38,445 bases of DNA. It comes from a virus. The translations under genes were made by a program, and so were the position numbers. The stretch lies in the IMG/VR virus record IMGVR_UViG_3300012924_000005; one strand, written 5' to 3'. Within the stretch, counting starts at the first letter, position 1, and each line of letters starts with the position of its first letter. The notes beneath the pieces are model-generated. The model did not search any database. It worked only from the letters and a program-made list of their open reading frames with translations, and was not told where the DNA came from. Positions 1-38,445 of this stretch are shown piece by piece.

Positions 1-123
1 CCCGGGCCGCGAGTTCGTCCGCGTGCGCGGCCAGGGCGGCGGCGGCCCCGGCATCCGCCGCAGCGGTGATCGCGGCCAACTCCTCCGGCCCGATGTCGAC
101 TTTGGCCGCGATCGCGTTGATCA
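1..123. repeat. terminal direct repeat copy 1 (identical to 38323-38445)
   Basis: The first 123 nt (cccgggccgcgagttcgtcc...atcgcgttgatca) recur exactly as the last 123 nt. The minus-strand lysin frame is continuous across the junction. Confidence 0.95.
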
Positions 124-772
124 GCGGCTCGATCCGGCCGAGCGCCTGCAGGGAGCCGGCTACCCAGGGATGGATGTTCCACTTCGTCAGCTCGTGTACC
201 TCATGCGCTTCAGTTGCCTGATTCGCGTCCAACTCTTCATCTCCGTCCGGTTGCTGTCCGCTGATAGCCGTTCCGACTAGTAAATCCAGATAGTCGATGC
301 AGGCTTGCCGCTTGCCCTCGGTGTCACGGTAGAACTCAATGTGTGTGTGCACGTCTACCGTGTCGCTGGTTGCCTCGACGCGCCATCCGTTCTCACGATC
401 TTGACGCAGCTTCTGTCGACCATCCGGACTGTAGTTGACGGCGCGGATCGGCGCGAGCGCGGCCCGGCCCCCCGTCAGTTCCATGATCAGCAGATGGTTG
501 AACCGCAGCCACGCCGCGCCGCCCCCGGTGCGCCAGGCGCCCCCGATGTCCAACGCGCTGGCGGACTCCGTGAGGCCGGCCCGGTCCCGCGCCAGCCGGA
601 CGGAGTAGTCCGTACCCAGCACGCCGACCCGGGTCAGGTCCGAGCGACCCTCGTGATACCCCCGGCCACCGTGGGCCACGTCACCCACGATCCCCACCTC
701 GACCGCGGAGAGGCCGGTCCGGAGCTGGATGCGGGAGCGCAAGGTGAGCAGATCGATGGGCGCGTTCGTCAT
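1..772 (-). CDS. lysin, LAS/M15-type zinc peptidase (N-terminal part; ORF runs off the window start and continues at 38322)
   Basis: Not in the ORF track because it has no stop inside this end. The ATG at 772 overlaps the upstream stop (ATGA). My translation is MTNAPIDLLTLRSRI...GDVAHGGRGYHEG...SALDIGG...DVHTHIEF, an H..D plus HxH pattern typical of VanY/M15 peptidases. Confidence 0.7.
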   Translation of the reverse strand, partial: MTNAPIDLLTLRSRIQLRTGLSAVEVGIVGDVAHGGRGYHEGRSDLTRVGVLGTDYSVRLARDRAGLTESASALDIGGAWRTGGGAAWLRFNHLLIMELTGGRAALAPIRAVNYSPDGRQKLRQDRENGWRVEATSDTVDVHTHIEFYRDTEGKRQACIDYLDLLVGTAISGQQPDGDEELDANQATEAHEVHELTKWNIHPWVAGSLQALGRIEPLINAIAAKVDIGPEELAAITAAADAGAAAALAAHADELAAR

Positions 773-1230
773 GGCGCTACCTCCGTTGCGCAGAGCGTCA
801 GCCAGTCGTCGGTGACGAACCTCGACAGGGCGCCCGCGCCAGATGGCCGGCGCCATCTGGCCTGGATGGTGTACACGCCAGCCCCCAGGCCGGCTGCGAC
901 CGGCACCGCCCCCGACGCGATGCGCCGGGAGTTGGCCTCATTAATGAACATTTGACATATGTCATAGTCAACGCCATTGATGAGCACGGCAAAGCGACCA
1001 GCCGTAGAGACGGCGCCAACCGCGAACGTCACGTGCATATCGATCTTGATTGCGGTAGTCGAGAGATATTTAGTAAAGCTAAAGGATGACGTTGCCGCCA
1101 TGCTGACATATGTTGCGGATGAGGTGCTGTCTCCCCCGGACGCGGCAACCGCGATGCCGGCGCAGTTGCCCCAGGTACTGGCGGTTGCCGCGTTAACCTT
1201 TGCAAGTACTGCGGGTGGTGCCATATGCAT
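769..1230 (-). CDS. hypothetical tail-tip associated protein (153 aa; start 1230 or 1224)
   Basis: ORF track. GAAAGGA lies 7 nt before the second ATG. The stop overlaps the lysin start (ATGA). It lies in the AT-shifted segment. Confidence 0.65.
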   Translation of the reverse strand: MHMAPPAVLAKVNAATASTWGNCAGIAVAASGGDSTSSATYVSMAATSSFSFTKYLSTTAIKIDMHVTFAVGAVSTAGRFAVLINGVDYDICQMFINEANSRRIASGAVPVAAGLGAGVYTIQARWRRPSGAGALSRFVTDDWLTLCATEVAP

Positions 1231-1236
1231 ATCCTT

Positions 1237-3618
1237 TCAGAATGCAAGTGTAATTGCCTCTTGAGTGAGGCCGAGAACGGCTGGTCGCCATAGTGTCATT
1301 GGGCTGCCGGCATGGATCGGGCCGATCGTTGCGTCTACGGTGAGGGTCTGCTGACCGGCAGAGTATGCGCTCACAGCCGTGACGTGCACCTTAAATCCAC
1401 TCAGCACAACGTCGCATGGCATGTCGTCGGCAGTGGTTGAGATGCGAATGCCCAGCCCCAGGGGATCCACGTTCATCACGATGGAGGTTGATCCTGCCGG
1501 ATACTCCCCGCTGACCGCAGTGTCGCTTGACTGAGCCTCGAATCGCATAGCGAATTCGTTGGTATCCCCGGTGGTTGCAACGTATTGCCCCACTCGCCAC
1601 GGCGCATAGGGGGTATTGTTGAGAGCTATGCTCCATAGTTTCGAATTGAAATGTTCACTGTATCCCTGCACTAGCAGTGACAGCGCGTCATTTGAGAATC
1701 CGAATACCGAGATAAGGTTGCTTATCTCAATACGGCTAAGCGGTGACATGTCCAACCATGCTTGCCGTAGAGTCGCATTCGCGGCCTTGGCGAGTTCGAC
1801 ATGGATGGCGGGGTACCGCGCCTCGTTGGCCGTGCCGAGCCCCACCTCAAACTGCGCCCTGCCATACAGCGCATTGTCATTCAGGAAGTTGTAGGACGCC
1901 GAACTTGAGTATTCATTGATACCGTTAGGGCCAGATCCCATCGGACTTGTGACGTCACGAGCCGTGACGCTAGAGCCATGTTGCCGCGAGGCGGTGAACT
2001 TGTTTACGTGCCCCTGGTCGCCGGGCATGGGGATCAGTGGGTACTGAACCTGTCCACCTGCCGCATTAAGCGTAAGACTGCTAGCGCGATCTTCGATAGC
2101 GCTCCGGGCAATGTATGTATACCCGGGTCCCATGCCGTCGAGCAACAACCCTCCATCCGCACGCGCGCAACCTTTGAGAATGTTGAGGAACGTATCTATT
2201 TCTTGCGCGCCTAGCGTTAGATAAATATCAGATCTTCCTACAACATCGATATGCACATTCTCTTCTGCGCATATACGACGTATTCTTTCGGTGGGTTTCT
2301 CGATACCAGAGAATGCGAGCAAATAGAAATAGTCGCCGGGGACCCCGAAAAGAGGAAAGCCGAGACTCAAATCAACATCTACGCTAGTGAGTGCACCCAT
2401 GTGGCCAAACAACATATTATCTGTTTGGGCCGTTGTTAGAAGATGCAAGCTACGCAGGCGTCCCAATGTTTGAGCAGCTTCATTGTTAGCGCCTCCCCCG
2501 AATCCCGCTGAGGGACTGGCCATATCCCATGACCAATATAGCGATGTGCCAGATTGATACGTCTGAACATCAATAAAAAACGTAATCCCTGGGAGCGGGA
2601 CTCCACCCCCAGGATCACTTAAGTGATTGACTCCAGCATCATCTAGCGCCTGTAGCTGAAACACGGCACTAGCGTTTACCCACTGCAAGCGCCAATTATT
2701 ATACGTGCCACCTTCTGTCTTCCAGGAAAAGATCGTCGTATCCGCCGATAGCGTTGTTTGTAATTGCATGACAAATTGCATGCGCCATTGCTGGGGCGAT
2801 GGCGACGTATAGACTGGCAACGTCTGATTAAATCCTGCGCCATTGGCGAATGCCGGGATGCCCGCCGTTCCGGGCGCCTCCGCGCTTGACGCCCATGTCA
2901 CCGTGCCGAAGGGCACGATAGACTCATGTCCAAAAAACTCAACAGCTGATGTAGACGACGTACCGTCTTCCATGGGCCAATACCGAATAATTGCAGCAAC
3001 ATTAGCATCGAAAAACTGTGCCTGTGTCGAAACCCCACGCGTCATCGGAGAGCGAAGCGGATCGGTGCCCTGGCCATGTCGACGCGAGATACCAGAAGCC
3101 TCAATGTCGCATACCGCATAGCGACGCGATGCATCCCAACGTGGCGCAAACCCGTTGCTCACCTCGCCCTGAAAGCGCAGCGACGCTCCGTTGCCCATGT
3201 CCAGCAAGACCCGCACGGGTACGCCTAGCTTGATGCCGGGGTACCACTTGCTGAATGCGTTGAATGGAGTGAAGTCTCCAGTGAAATTCTTCACAGTAAA
3301 CTTGCACTGCGCGGGGGCCGGGCTGTCGTTGAACTCGTCTTGCCGGCCCATCGGGTTGATACTCACGCCGGGCTCCCACAGCGCCAGCGACGTGATGTCC
3401 ACCCACGGCCAATAGCCGGGGTCACCCGTGAGGTCTGCGCCCGGTGCGATCTCGATGATCTGCCGCGCGGTTGGCCCCATCGAGTCAGGCAGGAACGCGC
3501 CGCCCCGCAGCGAAGCGCCCTGCGGCGCTCCCTGTGGAATGCCACTCAGGCCCGGCGGCCAACCCGAAGCGCTGATACGCGAGGAGATCATCGCGGCCAT
3601 CCGCGACGCGGCGCTCAC
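1237..3618 (-). CDS. minor tail protein, Dit-like N-terminus with a large C-terminal extension (candidate receptor-binding part)
   Basis: 793-aa ORF downstream of the tape measure. The N-terminal stretch RQIIEIAPGADLTGDPGYWPWVDITS resembles siphovirus distal tail proteins. The start is uncertain (GTG 3618 or a later ATG). Confidence 0.8.
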   Translation of the reverse strand: MSAASRMAAMISSRISASGWPPGLSGIPQGAPQGASLRGGAFLPDSMGPTARQIIEIAPGADLTGDPGYWPWVDITSLALWEPGVSINPMGRQDEFNDSPAPAQCKFTVKNFTGDFTPFNAFSKWYPGIKLGVPVRVLLDMGNGASLRFQGEVSNGFAPRWDASRRYAVCDIEASGISRRHGQGTDPLRSPMTRGVSTQAQFFDANVAAIIRYWPMEDGTSSTSAVEFFGHESIVPFGTVTWASSAEAPGTAGIPAFANGAGFNQTLPVYTSPSPQQWRMQFVMQLQTTLSADTTIFSWKTEGGTYNNWRLQWVNASAVFQLQALDDAGVNHLSDPGGGVPLPGITFFIDVQTYQSGTSLYWSWDMASPSAGFGGGANNEAAQTLGRLRSLHLLTTAQTDNMLFGHMGALTSVDVDLSLGFPLFGVPGDYFYLLAFSGIEKPTERIRRICAEENVHIDVVGRSDIYLTLGAQEIDTFLNILKGCARADGGLLLDGMGPGYTYIARSAIEDRASSLTLNAAGGQVQYPLIPMPGDQGHVNKFTASRQHGSSVTARDVTSPMGSGPNGINEYSSSASYNFLNDNALYGRAQFEVGLGTANEARYPAIHVELAKAANATLRQAWLDMSPLSRIEISNLISVFGFSNDALSLLVQGYSEHFNSKLWSIALNNTPYAPWRVGQYVATTGDTNEFAMRFEAQSSDTAVSGEYPAGSTSIVMNVDPLGLGIRISTTADDMPCDVVLSGFKVHVTAVSAYSAGQQTLTVDATIGPIHAGSPMTLWRPAVLGLTQEAITLAF

Positions 3619-4125
3619 CTACTCGTCCCAGATGAGCCAGCACCGCATGTCCACGGCAGTGGTAGGGGTCGTGGCGCGCACGCGCAGGAACCTGGAGATA
3701 GCGACGATGGGCATTGCGTAGGGCAGGAAGTCCCGTTCGTAAGTCAATGGCGAGTTGCCGGCCGTGCTGTCCAGGGACACCACATCGAAGACTCTAGCAA
3801 CCGTGGTGCCACCCTCGGCGCTTGCGGTGTAGCCAGTGGCCGCGGTGCCCAGCGTCATCAGCGAGGCCGGCGCGTTCGGGTCAAGTGGATCCACGCCGGA
3901 AGCCACATGCGCCGTGACGGTCGCAGCCACATCCGTCTGCAACAGCTCGACCACGGCATCCGCGCCGGGCGGGTCATCGCATGAGAACCCCCAGGAGATG
4001 ATCTGCAACTGTCGCGTGGAAGGCGTTGCGACTTGTAGCATTGTCTTAATTGCCGTGCCGGTAGTCACCGATTGCTGCGCTGCCGTGGTTGGCATGGGGC
4101 CATTCCACGTAATGTACCTATGCAT
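3619..4125 (-). CDS. hypothetical tail protein (168 aa)
   Basis: ORF track. It is tightly packed between the tape measure stop and the next tail gene, and its third codon positions are GC-rich. Confidence 0.7.
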   Translation of the reverse strand: MHRYITWNGPMPTTAAQQSVTTGTAIKTMLQVATPSTRQLQIISWGFSCDDPPGADAVVELLQTDVAATVTAHVASGVDPLDPNAPASLMTLGTAATGYTASAEGGTTVARVFDVVSLDSTAGNSPLTYERDFLPYAMPIVAISRFLRVRATTPTTAVDMRCWLIWDE

Positions 4126-4133
4126 GCCAACCC

Positions 4134-6518
4134 CTAGTTGTTGAGAATGATCTTGCGCTCACGAATGAGCCTCATGAACATCACGGAAACCGCGCCGTCG
4201 GTATCGCCCGTGAATCGCACCTCAGTGCCACCGCCATTAATCATGACGGGAGCGACGTTCGGTACGGCTGACATCATTGCCTGCGATTGCCCCGAGGGGT
4301 ACACCATTGAGCCGTCTGGCAAGTTCACCAACTCAGGGCCATGCTCGCCTATGAGCGTCATGCCGCCACCCGGACCGCCGCTGGCCTGAGCCCGGATATT
4401 GCCACGCCCCTGAACGATGCCCGACCCCTGATTCTCAACGTAGTTTCGGCCGCTCCCTGTGACGAAAGTGTCAACTTGTACAGTCACCTTTTTGAGCGGG
4501 GGCAGTCCGTTAAGTAAACGCAGTAGATCGTTCAGGTTATTGATCGCGTCGGTCAGTCCTTGCGTGGCGATGTTCGTGTTTACCTTGTCGGGCACGGTGG
4601 CATACTTACCTACCAGCCCGTCAATCTGCGCTTGCGTCAATCCCGCCTGGCGCATCTGCCTTTCGAGCGCCTGCGTGTTCGCGTCGTATGCCTTGGCGGC
4701 AACGTCAGCTCCCGCGCCTGACGCGATGGCCACGTCGTATGCCTTAATGTTGGCATCCACCTGAGCCAGGATCGCCTCGCGGTTCGCCTGTCCTTTCTCG
4801 GTGTGGATGTCAAGCTGTTTGCCGTTCTGCTTGAACGAATCCGACACCTTCGTTAGGCTCTCCGCGACACCAAGTAGCGCGTGATCCGAGTCCATCATCG
4901 AGTTGAACAGCTTGTCCGACATCTCGCCCGCGAGCGTGTCGGCGGATTTAGACGTATCGCCCAGCTTCTTGGAGAGCGCATCGAGATCATCAGCAGCCTT
5001 TGCGGTAGCGGCTCCCGCGGTGCCCGTGGTCTTCGCCAGCGAGTCAAGGGCGTTCTGATATTGTGGCAGGCCTTTCTTCAGGTCCTCAACGCTGATGCCC
5101 TGTCGCTGCGCGGCGCGCGTCAACTCATCAAACTGACCCGCGGCTTCCTTGATGTTGCCGTTCGAGACCTCGTCCGCGAGTGCTGCATCGATCGAAGAGA
5201 TGCGTTCACGCGCATGCTCTAGCGACTCGTCAAATACGGACCCCAACCCCGTAAGCCCCTCGGCCACCCCCGCGATGGCGTTGCCGGTCTTCGCCATGCC
5301 GCCAGAGCCAAGCGTGCCGAGATCGTAATTCAGGTGCTTAGTTACCTCGGAGACGTTTTGTCCACTCGTGCCGAGCGCCTCAAGGGCCTTCTGGGTGGTG
5401 GCCACCCCGGTACTGTCGGTGTGGCCGAGCGCCGCGCTCGCGGTTTGCACGGCCACCATAGCGACCGCCACGATGCCCGCTGTGCGGGCCAGCTTGCCTA
5501 GCCGGGTGTCGGCGGCCAGTGCCCCCGTGGACAACCCGGAGAATGCCTCTCGGGCCGCCGTGATCCGGGGCGCCAGGAGCAGCGCCGCAGCAGCCAGCCC
5601 CAGCACCGCGACAATCAGCCCCTCGATCGGCCGCGGGATGGCCGCGAACGCCGTGGCCAGCAGCCCGGTGATCTTGGCAAGCTCCGCCAGGACCGGCAGC
5701 AGGCCGGTACCGATCTTCGCCTTGGCGTTCTCCATCTCCGCAGCCGAGATGCGCTGCGCGTTGGCAAGCCCGTTGCTCGTGTTCTTGAAATCGCCGGCCG
5801 TGGCGGAGGTCTGTTTCATGATCAGATTCAGCCGGGCCGAGGCCAGCTCCTGCGTGGTGAGAGCGTTGGCCGAGGTCTTGCTTGTCTCGGCCAGGGCCTC
5901 CGTCTGCACAGCCGCCGCACTCAGACTAACACCGTACTTCTCTAGCGGATCCGACTCGCCACGCAGACCAGCTTGAATCGACTCCAACGCATCGGGTACC
6001 GAGGTGTTGAATACCGATGCCATATCAGCGGCGCGCTGCGTGAGCATCAACGTGTCCGCGCTCACGGTCTTCATGTCAAGCCCGGTGTTCTTCAGTAGCG
6101 CACCCATGGGCGTAACGGCCTCGTTGAAGGCTCGCTGGCTCAGGCCGAACTGCGTAGCGTTGTTCTTCCCCCAGTCGAGAATCACCTTGGAGGATTGTCC
6201 AAATACCTGATTCACGGCGTTGGTAGATTCGCCCAGCGACGATGCCGCCTCCACCGTGCTGCTCATGAACTCCTTGACCTTAGCGGCCCCCTCTTTCAGG
6301 AAGTCCGCCGCGAGTACTCCGGCTGCTGTTTCGCCAATCCTCTTGAGCGATGACGACATACCGTCGGAGCTTGACTTGACTTTCGCTTCTGTCTTCGCGG
6401 ATTGATCACCAATCCCCTTGACCGAATCGGTAACCTGTTTTACTTTCTTGTCGGTGGCGTCGAACCCGGAGCCGGTCTTATCGGCACTCGTGACGACGAT
6501 CTGAATTTCGTTAGCCAT
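4134..6518 (-). CDS. tape measure protein
   Basis: 794 aa. It is Ala/Gly/Leu-rich and helical, with an internal hydrophobic block (LLATAFAAIPRPIEGLIVAVLGLAAAALLLAP). It sits after the chaperone, and GGGAGGGAG precedes the ATG. Confidence 0.9.
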   Translation of the reverse strand: MANEIQIVVTSADKTGSGFDATDKKVKQVTDSVKGIGDQSAKTEAKVKSSSDGMSSSLKRIGETAAGVLAADFLKEGAAKVKEFMSSTVEAASSLGESTNAVNQVFGQSSKVILDWGKNNATQFGLSQRAFNEAVTPMGALLKNTGLDMKTVSADTLMLTQRAADMASVFNTSVPDALESIQAGLRGESDPLEKYGVSLSAAAVQTEALAETSKTSANALTTQELASARLNLIMKQTSATAGDFKNTSNGLANAQRISAAEMENAKAKIGTGLLPVLAELAKITGLLATAFAAIPRPIEGLIVAVLGLAAAALLLAPRITAAREAFSGLSTGALAADTRLGKLARTAGIVAVAMVAVQTASAALGHTDSTGVATTQKALEALGTSGQNVSEVTKHLNYDLGTLGSGGMAKTGNAIAGVAEGLTGLGSVFDESLEHARERISSIDAALADEVSNGNIKEAAGQFDELTRAAQRQGISVEDLKKGLPQYQNALDSLAKTTGTAGAATAKAADDLDALSKKLGDTSKSADTLAGEMSDKLFNSMMDSDHALLGVAESLTKVSDSFKQNGKQLDIHTEKGQANREAILAQVDANIKAYDVAIASGAGADVAAKAYDANTQALERQMRQAGLTQAQIDGLVGKYATVPDKVNTNIATQGLTDAINNLNDLLRLLNGLPPLKKVTVQVDTFVTGSGRNYVENQGSGIVQGRGNIRAQASGGPGGGMTLIGEHGPELVNLPDGSMVYPSGQSQAMMSAVPNVAPVMINGGGTEVRFTGDTDGAVSVMFMRLIRERKIILNN

Positions 6519-6534
6519 GCCAGCTCCCTCCCGC

Positions 6535-6993
6535 CTACGCCGCGCTGACCATGTTCAGAGTCGACTCCAGTTCCGCATCCGGAACGTCACCCGGCACCTC
6601 GGATTCCGTCGTCACCGACCCCGGATCGCCCGACTGCGCCGGCTCCTGCGAGATCGCCTCCAGCCAGGCCAGCACGACGGCCAGGACGAAGGTGAATTCC
6701 TGAGCCAGCAGGCCGGCAGCGTCGGCCGGGACCGGCGCGCCACCATCCGTGAGGTTCCACGAGTCCAGGTAGTCCACGAACCCGGGTTGCCGATCCGGTC
6801 CGTCACCCCCCCCGACCAGCAGCACGTAGAGCTTCTCCGCGCTGGCCGCGCGGTCGCTCTCCGCCAGGCCGGCCAGCTTCGACAACGCGAGGTACGTGCC
6901 CATCGGAGCGGCCCGCACCCGGACCTCCAGGCCGGCCAGATCGTCGTCCCGGAACCGCAGGAGGTACGAGGCCCGCGGGCGCTCGAACCCCAT
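6535..6993 (-). CDS. tail assembly chaperone candidate (acidic)
   Basis: The ORF lies between the tube-like gene and the tape measure. The ATG at 6993 shares its A with the upstream TGA; the track starts at GTG 7002. The protein is acidic and contains a G8 run at 6806-6813. Confidence 0.55.
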   Translation of the reverse strand: MGFERPRASYLLRFRDDDLAGLEVRVRAAPMGTYLALSKLAGLAESDRAASAEKLYVLLVGGGDGPDRQPGFVDYLDSWNLTDGGAPVPADAAGLLAQEFTFVLAVVLAWLEAISQEPAQSGDPGSVTTESEVPGDVPDAELESTLNMVSAA

Positions 6994-7403
6994 CACGACC
7001 ACGTCGGAACGGTGCCATCCGCCAGCACGCCCGGAGCCGTCCAGAGCAGCGACCCGTCTTGATTCCGCTTGAGCTGGTAGTCGGTGTACAGCACCTCGGG
7101 CGCCAGCGTCTTCGCGGACACCACCATCGTGGTGGTGCGAGCGACGCTGCTTGACGGGACGGTGCTGAACACGTCATGCGCGGACGGAGAGGCGGCTGGG
7201 TTGAACACGCCATTGAGCGTGATAGAGAAGTCCGCCAAGAGGAGTAGGCGCTCCATGGCAGACTTGTCGATGCCAGTCACGTCCTGAACAGCGCGCGGCG
7301 TAGCGAAGTCGAAGTTAGTGATGTCATTCTTGATTGCCTCTGGAGTGCCAGCCGAGCTGTCTACACTCAGCGTGGTCCACCCGATACCACTGCTCTTAGC
7401 CAT
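6993..7403 (-). CDS. tail-tube-like protein, short paralog (136 aa)
   Basis: MAKSSG... with QDVTGIDKSAMER...GVFNP. It shares this motif with the 245-aa ORF at 7847-8584. GAGAGGA is the ribosome binding site (RBS). Confidence 0.7.
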   Translation of the reverse strand: MAKSSGIGWTTLSVDSSAGTPEAIKNDITNFDFATPRAVQDVTGIDKSAMERLLLLADFSITLNGVFNPAASPSAHDVFSTVPSSSVARTTTMVVSAKTLAPEVLYTDYQLKRNQDGSLLWTAPGVLADGTVPTWS

Positions 7404-7406
7404 GAT

Positions 7407-7847
7407 CTATCCTCTCTGTATCGCTGTAGCGATTCGATCCTGGTGGGTGGCGAAGTCGTCCACCCAGTTCTCTGCGTTGTCATGCTGCATGGGGTCTATA
7501 CCCCCGCGCCAGTCACCACCGCGAACGATGTACAGCGGCTCTCGCTCCAGCGGCACGGTGTGCTGTCGGAAGCATCGCTGGTTGGCCGGGAAGGCGAAGG
7601 TAGTTCCGCCACCCACGTTGCGCTCCTCGCGGTACTGCCGGCCGGAAAGCGTGCGGATGTAATGCGCTTGACGCTGCCCCAGCTCTGTACGCTCATCCAC
7701 TACCGTCGTCCAGCCGTGCTCATGCTGCCGACAGCTCACCTCGGCGCAGGTCGCCACGCGGCGATGCGTGGCGACCGGGGCCGCGACACTGTACGTCTTG
7801 TATGCGTACGCCGACATCAGGGGCGTGACGCGGAACGGCTGCGTCAT
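7407..7847 (-). CDS. hypothetical protein with a Cys/His cluster (146 aa)
   Basis: ORF track. Its start overlaps the upstream stop (TGATG). It contains ATCAEVSCRQHEHGW and GDWRGG. Confidence 0.7.
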   Translation of the reverse strand: MTQPFRVTPLMSAYAYKTYSVAAPVATHRRVATCAEVSCRQHEHGWTTVVDERTELGQRQAHYIRTLSGRQYREERNVGGGTTFAFPANQRCFRQHTVPLEREPLYIVRGGDWRGGIDPMQHDNAENWVDDFATHQDRIATAIQRG

Positions 7848-8584
7848 CAGAACGTCACGGCCGTCAGGTTGCGCACGAACGTCACCGAGAAGATAGCGTT
7901 ACTGAAAGTGCCAGTCGTGACGGCGCGCACATATCGGCGCACGGTATCCGTCGCGCCGCCCGCTAGGCGCTGCGAGGTGACCCCGGTGGCTGCCGTGAAC
8001 CCGGCTCCCGCCAGGTCGGTATATGCGCTGTTGTCGGCCGAATCTTGCACCTTTACCGTGACCGACGTCCCGGTAAATGCGAACACATGAAGGTACGCTT
8101 GCCAGCCGAATGCCGTACTAACGGTTACCTGATCCACGGCGGTCCCATTCGTCGCACTGCCATCCGTGCGTTGGCCAGCCGTGAGCTGCAACCCCCACTC
8201 CAGCCCGAATCCGTTAGCGAGTACGGAGATGTCAAACGTAAAGGCGCCATCATTCGCGCGCTTGCCGTCGTAGTTGATCTGCTTTGCCACGCAACAGGCA
8301 GCGGGATTGCCGAGGGTTGTGCCGCGACAGTATGTCGCAATCACGTCAGCGGTCGGCAAGGCGGCGAACTTGTCGTGCGTCAGCCCCACGGTAGGATTGA
8401 AGAATACCTGAAACTGAATGTCGCCATCCCGCTGTCCGCCGATACGCTCGGATGCCGACTTGTCAATGCCGGTTACGTCAAGCGGCTTCGGGCCTCCGTG
8501 AATGCTAGAGAGCTGCCCGACATCGCCACTGGCGTTGTACCCAGCAACGTATAGGTTGTCGCCTAGCCCGCCCTGCTTAGCCAC
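7847..8584 (-). CDS. major tail (tube) protein candidate (245 aa)
   Basis: MAKQGG... with LDVTGIDKSASER...FFNP. Its position is upstream of the chaperone and tape measure. GTG start. Confidence 0.65.
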   Translation of the reverse strand: MAKQGGLGDNLYVAGYNASGDVGQLSSIHGGPKPLDVTGIDKSASERIGGQRDGDIQFQVFFNPTVGLTHDKFAALPTADVIATYCRGTTLGNPAACCVAKQINYDGKRANDGAFTFDISVLANGFGLEWGLQLTAGQRTDGSATNGTAVDQVTVSTAFGWQAYLHVFAFTGTSVTVKVQDSADNSAYTDLAGAGFTAATGVTSQRLAGGATDTVRRYVRAVTTGTFSNAIFSVTFVRNLTAVTF

Positions 8585-8774
8585 GTCCCACCGCCTGGCG
8601 CTTGCTCACGGCATGTTCAGCTACATTCTTCGCGCTCATCAGCGCGCTGTAGCCAATCAGCGCTACCCAGAACAGCACGGGCAGCACGCCCGCACCCCAC
8701 GTCGCAAGTAGTCCCGCGACGCCGGCCACCCCACCCGCGGCCCAGAGAAGCCCGGCAATCAGCTTGGCGGTCAT
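8577..8774 (-). CDS. small 2-TM membrane protein (65 aa)
   Basis: LIAGLLWAAGGVAGVAGLLATWGAGVLPVLFWVALIGYSAL. ATGA overlap with the upstream ORF. Confidence 0.55.
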   Translation of the reverse strand: MTAKLIAGLLWAAGGVAGVAGLLATWGAGVLPVLFWVALIGYSALMSAKNVAEHAVSKRQAVGRG

Positions 8775-9067
8775 GGCACAATCAGCCCCGATCCGTTCAT
8801 TGGTCGATCCGGCGCCAGCGCGACCGCCGGCTGAGCAGTGCCCGAACCGGCCGCGAGCGCGGCCGCCACGCCCAGCCGGCCCAACTCCAGCGCGGCCATG
8901 AGCATCCGCAGGCGGGCGTAGTCCATGACCAGCTGCCAGGAGCCGACGAATTGCGGCAGTACCACGTTGCCCATCGCGGCCCCACTCATCTGCGGCCCGG
9001 CGCCATCCAGGATCTTGCGTGCTTCACGTAGGTTTTCATTTTCTGCAAGTTCTCTCGTTGTGGTCAT
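8771..9067 (-). CDS. hypothetical protein (98 aa)
   Basis: ORF track, with ATGA overlaps at both ends. Confidence 0.6.
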   Translation of the reverse strand: MTTTRELAENENLREARKILDGAGPQMSGAAMGNVVLPQFVGSWQLVMDYARLRMLMAALELGRLGVAAALAAGSGTAQPAVALAPDRPMNGSGLIVP

Positions 9068-9519
9068 GCCGCCTGGCTCCAGATGTCGTTAACGATAACT
9101 GGTATCGTTATAGTCATTACGCGCATTAAGCGCTTGTCCTGTTCGAGATATCCAGCCTTGGCGTATAGGGGTGGGCCATACGCACCAAGCAAATCAATCT
9201 CCCTGACGGACAGGTTGCCACCCAGTTCAAAGTCTCCCGAGTACTCCGTCATCATGGCATCGGTAGCTATGATGATCTGGGGGTCTATTCCGTCCTGTGG
9301 CTCCTGTGTCATGTTCATGTAGATGCGCCCCATGAACGCCACCCGGCCACTCGTGCTCGCCAGGCCCGAGTCCCTGATTGGCTCGATCACATCAACCCAG
9401 AGCGCATACGACACGCCAGAGCGAGGGGCGCTTTTGGGCTCATGGCCGTTGACACGCTCGAATTGCCCAGTCACTAAGGCATGCGATACGAGCGCATCAA
9501 CAATCCCTTGCGTGTTCAT
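9064..9519 (-). CDS. tail terminator candidate (151 aa)
   Basis: The call rests on position (after the gp10-like gene, before the tube) and size only. ATGA overlaps. Confidence 0.45.
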   Translation of the reverse strand: MNTQGIVDALVSHALVTGQFERVNGHEPKSAPRSGVSYALWVDVIEPIRDSGLASTSGRVAFMGRIYMNMTQEPQDGIDPQIIIATDAMMTEYSGDFELGGNLSVREIDLLGAYGPPLYAKAGYLEQDKRLMRVMTITIPVIVNDIWSQAA

Positions 9520-9902
9520 CCGGTCAGCCTTGCAATCAACCTGCGCAGCGCGGCGTCTACCAGGTAGGGCACTTTGGCCTCTACCTTCTGCGTCGCCTTC
9601 CGGAAAGACGCATAGCCCCTGAACCGCGTTGCCCGGTTACGCGTGCTGACGCCCTCAAGCCATGGCCCGTAGATGATGCCACGGTCGTGCACTAACTCTT
9701 TGTCGCCATCATGATCACGCATAATCTGCGTTTCGTAGTATGGCGTCGGATGCACGATCTGTGCATTGAGGAACTCGTGCACGTCCGCAAATGCCTGCTG
9801 TGCTACTTCCTCGCGCGCCTCGCGCATGAAGTCATGGACCACCGCCCCGCGCCGCTGAAACCACGGACCCGAGTATGTGACGTTGACCTTGATCATCATC
9901 AC
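9516..9902 (-). CDS. HK97 gp10-like head-tail joining / tail completion protein
   Basis: 128 aa with ...IIYGPWLEGVSTRNRATRFRGYASFRKA..., which resembles the gp10 family. Position also fits. Confidence 0.55.
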   Translation of the reverse strand: MMMIKVNVTYSGPWFQRRGAVVHDFMREAREEVAQQAFADVHEFLNAQIVHPTPYYETQIMRDHDGDKELVHDRGIIYGPWLEGVSTRNRATRFRGYASFRKATQKVEAKVPYLVDAALRRLIARLTG

Positions 9903-10945
9903 ACCGCCCGGGTGCGGGCTTGACGGGCGTGCGCCTGTATGGCCCGGTCCCGGATGTCGCGCAGCCCAGCGCCGCTGGCGTTGCGTGCCGTCTCCCCGGC
10001 GCCAACCGTCCGGACGTACGCCGAGGTCTCTTGCTCCAGGGAGTTCAGCGTCTCCGCCACCGACAGCGCCCGGATGAGCCGGGGTGGCACGAACCGCGCG
10101 ACCGGCGCGGCGTTGAGGTGGGTGGCTGCCGTGGTCCCGAGCGCCCCGCGCTCGACGGTCAAGGTCCGCGGGGCGTAGATGGTCGAGCCGGCATGCGCCG
10201 CCAGGACACTCCCGTCAACCGCGCGTCGCACAATCAGGCTGTTGCCCGCGATGTCCACGATCTGCATGCGCTCGGCATCAAGCAAGAGCGCCTCGTCAAG
10301 CGCGAACGCCGCGCCGTTCGTCACCGCAATCAGCGTCTCTGCTACCGACGCGCCTACAGGGGTCTGCAACGTCTGCCCCGTCGTCAATGACGACTTCTCG
10401 GTAACAATCAGACGCTCATTGTCGATCCGAATGATCTGCCCTACGCCGATTGCGGCAGAGTCAGTGACGTTGCACGTCGTAACGCTAGTGGTGCTAATCG
10501 CGGCAGCGAGAGACCCGGCAGCCTCTTCGTCATTGCGGTACCCGAAGAGACCTGCGATCTCGATACTGCGCTGAAAGGTGTTTGGCCCAGCGGAGAAGAA
10601 CTTGCCTGCCGCAAGATTGATTTCTATCCACGTGAAGGGGGGACCCTGATTCACCGGCTCAAGGTTGAACTGATTCGAGGTCAGCGTCACGCCACCACTG
10701 ATCAGAGAGGTAACCGTGATTACTTCATCCTCATCCAACCACAGCCGCCACGGCCGGGCGTACTGCGTGTTCGGCCAGTCCTTGTAGCGAGAGGCGACGG
10801 TCGGGTAGAAGACCCGATTCATGTCGCCGTCAATCGCTTCGCTGGATGAGCGAATAAGTCGATCGATTTGACGATTCGCTCGCGCGGAATCCTTAATATC
10901 GAGGGCAGACTTAACGTCTTCCCTCGTGCAATAACTCACGCCCAT
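9899..10945 (-). CDS. head-tail connector (gp6-like N-terminus) with a long extension (348 aa)
   Basis: The N-terminus MGVSYCTREDVKSALDI resembles gp6-like connector proteins. The remainder is unassigned. Confidence 0.5.
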   Translation of the reverse strand: MGVSYCTREDVKSALDIKDSARANRQIDRLIRSSSEAIDGDMNRVFYPTVASRYKDWPNTQYARPWRLWLDEDEVITVTSLISGGVTLTSNQFNLEPVNQGPPFTWIEINLAAGKFFSAGPNTFQRSIEIAGLFGYRNDEEAAGSLAAAISTTSVTTCNVTDSAAIGVGQIIRIDNERLIVTEKSSLTTGQTLQTPVGASVAETLIAVTNGAAFALDEALLLDAERMQIVDIAGNSLIVRRAVDGSVLAAHAGSTIYAPRTLTVERGALGTTAATHLNAAPVARFVPPRLIRALSVAETLNSLEQETSAYVRTVGAGETARNASGAGLRDIRDRAIQAHARQARTRAV

Positions 10946-11005
10946 AACCCTGCCTTGCTTTCGTGGCCTAGCCGCTTATGCGGCGGTTGTGGAGCAATTC
11001 AGTTG

Positions 11006-12718
11006 TTATGTTGCGATGCCGTGTGCCGGTCCCGTAGCGTCTTCCGGCCAACGGTACCCGTCAAAGCGGCAAAAGAGAAAGCCCCTCGGCCCTTCGGACA
11101 GCGGCTCTCCGTCATTCGGACAGGCAACCGGTGCCGCATTGTCGAAATCGCGTCGTAGCTCTTTCGCCTCTTGAATGATTGATAGCAATGACCACCAGCT
11201 AGCCACGTCAACATCACCCGTCCCCACGGAATCGGCAGATGCTTGAATCACCACCATGGCCTGCAAGCTTCCGCTCGCCACCATGGCGCTCTGCCCTCCC
11301 ACGAGCATACCGGCAGTGACGATCATGGCCGCGTCACCCCGGGCATTCACTCCCGCAGCGGCCGTCACCGCGCAGCTGGCCACGAGCGCGCCATTGATGG
11401 TCGGTCCCGATACCGTCGCACCTGCCGCAATCGTCCCGGTGCCAACCAGCGCGGCGCCGGCCACCGCCGCCAGCTGCCCCGCCCCCGCGGGCGCCCCGGC
11501 CCCGGACAGCGCGGCGCCCGACGTGAGGGTCCTGGTCACGTCCGCTGCGAGCGTTCCTGAGCCGGCCAGCGCCCCCGCCGCGGACGCCGCCAGTTGGCCG
11601 GCTCCAGCCAGTGTCCCGGTCTCCGCCAGCGCGGCGTCGATCGTCGGCCCCGCGGCCCCGATGGTCGCGCTCGCGCCGAGCGTCCCGGTGCCCGTCAGCG
11701 CGGCGTTAGCCACGGCAGCAAGTTGGCCAGCGCCCGCGATCGCCCCGGTCTCAACGGGTGCGGCGCCCGACGTGAGGATCCTGGTGGCGTCGGCAGCGAG
11801 GCTCGCTGTCTCGGTGAGGGTGGCCCCTGCGACGGCCGCCAGTTGCCCCGTGCCGGCCAACGCCCCGGTCTCGGCAGCCGCCCCTGCGGACGTCAGGTTC
11901 CGGGTAGCAGTGGCCGCGATGGTGCCGGTCTCCACGACCGCCGCGCCGGCAACAGCGGCAAGCTTCCCGGTCCCCGCGATCGCGCCGGTCTCAGTGAGCG
12001 CGGCAGCGGAGACGGCAGCCAGTCCCCCCGTCGCGGCCTCACTGCCGGTGCCGGTGAACGCCGCGTCCCCGGAGACCGCGCCGCCGCCGGCCGACTTCAC
12101 CAGGATCGTGAAGGTACCGCACTGTTTCGCTGTGGGCGAAATGCTCGACCACGTTTGTGCGCCGGTTGCACTGCCCGACGACAGCGCCTTCCAGGAGGCT
12201 GCCAGCCCCTGGAAGAGCACGCTCGCTTGCGTCTTGCCGAGGTCGGTCAGGCCAGTTGGCTGGACGTAGCTCAGCAGGTTGCCACCACACGAGTTCGTCA
12301 GGATCGCAATATCAACATCGTTTGTGCCGGATGGCGTAGCCGTCGGGCTGTCAAGCGTCGCGCCATTCGATGCGCTGTTGCCGGACGTGACGACAAGTAC
12401 CGGCGTCGTGTCGGCACCAGTAACCCGCACCAGCACCCAGGCACTACCAGCTCCGCTGTTATAGCTGAATGTCCAGCTCGACGGGTCGCCTCCGGCAACC
12501 ACATGCGTGAACACCTTGCAGCGCTGGCCACTGATGTTGACGGTCGTGGCATTCGCGGTCCATCCGGATGGCGTACCGAAGTCAGTGAGTACGCCGGAGT
12601 CAGCTGATCCGACAACCACCAACAAGTCACCAGCCGACGCTCCGGCTGGTTTATTGATCGTCTGCGGGGATGCCGAATCGCTGTTGTAGAAGACGGCCTC
12701 GGCGACGGTCGCACTCAT
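11006..12718 (-). CDS. repeat-containing virion-associated protein (570 aa; head or tail fibre candidate)
   Basis: Long ORF with a globular N-terminal region of about 210 aa. It then carries about five 40-aa A/G/T repeats and ends in ...WWSLLSIIQEAKELRRDFDNAAPVACPNDGEPLSEGPRGFLFCRFDGYRWPED. Confidence 0.8.
   Translation of the reverse strand: MSATVAEAVFYNSDSASPQTINKPAGASAGDLLVVVGSADSGVLTDFGTPSGWTANATTVNISGQRCKVFTHVVAGGDPSSWTFSYNSGAGSAWVLVRVTGADTTPVLVVTSGNSASNGATLDSPTATPSGTNDVDIAILTNSCGGNLLSYVQPTGLTDLGKTQASVLFQGLAASWKALSSGSATGAQTWSSISPTAKQCGTFTILVKSAGGGAVSGDAAFTGTGSEAATGGLAAVSAAALTETGAIAGTGKLAAVAGAAVVETGTIAATATRNLTSAGAAAETGALAGTGQLAAVAGATLTETASLAADATRILTSGAAPVETGAIAGAGQLAAVANAALTGTGTLGASATIGAAGPTIDAALAETGTLAGAGQLAASAAGALAGSGTLAADVTRTLTSGAALSGAGAPAGAGQLAAVAGAALVGTGTIAAGATVSGPTINGALVASCAVTAAAGVNARGDAAMIVTAGMLVGGQSAMVASGSLQAMVVIQASADSVGTGDVDVASWWSLLSIIQEAKELRRDFDNAAPVACPNDGEPLSEGPRGFLFCRFDGYRWPEDATGPAHGIAT
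11384..12058 (-). repeat. in-frame tandem coding repeat, period about 120 bp, about 5 copies
   Basis: Alternating 20-aa half units ETGxxAGxGQLAAVAGAxLx and ETGTxAAxATRxLTSGAAxx begin at aa 243, 283, 323, 366 and 406. Confidence 0.85.
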
Positions 12719-12737
12719 GCCTTAGCCGCCTTCCGGC

Positions 12738-13034
12738 CTAGAACGGTCCGCTAAGCAGCTTCAGGAACGTGCGAAAATCCTTCGCTGTCGCAAGGTTCGC
12801 GGTGCCCTCATAGATGGTACGCAGTTGATCGGCATCGCTGTATGCCGATTTGAGGCGCGACACCTCGTCAACCGGGGTTGTCGAGTACCCCAGCGCCACC
12901 AGGTCAGCGGTTGTCTGCGTCAGTAGCCATGCGTTGAGCCTCTTGATCCGGGCAAATACGCCATCCAGATCAAGGCTTATCGAGCCGGACAGCCGGTCGA
13001 TGTCGCTCTTGCTAGTAGGAAGACCTACGGACAT
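12738..13034 (-). CDS. hypothetical protein (98 aa)
   Basis: ORF track. GGAGGGG is the RBS before the ATG. Confidence 0.7.
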   Translation of the reverse strand: MSVGLPTSKSDIDRLSGSISLDLDGVFARIKRLNAWLLTQTTADLVALGYSTTPVDEVSRLKSAYSDADQLRTIYEGTANLATAKDFRTFLKLLSGPF

Positions 13035-13056
13035 TGCCCCTCCCCCCGAGAATTGC

Positions 13057-13443
13057 CTACGCCGCGATCGGCGTAAAGGTGAATGTCAGGGTCGACAGTG
13101 TCAGCGTGTCGCCATTGATCACGGCTCGACTTGCGGTGAGCGCCACGGAGAACAGGAAGTTACCCGCCGACGACGCATCCCATACCGAGATATGCGAGAT
13201 TGTCTCCGTGGTTGTCATCGACCATGAGGGCAATGTAGTGGTGATCGCCTTAGCGCCAGCCGACGCTGCGCTCCACGTGATCGCGGACCGTGTCGTCACC
13301 GCGCCAGCATTCGAGGTACCAGCCGCGCCGGGATCTCCGACATGCAGCTTGGCGAACGAGCCGGCCGGCGCAGTGAATGCCGTACCCGCCAGCATGTCAA
13401 GCCACTTATTCGCCAGCGTCGTTGCTGCCATTCCTGTCGTCAC
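13057..13443 (-). CDS. hypothetical virion protein (128 aa)
   Basis: GTG start preceded by GGGGAGGTG. The protein is Ala/Thr/Ser-rich and looks beta-rich. Confidence 0.7.
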   Translation of the reverse strand: MTTGMAATTLANKWLDMLAGTAFTAPAGSFAKLHVGDPGAAGTSNAGAVTTRSAITWSAASAGAKAITTTLPSWSMTTTETISHISVWDASSAGNFLFSVALTASRAVINGDTLTLSTLTFTFTPIAA

Positions 13444-13699
13444 TCGCAGTCACCTCCCCATGTGTCACGGTTGCGTCGGCCTCGACGCTGATTTCCCAGC
13501 TCTGCTTCTCGGCAAGCAGCCGAGCGGACGTGTCGGCCAGCCACTTACGGGCGGCCTCCGTCAGATACTCATCCCACTCGGCATTGCCGGTCCGGATGTC
13601 GATCACAGGCAGCTCCGTGCGTTCGTCAGGCACGGTCCCGAGGGCTGCGGGCAGGATGTCGGCGTTTGACACCCTGCCGTCCGCATGTGTTTTCGGCAT
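13406..13699 (-). CDS. hypothetical acidic protein (97 aa)
   Basis: The ATG at 13699 overlaps the upstream TAA (TAATG). The track ORF starts further upstream at 13753. Confidence 0.6.
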   Translation of the reverse strand: MPKTHADGRVSNADILPAALGTVPDERTELPVIDIRTGNAEWDEYLTEAARKWLADTSARLLAEKQSWEISVEADATVTHGEVTASDDRNGSNDAGE

Positions 13700-14166
13700 T
13701 ACGCTGCCACCACCTGAGAGCCGTTCTCGTACGGCACATAGGTCATCGACCATTTGATCGCGCCCGTGTTCGTGGCAGCTGTATTCAGCTTGATGCCACC
13801 GATCGGAATCACGAGGCCACCCCGGGTCAGGCTCAGCGCAGCCCCGGCGTTCGTGCCGGAGAGCGCGGTAGACAGCGCGGTGCCATCCAGCGAGATCAGT
13901 GCACCCACTTCGAATGCATTGATGTCGAGCGTGCCCGAGATGTCTTTCGACGTGCCAGTCGTCGGAACCGACTTGATCTTGATGGCGTTCGCCTGAGCCT
14001 GAATGATCGTCGTCACTTCGCCCACCAGCGAAGTGAGGATGATCCGACCACCCGAGACGGTGAAGATCGTCAGATCGGTAGACGCGGGCAGGGTCGAGGT
14101 GACTCGATCCACCTTGATGCCCATCGCCAGCTGGCGGATGTTCGCATTCGCAATGATCGTCGTCAC
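13699..14166 (-). CDS. hypothetical virion protein (about 155 aa)
   Basis: The GTG at 14166 lies just after the stop of the upstream ORF, with GGGGGTG as RBS. The track ORF (to 14283) would overlap the upstream gene. Confidence 0.6.
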   Translation of the reverse strand: MTTIIANANIRQLAMGIKVDRVTSTLPASTDLTIFTVSGGRIILTSLVGEVTTIIQAQANAIKIKSVPTTGTSKDISGTLDINAFEVGALISLDGTALSTALSGTNAGAALSLTRGGLVIPIGGIKLNTAATNTGAIKWSMTYVPYENGSQVVAA

Positions 14167-14167
14167 G

Positions 14168-14596
14168 TCACACCCCCAGCGCGGGCAGGTTGCTTGGCGT
14201 GCGCTGGTGATACAGGTCATGCGTGATGGCCGTGACAGTGGCCGCGCCGGTCGATGTGAGCTTAACGTACTTGTACGTATCACTTAGCCAGGTGCCGTCG
14301 ACGTAGCACGCCATCGCGGACTGTGCGGCGGCGGCCGTAGTGGTGATCGTCGCAAGGGCCGCCTGCGTCGCAGCGGTCCACGCATCGGTGCCGTCACCGG
14401 TCGAGAGCCACCACTTCGCCAGGCGTACGAGGTTCTGCGCACCCGTGCCGGCAGCGTCCTTCGCCTCCTGAAGAGTGAACACATCACCCGTGCTTGCCAG
14501 GTACCCGAGGAACGTCACACCTTCACTATTGTCCAGCCGCACCCAGTTACCGTCAGCCTTCGGCGCAAGGTTGAACAGCCTTCCCAGACCTTCCAT
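14168..14596 (-). CDS. hypothetical protein (142 aa), first gene after the capsid
   Basis: ORF track. GGAGAGG lies 8 nt before the ATG. Confidence 0.7.
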   Translation of the reverse strand: MEGLGRLFNLAPKADGNWVRLDNSEGVTFLGYLASTGDVFTLQEAKDAAGTGAQNLVRLAKWWLSTGDGTDAWTAATQAALATITTTAAAAQSAMACYVDGTWLSDTYKYVKLTSTGAATVTAITHDLYHQRTPSNLPALGV

Positions 14597-14674
14597 TTTC
14601 GTGCCTCTCCGATCGGGGTTTCAATGCCGATCAAGTTGACCCTACCGGGATACCGTATCCCTCGGGCTAGAGCG

Positions 14675-14744
14675 TGCCCCCGGCCCGGCTCGAACGGGCT
14701 GCCACCCTGCTTACGAATCCCGCAAGGCATTCGTGGGCGGAGGC
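14675..14744 (-). ncRNA. tRNA-like element (non-canonical), 6 nt downstream of the major capsid stop
   Basis: On the minus strand: GCCTCCG, then 38 nt, then T-arm GCCCG-TTCGAGC-CGGGC, then CGGGGGC and A. The acceptor pairs 7/7 with one G-U. A 15-mer GGCAGCCCGTTCGAG is identical to the element at 31667-31736. Confidence 0.45.
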
Positions 14745-14750
14745 GGCTGA

Positions 14751-16247
14751 TCAGCGAGTAGCGATTTGCACGAACGGAGAAAGCGTGGAACCACCGTTCT
14801 TCGGAGTGATGGCAGACTGAATCCACGGCCGGCCATCGACGCGCTCGATGATGCGGAACGCCGTCACGTCATTGCCAAACTTGTAGTGCTCGCTCGACAT
14901 CGCGCTCATGACCTGACGATCACCGATCAAGTAGTAGCCCAGATCCGCGAACACGATGTCACCGGTCGTGCCGACCACCGGAGACTTCTCGGTGAAGATC
15001 ACCGGCCGGCCGAGGATCGTCATAGGCGGACCCGCCTGGCCATTGGCCAACCACACCGGCGCGCCGCCCGTACCCACACTGAGTGCCATGGTGGCCAGCT
15101 GCGGGAAGGTGTCGATCGACGCGATCCACACCGCGCTGCCCAACGAGCTGGGCAGCATCCGGGCGAACATCTTGACGAGGTTCTCCCAGACGATGGTGCC
15201 GGTGGGCTGGCCAGCCTCAGCGGCCACGGCCACGCTGGCCGCGCAATTGATGAAGCCGAGCGGCTCGCCAACTCCGGTGCCGCGCATGAACGCGTAGTCC
15301 TCGTAGAACGCCAGCCCGGCCGGGAAGATCTGGTCGATGAATGCCTGGAAGCTGATGGCGGAATCCGCAATCAGCTCATTCGGCACTTCGGTGTACGCGG
15401 TGAGCTTCTTCGCGTCCAGCACGACGCGGGAGAACTTCGCCTGCGACACGGTGAGAGCGGCAGCCTCTTCTGTCCAGTATCCGACAATGCCGCCGTACAC
15501 ACTGGACACGTTCGACGTGGTGTCGATCGAGGGGAACGGCACCCGTAGGGTCTCCATCGGGATGACCCGGGCGCGCTGTCGAACCACTGACTGCTCCAGC
15601 GCCACGGCTAGAAGCTCGGCGCGCAGCACCTCGGGGATCAGGAAGCCGCCCTCGCTCGGCACCGTGGAACTGAAGGCGTTCTGGAAGGTGCTCCGCAGCT
15701 CCGACCCGGCGTACCCCCGCTGGCCGGCGTTGTGCCAGACCACGTTACGGAACAGCTCCCCGGAGCCGCGCATGTTGCGGTACGGGGCGTCGAGCTGCGC
15801 GCCCATCGCGTCCGGGTTGTGCGTCGCGTTGAAGCGCGGCGACGTGGTCTCGATCGCCCGACGGGTCGCATCGACGGCGCCGCGCAGGTCGAGGTGCCTC
15901 AGCGCCTCCGGCTCATTTTCCTTGAGCCACGCGGTGAGCTGCCGCTGGGTTTCCTCGCGGACCTGGACGGCGATAGACGCATCCTTGTCCACGACGGTCT
16001 TGGCGTAGTTACCAATGAACTGCTTGAACGTGTCCGGATTGGCGAACACGTTCCGCATGGTGGCCGGGTCGCCGAGCATCGCTTCCAGCTCAGCGGCGCT
16101 GGTCGGCACCGGCACGTCGACCGGGGCCGCGCGGTTGAATACCTTGCCCACGTCACGGAGATCGATCCCCGCGCTTTCCAGCATGGCGAATTGCATCTGT
16201 GCAGCGCGCGCTTCGCGTACCGCGCGGGCGGTCATGACCTTACTCAC
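14751..16247 (-). CDS. major capsid protein, HK97 fold, with an N-terminal delta/scaffold-like region
   Basis: 498 aa. It has a coiled N-terminal region of about 110 aa followed by ...GGFLIPEVLRAELLAVALEQSVVRQRARVIPM.... It follows the protease with a GTGA overlap, and GGGAGG is the RBS. Confidence 0.9.
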   Translation of the reverse strand: MSKVMTARAVREARAAQMQFAMLESAGIDLRDVGKVFNRAAPVDVPVPTSAAELEAMLGDPATMRNVFANPDTFKQFIGNYAKTVVDKDASIAVQVREETQRQLTAWLKENEPEALRHLDLRGAVDATRRAIETTSPRFNATHNPDAMGAQLDAPYRNMRGSGELFRNVVWHNAGQRGYAGSELRSTFQNAFSSTVPSEGGFLIPEVLRAELLAVALEQSVVRQRARVIPMETLRVPFPSIDTTSNVSSVYGGIVGYWTEEAAALTVSQAKFSRVVLDAKKLTAYTEVPNELIADSAISFQAFIDQIFPAGLAFYEDYAFMRGTGVGEPLGFINCAASVAVAAEAGQPTGTIVWENLVKMFARMLPSSLGSAVWIASIDTFPQLATMALSVGTGGAPVWLANGQAGPPMTILGRPVIFTEKSPVVGTTGDIVFADLGYYLIGDRQVMSAMSSEHYKFGNDVTAFRIIERVDGRPWIQSAITPKNGGSTLSPFVQIATR

Positions 16248-17170
16248 TTGCTTGCCTCCCTTACGGCATTGCGAAACATGTCAGAGTCAAACATGAATTC
16301 GTTATCTCCTGGCTGCGCGCCACTGCGCACAGCGTCGAGCATGACCCGGCGAAAAGCCTCCGGATCGAAGATCATTTCGAGTTCGGCCGCATCTGTCGGC
16401 AATGCGACAGCCAGCAACTCCGGCGCACGCGGCCCCCGGTAGCCATACGCTGCCGGCTCGAACCGTGCCGACATGTCGGGTTCCGGCTCAGCGCCTGGCG
16501 GTTCCGGGACCTCCGGCGGGTCCGGAGCTTCGGGTACCCCCATCGCCCCCACGATGCCGTCCGCCAGGCCGGCGTCTACCGCCTCCTGGCCGGTGTACCA
16601 GGTCTCAGCCTGCATGCGCGTGCGCCAGTCCGCCACGGTCCCACCGGCCCGGTCCGCATAGAACTGCGCGATCGTGTCACTGCACTTGTCCAGCAGGTTG
16701 GCCGTGGTGCGCATATCTGCCGCATTTCCGATGCACAGTCCAGAGCCGTCATGGATCATCATCATGGCGGACTTACTGATTGTCACCGTATCGCCCGCCA
16801 TGGCGATGACCGACGCGATCGACGCGGCCAGGGCATCCACGAACACGTTGACCGTGGCAGCGTGCGCCGACAGCGCAGAGTGAATCGCAATGCCGTCGAA
16901 CACCTCGCCACCCGGGGAGTTGATATGCAAGTTGATCGTGTCGGCCTGAAGCGACATCAGCTCCGACACGAAGTCGCCTGCTGTAATTCCCCAGAAGCCG
17001 ATCTCGTCATAGATGTAAATGTCCGCCAGACCCCCGCTGCTCAGATTCTTGATCTGATACCAGCCGTTCCGCCCATCGATCTTCTGCGCGTGCGCCCTAT
17101 CTCCCTGTGGACGTTGCGCATATGCGGAGCGCAGCCCTTCGGGCAGGAAGCGCACAAGGTCTATCGTCAC
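16244..17170 (-). CDS. capsid maturation protease, ClpP/S14-like
   Basis: INSPGGEVFDGIAIH...ALAASIASVIAMAGD...MMMIHDG, with a Pro/Glu-rich linker and a C-terminal tail. Confidence 0.88.
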   Translation of the reverse strand: MTIDLVRFLPEGLRSAYAQRPQGDRAHAQKIDGRNGWYQIKNLSSGGLADIYIYDEIGFWGITAGDFVSELMSLQADTINLHINSPGGEVFDGIAIHSALSAHAATVNVFVDALAASIASVIAMAGDTVTISKSAMMMIHDGSGLCIGNAADMRTTANLLDKCSDTIAQFYADRAGGTVADWRTRMQAETWYTGQEAVDAGLADGIVGAMGVPEAPDPPEVPEPPGAEPEPDMSARFEPAAYGYRGPRAPELLAVALPTDAAELEMIFDPEAFRRVMLDAVRSGAQPGDNEFMFDSDMFRNAVREASK

Positions 17171-19347
17171 TTTTCACCACCCGTTTGATCGGGGCGCCAC
17201 ACGCCCACTACGGTTCCACGACAACGCGCCCCACCGAGACAGTGAACATATCCACTGAACGGGTAGGTTTTCTCGACCATCTCCATGTCGGAGATGTTGC
17301 CCAGCCATCGCCCGTCAACCTCGCGGCACGGGCCGCACGTGTTCGAGTCGTTCTGCTCACTGGCGTACAGCGCACCATCCGGCGCGGCGCGCAACGTCGC
17401 CACCCGGCCGGCCGTCTGCGCGGCGCCCAGCGCCCCGCCCAACTGAAGCCGGGGATCCATGTCGGTCAGCGCATCAAGGTGCGCCCGGACCGCGTCGGCG
17501 ACTTCGTGCCCCGGAGCTCCGGGCCGCCGGGCGCGCAGCGCTGCCGCTGCCGCGGAGATGGCCAGCCCCGCCGCCAGGATGCCCACTGCGACCACGGCGC
17601 CGGCCGTCAGGTCCGAGCGCTTGGGTGCGACCGGATCCACGCCAGAGACGCCCTGAGCCTCCGCCTCTCGGCGGACCTGGCCGCCGGCCGACTCCCCGAG
17701 CGCGACCATCGCGGTCAGCAGCTTGTCGTAGGCGTCGTCCGTACTCACGGTCAGGTCGGCCGGCGCGAGCGGCTTGTCGCCGTCAACCGCCTCGCGGACC
17801 TGTCGCACGAGCGCGTCGTACTGCGCCCCAGTAACCGTGCCCCACTCGGCCAATAACCGCGACAGGGCATGCTCCCAGGCGTCCTGCACAGCAGTGAGAT
17901 CAACGTCCTGGCCACCGGTCGCCTCATTGCGCAGTACCCATCTCGCAGCCGGCGCGCCGAAAGCGGTAGGTGCCGGTGCGGGCTGTGGCAAGTTCAGATC
18001 AAGGTTAGCGCCAGCATCATTCAACATCTGCCGCGCTTCCGTCCAGGTGACTACCTTGTCGACCCCGAGATACACCTTCTGAACAAGGTTCCCGATCTCT
18101 GACACATCAAGCGCGCCACTGTCCAATGCGCCGGACGGAGCGGTCGCCACGACCGCTTTCATCACCACGGGCGGTAATCCGACAATCTCGGCAGCGCTGT
18201 CAGGGTCCACGCCAGCACTGATCAGCGTAGCAAAGTTCGTGCACTGCGCGGTCTGCTCAGCAGTGAGCTGTTCCTTGTTGTCCGGCGTCGGATCTTTGTA
18301 GTCCATTTCGAGGCCCACGGCACCGAACATTGGGAGGAGACGGTAATTCAGCGCATCGCGGAGACGGTTCGCCCGCGGCACCGTGAGGTTCTCAGCGAAG
18401 ATCTCTTTGCCAGTCTCCGCATTCGCCCTATTGACATCTTCGGTAACGCCAAGCATCGACTTCGGGAAACCGAATGCCTCCATGATCGTATCCCGCGATA
18501 ACGTCTGCAACTGTGCAAATTGCATATCACGCTGCGAGAACTTGCGGTCCACCCACTTGCCTTGCTCAACGATCGCCACGCGATGCGCCGCAGAGACGCC
18601 CTGGTGCTGCTCTCGCCATCGAGTGGTCATCTCTTTGAACTCAGTATCCGACAAACGCTTGTCGATCTCGATGATACCGCCCGGCTCAGCGGAGTTGAGG
18701 AAGAACGTGCGGTTCCACTCCGCTCCATACTTAGCCGAGTCGACATATGTCAGAATCGACTGCACCGGGCCGAGCCCGCGATAGGGGTCAAGCGGGTTTG
18801 GCATCTTGATCTGAATGACTTCGTCACGCTGCAACGGGATGCGCTCACCGTCCGGGGAGGTGTAGATGTACCCCGCGATGAAGCTATCCACGCTTGGCAC
18901 CGGCGTCATCCGGTCAGGACGCACCGGCCACATCCCCAGCACCACCGAGCGGACCATGGCCGACCGCTCGACCAGCCACCAGCCCTCGCCGGTCAGGTCA
19001 ATATGCTGCTGTGTCGCCTCGCAAAATTCAGCGTTCGTATAGAACTCATTAGGCGCATTCCACATATCGAGGATCGCGTGGCTGGAAACCTCGACCCGAT
19101 CTTCCTTGTTTCCCGACGCGGCCTTGCGCCACAGCGTCCAATCCAGCGCGGCCACCGCGGTCGAGGTCTTGTGCACGATGCCGAACAAGGTGCCGCTAGC
19201 ACCGAACGCCGCGAGTTGCTGTTCACGATCATTGCGCAGGGCCAGATGGAAGCCGGTCATACTGGCGCGGGAAGTGAGCGGCACCGGAGGTGCCTCGCCA
19301 CGCACCGCGCGGACCGCGTCCCGAATGCCCGCGAACGTTGACCTCAA
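17167..19347 (-). CDS. portal protein fused to a MuF-like (SPP1 gp7-like) minor head protein
   Basis: The portal-like body is followed by a C-terminal ...NDSNTCGPCREVDGRWLG...HCLGGARCRG motif (TCxxC..DG plus CRC), as in the Mu F family. The start is TTG 19347 (overlaps the upstream TGA) or ATG 19260. The track start at 19563 is unlikely. Confidence 0.85.
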   Translation of the reverse strand: MRSTFAGIRDAVRAVRGEAPPVPLTSRASMTGFHLALRNDREQQLAAFGASGTLFGIVHKTSTAVAALDWTLWRKAASGNKEDRVEVSSHAILDMWNAPNEFYTNAEFCEATQQHIDLTGEGWWLVERSAMVRSVVLGMWPVRPDRMTPVPSVDSFIAGYIYTSPDGERIPLQRDEVIQIKMPNPLDPYRGLGPVQSILTYVDSAKYGAEWNRTFFLNSAEPGGIIEIDKRLSDTEFKEMTTRWREQHQGVSAAHRVAIVEQGKWVDRKFSQRDMQFAQLQTLSRDTIMEAFGFPKSMLGVTEDVNRANAETGKEIFAENLTVPRANRLRDALNYRLLPMFGAVGLEMDYKDPTPDNKEQLTAEQTAQCTNFATLISAGVDPDSAAEIVGLPPVVMKAVVATAPSGALDSGALDVSEIGNLVQKVYLGVDKVVTWTEARQMLNDAGANLDLNLPQPAPAPTAFGAPAARWVLRNEATGGQDVDLTAVQDAWEHALSRLLAEWGTVTGAQYDALVRQVREAVDGDKPLAPADLTVSTDDAYDKLLTAMVALGESAGGQVRREAEAQGVSGVDPVAPKRSDLTAGAVVAVGILAAGLAISAAAAALRARRPGAPGHEVADAVRAHLDALTDMDPRLQLGGALGAAQTAGRVATLRAAPDGALYASEQNDSNTCGPCREVDGRWLGNISDMEMVEKTYPFSGYVHCLGGARCRGTVVGVWRPDQTGGEK

Positions 19348-19583
19348 CGGGTCAGCCGCCACTCCAGGAACAGCAGCCCCAGCGCGCTGGCAATCAGGCC
19401 CTGCGTCACACCGAGGTGCCAGCCCGCGCCGGCCACGCACCCGACCGCCCCGAGCGCGGCCAGCGGCAGCCGGGCGGTCAGGCCCACGAGCGCCGCGATC
19501 CCCGCCACCAACACCTCCGCCACAGGGCGTCGCTGCCGGGCCTGAGAGCGTCCCTCCCGCCATGCCGCCGTGATGGTGGACAT
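19344..19583 (-). CDS. small membrane protein (79 aa) between terminase and portal
   Basis: The ATG at 19583 has GAGGGGG 8 nt upstream. The sequence is MSTITAAWREGRSQARQRRPVAEVLVAGIAALVGLTARLPLAALGAVGCVAGAGWHLGV..., with 2-3 hydrophobic segments. Confidence 0.5.
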   Translation of the reverse strand: MSTITAAWREGRSQARQRRPVAEVLVAGIAALVGLTARLPLAALGAVGCVAGAGWHLGVTQGLIASALGLLFLEWRLTR

Positions 19584-19693
19584 CCGGACACCCCCTCGAT
19601 CATGTGGCGCCCCAGGCGCCGTCAGCGGGGCGCCTGGGGACTTGCCCGCTACCGTAGCGGAGTTGCGGCCTGTTGTGCTATGGCCCGACCGGT

Positions 19694-21076
19694 CTACAGC
19701 CAACGCACCCGGGGGCGCGCCGCTAGGTCGCGCTCCGCCACCAGGTACCGCATCGCATCCATGCCGTGGTCATCGTTCTTGGCTGGCTGCTCTTTTTCCA
19801 GCTTCTTGCCGCTGGCGTCCCGCGCCCAGACGTACCCGGTGATCTCCTCCAGGGTGCTCGTGGGCCGGCCCGCTTCCGCTAGCTCCGTGTCGCGCTCGAC
19901 CAGTACGTCCCGCACCAGGCCCAGCCGGGGCAGCCCGTCACCCTGCACGCGAAGTCGCATCTGTACCGCCTGAATGCCGTCGCTGACTGCCTTCATCGCG
20001 GGCACCGTGCTGAGCCCGAGTTCGCGCTCCAACGTTGCGCGTCCCTCGGCATCGTGATCGCACACAATCACCTGAGGTTTCGGCTCTCGCCAGATGCGCC
20101 CGTGATAGGCGAACCGCTCCGCGCCCTCGGGGTGCCGATACTCCCGATCCACGATCGACACATGCTTCATGATTGTCTGCGCATGCTGATCCACCGTACG
20201 GCGCGTGTGATATATCTCACGATAGAGAATCAACCTGCCGAACTGATCCATCGTCCAGAACTGACAGACAAACGGATTCGTATATCCGAAGTCAATTGAC
20301 CAGAAGCGAGGCCAGTCAAATGGAGGCATCTTCGGCTTATCCAGTAGATGAATCTCGGGATCGTACTCGTCATAGACGATACCCTCGGCAGCTATCCATT
20401 TACCGTACCGCAGGCGCGCCTTGCGCACCCCGGTTAGCCGATCAAGCTTCGAAATGTACGACGCGCCATCGGTCGTCACGTTGCCATCTTCATCGAACAA
20501 CCGAGGGTTATCCTCGTGTCGACACCAAATGACCTCAGTCTGCCCTTTCTCAATCCGCTGATTGAGCCAGTGTGTCGGCCGATCCGGGTTCGTGTCTGAG
20601 ATAATCTGCTGATACGTCAACTTGCCGTTACGCAAACGCGTCGTCAGCGACTCCCAGTCACTCTCGGTTAACTCGATCGCCTCCTGCACATAGATCAGAT
20701 CATACTCCGATGACATGATCTTTGATGGCTTGTCAATGCCACCGATGACGATGACTGATCCGTTACGATACCGATACTGCGGCGGCTCCTGCGAGCTACC
20801 CCCGTAGAACTCCAACTCGCCAACCACCATGCCCTCTTTGACCACGTGCTCACGCCACGTCACCAGCGCCGTGGAGCCAAGCGAGGCGAGCGTCTTGCGC
20901 ACGATCAACCCCCGCATACCCGGCGTCACGAGCGCGGCAAGGTGCATCTTCTCCAGGCACGCCCGCGACTTCCCGGTACCCGCCGCCCCGGACATCACCA
21001 CCTCGTCCGCCCGACACCGGAAGACAGCGGCAGCGGACCCGCGGGGCCGGTACCGGTGCTCCAGTACCGTGGCCAA
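19694..21076 (-). CDS. terminase large subunit
   Basis: Walker A SGAAGTGKSRA, Walker B-like DLIYVQEA, and a C-terminal nuclease-like region. 460 aa. TTG start directly after the TerS stop. Confidence 0.9.
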   Translation of the reverse strand: MATVLEHRYRPRGSAAAVFRCRADEVVMSGAAGTGKSRACLEKMHLAALVTPGMRGLIVRKTLASLGSTALVTWREHVVKEGMVVGELEFYGGSSQEPPQYRYRNGSVIVIGGIDKPSKIMSSEYDLIYVQEAIELTESDWESLTTRLRNGKLTYQQIISDTNPDRPTHWLNQRIEKGQTEVIWCRHEDNPRLFDEDGNVTTDGASYISKLDRLTGVRKARLRYGKWIAAEGIVYDEYDPEIHLLDKPKMPPFDWPRFWSIDFGYTNPFVCQFWTMDQFGRLILYREIYHTRRTVDQHAQTIMKHVSIVDREYRHPEGAERFAYHGRIWREPKPQVIVCDHDAEGRATLERELGLSTVPAMKAVSDGIQAVQMRLRVQGDGLPRLGLVRDVLVERDTELAEAGRPTSTLEEITGYVWARDASGKKLEKEQPAKNDDHGMDAMRYLVAERDLAARPRVRWL

Positions 21077-21514
21077 CTACCTCACGTCCATCGGGTCGAT
21101 GCCCTCGATGATCGTCTTGATGGTGCCCTCCATCTGGACAGAGAGCCGCGCCGGCAGCTGCCCCAGCTCCTCGGCCACCGCGCGCAGCGCCGCCTGCTTC
21201 ACACGACGCAACTCCGGCGTGACGCCATCCTCACCTTCGACGCGCTCAACGTCATCCACGTCGCGCTCATAGGCGGCCAGGCGCGCTTCCTTCCGGGCAA
21301 TCCACAGCCCGGCAAACTCGTTGGCAAAGTCATCCCGGATCGCGTCGATCATGTCCCGCTCGCGTCGAGCGAAGTCCGAGATGGCCTGCTGGGTGACGCT
21401 GTATTTGTCCGCTAGCTCGACCTGAGTTTGCCCACCAGCAGCAAGATCCCGAGCCAACGCCAGCCGAATATGCCCCCTCAGGGGGCGCGCAGTTGAATAC
21501 ACGTTATCCACCAA
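21077..21514 (-). CDS. terminase small subunit candidate (HTH)
   Basis: It lies immediately upstream of TerL. HTH-like QTQVELADKYSVTQQAISDF. The start is uncertain (TTG 21514, GTG 21511 or 21502). Confidence 0.6.
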   Translation of the reverse strand: MVDNVYSTARPLRGHIRLALARDLAAGGQTQVELADKYSVTQQAISDFARRERDMIDAIRDDFANEFAGLWIARKEARLAAYERDVDDVERVEGEDGVTPELRRVKQAALRAVAEELGQLPARLSVQMEGTIKTIIEGIDPMDVR

Positions 21515-21543
21515 ATTGAGACAAGCCCAACTACCAAGAACAC

Positions 21544-21576
21544 GCGCCCCCGCGATGTAGCTTATCGCGGGGGCGC
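21544..21576 (-). terminator. 13-bp perfect-stem hairpin separating the early-left genes from the late operon
   Basis: GCGCCCCCGCGAT-gtagctt-ATCGCGGGGGCGC. On the minus strand it is followed by GTGTTCTTGG. Confidence 0.55.
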
Positions 21577-21592
21577 AATCATGATCGACTGG

Positions 21593-21949
21593 TTACGCTG
21601 CGAACGGATTGACAACCGGCATCACGGCGCCGTCATTGCTCGACTCGGCCTGCTCCTGCTTGGAGGCGACCTTCGCCCTGAGCGCCGCGTCGATCGCCGC
21701 CACCTGCGCGGCCGACATGTCGCCGGTCACCTGGAAGTAGAACACGTCACCCTGCCGGGCATACTGAACGTTCTTGCGCTCGCTGATGGCCCACCGCTTC
21801 GCCTTGCCGTTCAGCGCGCTCGCCTTGCCCTCGTAGTCCTCCGAGGTCAGCTTGTAGATACGGCCGTCCGCGTACTGATCCCAGTTCACGCGCGGCTTGG
21901 TGCCGCCCGCGTGCCGGACGGCGGGGAACTGGTCAAGAACTTCTGCCAT
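21593..21949 (-). CDS. hypothetical protein (118 aa)
   Basis: ORF track. The ATG at 21949 has GGAAAGG 8 nt upstream. Confidence 0.7.
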   Translation of the reverse strand: MAEVLDQFPAVRHAGGTKPRVNWDQYADGRIYKLTSEDYEGKASALNGKAKRWAISERKNVQYARQGDVFYFQVTGDMSAAQVAAIDAALRAKVASKQEQAESSNDGAVMPVVNPFAA

Positions 21950-21973
21950 GTCAATCACCTTTCCTGTCGCGGG

Positions 21974-22297
21974 TCACTGCCTGTGATCCGTCATCAGGAC
22001 CGATGCTAGCACCGTCTTCGCAATTGTCAAATTAATCTTCCTGCGAGGAAGACCATTGGTCTTCGCCCACCCGCCGACGGTGCGCCCGTCGTGCCATACC
22101 AGCCACACCCTCTCCGCGCCCCGCCGGCAGTCCAGCGCCACGCTGCTCACCACGCGTCCAGCCGGCCCGTAAGCCCCCGTAGTCTCGCCCCTCGCCCACG
22201 TACAGCTCACCGCCCAACCCCAACCCTCCACCCGGGTCCACAGGATGCTCACAGCCCGTGGAACCCGGGTATCCGCCTTGTCCGTGATCTCAGCCAC
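21974..22297 (-). CDS. hypothetical Trp-rich protein (107 aa)
   Basis: ORF track. The GTG start overlaps the RusA stop by 8 nt. Confidence 0.55.
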   Translation of the reverse strand: MAEITDKADTRVPRAVSILWTRVEGWGWAVSCTWARGETTGAYGPAGRVVSSVALDCRRGAERVWLVWHDGRTVGGWAKTNGLPRRKINLTIAKTVLASVLMTDHRQ

Positions 22298-22757
22298 CCG
22301 CCCGCGTCCTCACATTGATCGCCACTCCCATGACTCCACCCACGGCAACGTTTGCGTATTTCTTCGAACAGGCAAGTGTGATCACTTGCGAATCATCCGC
22401 ATACACCCTTGCGTCTGTCAGTGCATCCAGCACGTTGCGAATCAGCTTATCAAGGTCTCCATACTGCCGACCGATCGGACTTTCGACATCCCTGTCCACG
22501 CGCCCCGTTGATGGTATGAGAAATGTCATACTGACTATCACCGGACCGTGATGCGGATATCCCTCTTTCAACTTCAGTCCATTGATGATCTCATCCGTGA
22601 TCGCGCGCACAGCCGCGTTGCTCACGGCCACCCTCCATGCCTTGCTGTCCTTCACTTGTTCTTCCATGCGCACCTTACGTGTTGACCAATTAACTATCGG
22701 TTTCAATGAACCCTTCGTTCGTGGTCTTCCCTCCACGAAGATATCCAGCAATTCCAT
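22290..22757 (-). CDS. rusA: RusA-like Holliday junction resolvase
   Basis: MELLDIFVEGRPRTKGS...GDLDKLIRNVLDALTDARVYADDSQV, the RusA catalytic Asp pattern. The track ORF begins at TTG 22808. Confidence 0.78.
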   Translation of the reverse strand: MELLDIFVEGRPRTKGSLKPIVNWSTRKVRMEEQVKDSKAWRVAVSNAAVRAITDEIINGLKLKEGYPHHGPVIVSMTFLIPSTGRVDRDVESPIGRQYGDLDKLIRNVLDALTDARVYADDSQVITLACSKKYANVAVGGVMGVAINVRTRAGG

Positions 22758-22821
22758 CCTCGTTATTGCCTCCGTCCGGTCTAGTTGATCTTGATCTTTC
22801 CGGCTCAACTTCGTTCCCAGG

Positions 22822-23147
22822 ATTCCGGCGGGGGGTTCTACTAACCCCCCCCCGCCGGACGGAATTTCCGGAGACCATTCCGGAGATCATTTACTCCGGA
22901 AAAACCCTGGTCAGAACGTTCCGGGCAAGATTCCGGAATTCCGGGACAGACATCGATGAACGTCTCCGGAATCCTCTCCGGAATCGGACATTTGCCCCCA
23001 GTGTAGGTATAGATCGGCACAAAAAACAACCAACGATCGTCGATACCATTCTCGACAAATCCCCCCATGTCTAACCTTGTCTCTGATACCCCCCGGAATT
23101 TTGGCCCGGAATCCCGGAATCCGGAGCCCCCTGGCCGGAATCCGGGG
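22822..23147. repeat. iteron array: at least 14 copies of (T/C)CCGGAAT in both orientations in two clusters around an AT-rich spacer; putative origin
   Basis: Copies near 22822, 22865, 22877, 22893, 22929 and 22937 (palindrome ATTCCGGAATTCCGG), 22964, 22975, 23091, 23106, 23114, 23119 and 23134. The spacer 22990-23090 is A/T-rich (cacaaaaaacaaccaac). Confidence 0.6.
22825..22858. other. G/C homopolymer hairpin at the left edge of the iteron array
   Basis: CCGGCGGGGGG-ttctactaaccc-CCCCCCGCCGG, an 11-bp stem. Confidence 0.5.
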
Positions 23148-23151
23148 CAGA

Positions 23152-25050
23152 TCATTCGGACATCCGATCTTCAATCGGGACATACCTGTACGACTGAGTA
23201 CCCTCAACCCGAGCAAGCAGCCGACGTTGGATCATCTCATTCCACGTATCGTAAAATACGGTCTTAGACATCCCTCGTTCAGCAGCTATCGAGCGAACCT
23301 CGGCCTTAGTGCCACCGTTCCCAGTAGCGAATGGACCACGTGGCGCGGTGAACAAACTGATCATTTTTTGAAGCGCCGGCATCTTGCTATCTTCAAATAC
23401 ATCATACGCCACAAGCGCACTCCCGGGCTCGATCATCACGCATGAAGTGATGGGCAAGCCGTCTTCATCCTTGCCCATCTCCATCACGTGCATGAGGAAA
23501 TCGAGCTTGACATCATCTGCGTCGTCCTTCTGCTTCGGCGTAGTCACCTCAATCTTCTGTCCCTCACGCCGCACCAGCAGCTCTGTCTGGATGCCGGCCT
23601 TGACCGCGGTAGCACCCCGCCCCTCCTCCCCGTTGTGGCCGAGATGATGCACGAACAGCACGCAGGCTCCCGTCGCACGCCTTAGCGCCTCGGCGTGACC
23701 GATGACCACGCCCATCTCGGTATTGTCGTTCTCGTTGACCCCGGTCGTAACGCGTGCTTGCGTATCGAGCACAATGAGCGCGGGTGACAACCGACGACAC
23801 GCCTCCATGAGCGTCGTCCACTCCGTGCCCGTAACCTGCACAGGGCGTGGCAGGAATCGCACCCCATCCATGCGTGCATCGTGCCACTTCTCCCAGGCGC
23901 GTACACGCTTACGGAATCCCTCGGCCCCCTCGGCAACGACATACACCACCAGCCCCTGATGGACCCTCGCCCCCCGCCAGTCCATCCCCGCGCCAACGTG
24001 TGCCGCAATGTCAAGCGTGACGAATGACTTACCATGCGTACTCTTCCCGTTGATTCGCGCCACTGAGTTACGTGACAGCCACCCCTTCACGAGTGGCTGC
24101 AAGTCCCCGATCGCGTCCAGCTCATCCGTGTTCAGCATCTCCGCGATTAGCGCGTCTGCCGCATCCCCCCCTCCACCCTGATCCTCAGCCGGCGCGGCAT
24201 CACCCCCACCGCGCATCTCGTACGGTTCGCGCATCCCGGCCATCAGGCCCGAGCGCACCGTGGCGCGGATCTCCGCCGCGCCCAGCCCAACCGCCTCACC
24301 GATCGCGGTCAGCCGCTCGGCCACCGCGGCCTCCGGCCAGAAGGCCGGCACGAAGTGGCCGCAGAGCAGCGCCGTAGCGTTGAGCACGTGGTTGCGTCCG
24401 CCGGGCTGAGCACCCCGGAGTCGGTCCAACGCGGCCCCGACGTACACCGCGGCCTCTTCCCGGGAAAAGCCCCGTGCCGGCCCGCTGAACGGGTCCGCAA
24501 CCCCAGTCCCACCCGCAGTCCCACCCGGTCCCACGCTGTCCCCGGCGGCCCGGCGCATTCGCTCGACCACCACGACCGGCAGGTCCGGCAGGTTGCACAC
24601 CAGCGGCGGCAGGGCGTAGGCGACCACGTACCCGCCCAGCCCCTTGACGTCCACGTCCAGGGCCACCCGGCCGGTACTGTCGGTGCCCACCACGGCGCGG
24701 CGCGGCTCCGCGTAGAAGAGGTGTCGGCCCCCGGAGGGGGTGGCCGTGGCCGTGGCCGGCTCCACTTCGCCCAGCTCGCGCCAGGCGGCCCGGCCAGCGC
24801 GCAGCCGGCCATGCTTCGGCCCCTCGTCCAGGTCCACTACAACCACGCCGGACTTCCCACAGTCGATCGCCCAGCCCTCGGCATCCGGGTACCGGGCGGC
24901 CAGCGCGGCCAGCGCCGCAGGCTCCGTCGTGCTTTCTGACCTCCACCGGCAGCCACGCGCGGGCGTCTTTTCTAGTATCGATGCGATCGGGAACACGGCA
25001 TATCCAGATGCGGTGAGTTCCCGAGCGAGTTTGATCATGCTATCGTGCAT
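23152..25050 (-). CDS. bifunctional primase-polymerase / RepA-DnaB-like helicase with a C-terminal winged-helix-like region
   Basis: Prim-Pol motifs AVFPI, VVVVDLDEG and TPSGGRHLFY. Walker A NGKSTHGKS, Walker B ALIVLDTQAR. 632 aa. Confidence 0.88.
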   Translation of the reverse strand: MHDSMIKLARELTASGYAVFPIASILEKTPARGCRWRSESTTEPAALAALAARYPDAEGWAIDCGKSGVVVVDLDEGPKHGRLRAGRAAWRELGEVEPATATATPSGGRHLFYAEPRRAVVGTDSTGRVALDVDVKGLGGYVVAYALPPLVCNLPDLPVVVVERMRRAAGDSVGPGGTAGGTGVADPFSGPARGFSREEAAVYVGAALDRLRGAQPGGRNHVLNATALLCGHFVPAFWPEAAVAERLTAIGEAVGLGAAEIRATVRSGLMAGMREPYEMRGGGDAAPAEDQGGGGDAADALIAEMLNTDELDAIGDLQPLVKGWLSRNSVARINGKSTHGKSFVTLDIAAHVGAGMDWRGARVHQGLVVYVVAEGAEGFRKRVRAWEKWHDARMDGVRFLPRPVQVTGTEWTTLMEACRRLSPALIVLDTQARVTTGVNENDNTEMGVVIGHAEALRRATGACVLFVHHLGHNGEEGRGATAVKAGIQTELLVRREGQKIEVTTPKQKDDADDVKLDFLMHVMEMGKDEDGLPITSCVMIEPGSALVAYDVFEDSKMPALQKMISLFTAPRGPFATGNGGTKAEVRSIAAERGMSKTVFYDTWNEMIQRRLLARVEGTQSYRYVPIEDRMSE

Positions 25051-25176
25051 GTGCGATCACTGCCGCTCTGTCCGGGCTGCCGCGATCCGTCCTCAAGACA
25101 GCCGCTTTCCGAGCAATCGGGGGCGGCTGTCGAGCGTCCGGGGCGGGAGCGGGTGGTGGCTGTCCGGGGCCTCCGA

Positions 25177-25461
25177 TCATTCACCCGCGCGCAGCCACGC
25201 GTCGAGGGCCGCCCGGATGACCGCCCCCCGGCTGACTCGGACGCTCCGCTCGATGCCGTCGTGCCATACCAGGCGGTCCCGGGCCGCCTCGATCCGCTGG
25301 CTCATGTCCGGGTCGATCATGACACTTGTCGGAATTGTATACTTTCTATAGCGGTTGCCCTCGTTGGCGCTGCGCCGCTCCGGCACCCTCGCTACCACTT
25401 CGGTCCGGCGCCCGGAGCGGCGCGCCCGCGGGGCGCCCGCCGGCTCATCCTGGTCACTCAT
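25177..25461 (-). CDS. ribbon-helix-helix DNA-binding protein candidate
   Basis: KYTIPTSVMIDPDMSQRIEAARDRL...SRGAVIRAALDAWL. It is the first gene of the leftward early block. The start is 25461 or 25470, with no clear SD, so it may be leaderless or have a short leader. Confidence 0.6.
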   Translation of the reverse strand: MSDQDEPAGAPRARRSGRRTEVVARVPERRSANEGNRYRKYTIPTSVMIDPDMSQRIEAARDRLVWHDGIERSVRVSRGAVIRAALDAWLRAGE

Positions 25462-25463
25462 GC

Positions 25464-25491
25464 TTGACATGTTACTAGGTCTGCGTATAAT
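25464..25491 (+). promoter_or_regulatory. consensus sigma70-type promoter for the rightward early operon
   Basis: TTGACA (25464-25469), 16 nt, TATAAT (25486-25491). AGGAG and the GTG start of the first ORF follow at 25542. Confidence 0.7.
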
Positions 25492-25497
25492 TACGCA
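25482..25497. promoter_or_regulatory. inverted repeat over the -10 box (candidate operator)
   Basis: TGCGTA-TAAT-TACGCA, in the divergent region between the RHH gene and the rightward operon. Confidence 0.4.
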
Positions 25498-25541
25498 AGA
25501 GGACGACACGCAGCGCAGCAAAACGAGACAGGAGTAGCGAC

Positions 25542-25940
25542 GTGAATAACAACTTCCCGATCGGCACGAAGGTCACGTGGGCGCATGGCCGCGACGACAA
25601 CTTTACCGCTACGGTGGTAACGCCAACCCGCCCGCAGAATACCTTTGAATACCAGACGCGCGCATCGGTCTTCATCCGACGGTATGACAACAATCGAACT
25701 CAATGGGTGAATGCCGAGAAGCTGGTAGCTATCGAGTCGACCCCCGATGACCGTTACGACATGAATAGCGACGCGCAGACGATGGCGCACATGGCGCGGT
25801 TCTACTGGGAAGCGACGCCCAGCAAGATTGACGAGACGCTGCGCGACTTCGATACTGCGGCGCTGGCGCGGGTGGAGATGGCCGCGAACGCGATCAACAT
25901 CCTTGCTCAGCGGATCCTCCAGGAGCGAGGTGCGCTGTGA
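25542..25940 (+). CDS. hypothetical early protein (132 aa)
   Basis: ORF track. GTG start with AGGAG 8 nt upstream. Confidence 0.78.
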   Translation: MNNNFPIGTKVTWAHGRDDNFTATVVTPTRPQNTFEYQTRASVFIRRYDNNRTQWVNAEKLVAIESTPDDRYDMNSDAQTMAHMARFYWEATPSKIDETLRDFDTAALARVEMAANAINILAQRILQERGAL

Positions 25941-26335
25941 GCCTCAAGGTGTGGGCAGTTTTGGACGAGTTCGAGAGAGCGCTGGCCATATTCGAGCGGG
26001 AATCCGATGCGCTCCTGGCCGTGAGTTGCGGATTTGGTGATGACGTAATGGGGTATACGCTCTTGCCGGCCGGATTCAGGCTACAGGAAGTGAGGGTCTA
26101 TCACTCGCGGGCCACAGCCCGTGTTCGCGGTCGACTCAAGGATGCCGGAGTAACATCAGCATCATCGATGGAATTCGACATCGATGATCCCGCACCCATC
26201 GAGCCCCGGCTAGAGGAGAGCGGAACTCCTGGGGTATGCATAAATCTACGCGCCGTCTGCGCAACCCCCGCCCCAGCCGAGAAGGCCGTACGGGATCGAC
26301 TTGCCGAGATCTACGCGGAATGGGGGGCGCCGTGA
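25937..26335 (+). CDS. hypothetical protein (132 aa)
   Basis: ORF track, with a 4-nt overlap to the previous ORF. Confidence 0.72.
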   Translation: MSLKVWAVLDEFERALAIFERESDALLAVSCGFGDDVMGYTLLPAGFRLQEVRVYHSRATARVRGRLKDAGVTSASSMEFDIDDPAPIEPRLEESGTPGVCINLRAVCATPAPAEKAVRDRLAEIYAEWGAP

Positions 26336-26547
26336 GTTTCGGCTACGATCCATACACCGTGATGACGATCGTTGAGAACACAGACGGTACGTTCAGCTTC
26401 CTGTGCGACTCCTGCGGGGGCGGATGGCGACAGAAGCTTGATTCAGGAAGTTCGCTCCGGGCTATGCGGATCATGTTTGACGGTCATGTACGCGTCTCTC
26501 ATGAGCTAACCCGCGAAGACACCGCAACTTGGCACAAGGGGCACTGA
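26332..26547 (+). CDS. hypothetical protein (71 aa, CxxC)
   Basis: The GTG at 26332 overlaps the upstream TGA (GTGA). VSFGYDPYTVMTIVENTDGTFSFLCDSCGGGW.... Confidence 0.6.
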   Translation: MSFGYDPYTVMTIVENTDGTFSFLCDSCGGGWRQKLDSGSSLRAMRIMFDGHVRVSHELTREDTATWHKGH

Positions 26548-26548
26548 C

Positions 26549-26884
26549 GTGTCTAGGTGGGCGGACGTACCCCATGGCTCCATCGTGCGCGGCGCGGATG
26601 GGTACGAGTGGGAAGTTGTAGCGCTTAGCTCGGATGGCTCCGTCACGATGGAACGCGAGGGTCGCGGTCAGGTCACCGGCAAGCCCGCGCAGTCAGCCGA
26701 AGTCGAGGTCATCTCGTTCCCACGAGACATGGTGGCCGACGCGGTGCGCACGCTCCGTTCGGTGTTCGACGTGACGGTGCTGGAGTGCTCATGGTGCCGC
26801 GGAGATGATACCGAAGAATGCATCTGTGATAAGCATTGCGGCGCGGTCGGATGCGTTAACTTCCCGGGGAGGGTGACGACGTGA
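26549..26884 (+). CDS. hypothetical Cys-rich protein (111 aa)
   Basis: GTG start with AAGGGG upstream. The C-terminus reads CSWCRGDDTEECICDKHCGAVGC. Confidence 0.72.
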   Translation: MSRWADVPHGSIVRGADGYEWEVVALSSDGSVTMEREGRGQVTGKPAQSAEVEVISFPRDMVADAVRTLRSVFDVTVLECSWCRGDDTEECICDKHCGAVGCVNFPGRVTT

Positions 26885-27069
26885 GGCAGAAACCGTATAT
26901 GGTGATCCGCAAACTTGAGAAGCTCGACTCCGATAAGAGGAATCTGTGGTCATGGTACTGTAGAATTTGTACGGGCTGTGCGTATTCCACTGATCACACG
27001 CAGCCAGAGAGCATGCGGGGCGCACTCAAGCATCTACGAGATCATGAACTATGGACGCGGCGCACATGA
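26881..27069 (+). CDS. small zinc-finger-like protein (62 aa)
   Basis: GTGA overlap. WYCRICTGC...HLRDH. Confidence 0.65.
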   Translation: MRQKPYMVIRKLEKLDSDKRNLWSWYCRICTGCAYSTDHTQPESMRGALKHLRDHELWTRRT

Positions 27070-27188
27070 CAGCGCGCGAAACTCGTGACCTCTACCGTGC
27101 GTTAGCGCGCATATGCGATGACCCGAAACGGGCAGAGCAATATCGGCGCATGGCGAAGATCTGGGACGGGAGGATGTCGTATGAGTGA
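27066..27188 (+). CDS. small ORF (40 aa), not in the track
   Basis: ATGA overlap with the upstream stop. My translation is MTARETRDLYRALARICDDPKRAEQYRRMAKIWDGRMSYE*. It fills the gap before the helicase. Confidence 0.4.
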   Translation: MTARETRDLYRALARICDDPKRAEQYRRMAKIWDGRMSYE

Positions 27189-28833
27189 GATCCTCCCGCT
27201 GCGGCCATACCAGCAAGCCGCGATCGACCGGGTCGAGGGTGCCTGGCTGGCCGGGATCGACCGGCCGGCCGTGGTGTTACCGACCGGGGCCGGGAAGACC
27301 GTGGTGTTCGCGCACCTCGCGCGGCGGGTGCATGCCGGAGGCGGTCAGCCGACCCTCGTCCTGGTGCACACGACAGAGCTGGTCGATCAAGCGCTGGACA
27401 AGCTGCGCGCGGTCGCGCCACTCTTGCGACTCGGCCGGGTGCAGGCCACGGCCAACGAGACCGGCGCGGACGTGGTGGTCGGGACCGTCCAGTCTGTGCG
27501 CCGGCCCCGGACCCTCGACGCGCTGGCTCAGCGCGGTCGCTGGCTGACCGTGGTAGATGAGTGCCATCACGCCACGGCTGCCTCGTACCGGACCGTCCTG
27601 GACGCGCTGGGCGGACGCGCGGCCGGGTTCACCGCCACCCTCACCCGCGGCGACGGCGCGGCGCTGGGCGATATCTGGCAGAAAGTGGTGTACCGGCGGG
27701 ACATCATCGACATGATCTCCGAGGGGCATCTCCTCCCGGTGCGCGGCAAGCGGGTCCGGGTGCCGAACCTGGACTTCCGGAAGATCAAGCGGACGGCCGG
27801 CGAGTACCAGGCAGATCAGCTGGGGGACGCGTTGAGCGAAGCGCTCGCGCCGGAGCTGACCGCCAAGGCGTACCAGGAGCACGCGAGCGACCGGGCCGGC
27901 ATCCTCTTCGCGCCGACCGTCGCCAGCGCTCACGAGTTCGCGGAGTCGTTCAACGGGGTCGGCATCGTCACCGAGGTCGTGCACGGCGCGCTGCTCCGGC
28001 ACGACCGGTCCGCGATCCTCAAGCGCTTCCGCGACGGCCATACCCAGGTAGTTAGCAACTGCATGGTGCTGACCGAAGGGTTCGATGAACCGCGCGCCTC
28101 GTGCATCGTCATCGCTCGGCCAACCACCTCCGGCGGCCTCTACACCCAGATGGCTGGCCGCGGGCTCCGGCCCCACCCGGGGCAGCGCGACGCGTTGATC
28201 CTGGACGTGGTCGGAGTGACGGGGCGGCACCGGCTGGCCAGCCTGGTGGACCTGGTGGGTGACGAGACGCTGCGCCGGGAGCCGGTGGAGGAGTCCCTGG
28301 CGGACCTGTTGCTCACCGCGGACGGGCTCGCGCTGGAAGACCTCACCCTCGGGGGTGAGCTGGGCGGATCGATCCCGCTGACCTACGAGACCGGCACCGA
28401 GTTCGAGGTGCTGGACGTCGACCTGTTCGCCCGGTCGCACTCGTCCTGGCTGCACACGGCCGCCGGCACGCCGTTCCTCTCGGCCGGCCGAGCGACCGTC
28501 TTCATCGTGCCGGCGGGTGGCGGGGGCCGGTGGAACGTCGCGGTGCACGAGCCCGGCGCCCCGATGCGGTTCGAGCACCGGCGGCTGGCGCTGGACACCG
28601 CGATGTCCTGGGGTGAGGAGCTGGCCCGCGATCACGGTGCCGGTTCGCTCACGAAGCGCAAAGCATCGTGGCGACGCAACAGCGAAGAACCGACCGAAAA
28701 GCAGATGGATATGGCGCGTCGCATGAACATCACGATGCCCGCATTCAGTAGTAGAGGCGAAGCGTCAGACTTGATTTCAACCGTGATAGCGAGTAGGCTC
28801 ATAGATCCAATCACGAGAGGATGGACGCGATGA
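27181..28833 (+). CDS. SF2 DEAD/DEAH-box DNA helicase
   Basis: LRPYQQAAI, VLPTGAGKT (Walker A) and VVDECHH (motif II). The ATG at 27181 has GGGAGGA upstream; the track start at 27118 is unlikely. Confidence 0.88.
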   Translation: MSEILPLRPYQQAAIDRVEGAWLAGIDRPAVVLPTGAGKTVVFAHLARRVHAGGGQPTLVLVHTTELVDQALDKLRAVAPLLRLGRVQATANETGADVVVGTVQSVRRPRTLDALAQRGRWLTVVDECHHATAASYRTVLDALGGRAAGFTATLTRGDGAALGDIWQKVVYRRDIIDMISEGHLLPVRGKRVRVPNLDFRKIKRTAGEYQADQLGDALSEALAPELTAKAYQEHASDRAGILFAPTVASAHEFAESFNGVGIVTEVVHGALLRHDRSAILKRFRDGHTQVVSNCMVLTEGFDEPRASCIVIARPTTSGGLYTQMAGRGLRPHPGQRDALILDVVGVTGRHRLASLVDLVGDETLRREPVEESLADLLLTADGLALEDLTLGGELGGSIPLTYETGTEFEVLDVDLFARSHSSWLHTAAGTPFLSAGRATVFIVPAGGGGRWNVAVHEPGAPMRFEHRRLALDTAMSWGEELARDHGAGSLTKRKASWRRNSEEPTEKQMDMARRMNITMPAFSSRGEASDLISTVIASRLIDPITRGWTR

Positions 28834-29018
28834 TTACACCGACAACACCTGCCGGACTCCAGAAATACGATCATCAGGATGCCGTTCAAGCGGCCATCAA
28901 CGCGTGGATGAATCCAGGACCGTATGGCGAGTGGCACGAGATGATGAAGGTCAACGTGCGTCAAGGTATGCCACTCCTCGCCCGCGCCTTGGATCGTCTC
29001 AGCCGAGAGGCACGATAG
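28830..29018 (+). CDS. hypothetical protein (62 aa)
   Basis: ATGA overlap with the helicase stop, with GAGAGG 9 nt upstream. Confidence 0.6.
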   Translation: MITPTTPAGLQKYDHQDAVQAAINAWMNPGPYGEWHEMMKVNVRQGMPLLARALDRLSREAR

Positions 29019-29233
29019 TGGGAAGGTGCTGGTCATGCTCAGTGTCATCGGGAGTTGCAAATCATTGCGGGCGATGTGACTGTTGCCGCACGTTCGCTAA
29101 CCCCTCGAACAATCCTGACGTTCGGCGCCGCATGGCAAAGAAGAACAAGGGCGCGGTCGGATGCTCGATGGTGCCATTCGTCGCGTCGTTGCTTGCGCTC
29201 CTGCTGGGAGCACTGTGCTTACTCTTGATCTAA
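29018..29233 (+). CDS. Cys-rich tail-anchored membrane protein (71 aa)
   Basis: The GTG overlaps the upstream TAG. GRCWSCS...HCGRCDCC...VPFVASLLALLLGALCLLLI. The third-position GC is better than in the competing frame. Confidence 0.5.
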   Translation: MGRCWSCSVSSGVANHCGRCDCCRTFANPSNNPDVRRRMAKKNKGAVGCSMVPFVASLLALLLGALCLLLI

Positions 29234-29655
29234 CAGGCGAGGCCCCGATCGATCGGTTGATCGAGACTGCGCGCGAGGCGGGCTGGCGGGTATGGGCAAC
29301 AACCGCCGTGCAAGAGGGGCATGAGTGGCTGACCCGCGTGCCGGTCGAACGGGAGAGCGGCACGCGGGGGCGCAAGACGATGGACGTCGTGACCGTCTCG
29401 CCGTTGCACAGCATCGCGGTGCGCCTGGCCGCACCGCACGGACAGCTCCCGCGGGCGTGGGCGGTGTGGCTGTGGCGCGATGTCACGCGCAAGGTCAAGG
29501 GGCAAAACGTAACCGCGCCTGGGTGGAGCTACGAGGTGGGCTGGCTGGCGTCGAAGGACGGATTCACGAAGTTGGGAATCACGATGTTCAGCAAGCTCGT
29601 ACGTGATACGCTTGCTCAGACGGAACTGATGATACGAGAGGACGGATCAGCATGA
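29215..29655 (+). CDS. hypothetical protein (146 aa)
   Basis: Track ORF 29161-29655. The third-position GC becomes coding-like only from GTG 29215. Confidence 0.62.
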   Translation: MLTLDLTGEAPIDRLIETAREAGWRVWATTAVQEGHEWLTRVPVERESGTRGRKTMDVVTVSPLHSIAVRLAAPHGQLPRAWAVWLWRDVTRKVKGQNVTAPGWSYEVGWLASKDGFTKLGITMFSKLVRDTLAQTELMIREDGSA

Positions 29656-29732
29656 GGAAAGTTGTGGTCTGGATGGCAGTCATGTTCACTGCAATCTATG
29701 CTATTGCATTTATCGCGGGGTGGCACTCGTGA
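29652..29732 (+). CDS. micro-ORF, single-TM peptide (26 aa)
   Basis: ATGA overlap. MRKVVVWMAVMFTAIYAIAFIAGWHS*. Confidence 0.4.
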   Translation: MRKVVVWMAVMFTAIYAIAFIAGWHS

Positions 29733-29815
29733 GGGGGGTTCGCAACGGGCTGGTCATCACGTTGATCATCGCGGTGATCTTCATTGCTTGGCTGCATGGG
29801 AGCGGAAGGATATGA
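29729..29815 (+). CDS. micro-ORF, single-TM peptide (28 aa)
   Basis: GTGA overlap. VRGVRNGLVITLIIAVIFIAWLHGSGRI*. Its stop overlaps the next ATG (ATGA). Confidence 0.4.
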   Translation: MRGVRNGLVITLIIAVIFIAWLHGSGRI

Positions 29816-31044
29816 GCGACGACTTCGATTCGCCCCGACGTGTGTACGGGTTCGATCGCTTCGGGCGCCGGCTACTCCCGGTTCCGGGGGAAGATCCGAA
29901 CAACATCATCCCGTGGACCCGAGCGACGACACTCGCAAGCACGGTCGATGACATGTGGAACTTGCAGCAATGGCAGCTGCGGATGGTGGCGCACGGCATC
30001 GGTAAGCGGTCAGATCTGTATAGCTTAGCCGCTTCGCTCGATCCGGAAGACGATAAGGGCGATCTTCAGAAGGTCTGCAACGACGCGATGGAGGCGGCAG
30101 AAGCGCGAGCCGGAGCGAACATGGGCACCGCCCTGCACAGCTTCACGCATGTGCTTGATCGTGTGGGTGTTGTCTACGCGCCGGAGATGTGGCGCGGACA
30201 CCTTGACGTGTATCGGCGGGGCATGGACAGCACAAACTACTCGGTAGACCGCAACTTCATCGAGCGCGTGTGCGTCAATACGCAGATCAAGACGGCGGGA
30301 CAGTTCGATCGGCTGCTAAGGCCCCCCTTTTCGATCAAGGGCGAGTACATGATCGGCGACCTGAAGACCGAAAAGGGTGATTTCGAATACAGCATGCGCC
30401 GGATCGCAATTCAACTTGCGATCTACGCAAACTCCGACTTCATCTGGGACGCGGCCACCCACGTCTACGCCCCGATGCCGAGCATGGACCGCCAGGCCGC
30501 AATCGTGATGCACCTCCCGGCCACCGGCCCTCCCCGCTTCCAGCTCTACGAAGTGGACATCGCGGCGGGGTGGGAAGCGGTACAACTCGCGCTGGACGTG
30601 CGGACCTGGCGCAAGCGCAAGGGCTTGATGCGTCCCCTCGGCGTCGCGCTGGTCGGCGCGAAGACGGTGCTCGACATCGAGAACCCCACCACGGGCGAGC
30701 TTGACCCGATCGCATCCCCCCAACCGTCGGCTGGGCTGGTGCTCGTGGGCGAGAGCGGTCCCGAGTTGGTGCCTGCGGCCCCGGCAGAGCTGCCCCCGGG
30801 TGACGGGGTACCGGCGCCACCGGCGCCGGTGGAGGCCGTCTCAACGGATTGGGCCAGCTCATGGCTCCGCGCGGCCGAGGCGGGAGCGCTGGACGCGCGG
30901 GACTGGAGAGAACTGGCCGCGGGAGTCGACTCCCGAGAGGCAGCGAGCGCGCTGTGGCGGGCGGCAGTGAAGGCCGGCGCCTGGACGACGGAGCTGGAGA
31001 ACACGTGCAAGAAAGCTCTTGACAAGTCAATAGCTACTGCGTAG
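29812..31044 (+). CDS. PD-(D/E)xK nuclease, Cas4/RecB-like exonuclease
   Basis: GQFDRL...MIGDLKTEKG...IQLAIYA (D, DxK and QxxxY pattern). It starts at MSDDFDS; the upstream extension in the track has a non-coding third-position bias. Confidence 0.75.
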   Translation: MSDDFDSPRRVYGFDRFGRRLLPVPGEDPNNIIPWTRATTLASTVDDMWNLQQWQLRMVAHGIGKRSDLYSLAASLDPEDDKGDLQKVCNDAMEAAEARAGANMGTALHSFTHVLDRVGVVYAPEMWRGHLDVYRRGMDSTNYSVDRNFIERVCVNTQIKTAGQFDRLLRPPFSIKGEYMIGDLKTEKGDFEYSMRRIAIQLAIYANSDFIWDAATHVYAPMPSMDRQAAIVMHLPATGPPRFQLYEVDIAAGWEAVQLALDVRTWRKRKGLMRPLGVALVGAKTVLDIENPTTGELDPIASPQPSAGLVLVGESGPELVPAAPAELPPGDGVPAPPAPVEAVSTDWASSWLRAAEAGALDARDWRELAAGVDSREAASALWRAAVKAGAWTTELENTCKKALDKSIATA

Positions 31045-31047
31045 TGT
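31019..31047 (+). promoter_or_regulatory. possible promoter reading into the non-coding island
   Basis: TTGACA-N17-TAGTGT, overlapping the nuclease stop codon. Confidence 0.3.
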
Positions 31048-31052
31048 TTGAG

Positions 31053-31086
31053 GTGCGGGGAGGGACCGGGAAAGCCCTCCCCGCAC
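31053..31086 (+). terminator. 12-bp GC-rich hairpin after the nuclease gene
   Basis: GTGCGGGGAGGG-accgggaaag-CCCTCCCCGCAC, with no U-tract. Confidence 0.4.
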
Positions 31087-31124
31087 TGGGAGCCCTTGAC
31101 AACTACATGCATCTAGAAAGGCTA

Positions 31125-31301
31125 ATGATGGCATATCACGGCGAACACCGTGCCGAAGATCGCGGCGATGGGAAGCACGGCAGCAACGAGACTTCGGACA
31201 GCGCGAAGTCGGGACATGGCGGAAAGCATGACGCGGTACCGGCCACCGATCGCGGTCGGACCGACGCGGCAACGCTACTCGGACGGCGCAAGAGTAGCTA
31301 A
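31125..31301 (+). CDS. doubtful small ORF (58 aa, hydrophilic, low complexity)
   Basis: MMAYHGEHRAEDRGDGKHGSNE.... The RBS is weak (AAAGG). The antisense frame gives a TM-like 35-mer, so the coding strand is unresolved. Confidence 0.25.
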   Translation: MMAYHGEHRAEDRGDGKHGSNETSDSAKSGHGGKHDAVPATDRGRTDAATLLGRRKSS

Positions 31302-31395
31302 GACATTGATCACACCCTCGTGTCGCAGTCCCGCCGAACGGCGGCACAAGATCAGCGCGTTCTGATTCCGCGCTGGGTGGAAATGAATCAGGGTA

Positions 31396-31461
31396 GGGTG
31401 GACGGATTCGCCTCCCCAGGTATTGGATCCGACACGAGGGGTTCGACTCCCCTGCCACCCA
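31396..31461 (+). ncRNA. tRNA-like element 1 (non-canonical)
   Basis: GGGTGGA (also present at 31375) pairs 6/7 with GCCACCC. T-arm AGGGG-TTCGACT-CCCCT (31437-31453). In between there is a single long hairpin, 31403-31431. Confidence 0.4.
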
Positions 31462-31495
31462 CGAGCGTCGACGGGACCCTCAACCCGAGCGATGC

Positions 31496-31564
31496 CGAAC
31501 GTTGCGGTAAGGCGCGTCGATCTCTGGGGGGAGATCGAAGTGGGTTCAGGTCCCACGCGTTCGC
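31496..31564 (+). ncRNA. tRNA-like element 2 (non-canonical)
   Basis: Acceptor CGAACGT/GCGTTCG, with a U at position 8. A 3-bp D-like hairpin has GG in its loop. An 8-bp hairpin TCGATCTC-TGGGGG-GAGATCGA follows. T-arm GTGGG-TTCAGGT-CCCAC. Confidence 0.45.
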
Positions 31565-31666
31565 GTGTCCGGGGGCGTGCCCAGAGCACACTTCGCGTCC
31601 CCGGACACAACTGAATAGCTCGCGGGAACTGTCCGGATAGGGTCCGGGTCACACGAACCGCGAGCA

Positions 31667-31736
31667 CCTCATGCCCCGGGCGTGCACACACGAGTGCACA
31701 CGTGGAGGGCAGCCCGTTCGAGTCGGGCCATGAGGG
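31667..31736 (+). ncRNA. tRNA-like element A (non-canonical)
   Basis: Perfect 7-bp acceptor CCTCATG/CATGAGG. T-arm GCCCG-TTCGAGT-CGGGC (31712-31728). The 38-nt core has a GTGCAC-ACACGA-GTGCAC hairpin with a 6-nt loop. Confidence 0.5.
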
Positions 31737-31837
31737 CGAGGCAGTGACACATCGAACAGATGGCCGCTGAGCTGTGTCACGTAAGTCCTCTGGCTACCTC
31801 CTTCATCGATTGCGGTCGGTGATCGTAGGCGAGAACC

Positions 31838-31904
31838 TCCCATGCTCAGGGTGCGGTGAAATTCCGCCGGCAACGGACAGCCCGTTCAAGTCGGGCCATG
31901 GGGC
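31838..31904 (+). ncRNA. tRNA-like element B (paralog of A)
   Basis: TCCCATG/CATGGGG. T-arm GCCCG-TTCAAGT-CGGGC (31880-31896). The core holds GCGG-TGAAATT-CCGC and a CCG-GCAA-CGG tetraloop hairpin. The 5' flank GCGAGaACCTCCCATGC matches A (GCGAGcACCTCATGC). Confidence 0.45.
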
Positions 31905-31955
31905 GCAGTGCGTCACTCGGGTTGCAGAGGGGTCTGGGCCTGAGTTCACCTAAAC

Positions 31956-31987
31956 GGGGGGGTCGCGGTGGCGCACCGCGCGGCCCC
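31956..31987 (+). terminator. GC-rich hairpin closing the non-coding island
   Basis: Core CGCGGTG-gcg-CACCGCG, flanked by GGGG...CCCC. It lies 34 nt before the next ATG. Confidence 0.4.
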
Positions 31988-32020
31988 TCACCTACACAAC
32001 GAAACGAGGCGCAACGTATC

Positions 32021-32437
32021 ATGACCGATCCATTCAGCGACGCACGATCCGGGTTCATTACGGCCGAAGACTTTCAGGGGCGGTTGCTGCTTGTCGCGGT
32101 GACCGGGTTCGAGGCAAACCGTGAATCAACCATGAACCCCGGCAAGACGTTCGATACGATCATCGCGGACGTGACGGTACTCGACGGTCCGATCACTGAG
32201 ATGTTCGATCACATTCCAATGAAGATCGAGGGGCAGTACCTGTCCGGCTCCGGTCTCGTGCCGCAACTCAAGGGCAAGGTCGGCAAGGTGCATCCATCAA
32301 ATCAGATCCTCGGGCGCATGACGCAACGGCCGGCGCGGGTGACCGGCTTCAAGCCAGCCAACGTACTCGCCGAGCCGACCGACGCGGACAAGGTGACGGC
32401 GCGCGCGTACCTCGCAACACTCAACCCGTTCGAGTAG
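32021..32437 (+). CDS. hypothetical protein (138 aa)
   Basis: MTDPFSDARSGFITAEDFQGRLLLVAVTG.... The upstream part of the track ORF overlaps the structured RNA region. Confidence 0.7.
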   Translation: MTDPFSDARSGFITAEDFQGRLLLVAVTGFEANRESTMNPGKTFDTIIADVTVLDGPITEMFDHIPMKIEGQYLSGSGLVPQLKGKVGKVHPSNQILGRMTQRPARVTGFKPANVLAEPTDADKVTARAYLATLNPFE

Positions 32438-32527
32438 GGTCATCGCAAAGACTTCAATCTCTCTGGGGGACCCGGGGATGATGGGAGCGGGATCGTGATT
32501 GGGGAAGGTCGCGGCCCGGCAATGCGG

Positions 32528-32557
32528 CGAGGGTGCCTGTTCTGGCAGGCGCCCTCG
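32528..32557 (+). terminator. 12-bp hairpin (one G-U)
   Basis: CGAGGGTGCCTG-ttctgg-CAGGCGCCCTCG. Confidence 0.4.
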
Positions 32558-32635
32558 CTAGTCAACTTGGCGTCACGGCAAGCCAGCGCGGACATACATT
32601 CAGTGCACGGTGTGCGGCGGAAGTGGGATGGGAAG

Positions 32636-33094
32636 ATGAACATCACGGGACTAGAAGTGGCATTCGGGCTATCGGCAATCGGGCTGTTCTTCCTGTCACT
32701 GCCGCTGGTCGGGCTGGTCATCGACCGGCGCCGGCACTCCGCGGGGCTGCGGGCAGTGGCCGCGCGCGAGGCTGAGACGGAGCCAGCCAGCCAGCGGCCC
32801 CCCTGCGCCCCGCCCGACCGGGACTCCGGCCCCGCTGTGCGAGATCTGCTGCTGTCCGACCTGCCTGCGGGGGACCGCGAGCACATCCTTTGGGCAACCA
32901 CGCTCGACTCGATCCCGCTGGTACCGGCACGAGGCGACGCGTTCGGCCAGCACGCTGACGCGGCGCTCGCCCTGACCGCCCCCCGGGTGACGCAGTGGCG
33001 GGTGGACCTGGAGTCGCCACTCGCGGAGATCGAAGCACGGCTCCGCGCCGGCCTAGCGACGATCCGGCTGCCCGCCTGGGCGGTGCTCGCGTAG
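32636..33094 (+). CDS. N-terminally membrane-anchored protein (152 aa)
   Basis: MNITGLEVAFGLSAIGLFFLSLPLVGLVIDRRRH.... GGGAAG precedes the ATG. The antisense 228-aa track ORF is rejected. Confidence 0.6.
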   Translation: MNITGLEVAFGLSAIGLFFLSLPLVGLVIDRRRHSAGLRAVAAREAETEPASQRPPCAPPDRDSGPAVRDLLLSDLPAGDREHILWATTLDSIPLVPARGDAFGQHADAALALTAPRVTQWRVDLESPLAEIEARLRAGLATIRLPAWAVLA

Positions 33095-33130
33095 GGGCAA
33101 TTCGAGATAACGTTATCTCGACACACGTAA

Positions 33131-33166
33131 ATCAGGGCCTGGGGAGCGAATCCCTCAGGCCCTGAT
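33131..33166. terminator. bidirectional terminator between convergent genes
   Basis: ATCAGGGCCTGGGGA-gcgaa-TCCCTCAGGCCCTGAT (one bulge), followed by TTCTTCT on the plus strand. Confidence 0.65.
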
Positions 33167-33170
33167 TCTT

Positions 33171-33458
33171 CTACTCAGCTAGCTCAAAGACCTCGTCAAG
33201 GTGCTCAAGTACATAGTCCGAAGCTTCGACCAGAAGCGACATGATCTGACTGAGGGCATCGTTACGGATCTGGCCGGAGAACACCCCGCCGGTGAAGCTC
33301 CATCCGCTCATCTTGGTGCCGGTGTTGTTGATCAGCCAGGCGTACTCCGTGTCCGCGCAAGCCCGCGCCTGCGCCGCGGTGATACTAGCGTCTTCCATGT
33401 ACGACTTCGTCATCTCTTCGATCTCCCACTCGGTGCTCTTGATCTCTATCCGCATCAT
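33171..33458 (-). CDS. strongly acidic 95-aa protein, antisense to the surrounding operon (moron-like)
   Basis: MMRIEIKSTEWEIEEMTKSYMED...LEHLDEVFELAE. GGGAG is the RBS. It has its own consensus promoter and terminator, and the local GC is lower. Confidence 0.8.
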   Translation of the reverse strand: MMRIEIKSTEWEIEEMTKSYMEDASITAAQARACADTEYAWLINNTGTKMSGWSFTGGVFSGQIRNDALSQIMSLLVEASDYVLEHLDEVFELAE

Positions 33459-33491
33459 CTTCGGCTCCCGCCCTCGTTTGCTTATATGTTA

Positions 33492-33520
33492 ATTATACAT
33501 AAGCTAATTCACGATGTCAA
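33492..33520 (-). promoter_or_regulatory. perfect consensus promoter for the acidic ORF
   Basis: On the minus strand: TTGACA (33520-33515), 17 nt, TATAAT (33497-33492). It shares ATGCTTGACAT and GTATAATTA with the promoter at 25464. Confidence 0.7.
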
Positions 33521-33619
33521 GCATCGTGGCGTTAAGCGCATCACATTGATTCGAGCATTGCGTAATGAGCGATCATGTGGTACGCTGATATCAACAACGA
33601 CAAAGAGGGAGATCGAGAG

Positions 33620-33835
33620 ATGTACGAGCTGACCGATGACCAGTACTCCGTAGCCGACGCGATTGAGATCATCCTAAACGCCCATAGCGCCAAAACCTGG
33701 ACTCCCTCAATGATCGCCCGTAAGGCTAGGGTCGACACGGAAACCGCTAGAACCGTCCTGGTTTGGATGGCGGCGCACAGGTACGCCATCGCCCAGGGGC
33801 GAGGCGCCTGGGCGCGGTACATCGCTCGCGGATAA
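33620..33835 (+). CDS. small winged-helix-like DNA-binding protein candidate (71 aa)
   Basis: AAAGAGGGAG is the RBS. MYELTDDQYSVADAIEIILNAHSAKTWTPSMIARKARVDTETARTVLVWMAAHRYA.... Confidence 0.6.
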   Translation: MYELTDDQYSVADAIEIILNAHSAKTWTPSMIARKARVDTETARTVLVWMAAHRYAIAQGRGAWARYIARG

Positions 33836-33858
33836 CGACAAGAAAGAGAGGCATAAGA

Positions 33859-33999
33859 ATGGCGAGTAGTGGATCTAGCAGCAACAGCAGCAACACGCGA
33901 CCAGGAGGCGGCAGTGGCGGAGGATCGAGCAACAGCGGGAACAAGCCCGGAGACGGGCACCGGCCCGGAGGAGGAAAGCCCGGTGGCGGCAAGAGCTGA
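33859..33999 (+). CDS. Gly/Ser-rich low-complexity peptide (46 aa)
   Basis: GAGAGG is the RBS. MASSGSSSNSSNTRPGGGSGGGSSNSGNKPGDGHRPGGGKPGGGKS*. Confidence 0.45.
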   Translation: MASSGSSSNSSNTRPGGGSGGGSSNSGNKPGDGHRPGGGKPGGGKS

Positions 34000-34024
34000 G
34001 GCATGGCGCGCGCCGCACCCCGCG

Positions 34025-34381
34025 ATGGGTGCGGCGCCGCGCGACAACTGGGGGCAGCAGCCTCGGAGCACCCCGCGGCGCCCCCGTCCGCGCCCAGACT
34101 GGCTGGGGATGCTCGGCTTGCACCTCGGGCTACCGGTGGCCGGCGCGGGCCTGGTGGCGCTCCTGAGCTGGCTGGGGAGGCAGCACGCGGCAGAGTCGGG
34201 CTGGGTGTTGATCTTGATCGGAGGGGTGTGGCTCAGCCTGCAGGTCGGACAGCTTGCCTCACCCCGCGCGCCACGTCCAGTACCGCGCCGACGTCATGAC
34301 CTGTCGGATCGACTGCGCGCGAATCTCGCAATACCGAATAACGCACCTGCTGTCGACATGCTCAGCACGTTGTGGCGATAG
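34025..34381 (+). CDS. 2-TM membrane protein (118 aa)
   Basis: The frame was chosen on third-position GC. WLGMLGLHLGLPVAGAGLVALLSWLG and GWVLILIGGVWLSLQVG. The start is uncertain. Confidence 0.5.
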   Translation: MGAAPRDNWGQQPRSTPRRPRPRPDWLGMLGLHLGLPVAGAGLVALLSWLGRQHAAESGWVLILIGGVWLSLQVGQLASPRAPRPVPRRRHDLSDRLRANLAIPNNAPAVDMLSTLWR

Positions 34382-34410
34382 TTGCATCGCATGCATCAGC
34401 GTGATATGCT
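34382..34410 (+). promoter_or_regulatory. possible internal promoter
   Basis: TTGCAT-N17-TATGCT, 50 nt before the GGAGG and GTG start at 34462. Confidence 0.4.
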
Positions 34411-34461
34411 TACATCGTAAGGCAGAGGACGGGAACCGCAAACAGACCCCGGAGGCACCAA

Positions 34462-34689
34462 GTGACCAGCCAGGAAGCCCAACTCATCCACGAGTTCGAA
34501 GACGCCGGCATGCACACGGAGGCCCACGCCCTGTACGTAGCCACCGAAGACACCCGCGACGAGGTTCTGCGCCCCGCGTGGGTAGACGCCAACGACTACT
34601 TCCCCTACGAGCCCTTCGACGGGGACTGTGGCTGCCCGGTACGTGAGTTCAACATCCGGCACGACGACGACTGCGAATATGGGGTCTGA
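34462..34689 (+). CDS. hypothetical acidic protein (75 aa)
   Basis: GTG start with GGAGG upstream. Confidence 0.72.
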   Translation: MTSQEAQLIHEFEDAGMHTEAHALYVATEDTRDEVLRPAWVDANDYFPYEPFDGDCGCPVREFNIRHDDDCEYGV

Positions 34690-34692
34690 GCC

Positions 34693-34911
34693 ATGAGCGA
34701 GCCCAACTACCACTTCACTGAAGGCTTCTACGGCAACAAGTACATGTGGAACCGCACCGACCCCGCTGAGATGTGGCGGGTCCCCGACGAGATCCACGTA
34801 CCCACGGCTGATGACGTGTTCCGTTTCGGCGTGGTCGATGCCTACCGCGATAAGGGCGAGCAGTGGGCCGCCGACAGCGGACACCGCTACGAACGGAAGA
34901 GTGAGCACTGA
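34693..34911 (+). CDS. hypothetical protein (72 aa)
   Basis: ORF track, tightly packed. Confidence 0.72.
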   Translation: MSEPNYHFTEGFYGNKYMWNRTDPAEMWRVPDEIHVPTADDVFRFGVVDAYRDKGEQWAADSGHRYERKSEH

Positions 34912-35162
34912 TGGCTCGCCATCACCCTCGGCTCCACAATGTGTGTCCGTCGCCGGAGACTTGCCGACACACTACCGACTTCCCGGGTGAAGTCTGCGAA
35001 TGCTGCGGGGCGCAGGTACCGACGTTGCTCGGAACCGCTTCGGTTGCCGCCAACAAGCTCGGTACAGACATCGCCGGGGTTTTCGAAATGGTGGCGGCCG
35101 GCCAACTGAAGGCCGAATGGGATCCTCACAATGACAAATGGATGATTTGGGGGAAGCACTGA
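34911..35162 (+). CDS. HTH DNA-binding protein candidate (excisionase/MerR-like fold) with an N-terminal Cys cluster
   Basis: CPSPETCRH...CECC, then LLGTASVAANKLGTDIAGVFEMVAAGQLKAEW. Confidence 0.55.
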   Translation: MARHHPRLHNVCPSPETCRHTTDFPGEVCECCGAQVPTLLGTASVAANKLGTDIAGVFEMVAAGQLKAEWDPHNDKWMIWGKH

Positions 35163-35539
35163 TGAAGCGCGACATCGCAGAGCGTTGGGTGGCCAAACTG
35201 CGGGACCCCGCCGTCAGGCAGGGCCGCTCAATGCTGGGCAACGTCAACGGCTTGCGCTGTTGTTTGGGGGTGCTGTGTGACATCGCTGTCGAGGACGACG
35301 TGATCAACCCACCCGAGCCGTCCCTGGCCGCGGGCCGCGACGATCCCATGCTGCGGTACGACACCGAAACCAGCCTGTTGCCCGAGAGTGTCGTGGAGTG
35401 GGCAGGCATGCGTAGTAAAGGCGGCAGATACCCGGCACCTTCATGCTACATGGATAACGCGCTGTTCCAGGACAACGACAACGGCATGACCTTTGCCGAG
35501 ATTGCCAGCATCATCGAGAGATACGTGGAGGAATTGTGA
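35162..35539 (+). CDS. hypothetical protein (125 aa)
   Basis: The ATG shares its A with the upstream TGA. MKRDIAERWVAKLRDPAVRQGRSMLGNVNGLRCCLGVLCD.... Confidence 0.7.
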   Translation: MKRDIAERWVAKLRDPAVRQGRSMLGNVNGLRCCLGVLCDIAVEDDVINPPEPSLAAGRDDPMLRYDTETSLLPESVVEWAGMRSKGGRYPAPSCYMDNALFQDNDNGMTFAEIASIIERYVEEL

Positions 35540-35739
35540 CCGCCGCCGACGATAGCCTATATGAAAACCTCGACGCACTCGCCGCGAATATGCGAGTAGA
35601 CGACGGAGTGCTGTTCCGCGTGCTTAAGGCGCTGGCCCGTGACGAGTACGGCAACCAGGGTTACGACAATCGCGCGGCTGCCCGGCATTGGCTCAAGGAT
35701 CAGGAGCGTACGCACACTACCCACCCCAGCGATACCTGA
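35536..35739 (+). CDS. hypothetical protein (67 aa), paralog 1
   Basis: GTGA overlap. SLYENLDALAANM...ARHWLKDQERTHTT. Confidence 0.68.
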   Translation: MTAADDSLYENLDALAANMRVDDGVLFRVLKALARDEYGNQGYDNRAAARHWLKDQERTHTTHPSDT

Positions 35740-35745
35740 GAGGGC

Positions 35746-36039
35746 ATGTCAATGAGCGACGCAGATACATGGAATCCGAGCTTGTACGAAGGCCTCGACA
35801 ACATCGCAGACAATCTCTCTAGAGTTGCTCCTCTGGACGTGTTCGTTAGCGTGCTTGAGGCGCTAACCCCCAACAACCTAGCCAACGTGTTCGACAGCGA
35901 CCCTGCGCGACAGACCGTCCGGCGGTGGCTGCGTGACCAGGCCCAGCCCAACACCACGGAGCGCTTCTTTCCGCAGGACGCTGGTGACCGACGAACAAAG
36001 TATCGCAATCTTGATACCGGGGAGACGTGGTACGAATGA
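35746..36039 (+). CDS. hypothetical protein (97 aa; the likelier start 35752 gives 95 aa), paralog 2
   Basis: SLYEGLDNIADNL...VRRWLRDQAQPNTT. GAGAGGG is the RBS. Confidence 0.72.
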   Translation: MSMSDADTWNPSLYEGLDNIADNLSRVAPLDVFVSVLEALTPNNLANVFDSDPARQTVRRWLRDQAQPNTTERFFPQDAGDRRTKYRNLDTGETWYE

Positions 36040-36200
36040 GCCGCTACTCAGGACGGCAAGGTCGTGGCGCTTCACGCCAGGTGCGTGAACTCAAGCGCAC
36101 CCAGGCTGTCGAGCGTCAGGCCGCGTACGACGCCAAACCAAAGCCCATCACAGACAACTTCATTGACGAGATCCTGGCACCGTTTGGAGAATTCGAGTGA
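36036..36200 (+). CDS. small basic protein (54 aa), not in the track
   Basis: ATGA overlap. MSRYSGRQGRGASRQVRELKRTQAVERQAAYDAKPKPITDNFIDEILAPFGEFE*. Its stop overlaps the next GTG. Confidence 0.55.
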   Translation: MSRYSGRQGRGASRQVRELKRTQAVERQAAYDAKPKPITDNFIDEILAPFGEFE

Positions 36201-36463
36201 AGGTCACGGTGACGCTGCTCAAGCCCAGCGGGAAGTACTACACCACCGAGGAGTGGACGGTACCCGAAAGCGTTAGGGACACTAGCCCTATGCGAGGTTC
36301 CTACTGGCGCGAGACCATGGGCCCCTACGACATGGGCCACTCCATCGACTTCCGGCGCATCGATGGTGGCGCAGTGCTGATTGACAGCCAAGAGCCGTGG
36401 GGGTACCCGCACTTGTTCCCTGGCCCGGGGATGCCTGGCGAGCCACCTGCGGGGCTAACATGA
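36197..36463 (+). CDS. hypothetical protein (88 aa)
   Basis: ORF track, GTGA overlap. Confidence 0.72.
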   Translation: MKVTVTLLKPSGKYYTTEEWTVPESVRDTSPMRGSYWRETMGPYDMGHSIDFRRIDGGAVLIDSQEPWGYPHLFPGPGMPGEPPAGLT

Positions 36464-36666
36464 ACGTAACCAGACTGTTCGCGCCGAGTGGCATGCGCAT
36501 CGACCTGACCGACGATGAAGCTAAGGATCTGCTGTGGGTACTGTGGGAAGAGGGTACGTCTGATTTTGCAACAGACTTGCATGATGCCATTTACGATGCC
36601 GCCTATCGCGTACCGGAGTCGACGTCGAGAGGCTCTGTCATGTCATCGAGGTCAACACCGGGCTGA
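36460..36666 (+). CDS. hypothetical protein (68 aa), last gene of the rightward block
   Basis: ATGA overlap. MNVTRLFAPSGMRIDLTDDEAKDLLWVLWEEG.... Confidence 0.68.
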   Translation: MNVTRLFAPSGMRIDLTDDEAKDLLWVLWEEGTSDFATDLHDAIYDAAYRVPESTSRGSVMSSRSTPG

Positions 36667-36681
36667 AGCTGTGACGTGGAC

Positions 36682-36729
36682 TCACAATGAAGCCCGACTC
36701 CGTAACCGCGGAGTCGGGCTTCATTGTGA
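36682..36729. terminator. 21-bp perfect-stem bidirectional terminator between the convergent early-right and late blocks
   Basis: TCACAATGAAGCCCGACTCCG-taaccg-CGGAGTCGGGCTTCATTGTGA. Confidence 0.75.
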
Positions 36730-36736
36730 CGGGAGG

Positions 36737-37087
36737 TCAGGCGGTTGGCGCGGGCGGCGCGGGGGCCGGGTCAGCGGTGTCGATGGAGGCGGTGAAGTCA
36801 GTCAGCTTCTGGGCGATGCCGGCAAACTGCGCCTTCTCGTCATCGCTGAGCTTCGGCGCGACCTGGGCCGCGAAGTCGGCCAGCTCCCGCGACAGGTCGG
36901 TGTCCACCTGCGCGATCTTGTCCGTCAGGTCGCTGAGCATCGTGGCAAGTTCGCCGTGAATGTCTGTCATGATCCGTTCTCCCTCTGTCAAGACCGCCCG
37001 TACCACTAGCACGAGTAGGTGTTCAATTCGAGCCAACCGGTTCAGTATCTCACCGATACCGGTACCGCGCATGTGCTCCTCGGACAT
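36737..37087 (-). CDS. coiled-coil protein, last gene of the lysis cassette (116 aa)
   Basis: The ATG at 37087 shares its A with the upstream TGA. MSEEHMRGTGIGEILNRLARIEHL...DLSRELADFAAQVAPKLSDDEKAQ.... Confidence 0.6.
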   Translation of the reverse strand: MSEEHMRGTGIGEILNRLARIEHLLVLVVRAVLTEGERIMTDIHGELATMLSDLTDKIAQVDTDLSRELADFAAQVAPKLSDDEKAQFAGIAQKLTDFTASIDTADPAPAPPAPTA

Positions 37088-37431
37088 CAGATCCGGCTCC
37101 CATCCGGCCCGACCGGCGCCGTCACCGTACCGTGCGCCCACAGTGTCACCGCCCCGGTGACGAGGGACATCAGGAGCGCCTGCCGCGGTGCGTCCAGGTT
37201 CCAGCCCAGCCCCACGGCCAGGGACAGCGCGGCTTTGGCCAGGCCGACCACGGCAACCGAGAGTCCGTCGTGCACGACGGCGGCCACCAGCAGCCCCAGG
37301 CCAGCCAGCAGCACGGCGTTGACCAGTGACTCGGTGTCCGTCGACCAGTGGAAGGCGAACGCTCCGAGGTTCGCCACCACGATCGTGACGAACGACGCAA
37401 TCAGCGCCGGCTCACGTCCAAAGATCTTCAT
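37087..37431 (-). CDS. multi-TM membrane protein (114 aa)
   Basis: ATGA overlap, with 3-4 hydrophobic segments (LIASFVTIVVANLGAFAF, LLAGLGLLVAAVV, ...). Confidence 0.68.
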   Translation of the reverse strand: MKIFGREPALIASFVTIVVANLGAFAFHWSTDTESLVNAVLLAGLGLLVAAVVHDGLSVAVVGLAKAALSLAVGLGWNLDAPRQALLMSLVTGAVTLWAHGTVTAPVGPDGSRI

Positions 37432-37805
37432 ACGTCCATTCCATTCTCTGCGGGGATCCGTGGCACCCGGAGTCGCAATCGCTCTATCGACATGTCGGGT
37501 TCGTGAATCCAGCCAATCATCCTTGCGAGCGTCCCCCGGGCCGTATTGATATCGTCATTCATCTTGCCAACAACGATGCGATATTGCGCTACCTCGGTGC
37601 GCGTCTCACGCACCTCTTCCCGCGCGGCATGCACTTCGTCCTGAAGCTGATCCACCATGAGCATGGACGCCTCAACTTGCGTCTTCGTGGCCACGGCACG
37701 ATTGGAGGAACTGCTCATCAGCATCCGCGCGAGCGAGGTGATGAGTCCCGCGCCACCCCCACCACCTACGGCAATTGCCGCAACTTCAATCCATCCCGCT
37801 GCCAT
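37428..37805 (-). CDS. N-terminal TM plus coiled-coil protein (125 aa; lysis accessory candidate)
   Basis: The ATG at 37805 has GAGGA 9 nt upstream. MAAGWIEVAAIAVGGGGGAGLITSL is followed by QVEASMLMVDQLQDEVHAAREEVRETRTEV. Confidence 0.6.
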   Translation of the reverse strand: MAAGWIEVAAIAVGGGGGAGLITSLARMLMSSSSNRAVATKTQVEASMLMVDQLQDEVHAAREEVRETRTEVAQYRIVVGKMNDDINTARGTLARMIGWIHEPDMSIERLRLRVPRIPAENGMDV

Positions 37806-38220
37806 TCGATCCGTCCTCTGCATGCCTGATCTTTTTCAGATCGTGGTTGATTTGTAATATCCTCCACCCACACGCAACTCCCCAGATCGCAGCGAGTCCA
37901 AATCCGATCGACACCCGACGCGTCGCGGTCAGCCCCGCGACCGCGAAGATGATCATTGGGGCGCCGGCCCCGAACATCCCGGCCCGCTCCAGCCACAGCC
38001 CCGGCTCCGGCCGGGGCCAGAGCAGCCCCAGCGCCCCCAAGAGACCGCCGGCCCCGAACATGGCATACCAGCCCACCACTCCCCAGCCGGGCAGCATGGC
38101 GGCCAGCTGAGGGGAGACCGGCTGGCCGGCGGCGTACGACGCTGCGATCACCATCCCCCAGACCAGCACCATGAACCGCTCGGGGGGGCGGTGCTGGCCG
38201 GTCACCACGATCGGTCGCAT
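37786..38220 (-). CDS. 4-TM holin candidate (144 aa)
   Basis: The ATG at 38220 lies 7 nt after the lysin stop, with GAGGG between them. Four hydrophobic segments. Confidence 0.6.
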   Translation of the reverse strand: MRPIVVTGQHRPPERFMVLVWGMVIAASYAAGQPVSPQLAAMLPGWGVVGWYAMFGAGGLLGALGLLWPRPEPGLWLERAGMFGAGAPMIIFAVAGLTATRRVSIGFGLAAIWGVACGWRILQINHDLKKIRHAEDGSNGSGMD

Positions 38221-38227
38221 GACGCCC

Positions 38228-38445
38228 TCAGCCGGCGGCTGCGGCGGCAAAGACCTGACGGACGGCGGTAGTCACTGCGCTGGCTACCCCGGCAGCCACG
38301 TCGGCCGGCAGCGCGGCCACCACCCGGGCCGCGAGTTCGTCCGCGTGCGCGGCCAGGGCGGCGGCGGCCCCGGCATCCGCCGCAGCGGTGATCGCGGCCA
38401 ACTCCTCCGGCCCGATGTCGACTTTGGCCGCGATCGCGTTGATCA
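38228..38445 (-). CDS. lysin C-terminal part (Ala-rich helical tail), stop TGA at 38228-38230
   Basis: It reads in frame with 1-772 through the repeat: ...ELAARVVAALPADVAAGVASAVTTAVRQVFAAAAAG*. Joined length is about 288 aa. Confidence 0.7.
   Translation of the reverse strand, partial: INAIAAKVDIGPEELAAITAAADAGAAAALAAHADELAARVVAALPADVAAGVASAVTTAVRQVFAAAAAG
38323..38445. repeat. terminal direct repeat copy 2 (identical to 1-123)
   Basis: Exact 123-nt match to the window start, read by eye. Confidence 0.95.

Follow-up and report, generated by a model that had tools for sequence, protein, structure and literature searches.

Directly behind its capsid gene, the phage genome analysed here carries a 70-nt element that resembles the top half of a tRNA and belongs to a widespread phage family whose core is common with an unannotated RNA-like element of actinobacterial genomes. 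The structure of this element (element 5), its family membership, the covariation in its helices, its orientation and its lineage-specific position were all observed in the comparisons reported below. What it does is addressed by analogy: we favour the reading that it functions in the late transcript as a processing signal of the RNase P/RNase Z type or as a 3'-end signal, similar to the t-elements of plant mitochondria, and regard this reading as possible rather than probable.

The window, i.e. the whole stretch of DNA that was analysed, is 38,445 nt long and has a GC content of 63%. Its first 123 nt (1-123) are identical to its last 123 nt (38323-38445), which means that the window is a complete phage genome, either circular or terminally redundant. 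The late genes were found on the minus strand and the early genes, including a helicase gene, on the plus strand (Table 1). The nearest named relative is Streptomyces phage Dagobah, with a capsid identity of 50%, and prophages of Catellatospora, Nonomuraea, Amycolatopsis and Streptomyces have capsid homologues of 60-68% identity; from these homologues the host is taken to be an actinomycete. Re-assemblies of the same phage aside, we found no relatives closer than 68% capsid identity for a test of conservation or selection, and cultured phages yielded no megablast match to the capsid region. The same phage was also assembled as an ENA contig (38,463 nt) and as a Logan contig. The element-5 region was identical in both of these independent assemblies, so element 5 is not an assembly artefact. 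Elsewhere in the genome, the minus-strand ORF 11006-12718 contains, at 11422-11948, six diverged copies of a 38-nt unit with spacings of 60, 69, 120 and 180 nt, which suggests a repetitive segment of a 570-aa structural protein that is without a Pfam match.

Table 1. Coordinates of element 5, its flanking modules, related elements and the genes named in the text; the last two rows refer to positions within the host loci.
Feature	Position	Strand	Remarks
Element 5, whole tRNA-like element	14675-14744	minus	70 nt, core 38 nt
Capsid stop TGA (14753-14751) and 6-nt spacer UCAGCC	14745-14753	minus	
P1 acceptor-like stem, 5' strand GCCUCCG	14738-14744	minus	7/7 pairs (one G-U) with 14676-14682
Unpaired C8	14737	minus	at least 90% conserved in family alignment A4
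CCA, 5' strand of the 3-bp P2 base	14736-14734	minus	pairs with UGG at 14702-14704
Variable hairpin CGAAUGCC-UUGC-GGGAUUCG, insert in P2	14714-14733	minus	as in predicted folds
UGG (3' strand of the P2 base) and CA linker	14700-14704	minus	
T-arm GCCCG-UUCGAGC-CGGGC	14683-14699	minus	inside the 30-nt stretch identical to host loci, L033 and L045
Acceptor 3' strand CGGGGGC and discriminator-like A (14675)	14675-14682	minus	followed by C-G
Second module CUCUAGCCC-GA-[GGGAUAC G GUAUCCC]-GGUAGGGU	~14639-14672	minus	between element 5 and the loop-motif hairpin
Loop-motif hairpin uugaucgg-CAUUGAAACC-ccgaucgg	14609-14634	minus	adjoins the SD of the gene that follows the capsid gene
HK97-type capsid gene	14751-16247	minus	Pfam Phage_capsid, E 8.5e-53; stop 14753-14751
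ClpP-type protease gene	16244-17170	minus	late gene
Portal gene	17167-19563	minus	late gene
Terminase gene	19694-21076	minus	late gene
Exonuclease gene	29662-31044	plus	early gene
Two more tRNA-like elements	31375-31460, 31496-31563	plus	relaxed descriptor
Element A, paralogous family member	31667-31736	plus	strict descriptor match (31667-31735); 70 nt, core 38 nt
Element B, paralogous family member	31838-31904	plus	strict descriptor match (31838-31903)
phrog_870 gene	32021-32437	plus	
Host element, example in L103	2170-2340	minus	
Host element, example in L094	~1515-1645	plus	

Read along the minus strand, element 5 has the order GCCTCCG / CCC / ACGAATGCC-TTGCG-GGATTCGT / AAGCAGGGTGGCA / GCCCG-TTCGAGC-CGGGC / CGGGGGC / A (14675). 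It shares its strand with the capsid operon, is situated between the capsid stop codon and the next gene and has the trailer A-C-G after its 3' strand. The earlier note had described this sequence, its spacing of 6 nt from the capsid stop, the 7/7 acceptor pairing with one G-U and a total and core length equal to those of element A, and in all of these our analysis agrees with it. The T-loop matches the tRNA T-loop consensus, U54 U55 C56 R57 A58. Judged by eye, the loop sequence CGGG could also form 4 bp with a CCCG located 9-12 nt after element 5.

To define the structure we used a strict descriptor consisting of a 5-bp T-stem, a TTCRANN loop, 7/7 acceptor pairs with no more than one G-U and a gap of 10-130 nt. 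In the whole window it matched only element A, element B and element 5, in comparison to 0.03 matches expected per simulated window, which places the complete structure far beyond chance. The designation of element 5 as a fifth member, made before our analysis, is also justified, as a relaxed descriptor adds two more elements (31375-31460 and 31496-31563). The 15-mer common to elements 5 and A, described in the earlier note, is real and is part of a longer match of 21/22 positions (14682-14703 against 31708-31729); it had three matches at up to two mismatches in the window (0.2 expected). Taken alone, however, the 15-mer is weak evidence, since at 63% GC chance alone would give about four inverted 15-mer pairs in this window.

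Evidence for a common architecture came from covariance model R1, which was built from 24 host-genome copies and no phage copies. Over the window, R1 gave significant matches only to element A (46.2 bits), element 5 (40.2 bits, E ~5e-6) and element B (31.2 bits), and the match to element 5 spanned the full length of the model. Thus, a model derived from unrelated host copies detects all three elements, which supports the proposal that they belong to one structured family. The minimum-energy fold of the isolated 70-mer (-34.9 kcal/mol, z -1.45) nevertheless has a disrupted T-arm, and the tRNA-like fold, at -30.0 kcal/mol, is 4.9 kcal/mol less favourable. For element A, the tRNA-like fold is the minimum-energy fold (z -3.46).

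Element 5 is not a canonical tRNA gene, as ARAGORN called 0 genes in the window and Rfam (RF00005 included) returned nothing at gathering score or at E<=10 for 14550-14850. What it does have is the top half of a tRNA: a 7-bp acceptor on a 5-bp T-stem, a UUCRANY T-loop and a discriminator base. The likeness to canonical tRNA genes and to those of phage clusters extends to the UUCGAGC loop, the discriminator A and the A-C-G/T trailer, and the T-arm of a tRNA-Thr from tRNA arrays is identical to that of element 5. Unlike a canonical tRNA, however, element 5 has no D-arm, no anticodon arm or loop, and C instead of U at position 8. Other candidates were rejected as well. For tmRNA, the dedicated ARAGORN search and Rfam were negative. 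A tRNA 3' fragment of the attP type does not fit, because element 5 has its own complementary 5' strand and lies inside the structural operon, and there is no integrase among the 30 scanned ORFs. The sequence GGGUGGNA is T-box-like, but the A1 3' strand of a T-box antiterminator is missing and the neighbours are not aminoacyl-tRNA synthetase genes. A retron msr was dropped because reverse transcriptase was not enriched nearby, and Guanidine-I/III, FMN and SRP RNAs were negative in Rfam or far below threshold. YrlA, a bacterial Y RNA, has mimics of the D- and T-arms in a permuted topology, contains a Ro60-binding stem and is encoded beside rsr (Chen et al. 2014, PMC4201824). Both kinds of RNA are actinobacterial and phage-borne and mimic the tRNA T-arm and acceptor, but the topology differs: the stem of element 5 is made by its own 5' and 3' ends, a D-arm mimic is lacking, and no TROVE/Ro60 gene was found in the 30 window ORFs or among 92 neighbours of host copies.

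In the IMG/VR collection, the T-arm 20-mer CAGCCCGTTCRAGYCGGGCC, used as query, was found in 36 phage contigs, and ARAGORN called none of these matches a tRNA. We treated these loci (L021-L056) together with A and B as the family set. In each contig the 7 nt located 3' of the T-arm are complemented 10-200 nt upstream, and the sequence of the resulting stem differs from contig to contig. P1 is Watson-Crick paired at 7/7 positions in 18 of 40 loci, in comparison to 1.7 when the 3' strands were shuffled. Six of the seven P1 pairs vary on both sides, a count that is biased towards structure because the 5' strands were picked by complementarity. The P2 base helix was tested at fixed offsets, without such selection: in the phage copies, pairing of many types was seen in 72% of cells between the three nucleotides after C8 and the three before CA. 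CA itself is invariant in 39/39 phage copies and in the host alignment. The covariation of P1 and of the P2 base indicates that the family forms a three-way junction, P1 - C - P2 - CA - T-arm, with a 6-7-bp P1, C8, a 3-bp P2 base and the T-arm CAGCCCGUUCRAGYCGGGCC as its consensus. The extra helix that the earlier note had suspected between the C-rich and G-rich tracts is thereby backed, both by the phage P2 base and by the X/Y pair of the host copies (see below).

Members differ in the variable arm, which ranges from a few to more than 100 nt and is absent in members of 45-50 nt, so that the total length varies from 45 to more than 120 nt; about one third of the members have a P1 of just 6 bp. 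Most are followed by the trailer A-C-(G/T), as are the true tRNA genes of the same phage contigs, and four members (L026, L028, L031 and L044) lie next to or within true tRNA clusters of the same strand. Mini-elements with other T-stems are also present on the family contigs, which indicates that the T-arm pairing itself is maintained across differing sequences. With a strand caller of about 85% accuracy, 31 copies had the orientation of the flanking genes and nine the opposite one. Around half of the copies have a downstream SD and start codon within 60 nt or an upstream stop codon within 80 nt. PHROG and Pfam scans of the flanking genes revealed no single associated gene; the identifiable neighbours are early and replication genes (SSB, endonuclease VII, exonuclease, primase and phrog_870, the last also in the window). 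Element 5 has every feature of the phage family: P1, C8, the 3-bp P2 base, CA, the T-arm, the A-C-(G/T) trailer, the sense orientation and the intercistronic position.

Among 50,697 cultured phage genomes, the 20-mer was absent and a blastn search with element 5 gave two weak partial matches only. One of these (L190, 1490-1545, early intergenic DNA of Mycobacterium prophage prophiT49-3) is an unannotated tRNA-like 3' end, GGCGCG-TTCGAGT-CGCGCC-GGGGGC-ACCA, which may represent either a tRNA fragment of the attP type or a diverged member of the family. Full-text literature searches did not find the T-arm string, and keyword searches gave no description of the family. The family is thus apparently uncatalogued, whereas a tRNA-like structure embedded in an mRNA is of an already known kind.

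GTDB genomes also gave more than 120 stretches with the 20-mer, nearly all of them from Actinomycetota (more than 100 genomes), in genera that include Streptomyces, Mycobacterium, Micromonospora, Frankia and Amycolatopsis. About 90 of these stretches, among loci L071-L189, represent a conserved, unannotated RNA-like element. Its 5' part consists of a -10-like box, a covarying P1 of 4-5 bp, C, CCX, a class-specific hairpin, a G-rich YGG and CA; the 3' part continues with the T-arm-like hairpin, the P1 3' strand, a loop-complementary tail and a terminator-like or SD-sequestering hairpin. The tail is complementary to the loop of the class-specific hairpin and, judged by eye, would form a pseudoknot. 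All 24 aligned copies have either A-U (13 copies) or U-A (11 copies) as the X/Y pair. Element 5 and the host element thus have in common the core P1 / C / CCX...YGG / CA / GCCCG-UUCGAGC-CGGGC, and element 5 is identical to host copies over 30 nt (AGGGTGGCAGCCCGTTCGAGCCGGGCCGGG), which take the form GGGUGG-CA-GCCCGUUCGAGCCGGGC-CGGG, and in CCGCCCA. The phage copies, in contrast, appear to lack the pseudoknot tail and the terminator/SD-sequestering platform, and the host copies lack the A-C trailer.

Rfam 15 assigned the host copies to no family. Their neighbours (92 examined) were heterogeneous, with no consistent regulon. In Mycobacterium, the element lies 3' of osmC in three of the four loci examined, and at least three adjoin a tRNA-Ser gene on the opposite strand. 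In five Streptomyces loci (L073, L076, L104, L122 and L187) we noticed a conserved direct repeat, GTTGATGTCAG-N5-GGATGTCAG, about 110-130 nt downstream of the host element; it resembles arm-type or operator sites. Three of the 20-mer stretches are true tRNA-Thr genes inside tRNA arrays. Dense arrays of this type, with up to 33 tRNA genes in about 4 kb, are present in the Actinomycetota MAGs L070, L077 and L172; in L070 and L172 a tRNA-Thr has the exact T-arm 20-mer, and the match in L077 was called tRNA-??? by ARAGORN.

The position of element 5 behind the capsid gene had been taken earlier as a sign of function, and a search of related phages for the same arrangement had been proposed. We compared 33 loci, namely 19 IMG/VR and 13 metagenome capsid loci (45-79% identity) and Dagobah. 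Neither the descriptor nor R1 found an element of this kind after the capsid gene in any of them (0/33). The post-capsid position is therefore lineage-specific and not a conserved feature of capsid genes, and with the family residing mainly in early and replication modules, the argument from position is not supported. Most relatives have a plain GC-rich hairpin just 3' of the capsid stop, and the closest relatives then have a conserved module, CUCUAG(C/G)CC-hairpin. The third module, a hairpin whose loop reads CA(U/G/A)UNANNCC and whose stems differ and covary, stands directly before the SD of the next gene in 18 of 25 capsid-relative loci; in L005, L012, L013 and L014 this type of hairpin is also the first one after the capsid stop. 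The second module of the window is kept in L002 and L058/L064, where its outer GCCC/GGGU (GGCC/GGCC) pairs compensate, as judged by eye; the module downstream of element 5 is thus also present in relatives without element 5. As the window retains the second and third modules, element 5 has taken the place of the first, the relatives' stem-loop, and since the relatives keep a structured module there, a structured RNA signal is evidently needed at this site. No terminator-like site of the Rho-independent type was found in 14000-16400, and no T-run follows element 5.

Elements A and B belong to a group of four tandem tRNA-like elements (31375-31904, plus strand) in a non-coding stretch of about 1 kb between the exonuclease and phrog_870 genes. 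Two elements of this cluster have other T-arms (GGGG-UUCGACU-CCCC and GUGGG-UUCAGGU-CCCAC). For the elements at 31375-31563, Rfam gave only weak tRNA-Sec and Tymo_tRNA-like matches, far below the gathering scores (for instance 19 bits against a gathering score of 40 for Tymo_tRNA-like at 31394-31479). At the end of the phrog_870 gene (32396-32455, plus strand) there is also a degenerate T-arm copy, CAACCCGTTCGAGTAGGGTCAT, 86% identical to that of element A, to which R1 gave 10.8 bits (E 1.8). Element A had been presented as the counterpart of element 5. It is not, however, its nearest relative: the 30-nt identities are with elements of other phages (L033 and L045) and with host copies, and the nearest sequence relatives are the phage elements L024, L033, L045 and L054. 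These four have the stem type GCCCCCG/CGGGGGC; L033, L045 and L054 share an ACGC trailer, and L024 instead shares ACGAATGCC, the start of the element-5 hairpin. That element 5 is closer to elements of other phages than to A or B points, by sequence, to acquisition by recombination rather than local duplication. The recombination scar considered earlier is accordingly only half of the description, because, although recombination probably brought element 5 in, what is present is not a stray 15-mer but an entire element that has a compensating acceptor stem of its own.

According to the reading that we favour, one copy of the family replaced the post-capsid stem-loop of the relatives and would act on the late polycistronic RNA. 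The acceptor/T-arm stack would be recognised by tRNA-maturation enzymes of the host; RNase P would cut the 5' edge of element 5, 6 nt after the capsid stop (from the tRNA-like geometry, between 14745 and 14744), and a 3' activity, of the RNase Z type or another, would cleave behind A14675. These cuts would uncouple the capsid message from the downstream head-completion genes and release a stable RNA of about 70 nt. In minihelix substrates, RNase P, the 3' tRNA nucleases and the CCA-adding enzyme read the 7+5-bp coaxial stack, the T-loop, G1-C72 and A73, and all minimal features of an RNase P/3'-enzyme substrate are present in the element-5 sequence. We favour processing because stem length, T-loop, G1-C72, A-C trailer, sense orientation, intercistronic position and association with tRNA clusters are conserved. 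The covariation of P1 and the P2 base, the structure far above chance, the proximity of co-oriented copies to SD/start or stop codons, the members at true tRNA clusters with the same trailer and the structured module kept at this site in relatives are all consistent with it.

A precedent for the mechanism exists. The t-elements of plant mitochondria are tRNA-like but non-canonical in fold, have an acceptor stem together with a T-arm motif that is conserved and are located in mRNAs adjoining coding regions, and cuts by RNase P and RNase Z that form mRNA ends and release a small RNA have been proposed and partly shown (Forner et al. 2007, PMC1920247). However, they belong to another domain of life with other enzymes, bear no sequence relation to the phage element and lack a counterpart to the near-invariant T-arm that the phage family has in common with a host RNA. 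We also considered tRNA mimics of other origin. In the phage regulatory RNAs C4 of P1/P7 and CI of P4 and in MALAT1/mascRNA, a tRNA-like acceptor/T-arm module within a longer transcript serves as the host RNase P signal that gives a defined RNA end; their function is antisense regulation or involves a triple-helix stabiliser. No antisense or triple-helix feature is seen in element 5; the Rfam C4 family has no match in the window, and there is no sequence similarity between element 5 and these RNAs. The tRNA-like structures of plant RNA viruses and the corresponding tmRNA domain likewise mimic the acceptor and T-arm without a normal anticodon domain; they differ in being aminoacylated and in their location at the 3' terminus of an RNA that ends in CCA.

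Several observations weigh against processing. The minimum-energy fold, by which the T-arm is broken, is preferred over the tRNA-like fold, and the element is absent behind the capsid gene in all 33 related loci. Cleavage by RNase P would deprive the capsid mRNA of a 3' hairpin, an effect contrary to that of the hairpin in the relatives. About a third of the family have stems of only 6 bp, and the host copies have stems of 4-5 bp and no A-C trailer. Furthermore, the 30 nt of identity to host copies point to a further partner that is sequence-specific, since a T-stem of fixed sequence is not a requirement of generic tRNA enzymes.

Alternatively, element 5 may be a passive substitute for the lost hairpin, i.e. 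a stable barrier to 3' exonucleases or an attenuator without a U-tract, with its tRNA-likeness irrelevant and reflecting only the origin of the DNA. We consider this unlikely, although less so than the other alternatives. A stable hairpin stands at the equivalent position in relatives and the downstream modules are conserved; element 5 would be stable in either fold (-30 to -35 kcal/mol), and its position is lineage-specific. On the other hand, the tRNA-like features are all intact, including the A-C trailer and a 7/7 acceptor that differs from those of A and B; a good RNase P substrate could not remain on the mRNA, and a canonical terminator is absent.

The 30-nt identity and the CCGCCCA common with host copies may have another meaning, namely that element 5 copies the core of a conserved actinobacterial RNA and binds or titrates its partner (a protein, ligand or RNA), tying late expression or host takeover to that partner, with the resemblance to tRNA being secondary. 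The detection of A, element 5 and B at full length by the host-only model R1 and a T-arm sequence conserved far beyond the need of tRNA enzymes agree with this mimicry. It is distinctly unlikely in our opinion, as the phage copies appear to be without the pseudoknot tail and the terminator/SD-sequestering platform and have longer, tRNA-length stems and a tRNA-type trailer, and the gene neighbours of the host RNA give no hint of a partner. More speculatively still, the 30-nt core could be the recognition module of an undescribed Actinomycetota RNA, which by its three-way junction, pseudoknot and terminator-like or SD-sequestering platforms is similar to a riboswitch or a protein-binding regulator; phages would have captured this module, joined it to stems of tRNA length and distributed it over their operons in order to recruit or titrate a host factor, and the post-capsid copy would then put capsid expression under a host signal. 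We would give this scenario rather little credence.

A neutral recombination product or selfish mini-element, of a family spreading among phages by illegitimate or homologous recombination, that came to lie without a function in an intergenic spacer that tolerates it appears improbable. Its location is unique among the relatives, its nearest sequence relatives are in other phages, and the family is scattered over unrelated gene contexts, all of which such a product would explain. However, the site is under some constraint, as the displaced module is conserved in relatives; the sequence at the element-5 junctions shows neither a target-site duplication nor terminal repeats, and the compensatory changes across the family imply selection on the fold. 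Finally, a signal at the DNA level, with hairpins in single-stranded DNA serving as a priming, recombination or packaging site, is very improbable: DNA hairpins would show stem covariation too, and members often lie near SSB, endonuclease VII, exonuclease and primase genes, but the loop is the tRNA T-loop consensus, the trailer is that of true tRNA genes, the orientation follows transcription and element 5 sits in the middle of the structural operon.

Punctuation of transcripts by tRNAs is textbook knowledge for mitochondria and is known from a few coliphage regulators; as a widespread family in phages it is, to our knowledge, undescribed. If element 5 is processed as proposed, actinobacterial phages would use tRNA punctuation of their operons, and the uncoupling of capsid and downstream transcripts would be explained in the absence of a canonical terminator. 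For phage annotation, the family marks sequences now overlooked by tRNA finders and by Rfam. It further provides a handle on an unannotated RNA-like element of many actinobacterial genera, and this host-genome counterpart may be a more important lead than element 5 itself.

Follow-up and report, generated by a model that had tools for sequence, protein, structure and literature searches.

The 394-bp gap at positions 22758-23151 of the window, the whole 38,445-nt stretch of viral DNA analysed here, is probably a phage replication origin. It lies directly downstream of the gene for a 632-aa primase-helicase and carries a dense array of the short repeat CCGGAAT (the iteron). Among related loci the array keeps its position although the repeat word differs, the primase-helicase is predicted to end in a winged helix, and the recognition helix of this domain co-varies with the repeat. 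A first-pass annotation of the sequence had proposed a putative origin beside its initiator gene. The conserved position, the winged-helix prediction and the helix-motif co-variation all support that proposal.

The first 123 nt of the window are identical to the last 123 nt, as in a closed circular assembly of ~38.3 kb. The genome is therefore complete and circular, and CCGGAAT could be counted genome-wide. Eleven exact copies were found on the two strands of the whole genome, and 11/11 lie inside 22822-23141. Under a uniform spread, the probability of the other 10 copies falling within the same 320 bp is ~1.6e-21. Among 7-mers, low-complexity words being left out, CCGGAAT also formed the top cluster of the genome; its 11 copies compare with a mean of 4.4 and a maximum of 6 in sixty second-order Markov surrogates. 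With up to one mismatch allowed, 20 sites were present in 22750-23160, a density of 48.7/kb compared to 2.6/kb elsewhere in the genome. The dense array that the first-pass annotation had described downstream of the primase-helicase gene is thereby confirmed, as is the enrichment that it had suggested testing by a genome-wide count. Its figure of at least 14 copies of (T/C)CCGGAAT holds only when one-mismatch variants are counted, the exact form being present nine times. An exact search of both strands of the closed genome found no second CCGGAAT array; with the motif absent outside 22822-23141, a second copy of the origin elsewhere in the genome is ruled out. Cumulative GC skew, which had also been suggested as a check, was uninformative. 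It is confounded by gene orientation, its minimum lying near 25 kb and coinciding with the gene-orientation switch, and it did not single out the site.

The source is an uncultured actinobacterial phage. Protein searches found relatives of the replication protein in Streptomyces, Micromonospora, Nonomuraea and Streptosporangium, and uncultured relatives were found likewise. DNA searches of the region for near and distant matches to cultured phages returned none, and there was no Rfam match in 22600-23300 at E<=1.

The RusA-like gene that follows the gap most likely starts at ATG 22757 (MELLDIFVEGRPRTKG, as in relatives) and not at TTG 22808, so the gap measures 394 bp rather than the 343 bp first reported. 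The array begins no more than 5 bp from the helicase stop at 23152. Two iteron clusters with a spacer between them are present as originally described, and the strings quoted for them are correct, namely the palindrome at 22930-22944, TCCGGAATCCTCTCCGGAAT at 22965-22984 and CCGGAATCCCGGAATCCGGA at 23106-23125. The dismissal of the overlapping ORFs as artefacts was reasonable, given that the sequence there is wholly different in relatives and the ORFs are not conserved. The gap and its neighbours comprise the following features.

23152-25050, minus strand: replication-protein gene, 632 aa (Pfam PF09250 and PF13481; AF2 model; Foldseek)
23155-23400, minus strand: coding region of the predicted C-terminal winged helix, residues 551-632 (AF2, Foldseek)
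~23230-23268, minus strand: segment coding for the predicted recognition helix S595-I607, SKTVFYDTWNEMI (AF2; co-variation with the motif)
23091-23147: gene-proximal iteron cluster, with four exact CCGGAAT copies (23093, 23106, 23114 and 23135) in one orientation and overlapping AATCCGG variants
22986-23090: relatively AT-rich spacer, as judged from composition percentiles; candidate auxiliary region or unwinding element
22918-22985: central iterons, with the tandem pair TCCGGAAT at 22966 and 22978 (12-bp spacing)
22930-22944: palindrome ATTCCGGAATTCCGG, where iteron orientation switches
22918-22924: degenerate iteron GTTCCGG
22897-22914, minus strand: conserved box (CT)CTGACCAGG (box 22906-22914), then a T5 A/T patch; conserved across the family
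22859-22902, minus strand: direct iterons between box and hairpin, in gene sense TCCGGAG, TCCGGAAT and TCCGGAAA, the last two 12 bp apart
22824-22859: G/C-clamped hairpin or palindrome, with inverted iteron cores (TCCGG...CCGGA) as the stem base and a TTAGTAGAA-like loop
22786-22803: the word TTGATCTTGATCTT (AAGATCA repeated, gene strand) and a degenerate iteron TTTCCGG, between the hairpin and the RusA start
22290-22757, minus strand: RusA-like resolvase gene (Pfam PF05866), the downstream neighbour, outside the element

Read along the gene strand, the array opens with six ATTCCGG sites, four near the stop and two more after the spacer. From the palindrome onwards the orientation is reversed, with a further six or seven CCGGAA(T/A/C) sites, of which the last flank the hairpin. 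Two arms of an inverted repeat, 22866-22886 and 22963-22983, are 90% complementary. Downstream beyond the array lie RusA, two small ORFs, a TerS-like gene, TerL and the portal gene.

The 632-aa protein has an N-terminal Prim-Pol (AEP) domain (PF09250, 2.2e-20) and a RepA/AAA_25 helicase domain (PF13481, 9.5e-32), and the AF2 model of the full protein has a pLDDT of 87.7. The best Foldseek match of the helicase core was the RSF1010 RepA helicase (1NLF/1G8Y, TMt 0.67-0.71). The structural matches RSF1010 RepA, RAD51 and DnaB all have the RecA fold, and the core is not of the SF3 or MCM-like AAA+ kind. The last ~80 residues were modelled with high confidence as a winged helix of order helix-helix-helix-strand-strand, with a pTM of 0.77 for the domain alone (AF2). 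Foldseek matched this domain to the winged-helix DNA-binding domains of IclR, Zur/Fur, PadR, LexA and SSV1 F-93; a PDB sequence search with it returned nothing meaningful. The first-pass annotation had suggested a C-terminal winged-helix-like region able to read the repeats, and both the predicted fold and the co-variation of its recognition helix with the motif are consistent with this. No DNA polymerase was identified among the part of the ORFs that was scanned.

To place the array in its family, we fetched close loci and collected distant loci by profile search of IMG/VR, GTDB genomes and metagenomes. With the single protein as query, locus scans of IMG/VR and GTDB returned nothing, and profile-based scans were required; 80 of the 519 relatives that the metagenome scan reported were kept. 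For each locus we located the densest 6-mer cluster that was not of low complexity. It fell within -150 to +600 of the helicase stop in 86/91 loci, compared to ~12.9 expected by position, and two of the five exceptions (L008 and L132) have an extra ORF between the helicase gene and the array. Position is thus kept among relatives though the repeat word differs, which supports the origin proposal. More than 50 different repeat words are used across the related arrays. Examples are CTGGAAT in L001, GAGACT in L004, GTGAGAC(T) in L005 and L006, CCGGACAT in L008, TTGGAC in L009, CATGTCA in L010, AGTTCGG in L012 and TGCCACA in L018. The arrays are also AT-enriched relative to their own loci (58% vs 66% GC).

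RusA directly follows the array in only 11/69 relatives. On the chromosome of Streptomyces griseorubiginosus, the array comes after an integrase and AAA_25 helicase pair, beside host genes and with no terminase in view. The array therefore goes with the helicase gene and not with RusA or the packaging genes. The cultured homologue gp138 of Mycobacterium phage Bobby has no such array and served as a negative control for the cluster statistic; the link to an array is therefore not universal for this helicase class. Mycobacteriophage cluster J was rejected as a cultured model, its homologue being without an array.

We compared the pairwise similarity of motifs, expressed as position-weight matrices, with protein identity in 36 non-redundant loci with an alignable recognition helix. 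Motif similarity correlated with recognition-helix identity when helicase-domain identity was controlled (partial Mantel r=0.23, 0/2000 permutations as high) and when the rest of the C-terminal domain was controlled as well (r=0.25, 0/2000 permutations), a modest correlation in tests that, on related sequences, give no strict probabilities. Helix 2, the wing and helix 1 showed no correlation with motif similarity in the same 36 loci (r = -0.03, -0.05 and -0.02), and neither did the helicase domain (Spearman -0.09). Where the helicase domains were less than 50% identical, the 5% of pairs most similar in motif had a recognition-helix identity of 0.43 vs 0.29 (p=1.8e-6). Some co-inheritance of helix and motif is expected because the C-terminal domain is coded right beside the array. 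The lack of correlation for helix 2 and the wing speaks against linkage alone.

Individual loci follow the same trend. The window (KTVFYDTWN), L016 (KTTFYDSWN) and L143/L135 (SWIDSWN) share a D-[ST]-W-N helix and all use CCGGAA[T/G], and the helicase domains of these lineages are 40-46% identical, the family average being 48%. In L001 and L004 the helicase domain is 79-80% identical to that of the window, yet these loci have A-A or R-A at these helix positions and use CTGGAAT and GAGACT, respectively; in L004, which is 80% identical in that domain, the helix reads Y-R-A-W. Other pairings recur, FYR[AL]W with GTGAGAC/GAGACT and [FWY]YR plus a non-W residue with GTCCCAC. No simple one-residue code links helix and motif, as L009 and L097 share GTCCAA and differ in their helices. 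This comparative evidence suggests that the C-terminal winged helix specifies its cognate iterons.

Comparison of the arrays points to a conserved origin core at ~22824-22914, in which a CTCTGACCWG box and a short A/T patch are followed by 3-4 direct iterons and by a G/C hairpin with inverted iterons at its flanks. CTGACCWGG, at up to one mismatch and in sense orientation, occurs in the arrays of 46/80 non-redundant relatives, with a density of 2.6/kb inside the arrays vs 0.77/kb outside. The box has the form CTCTGACC[AT]G(G/C), is orientation-specific and is followed by the short A/T patch. The distance from the box to the hairpin downstream is 50-76 nt in 23 loci, and 3-4 direct iterons, spaced by roughly one turn, occupy the interval. 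The genome of the window contains just one such CTGACC-type box, 54 nt ahead of the hairpin. The relatives' G/C-clamped hairpins have a T/A-rich loop, and two inverted copies of the local iteron stand at the base of the stem. The words AAGATCA, TGATCTT and ATCTTGA are ~7-9.5x enriched in the relatives' arrays, often just after the hairpin, and the window has AAGATCA/TGATCTT words at 22786-22798. Clustering of GATC was considered as a Dam/SeqA-like origin feature and rejected, its density being 7.4/kb outside arrays vs 7.9/kb inside.

The hairpin of the window has a 12-bp stem (22824-22835 paired with 22848-22859) and a 12-nt loop, and folded as DNA it has a dG of -19.6 kcal/mol (z = -3.9). It had first been listed as a hairpin at the left edge of the array; it is real and stable, and is more than an edge feature, being part of the core conserved in the family.

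The spacer at 22986-23090 has 48% GC vs 63% for the genome, which places it at the 1.3rd percentile of 105-bp windows. It contains an A6 tract, and its lowest 40-mer (23021-23060) has 38% GC. It is AT-rich in relative terms only, the most AT-rich place of the genome being elsewhere. The first-pass annotation had proposed this ~100-bp segment as a DNA-unwinding element. The relative AT-richness stands, but the assignment is doubtful because the spacer is unconserved in relatives and has iterons of one and the same orientation on either side. An alternative candidate for the unwinding element is the A/T patch after the box. In the closest relative, L001, the gap is 184 bp, the spacer is missing and the box lies 28 nt after the stop. 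A core of ~100-130 bp thus appears to have gained the gene-proximal cluster and the AT-rich spacer in a lineage-specific manner.

We propose that the 632-aa protein acts as initiator, helicase and primase in one chain. Its C-terminal winged helix would dock on the (T)CCGGAAT iterons through the recognition helix SKTVFYDTWNEMI. Many close sites in both orientations would concentrate the subunits, so that RepA-type hexameric rings could assemble without a separate loader. The duplex would then open nearby, the N-terminal PrimPol domain would make the first primers, and a host polymerase would presumably take over.

Other functions could be imagined for a repeat array at this position. The gap might be an operon boundary, with the hairpin ending the early replication transcript and the repeats binding a regulator of the downstream RusA and packaging genes. 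The array does sit between the replication genes and RusA, TerS and TerL, the hairpin is strong, and a conserved box at a fixed distance before it could in principle be a transcription signal. As a canonical rho-independent terminator the hairpin is not supported, since the T-run is missing on either strand and a terminator consensus scan made no call. U-less terminators are said to be common in actinobacteria, and the hairpin could equally be one of these. We nevertheless consider an operon boundary unlikely. No sigma-70-like promoter was called in the gap, whereas perfect ones exist elsewhere in the genome, and inspection of the relatives' arrays found no consistent -10 element after the box, leaving a sigma-70 promoter in the gap or from the CTGACC box unsupported. 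Most of the iterons lie upstream of the hairpin, which would be odd for activator sites of a downstream promoter. The array also adjoins the helicase stop whichever gene comes next, RusA being that gene in the 11/69 loci noted above, and its motif co-varies with the recognition helix of the helicase itself.

That co-variation shows at most recognition, not origin firing, and the C-terminal domain might bind the repeats in a role other than initiation, such as autoregulation or titration, a replication-fork barrier or a partition-like site. Iteron arrays of plasmids also act in copy-number control ('handcuffing'). A role of this kind seems to us very unlikely. The array lies 3' of the gene and not at the gene's promoter, no partition genes were seen, the genome offers no second array to be the real origin, and the proven precedents of this layout are origins (PMC9371898, PMC4234260). 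The array is also ~1.3 kb upstream of the TerS-like gene, and might be a pac or cos site to which the small terminase binds for packaging. Short repeats in arrays are a frequent form of terminase-binding site. In relatives, however, the distance between array and terminase varies over ~2.2-3.4 kb, while the array adjoins the helicase stop (86/91 loci); the integrated Streptomyces element keeps its array with no terminase in view; and the motif co-varies with the winged helix of the helicase. A packaging signal is accordingly a highly improbable reading of the array, and a replication origin remains the one that we prefer.

A known arrangement of this kind is that of the SaPI origins, which are proven and have 6-12 iterons of 5-6 nt directly 3' of rep, around AT-rich DNA (PMC9371898; bioRxiv 10.64898/2026.10.17.759575). 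The C-terminal winged helix of Rep reads these iterons, and the pairing is element-specific (PMC9371898; bioRxiv 10.64898/2026.10.17.759575). As in the SaPI/PICI pri-rep-ori modules (Rep1, PriRep5), where the initiator is a hexameric helicase, sometimes fused to a primase, with a C-terminal winged helix, the array is directly 3' of the gene and ~300 bp long, and its iterons, 5-8 nt in length and 6-12 or more in number, run in both orientations and are interspersed with AT-rich DNA. Unlike the SaPI Reps, which are SF3 or MCM-like AAA+ proteins of 3'-5' polarity, the phage helicase has the RecA fold of the RSF1010 RepA type. The iterons on both sides of the AT-rich spacer also share one orientation, unlike those of SaPI, and the switch is at the palindrome 22930-22944, not at the spacer. 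The phage array additionally has a conserved box and a G/C hairpin flanked by iterons, and it belongs to a full actinobacterial phage, not a satellite. By analogy, the origin would work like the SaPI origins, with a protein that lies outside the SaPI Rep families.

Three other systems share parts of this layout. The P4 alpha protein has a primase, an SF3 helicase and a C-terminal winged-helix origin-binding domain in one chain and reads short repeats (octamers), and P4 needs two separated cis sites, ori and crr. The phage protein resembles P4 alpha in joining primase, helicase and winged helix in one polypeptide that goes with short repeats. It differs from the ori/crr arrangement in having a single array, CCGGAAT being absent outside 22822-23141. 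The primase of P4 alpha is of the bacterial type, with a Toprim domain (PMC4234260). In pRN1, the PrimPol-helicase-winged-helix protein ORF904 is encoded just 5' of an essential stem-loop origin, and the authors of that work noted similar stem-loops 3' of such genes in bacteriophages (PMC4234260). The phage protein likewise has a Prim-Pol domain (PF09250) and a predicted winged helix, and a hairpin lies 3' of its gene. In pRN1, in contrast, the helicase is SF3 and the stem-loop is ~100 nt without iterons, whereas here a 12-bp stem lies inside an iteron array. RSF1010 has the RepA helicase to which the phage helicase domain is closest, and its origin likewise combines iterons, AT-rich DNA and hairpins. 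There, RepC reads the iterons, which are 20-bp direct repeats, RepA is the helicase and RepB' the primase, for which the hairpins are ssi sites. The phage instead fuses the functions in one protein and has iterons of 7-8 bp; in RSF1010 the three functions are on three separate proteins (PMC4234260).

A more speculative possibility, which we offer tentatively, is that the origin has two layers. A swappable specificity layer would consist of the 6-8-nt iterons and the recognition helix, and a universal core would consist of the box, the A/T patch and the hairpin ~55-70 nt downstream of the box. The core would then be the actual melting or priming site, with either a host factor or the conserved PrimPol and RepA-helicase parts of the protein as its reader. 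On this two-layer model the helix-to-motif relation would be partly readable, D-[ST]-W-N going with CCGGAA. If the model is true, the protein would be a self-loading replicative helicase of the RecA-fold (SF4-like) class, which is normally thought to need a loader, and the family would hold many orthogonal initiator-origin pairs for actinobacteria.

The principle of an initiator-helicase with an adjoining origin is already known from staphylococcal islands, P4 and pRN1; what the present analysis adds is the breadth of a large phage family that had been unstudied, together with the co-variation of helix and motif and the conserved core. A concrete candidate origin can now be assigned to this uncultured actinobacterial phage, as well as to at least ~85 related loci in phages and integrated elements, and the known principle would extend to RepA-type RecA-fold helicases fused to PrimPol. 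Replication may in fact start at the conserved core of box and hairpin. The matched helix-iteron pairs offer material for studying how winged helices read DNA, and may yield compatible replicons in Streptomyces-like hosts.

The iteron arrays lying 3' of the helicase gene are otherwise hypervariable, but a box is kept inside many of them. This box is orientation-specific and was found, allowing up to one mismatch, in 46 of the 80 non-redundant relative loci, with L001, L005, L009, L018, L107 and L141 among its carriers besides the window. The features of the arrays and of the adjoining helicase gene end are as follows.

Window 22897-22914, minus strand: box CTCTGACC[AT]G(G/C) followed by an A/T patch, conserved in relatives
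Window 22786-22798: AAGATCA / TGATCTT(GA) words
Window 23156-23163 and 22984-22991: final helicase codons and their repeat
L009 4783-4800 and ~4905-4920: final helicase codons and their repeat, 14 nt
L008 5651-6270: inserted ORF, 203 aa

A G/C hairpin follows the box at a near-constant distance of 50-76 nt downstream. The box may be a melting or priming site, or a site for a host factor. The AAGATCA / TGATCTT(GA) words are enriched 7-9-fold in the arrays of many relatives, where they occur in either orientation and often just past the hairpin. GATC itself is not enriched in the arrays; genome-wide it is present in 294 copies, about twice the expectation from base composition.

The final helicase codons (ATGTCCGA..., peptide ...RMSE) recur once within the array, both in the window and in L009. 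The DNA that encodes the conserved C-terminal tail of the helicase may itself belong to the origin and be under constraint for that reason. In two relatives, L008 and L132, the helicase gene is followed first by an additional ORF and only then by the array. This shows that gene and array can lie ~0.6-0.8 kb apart. A further relative locus, L070, is from Streptomyces griseorubiginosus (NZ_WVUG01000051.1) and carries, in order, a sigma-70 gene, a tyrosine integrase, an AAA_25 helicase lacking the PrimPol domain, an array of CCTTCGC/AGCGAAG iterons and an NB-ARC/TPR gene. This arrangement looks like a small integrated element with the same helicase and array module.

Downstream of the window array, ATG 22757 is the most likely start of the RusA-like gene; a GGAGG-type ribosome-binding site lies upstream of it, and the N-termini of relatives match. 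TTG 22808, listed by the ORF finder, is probably not the start. Candidate transcription signals in the window include the following.

25464-25491, plus strand: perfect promoter TTGACA-16-TATAAT, at the divergent early region
22030-22003, minus strand: promoter TTGACA-16-TAGCAT with extended -10, within the end of the 107-aa ORF
21577-21543: terminator-like hairpin before TerS

The two ends of the contig overlap directly and exactly over 123 nt (1-123 = 38323-38445), giving a genome size of ~38,322 bp; the contig is a closed circular assembly, or else carries a terminal repeat. The window ORFs scanned with Pfam included no recognisable DNA polymerase gene. The host replicase probably takes over once the phage's own PrimPol-helicase has primed.

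Follow-up and report, generated by a model that had tools for sequence, protein, structure and literature searches.

The DNA analysed here, 38,445 nt in length and referred to below as the window, comes from an uncultured phage whose putative hosts are actinobacteria. An earlier note on this DNA had described positions 31302 to 32020 as an array of four non-canonical tRNA-like elements, each built on an acceptor/T-arm minihelix and devoid of a decodable anticodon arm. This description was supported by our analysis, which also places the array upstream of a gene for an SSB-like protein.

Four tRNA-like elements in a non-coding island

The island is non-coding as far as can be determined, since an independent gene call on an identical contig placed no gene between the flanking 85-aa and 138-aa ORFs, and none of its mechanical ORFs matched a PHROG family. 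Four identical metagenome copies (L010-L013) showed no microvariation. Both strands of the window were searched with a regular expression for a 5-bp stem closing a TTCRNNT loop. On the plus strand, the search returned only four T-arms, all within 31437-31896 and exactly where they had been placed before (31437-31453, 31540-31556, 31712-31728, and 31880-31896), and on the minus strand it returned one. Dinucleotide-shuffled windows contained a mean of 0.1 such motifs, with both strands taken together, and a maximum of 2. The 7 nt that follow each T-arm do pair with an upstream 7-mer, at distances of 34, 37, 38, and 35 nt for the elements termed E1 to E4. Their lengths, including the discriminator, are 66, 69, 70, and 67 nt, which upholds the range of 66-70 nt given earlier, and none of the four encodes CCA, as had been noted.

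31396-31461, plus strand: E1, D-armless tRNA-like element, found by the T-arm expression and the acceptor scan
31396-31402, 31403-31431, and 31437-31453, plus strand: 5' acceptor strand, long arm, and T-arm of E1
31454-31460 and 31461, plus strand: 3' acceptor strand and discriminator A of E1, followed by the trailer ACG
31496-31564, plus strand: E2, cloverleaf-like element, T-arm at 31540-31556, acceptor paired at 7/7 positions
31667-31736, plus strand: E3, D-armless tRNA-like element, T-arm at 31712-31728, acceptor CCTCATG/CATGAGG
31838-31904, plus strand: E4, D-armless tRNA-like paralog of E3, T-arm at 31880-31896, acceptor TCCCATG/CATGGGG

With a fifth element described below (E5) included, acceptor pairing with G-U allowed is 6/7 in E1 and 7/7 in each of E2 to E5, and the T-stem is paired at 5/5 positions in all five. 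The T-loop follows the UUCRANY consensus of tRNAs everywhere except in E2, where it reads TTCAGGT with G instead of A at position 58. The D-arm is absent from E1, E3, E4, and E5. The claim that the core holds neither a D arm nor an anticodon arm was right for the anticodon arm and has to be amended for E2, which has a minimal 3-bp D-like hairpin (GCG GUAAGG CGC). No window element has a 5-bp anticodon stem with a 7-nt loop carrying U33 and a purine at position 37; the replacement arms comprise 4-9 bp, or are longer and irregular, and close with loops of 4-7 nt that lack the U33-NNN-R37 pattern.

The minimum-energy fold of E1 is the proposed structure (-30.7 kcal/mol), in which A7.G66 is the unpaired acceptor position. 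An 86-nt form of E1 that uses an alternative 5' strand at 31375 (GGGTGGA is present twice) was judged less likely. In E2, the place of the anticodon arm is taken by a 9-bp stem with a tetraloop, and the fold of -32.7 kcal/mol (z = -4.09) was equaled by 0 of 200 shuffles. The same held for E3 (-36.3 kcal/mol, z = -3.46; 0/200 shuffles as good), whose long irregular arm contains two GTGCACAC repeats. E4, the element closest to the downstream gene, ends 117 nt before its ATG; its core folds weakly (z = -0.29) and is thermodynamically unremarkable.

Covariance models do not score these elements as ordinary tRNAs: the window contains 0 ARAGORN genes and 0 Rfam gathering matches, and the best match to the Rfam clan, E1 as tRNA-Sec with 18.8 bits, is well below threshold. 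E2 was reported by ARAGORN as 'tRNA-??? (gg)' at lowered thresholds only. Rfam matches below threshold at permissive E-values (tRNA-Sec, Tymo_tRNA-like, scr5239, and P8) were at chance level, and ARAGORN runs at 85% thresholds, with or without introns, were discarded as unreliable after giving many calls, some of them inside coding regions. Antisense matches of the variable arms within the phage genome, at best an 11-mer and a 12-mer, were near chance and were rejected as a sign of function.

A fifth element after the major capsid gene

E5 lies on the opposite strand, outside the coordinates covered by the earlier note.

14675-14744, minus strand: E5, fifth tRNA-like element, in the 154-nt gap directly after the major capsid gene
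14744-14738 and 14699-14683, minus strand: 5' acceptor strand GCCTCCG and T-arm of E5
14682-14676 and 14675, minus strand: 3' acceptor strand CGGGGGC and A73 of E5, then CG

It lies 6 nt past the capsid stop codon and is a copy with a new, fully paired acceptor in another, late operon. Its T-arm block is that of E3 except for one loop base. The tRNA-like fold has -33.4 kcal/mol and the minimum-energy fold, a different structure, -34.9 kcal/mol; the two are within 1.5 kcal/mol, and because they differ, E5 is less certain as a tRNA-like element than E1 to E4. Relatives of the capsid protein had no element after the capsid gene.

Syntenic slot in related phages and tRNA ancestry

The SSB-like gene is preceded, at a distance of 45-180 nt, by a tRNA or tRNA-like element in 11 relatives with DNA sequence, and the proximal element is tightly linked to this gene; no such element was found before the gene in at least L178, nor in DS6A and TP1604, which are cultured phages. 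A scan for a T-arm with a 7/7 acceptor across ~0.96 Mb of related phage loci gave matches in the syntenic tRNA slot only. The occupants of this slot form a graded series from canonical tRNAs to D-armless forms. Canonical tRNAs are found in L091 (Pro and Arg) and L023 (Met). Two further loci have a tRNA body whose anticodon arm is enlarged by 28-32 nt into a long hairpin (L001 6027-6128, 48.3 bits; L300 811-903, 41.8 bits), and both score above the Rfam RF00005 gathering threshold of 29 bits. The D-armless forms of 64-70 nt comprise E1, E3, and E4 of the window and the elements of L174, L175, and L177. This synteny, with canonical tRNAs on the one hand and tRNAs above the covariance-model threshold on the other, shows that the window elements derive from tRNAs.

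The trailer of A73 followed by CG, with CCA not encoded, recurs in most relatives. The orthologs in L175, L177, and L300 retain G3:U70 together with A73 while neighboring pairs change, and the window copies are without G3:U70. G3:U70 with A73 is the identity set of AlaRS.

Selection on the acceptor and T-arm

E3 and E4, which are paralogs, agree at 26/29 positions (90%) of the T-arm plus 3' acceptor strand, compared with 12/33 in the core and 36-43% in core plus flanks, and one acceptor pair has changed in a compensatory way (T3-A70 in E3, C3-G70 in E4). Compensatory change between copies, which had been claimed for the whole array, holds for these true paralogs and not for E1 and E2, which are unrelated in sequence. 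L175 and L300, compared across orthologous flanks, differ by two compensatory acceptor pairs, three compensatory T-stem pairs, the loss of the D-arm, and large core indels. In a set of 20 elements, pairing holds in 95.8% of cells and covariation in 11 of the 12 pairs, figures that are descriptive since the set was partly chosen by pairing; G53-C61 is invariant across this set and the loop fits the T-loop consensus. Homologous phages have structural equivalents at the same position with compensatory substitutions, and the stems do not decay as fast as loops and flanks, as they would in a neutral pseudogene. Only the top half, that is, the acceptor stem and the T-arm, is under selection.

A family of T-arm blocks in other phages

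The 21-nt block GCAGCCCGTTCGAGTCGGGCC of E3 is common to E4, E5, and 37 sites in 36 IMG/VR loci, none of which was called as a tRNA. Since the sites were found only through a 20-nt T-arm block, a test of their acceptors is independent of ascertainment. A perfect 7-nt acceptor-like partner was present at 20 of the 36 testable sites, compared with a mean of 4.3 (maximum 9) in shuffled strands, and this excess supports the acceptor stem; the family sites have 30 different acceptor sequences. The smallest members, of 44-50 nt, are without room for an anticodon arm, and four members abut a Shine-Dalgarno sequence and start codon. The earlier argument against random decay is strengthened by this family and by the top-half identity of E3 and E4. 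Phages of 46-71% G+C share a T-arm sequence that hardly varies, which suggests a sequence-specific partner rather than recognition of mere shape. A near-invariant GG upstream of the T-arm could, by analogy with G18 and G19 of tRNAs, dock on the T-loop. E3, E4, and E5 are members of an apparently undescribed motif family shared with dozens of other phage contigs.

Annotated tRNA-Lys genes of actinophages match the block in their T-arm and acceptor end, with ~88-92% identity over 24-26 nt. Among cultured phages, the sole clear intergenic near-match was found in prophiT49-3 and is ambiguous; a match in Attoomi was rejected, as it is not a hairpin. The GTGCACAC palindrome, which E3 shares with L001B and L002C, shows no enrichment in the window, where 4 copies were counted and 2 expected, and gave random matches only in a scan of the collection.

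Flanking hairpins and neighboring genes

Structured hairpins directly flank the elements, and the island belongs to the replication module.

29662-31301, plus strand: upstream genes, a Cas4/RecB-like exonuclease (29662-31044) and an 85-aa ORF (31044-31301)
31565-31665, plus strand: structured spacer between E2 and E3, -58 kcal/mol, z = -4.98, 0/200 shuffles as good
31744-31780, plus strand: hairpin after E3 (GUGACACA...UGUGUCAC), within a ~168-nt unit duplicated between E3 and E4
31911-31989, plus strand: two hairpins (~31911-31945 and ~31957-31989) between E4 and the start codon, z = -2.07
32021-32437, plus strand: SSB-like gene, 138 aa, phrog_870, PHROG match at 2.2e-11

Within the spacer, a 15-bp hairpin (31565-31608) abuts the 3' end of E2 and a second one (31618-31665) abuts the 5' end of E3; the spacer has no U-tract and received no terminator call, and a promoter and terminator search of the island gave nothing convincing. 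The two hairpins at 31911-31989 would be in the leader of the downstream mRNA. The product of the 138-aa gene, whose homologs were aligned, carries DPF motifs at both termini. Its AlphaFold model (pLDDT 84.7) gave weak Foldseek matches to SSB, PriB, and PRD1 P12 (E >= 0.14), and the protein is probably an OB-fold ssDNA-binding protein. The upstream exonuclease matches phrog_466 at 3.7e-57 and has actinophage homologs annotated as 'Cas4 family exonuclease'. The Pfam and PHROG searches of the scanned ORFs detected no tRNA-related enzyme, toxin, or antitoxin in the window, and no integrase was found among these ORFs. When the island and its 13-kb surroundings were compared by blastn with 50,697 genomes of cultured phages, no match was returned. 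Single-protein scans of IMG/VR with the SSB-like protein found nothing, and a genome-contig scan with the exonuclease found three loci, none with elements.

Proposed non-decoding processing modules and alternative explanations

In the explanation that we regard as the best, and to which we give about half of our belief, the elements are tRNA-derived non-decoding modules that would be excised by RNase P and RNase Z and would punctuate transcripts. What selection has preserved is the top half, a 7-bp acceptor stem stacked on a canonical T-arm, with the D-arm lost or vestigial and the anticodon arm swapped for a closed hairpin of arbitrary sequence. We infer that the island is transcribed within an early replication operon and E5 within a late one, and each element would then fold into an acceptor/T minihelix, the part of a tRNA that is recognized by RNase P, RNase Z, and the CCA-adding enzyme. 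Host RNase P would cut at each 5' end and a 3' activity past the discriminator, and CCA addition may follow. Such processing would do two things: the polycistronic RNA would be punctuated, giving the SSB-like mRNA a defined leader and the capsid mRNA a defined 3' end with the flanking hairpins remaining as protective ends, and stable ~65-70-nt RNAs that are unable to decode would be released. Punctuation is favored by the hairpins at the borders of the elements and by the location of tRNA-like structures at mRNA boundaries, as seen for E4 and its counterparts in 11 relatives, for E5, and for the four IMG/VR members next to start codons. Against it, one processing site would suffice, and neither an array of four nor the maintained E3/E4 duplicate is explained by punctuation alone. 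The T-loop of E2 without A58 and the unremarkable thermodynamics of the E4 core and the E5 tRNA-like fold also count against it, as do the near-invariance of the T-arm sequence, the promoter and terminator search of the island with its lack of a convincing result, and DS6A and TP1604, which have the same gene yet lack the element.

Several copies with different acceptors in one genome, placed in early and late operons, would be expected if the released RNAs themselves were the selected product, and it is tentatively possible that the excised, CCA-tailed minihelices are trans-acting tRNA mimics that serve as decoys, sponges, or inhibitors of enzymes that read acceptor ends or T-arms. The processing steps would be the same as for punctuation, with the selected function placed in the released RNA. 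Candidate targets are defense enzymes of the host, namely MenT/AbiEii-type nucleotidyltransferase toxins, CapRel-type pyrophosphokinases, and nucleases of tRNA tails such as Cas12a3; the RNAs of some relatives might instead be aminoacylated for non-ribosomal use. The maintained E3/E4 duplicate, the retention of G3:U70 with A73 in three relatives, the near-invariance of the T-arm across diverse phages, and the fast compensatory change of acceptors between close relatives, as an arms race would predict, all fit trans action. Defense nucleases that need just an acceptor stem and tail exist, and one cleaves synthetic mimics of these parts (PMC12851939); phage tRNAs are known counter-defense tools (PMC10264068; PMC12445682). 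However, G3:U70 is missing from the window elements, the searches of the window turned up neither a tRNA-directed toxin or antitoxin nor a tRNA enzyme, a stoichiometric decoy would be inefficient against an enzyme unless binding were tight, and the strict position before one gene or a Shine-Dalgarno sequence fits a role in cis better. A broader form of the idea, which we consider possible though rather doubtful, concerns a minihelix family of phages of GC-rich bacteria, reduced to as little as 44-50 nt and built from an acceptor stem, a near-invariant T-arm, and the conserved GG, that would act in trans as acceptor-end mimics after CCA addition. Its members could be sponges or inhibitors of immune enzymes directed at tRNA 3' ends or acceptor stems, or could be aminoacylated, as G3:U70 hints.

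The canonical tRNAs in the relatives' slot and the graded series leading to the minimal form are also what a dying tRNA cluster would leave behind, as pseudogenes with arms recognizable by chance. The core of E4 and the T-loop of E2 look degenerate, and broken copies would be missed by scans that demand intact T-stems. Neutral decay is nevertheless unlikely, given that stems are kept paired by compensation between genomes with only 41-55% protein identity and with unalignable intergenic DNA, that replacement arms are stable helices (z = -4.1 and -3.5), that E5 with its new acceptor sits in another operon, and that covarying partners accompany the T-arm block at its 37 IMG/VR sites far more often than in shuffled controls. 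The near-invariant block, intergenic in operons on both strands and in multiple copies per genome, might also be a hairpin bound by a protein, such as a nut/boxB-like antitermination site or an operator in RNA or DNA, with GCCCG-UUCGAGY-CGGGC as the functional unit and its tRNA likeness incidental. We find this quite improbable: the flanking 7-bp helix covaries, G53-C61 is invariant within a loop of T-loop consensus, the block resembles the 3' part of actinophage tRNA-Lys, E1, E2, and the relatives' elements have the same architecture with other T-arm sequences, and syntenic elements score as tRNA. That the elements do decode, as genuine tRNAs with unusual anticodon arms or with short introns removed by a novel pathway, would be suggested by ARAGORN, which reads L004 5562-5634 as a tRNA with a 4-base anticodon and, in intron mode, L001 6027-6129 as tRNA-His(GTG) with a 28-nt intron. 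To our knowledge, bacteria have no splicing machinery for such short introns, G-1 and C73, by which tRNA-His is recognized, are missing from the L001 element, the window arms close with 4-6-nt loops without U33-NNN-R37, and family members of 44-50 nt cannot accommodate an anticodon arm, which makes decoding very improbable. The intron reading of L001B was likewise judged less likely. Equally slight is the chance of a function at the DNA level, as leftover attachment-site copies of a tRNA 3' end or as a replication origin. The 29-nt direct repeat of E3 and E4 does consist of the T-arm and 3' acceptor strand, the part typically duplicated by integration, and the island does sit in the replication module; yet each copy has its own matching 5' strand at a tRNA-like distance with compensatory change, the scanned ORFs include no integrase, and the elements keep one orientation relative to local transcription.

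Comparison with known systems

The elements share with canonical phage tRNAs (RF00005) the 7-bp acceptor, the 5-bp T-stem with G53-C61, the T-loop consensus, and a discriminator that is often A73, and with canonical phage tRNA clusters the absence of an encoded CCA, the clustering in an intergenic slot, and real tRNAs at the relatives' position. In contrast to canonical tRNAs, those of the window have no 7-nt anticodon loop and no or a vestigial D-arm, measure 66-70 nt, and are unable to decode. Mitochondrial tRNA punctuation and the MALAT1 mascRNA are cases in which tRNA or tRNA-like structures serve as RNase P and RNase Z processing signals. The same is true of plant-mitochondrial t-elements, tRNA-like structures that act as processing signals (PMC1920247). 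The phage elements resemble these systems in having an acceptor/T structure at an mRNA boundary, a non-decoding product, and a conserved position rather than a conserved core sequence. They differ in that the known systems are organellar or eukaryotic, in forming an array of four rather than one element per boundary, and in that their cleavage is predicted. We know of no bacteriophage system of tRNA-like processing punctuation.

A likeness to the tRNA-like domain of tmRNA had been proposed, and it holds for the architecture and not beyond it. Both have an acceptor and T-arm without anticodon and D-stem, with D-loop-like G residues possibly contacting the T-loop, and three relatives (L175, L177, and L300) have G3:U70 with A73, a combination also present in tmRNA. 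Unlike tmRNA, the elements have no mRNA-like frame and no pseudoknots, and the connecting helix is a closed hairpin of 15-40 nt; the ARAGORN tmRNA search and Rfam were negative, and the window elements lack G3:U70. Nor do they belong with the tRNA-like structures of plant viruses (RF00233), for which E1 scored 19 bits against a threshold of 40; its acceptor is an ordinary helix, in a DNA phage. Virus-encoded non-decoding tRNA-like RNAs that are processed by the tRNA machinery include the vtRNAs (TMERs) of murid gammaherpesvirus 68 (MHV68), which are followed by hairpins, and the stable 'species 1 and 2' RNAs of phage T4, which lie within its tRNA cluster. These belong to another host domain or have other sizes, show no sequence relationship to our elements, and in the case of MHV68 keep the full cloverleaf.

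The relatives' long forms are built like engineered tRNA scaffolds, as a tRNA body with the anticodon arm swapped for an arbitrary hairpin, and the 44-50-nt forms are essentially the minihelices used in vitro, with an internal loop. Those constructs are artificial, and the literature searched contained no report of a natural phage counterpart. YrlA (RF02553) and the Bacillus cereus pseudo-tRNA 'tRNA-Other' are RNAs of bacterial or phage origin that do not decode and that imitate parts of tRNA (PMC4201824, PMC3399842). The topology of YrlA is the opposite, however, with a closed acceptor-like stem and a Ro-binding stem made by the two RNA ends, and tRNA-Other keeps a full cloverleaf. The window had no Rfam match to YrlA and no Ro60-like gene among the ORFs scanned, and L300 reached only 15 bits (threshold 69).

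Significance

Standard annotation with ARAGORN and Rfam at curated thresholds misses these elements, and such elements are therefore probably under-counted. With the 20-nt T-arm block alone, 37 sites without annotation were recovered from 36 IMG/VR loci, a sufficient starting point for a covariance model and a testable RNA family. The usual explanations for tRNA genes in phages are codon supply or the replacement of host tRNAs destroyed by defense nucleases. The elements described here are unable to decode, yet the top half of the tRNA has been conserved in them by compensatory evolution. Action in trans would make them a new class of RNA-based anti-defense, tRNA decoys rather than replacement tRNAs, directed against the growing list of defenses aimed at tRNA acceptor ends. 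As processing signals, they would be a bacteriophage counterpart of mitochondrial tRNA punctuation and a different solution from that of T7, which uses RNase III sites.

Four tRNA-like elements in the non-coding island

The four T-arms that the earlier note had reported in the non-coding island (31302-32020) were found in the window sequence at exactly its positions. A regular expression for a 5-bp stem with a TTCRNNT loop matched only these four on the plus strand and one on the minus strand, compared with 0.1 on average and at most 2 in dinucleotide-shuffled windows. The claimed acceptor stems were likewise borne out: the 7 nt 3' of each T-arm pair with a 7-mer lying 34, 37, 38, and 35 nt upstream of the T-arm in E1 to E4, respectively.

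tRNA-like elements of the island (T-arm match plus acceptor pairing)
31396-31461, plus strand: E1, acceptor pairing 6/7
31496-31564, plus strand: E2, acceptor pairing 7/7
31667-31736, plus strand: E3, acceptor pairing 7/7
31838-31904, plus strand: E4, acceptor pairing 7/7

The proposed structures of all four are minimum-energy folds. E2 (z = -4.1) and E3 (z = -3.5) were matched in stability by 0 of 200 shuffles, whereas the fold of E1 was marginal against shuffles (z = -1.9) and that of E4 could not be told apart from shuffles (z = -0.3). Two of the searches proposed in the earlier note were negative in the window, with no tRNA or tmRNA called by ARAGORN and nothing returned by Rfam at curated thresholds; the best permissive Rfam matches were to tRNA-Sec (18.8 bits for E1 and 15.3 bits for E2). 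An identical contig carries no gene call in the island, mechanical ORFs there match no PHROG family, and four metagenome assemblies contain identical copies of the island. The original observation is confirmed.

A 19-nt imperfect direct repeat at 31363-31402 (TGATTCCGCGCTGGGTGGA / TGAATCAGGGTAGGGTGGA) doubles the 5' acceptor strand of E1 and thus permits an alternative 86-nt reading of this element. An 11-nt perfect complement, CCCTCGTGTCG / CGACACGAGGG, links the region upstream of E1 (31315-31325) with its linker and 5' T-stem (31430-31440); it could compete with the E1 T-arm or be due to chance (~0.1-0.2 expected by our own estimate). The palindromic (U)GUGCACAC occurs in the arm replacing the anticodon arm, twice in E3 (31682-31701) and in the related-phage elements L001B (~6059-6068) and L002C (~6339-6349); it is unenriched in the genome (4 copies versus 2 expected), and its sharing across lineages is of borderline significance.

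The E2-E3 spacer (31565-31665) folds very stably (-58 kcal/mol, z = -5.0) into two hairpins, one of them 15 bp long, which adjoin the ends of E2 and E3 and lack a U-tract. Sequences just before E2 (31481-31495) and just after E4 (31910-31924) are complementary at 13 of 15 positions, a statistically non-significant arrangement that recalls a long-range processing stem. In the related loci L001 (5679-5715) and L002 (5790-5826), a strong conserved sigma-70-like promoter, TTGACAcc-17 nt-TATAGT, directly precedes the tRNA-like elements; a search of the window gave no equivalent.

A fifth element and a wider IMG/VR family

A relaxed scan detected a further element, which begins 6 nt past the stop codon of the major capsid gene:

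14744-14675, minus strand: E5, acceptor pairing 7/7 (GCCTCCG/CGGGGGC)

The T-arm block of E5 differs from that of E3 by one loop base and is also common to E4; E5 lay outside both the earlier list and the regular expression because its T-loop ends in C. The block GCAGCCCGTTCRAGYCGGGCC has 3 copies in the window versus 0.02 expected. The tRNA-like fold of E5 lies 1.5 kcal/mol above a competing fold, and E5 is therefore less secure than E1-E4.

An exact IMG/VR search with the 20-nt block CAGCCCGTTCRAGYCGGGCC yielded 37 sites in 36 loci (L326-L361) on phage contigs of 46-71% G+C, with no tRNA called by ARAGORN at any of the 37. Since these sites were retrieved by the hairpin alone, the flanking helix provides an independent test. 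A perfect 7-nt partner was present within 100 nt upstream at 20 of the 36 testable sites, compared with a mean of 4.3 and a maximum of 9 for shuffled 3' strands and 2 for a downstream control 7-mer. The sites comprise 30 different acceptor sequences, and their 7-bp flanking helices covary. Total lengths are 44-126 nt; the minimal forms are reduced to the T-arm and a 7-bp helix plus a 12-19-nt middle segment in which a GG is near-invariant. The genes 3' of these members are diverse early genes, including those for PrimPol, small DNA-binding-like proteins, and a Q/P-rich protein. Four members have a Shine-Dalgarno sequence almost directly 3' of the element's 3' strand. Among cultured phages, the block comes closest to annotated tRNA-Lys genes, with 88-92% identity across 24-26 nt, suggesting that it derives from a tRNA-Lys; no clear family member was found in cultured phages. 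The 37 sites look like an undescribed RNA motif family.

tRNA origin of the elements

The window (~63% G+C) is apparently a complete ~38.4-kb siphovirus genome, with the terminase, portal, protease, major capsid, major tail, and tape-measure genes on the minus strand and a replication module (PrimPol/AAA protein, helicase, and Cas4/RecB-like exonuclease) on the plus strand. It has no DNA-level match among cultured phages. We infer an actinobacterial host because the exonuclease has homologs in genomes of Micromonospora and Acidimicrobiia and in phages of Mycobacterium, Streptomyces, and Gordonia.

The exonuclease and the 138-aa protein encoded directly downstream of the island served as anchors for gathering relatives from IMG/VR, JGI metagenomes, and Logan assemblies. 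Scanning ~0.96 Mb of their loci for a T-arm with a perfect acceptor gave matches only in the slot that separates the exonuclease module from the 138-aa gene, and one element lies 45-180 nt before this gene in 11 relatives with available DNA. The contents of the slot form a graded series from canonical tRNA to the D-armless form.

Slot contents in related phages
L091: canonical tRNAs, Pro and Arg
L023: canonical tRNA, Met, with a CUCAUAA anticodon loop
L001 6027-6128: full tRNA body, anticodon arm longer by 28-32 nt, 48.3 bits
L300 811-903: full tRNA body, anticodon arm longer by 28-32 nt, 41.8 bits
L023 4559-4653: long-anticodon-arm tRNA body of the same kind
L004 5562-5634: 73-nt form, 7-bp stem with 6-nt loop, ARAGORN 'tRNA-???'
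L174, L175, L177, L301: D-armless, 64-70 nt, window-like

The long-arm elements of L001 and L300 exceed the Rfam tRNA threshold of 29 bits. From this graded series, we conclude that the elements are descended from tRNAs.

The alanine identity set, G3:U70 plus A73, is kept in the orthologs L175 1685-1751, L177 3358-3422, and L300 811-903, with variation in the adjacent acceptor pairs; these elements might be chargeable by AlaRS. G3:U70 is absent from the window's own elements. A trailer of A73 followed by CG recurs in E1, E5, L001A/B, L002C, L023, L174, L175, L177, L299, L300, and many IMG/VR sites. CCA is never encoded, as the earlier note had stated for the island.

Selection on the acceptor stem and T-arm

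E3 and E4 are paralogs, each part of a duplicated unit of ~168 nt that also takes in a downstream hairpin. Their identity is 26/29 in the T-arm and 3' acceptor strand, 5/7 in the 5' strand, 12/33 in the core, and 41-43% in the flanks, and the T3-A70 pair of E3 is replaced by C3-G70 in E4, a compensatory change. L175 and L300 are orthologous, since their flanks align; a complete D-arm and a 13-bp arm are present in L300 and neither in L175, and compensatory substitutions separate their acceptors (GT/AC versus CC/GG) and three T-stem pairs. The T-stems of L001 and L002 display a like pattern (CATGG/CCATG versus CGTGG/CCACG). Across 20 elements, 95.8% of cells are paired, 11 of 12 pairs include double changes, and G53-C61 is invariant; these figures are descriptive and no test because the set was partly selected by pairing. 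Overall, these comparisons, several of which use two or three sequences, provide evidence for selection on the top half (acceptor stem and T-arm) only; the scans demand intact T-stems and would miss degraded copies.

The downstream SSB-like gene

The product of the 138-aa gene (32021-32437) belongs to phrog_870, and the homolog alignment shows a DPF motif at each terminus (N-terminal MTDPF, C-terminal DPFA). Its AlphaFold model is confident (pLDDT 84.7), and Foldseek matches to the model are weak (E of at least 0.14) and thematically consistent, namely, OB-fold ssDNA-binding proteins (SSB, PriB, and PRD1 P12). The window product is, with low certainty, SSB-like, and its family probably represents phage ssDNA-binding proteins that carry an acidic tail motif. 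In four relatives, the last ~30 nt before the start codon of this gene contain U-poor ACAGA/ACAGG repeats without an obvious Shine-Dalgarno sequence (L175 1770-1797, L300 ~920-945, L177 ~3470-3500, and L299 ~2980-3000), which may form an unstructured translation-initiation region. In Mycobacterium phage DS6A (L305, NC_023744.1 49300-50502), the SSB-like gp72 has no tRNA-like leader, and gp76, four genes downstream, is annotated as 'tRNA splicing ligase'.

Comparison with known systems and possible functions

Full-text literature searches turned up no account of phage tRNA top-half elements that lack an anticodon, and a large survey of structured RNAs in viruses refers to 'tRNA or tRNA-like' candidates in general terms only (PMC10690425). 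Unlike canonical tRNAs, the elements have no D-arm or anticodon arm; their scores fall short of the covariance-model threshold, and ARAGORN rejects them. Nor did they qualify as tmRNA, plant-virus tRNA-like structures, or YrlA when tested for each. The tRNA-like domain of tmRNA and engineered tRNA scaffolds and minihelices are nearest in architecture; the nearest functional analogues, given the function proposed here, would be the t-elements of plant mitochondria and tRNA punctuation.

The conserved part of the elements is the acceptor/T-arm coaxial helix, which in tRNA maturation is recognized by RNase P, RNase Z, and the CCA-adding enzyme; the position of the elements is conserved relative to genes and not to the core. 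The conserved GG could dock on the T-loop like G18/G19. Our best reading, which we consider about equally likely to be right or wrong, is that the elements are self-excising tRNA-like modules: host tRNA-processing enzymes would remove them from early and late polycistronic RNAs, and this excision would set mRNA ends and free stable RNAs unable to decode. Neutral decay is improbable, and a protein-binding hairpin with an incidental likeness to tRNA is still less so; decoding tRNAs with introns and a DNA-level att or ori feature are each very improbable. These four rank below both the excision reading and a role in trans.

The main rival to the excision reading, a role in trans, would involve the same processing, with the selected function residing in the freed RNAs, which would imitate tRNA acceptor ends or serve as decoys for them. 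We regard it as somewhat unlikely. It is favored by the four-element array with its maintained duplicate, the acceptor stems that change rapidly through compensatory substitution, the near-invariant T-arm sequence in diverse phages, and the G3:U70 and A73 retained by three relatives. A mimic or decoy function of these phage RNAs would be topical, as defence systems targeting tRNA tails and arms have now come to light (PMC12851939, PMC12445682, PMC10264068).
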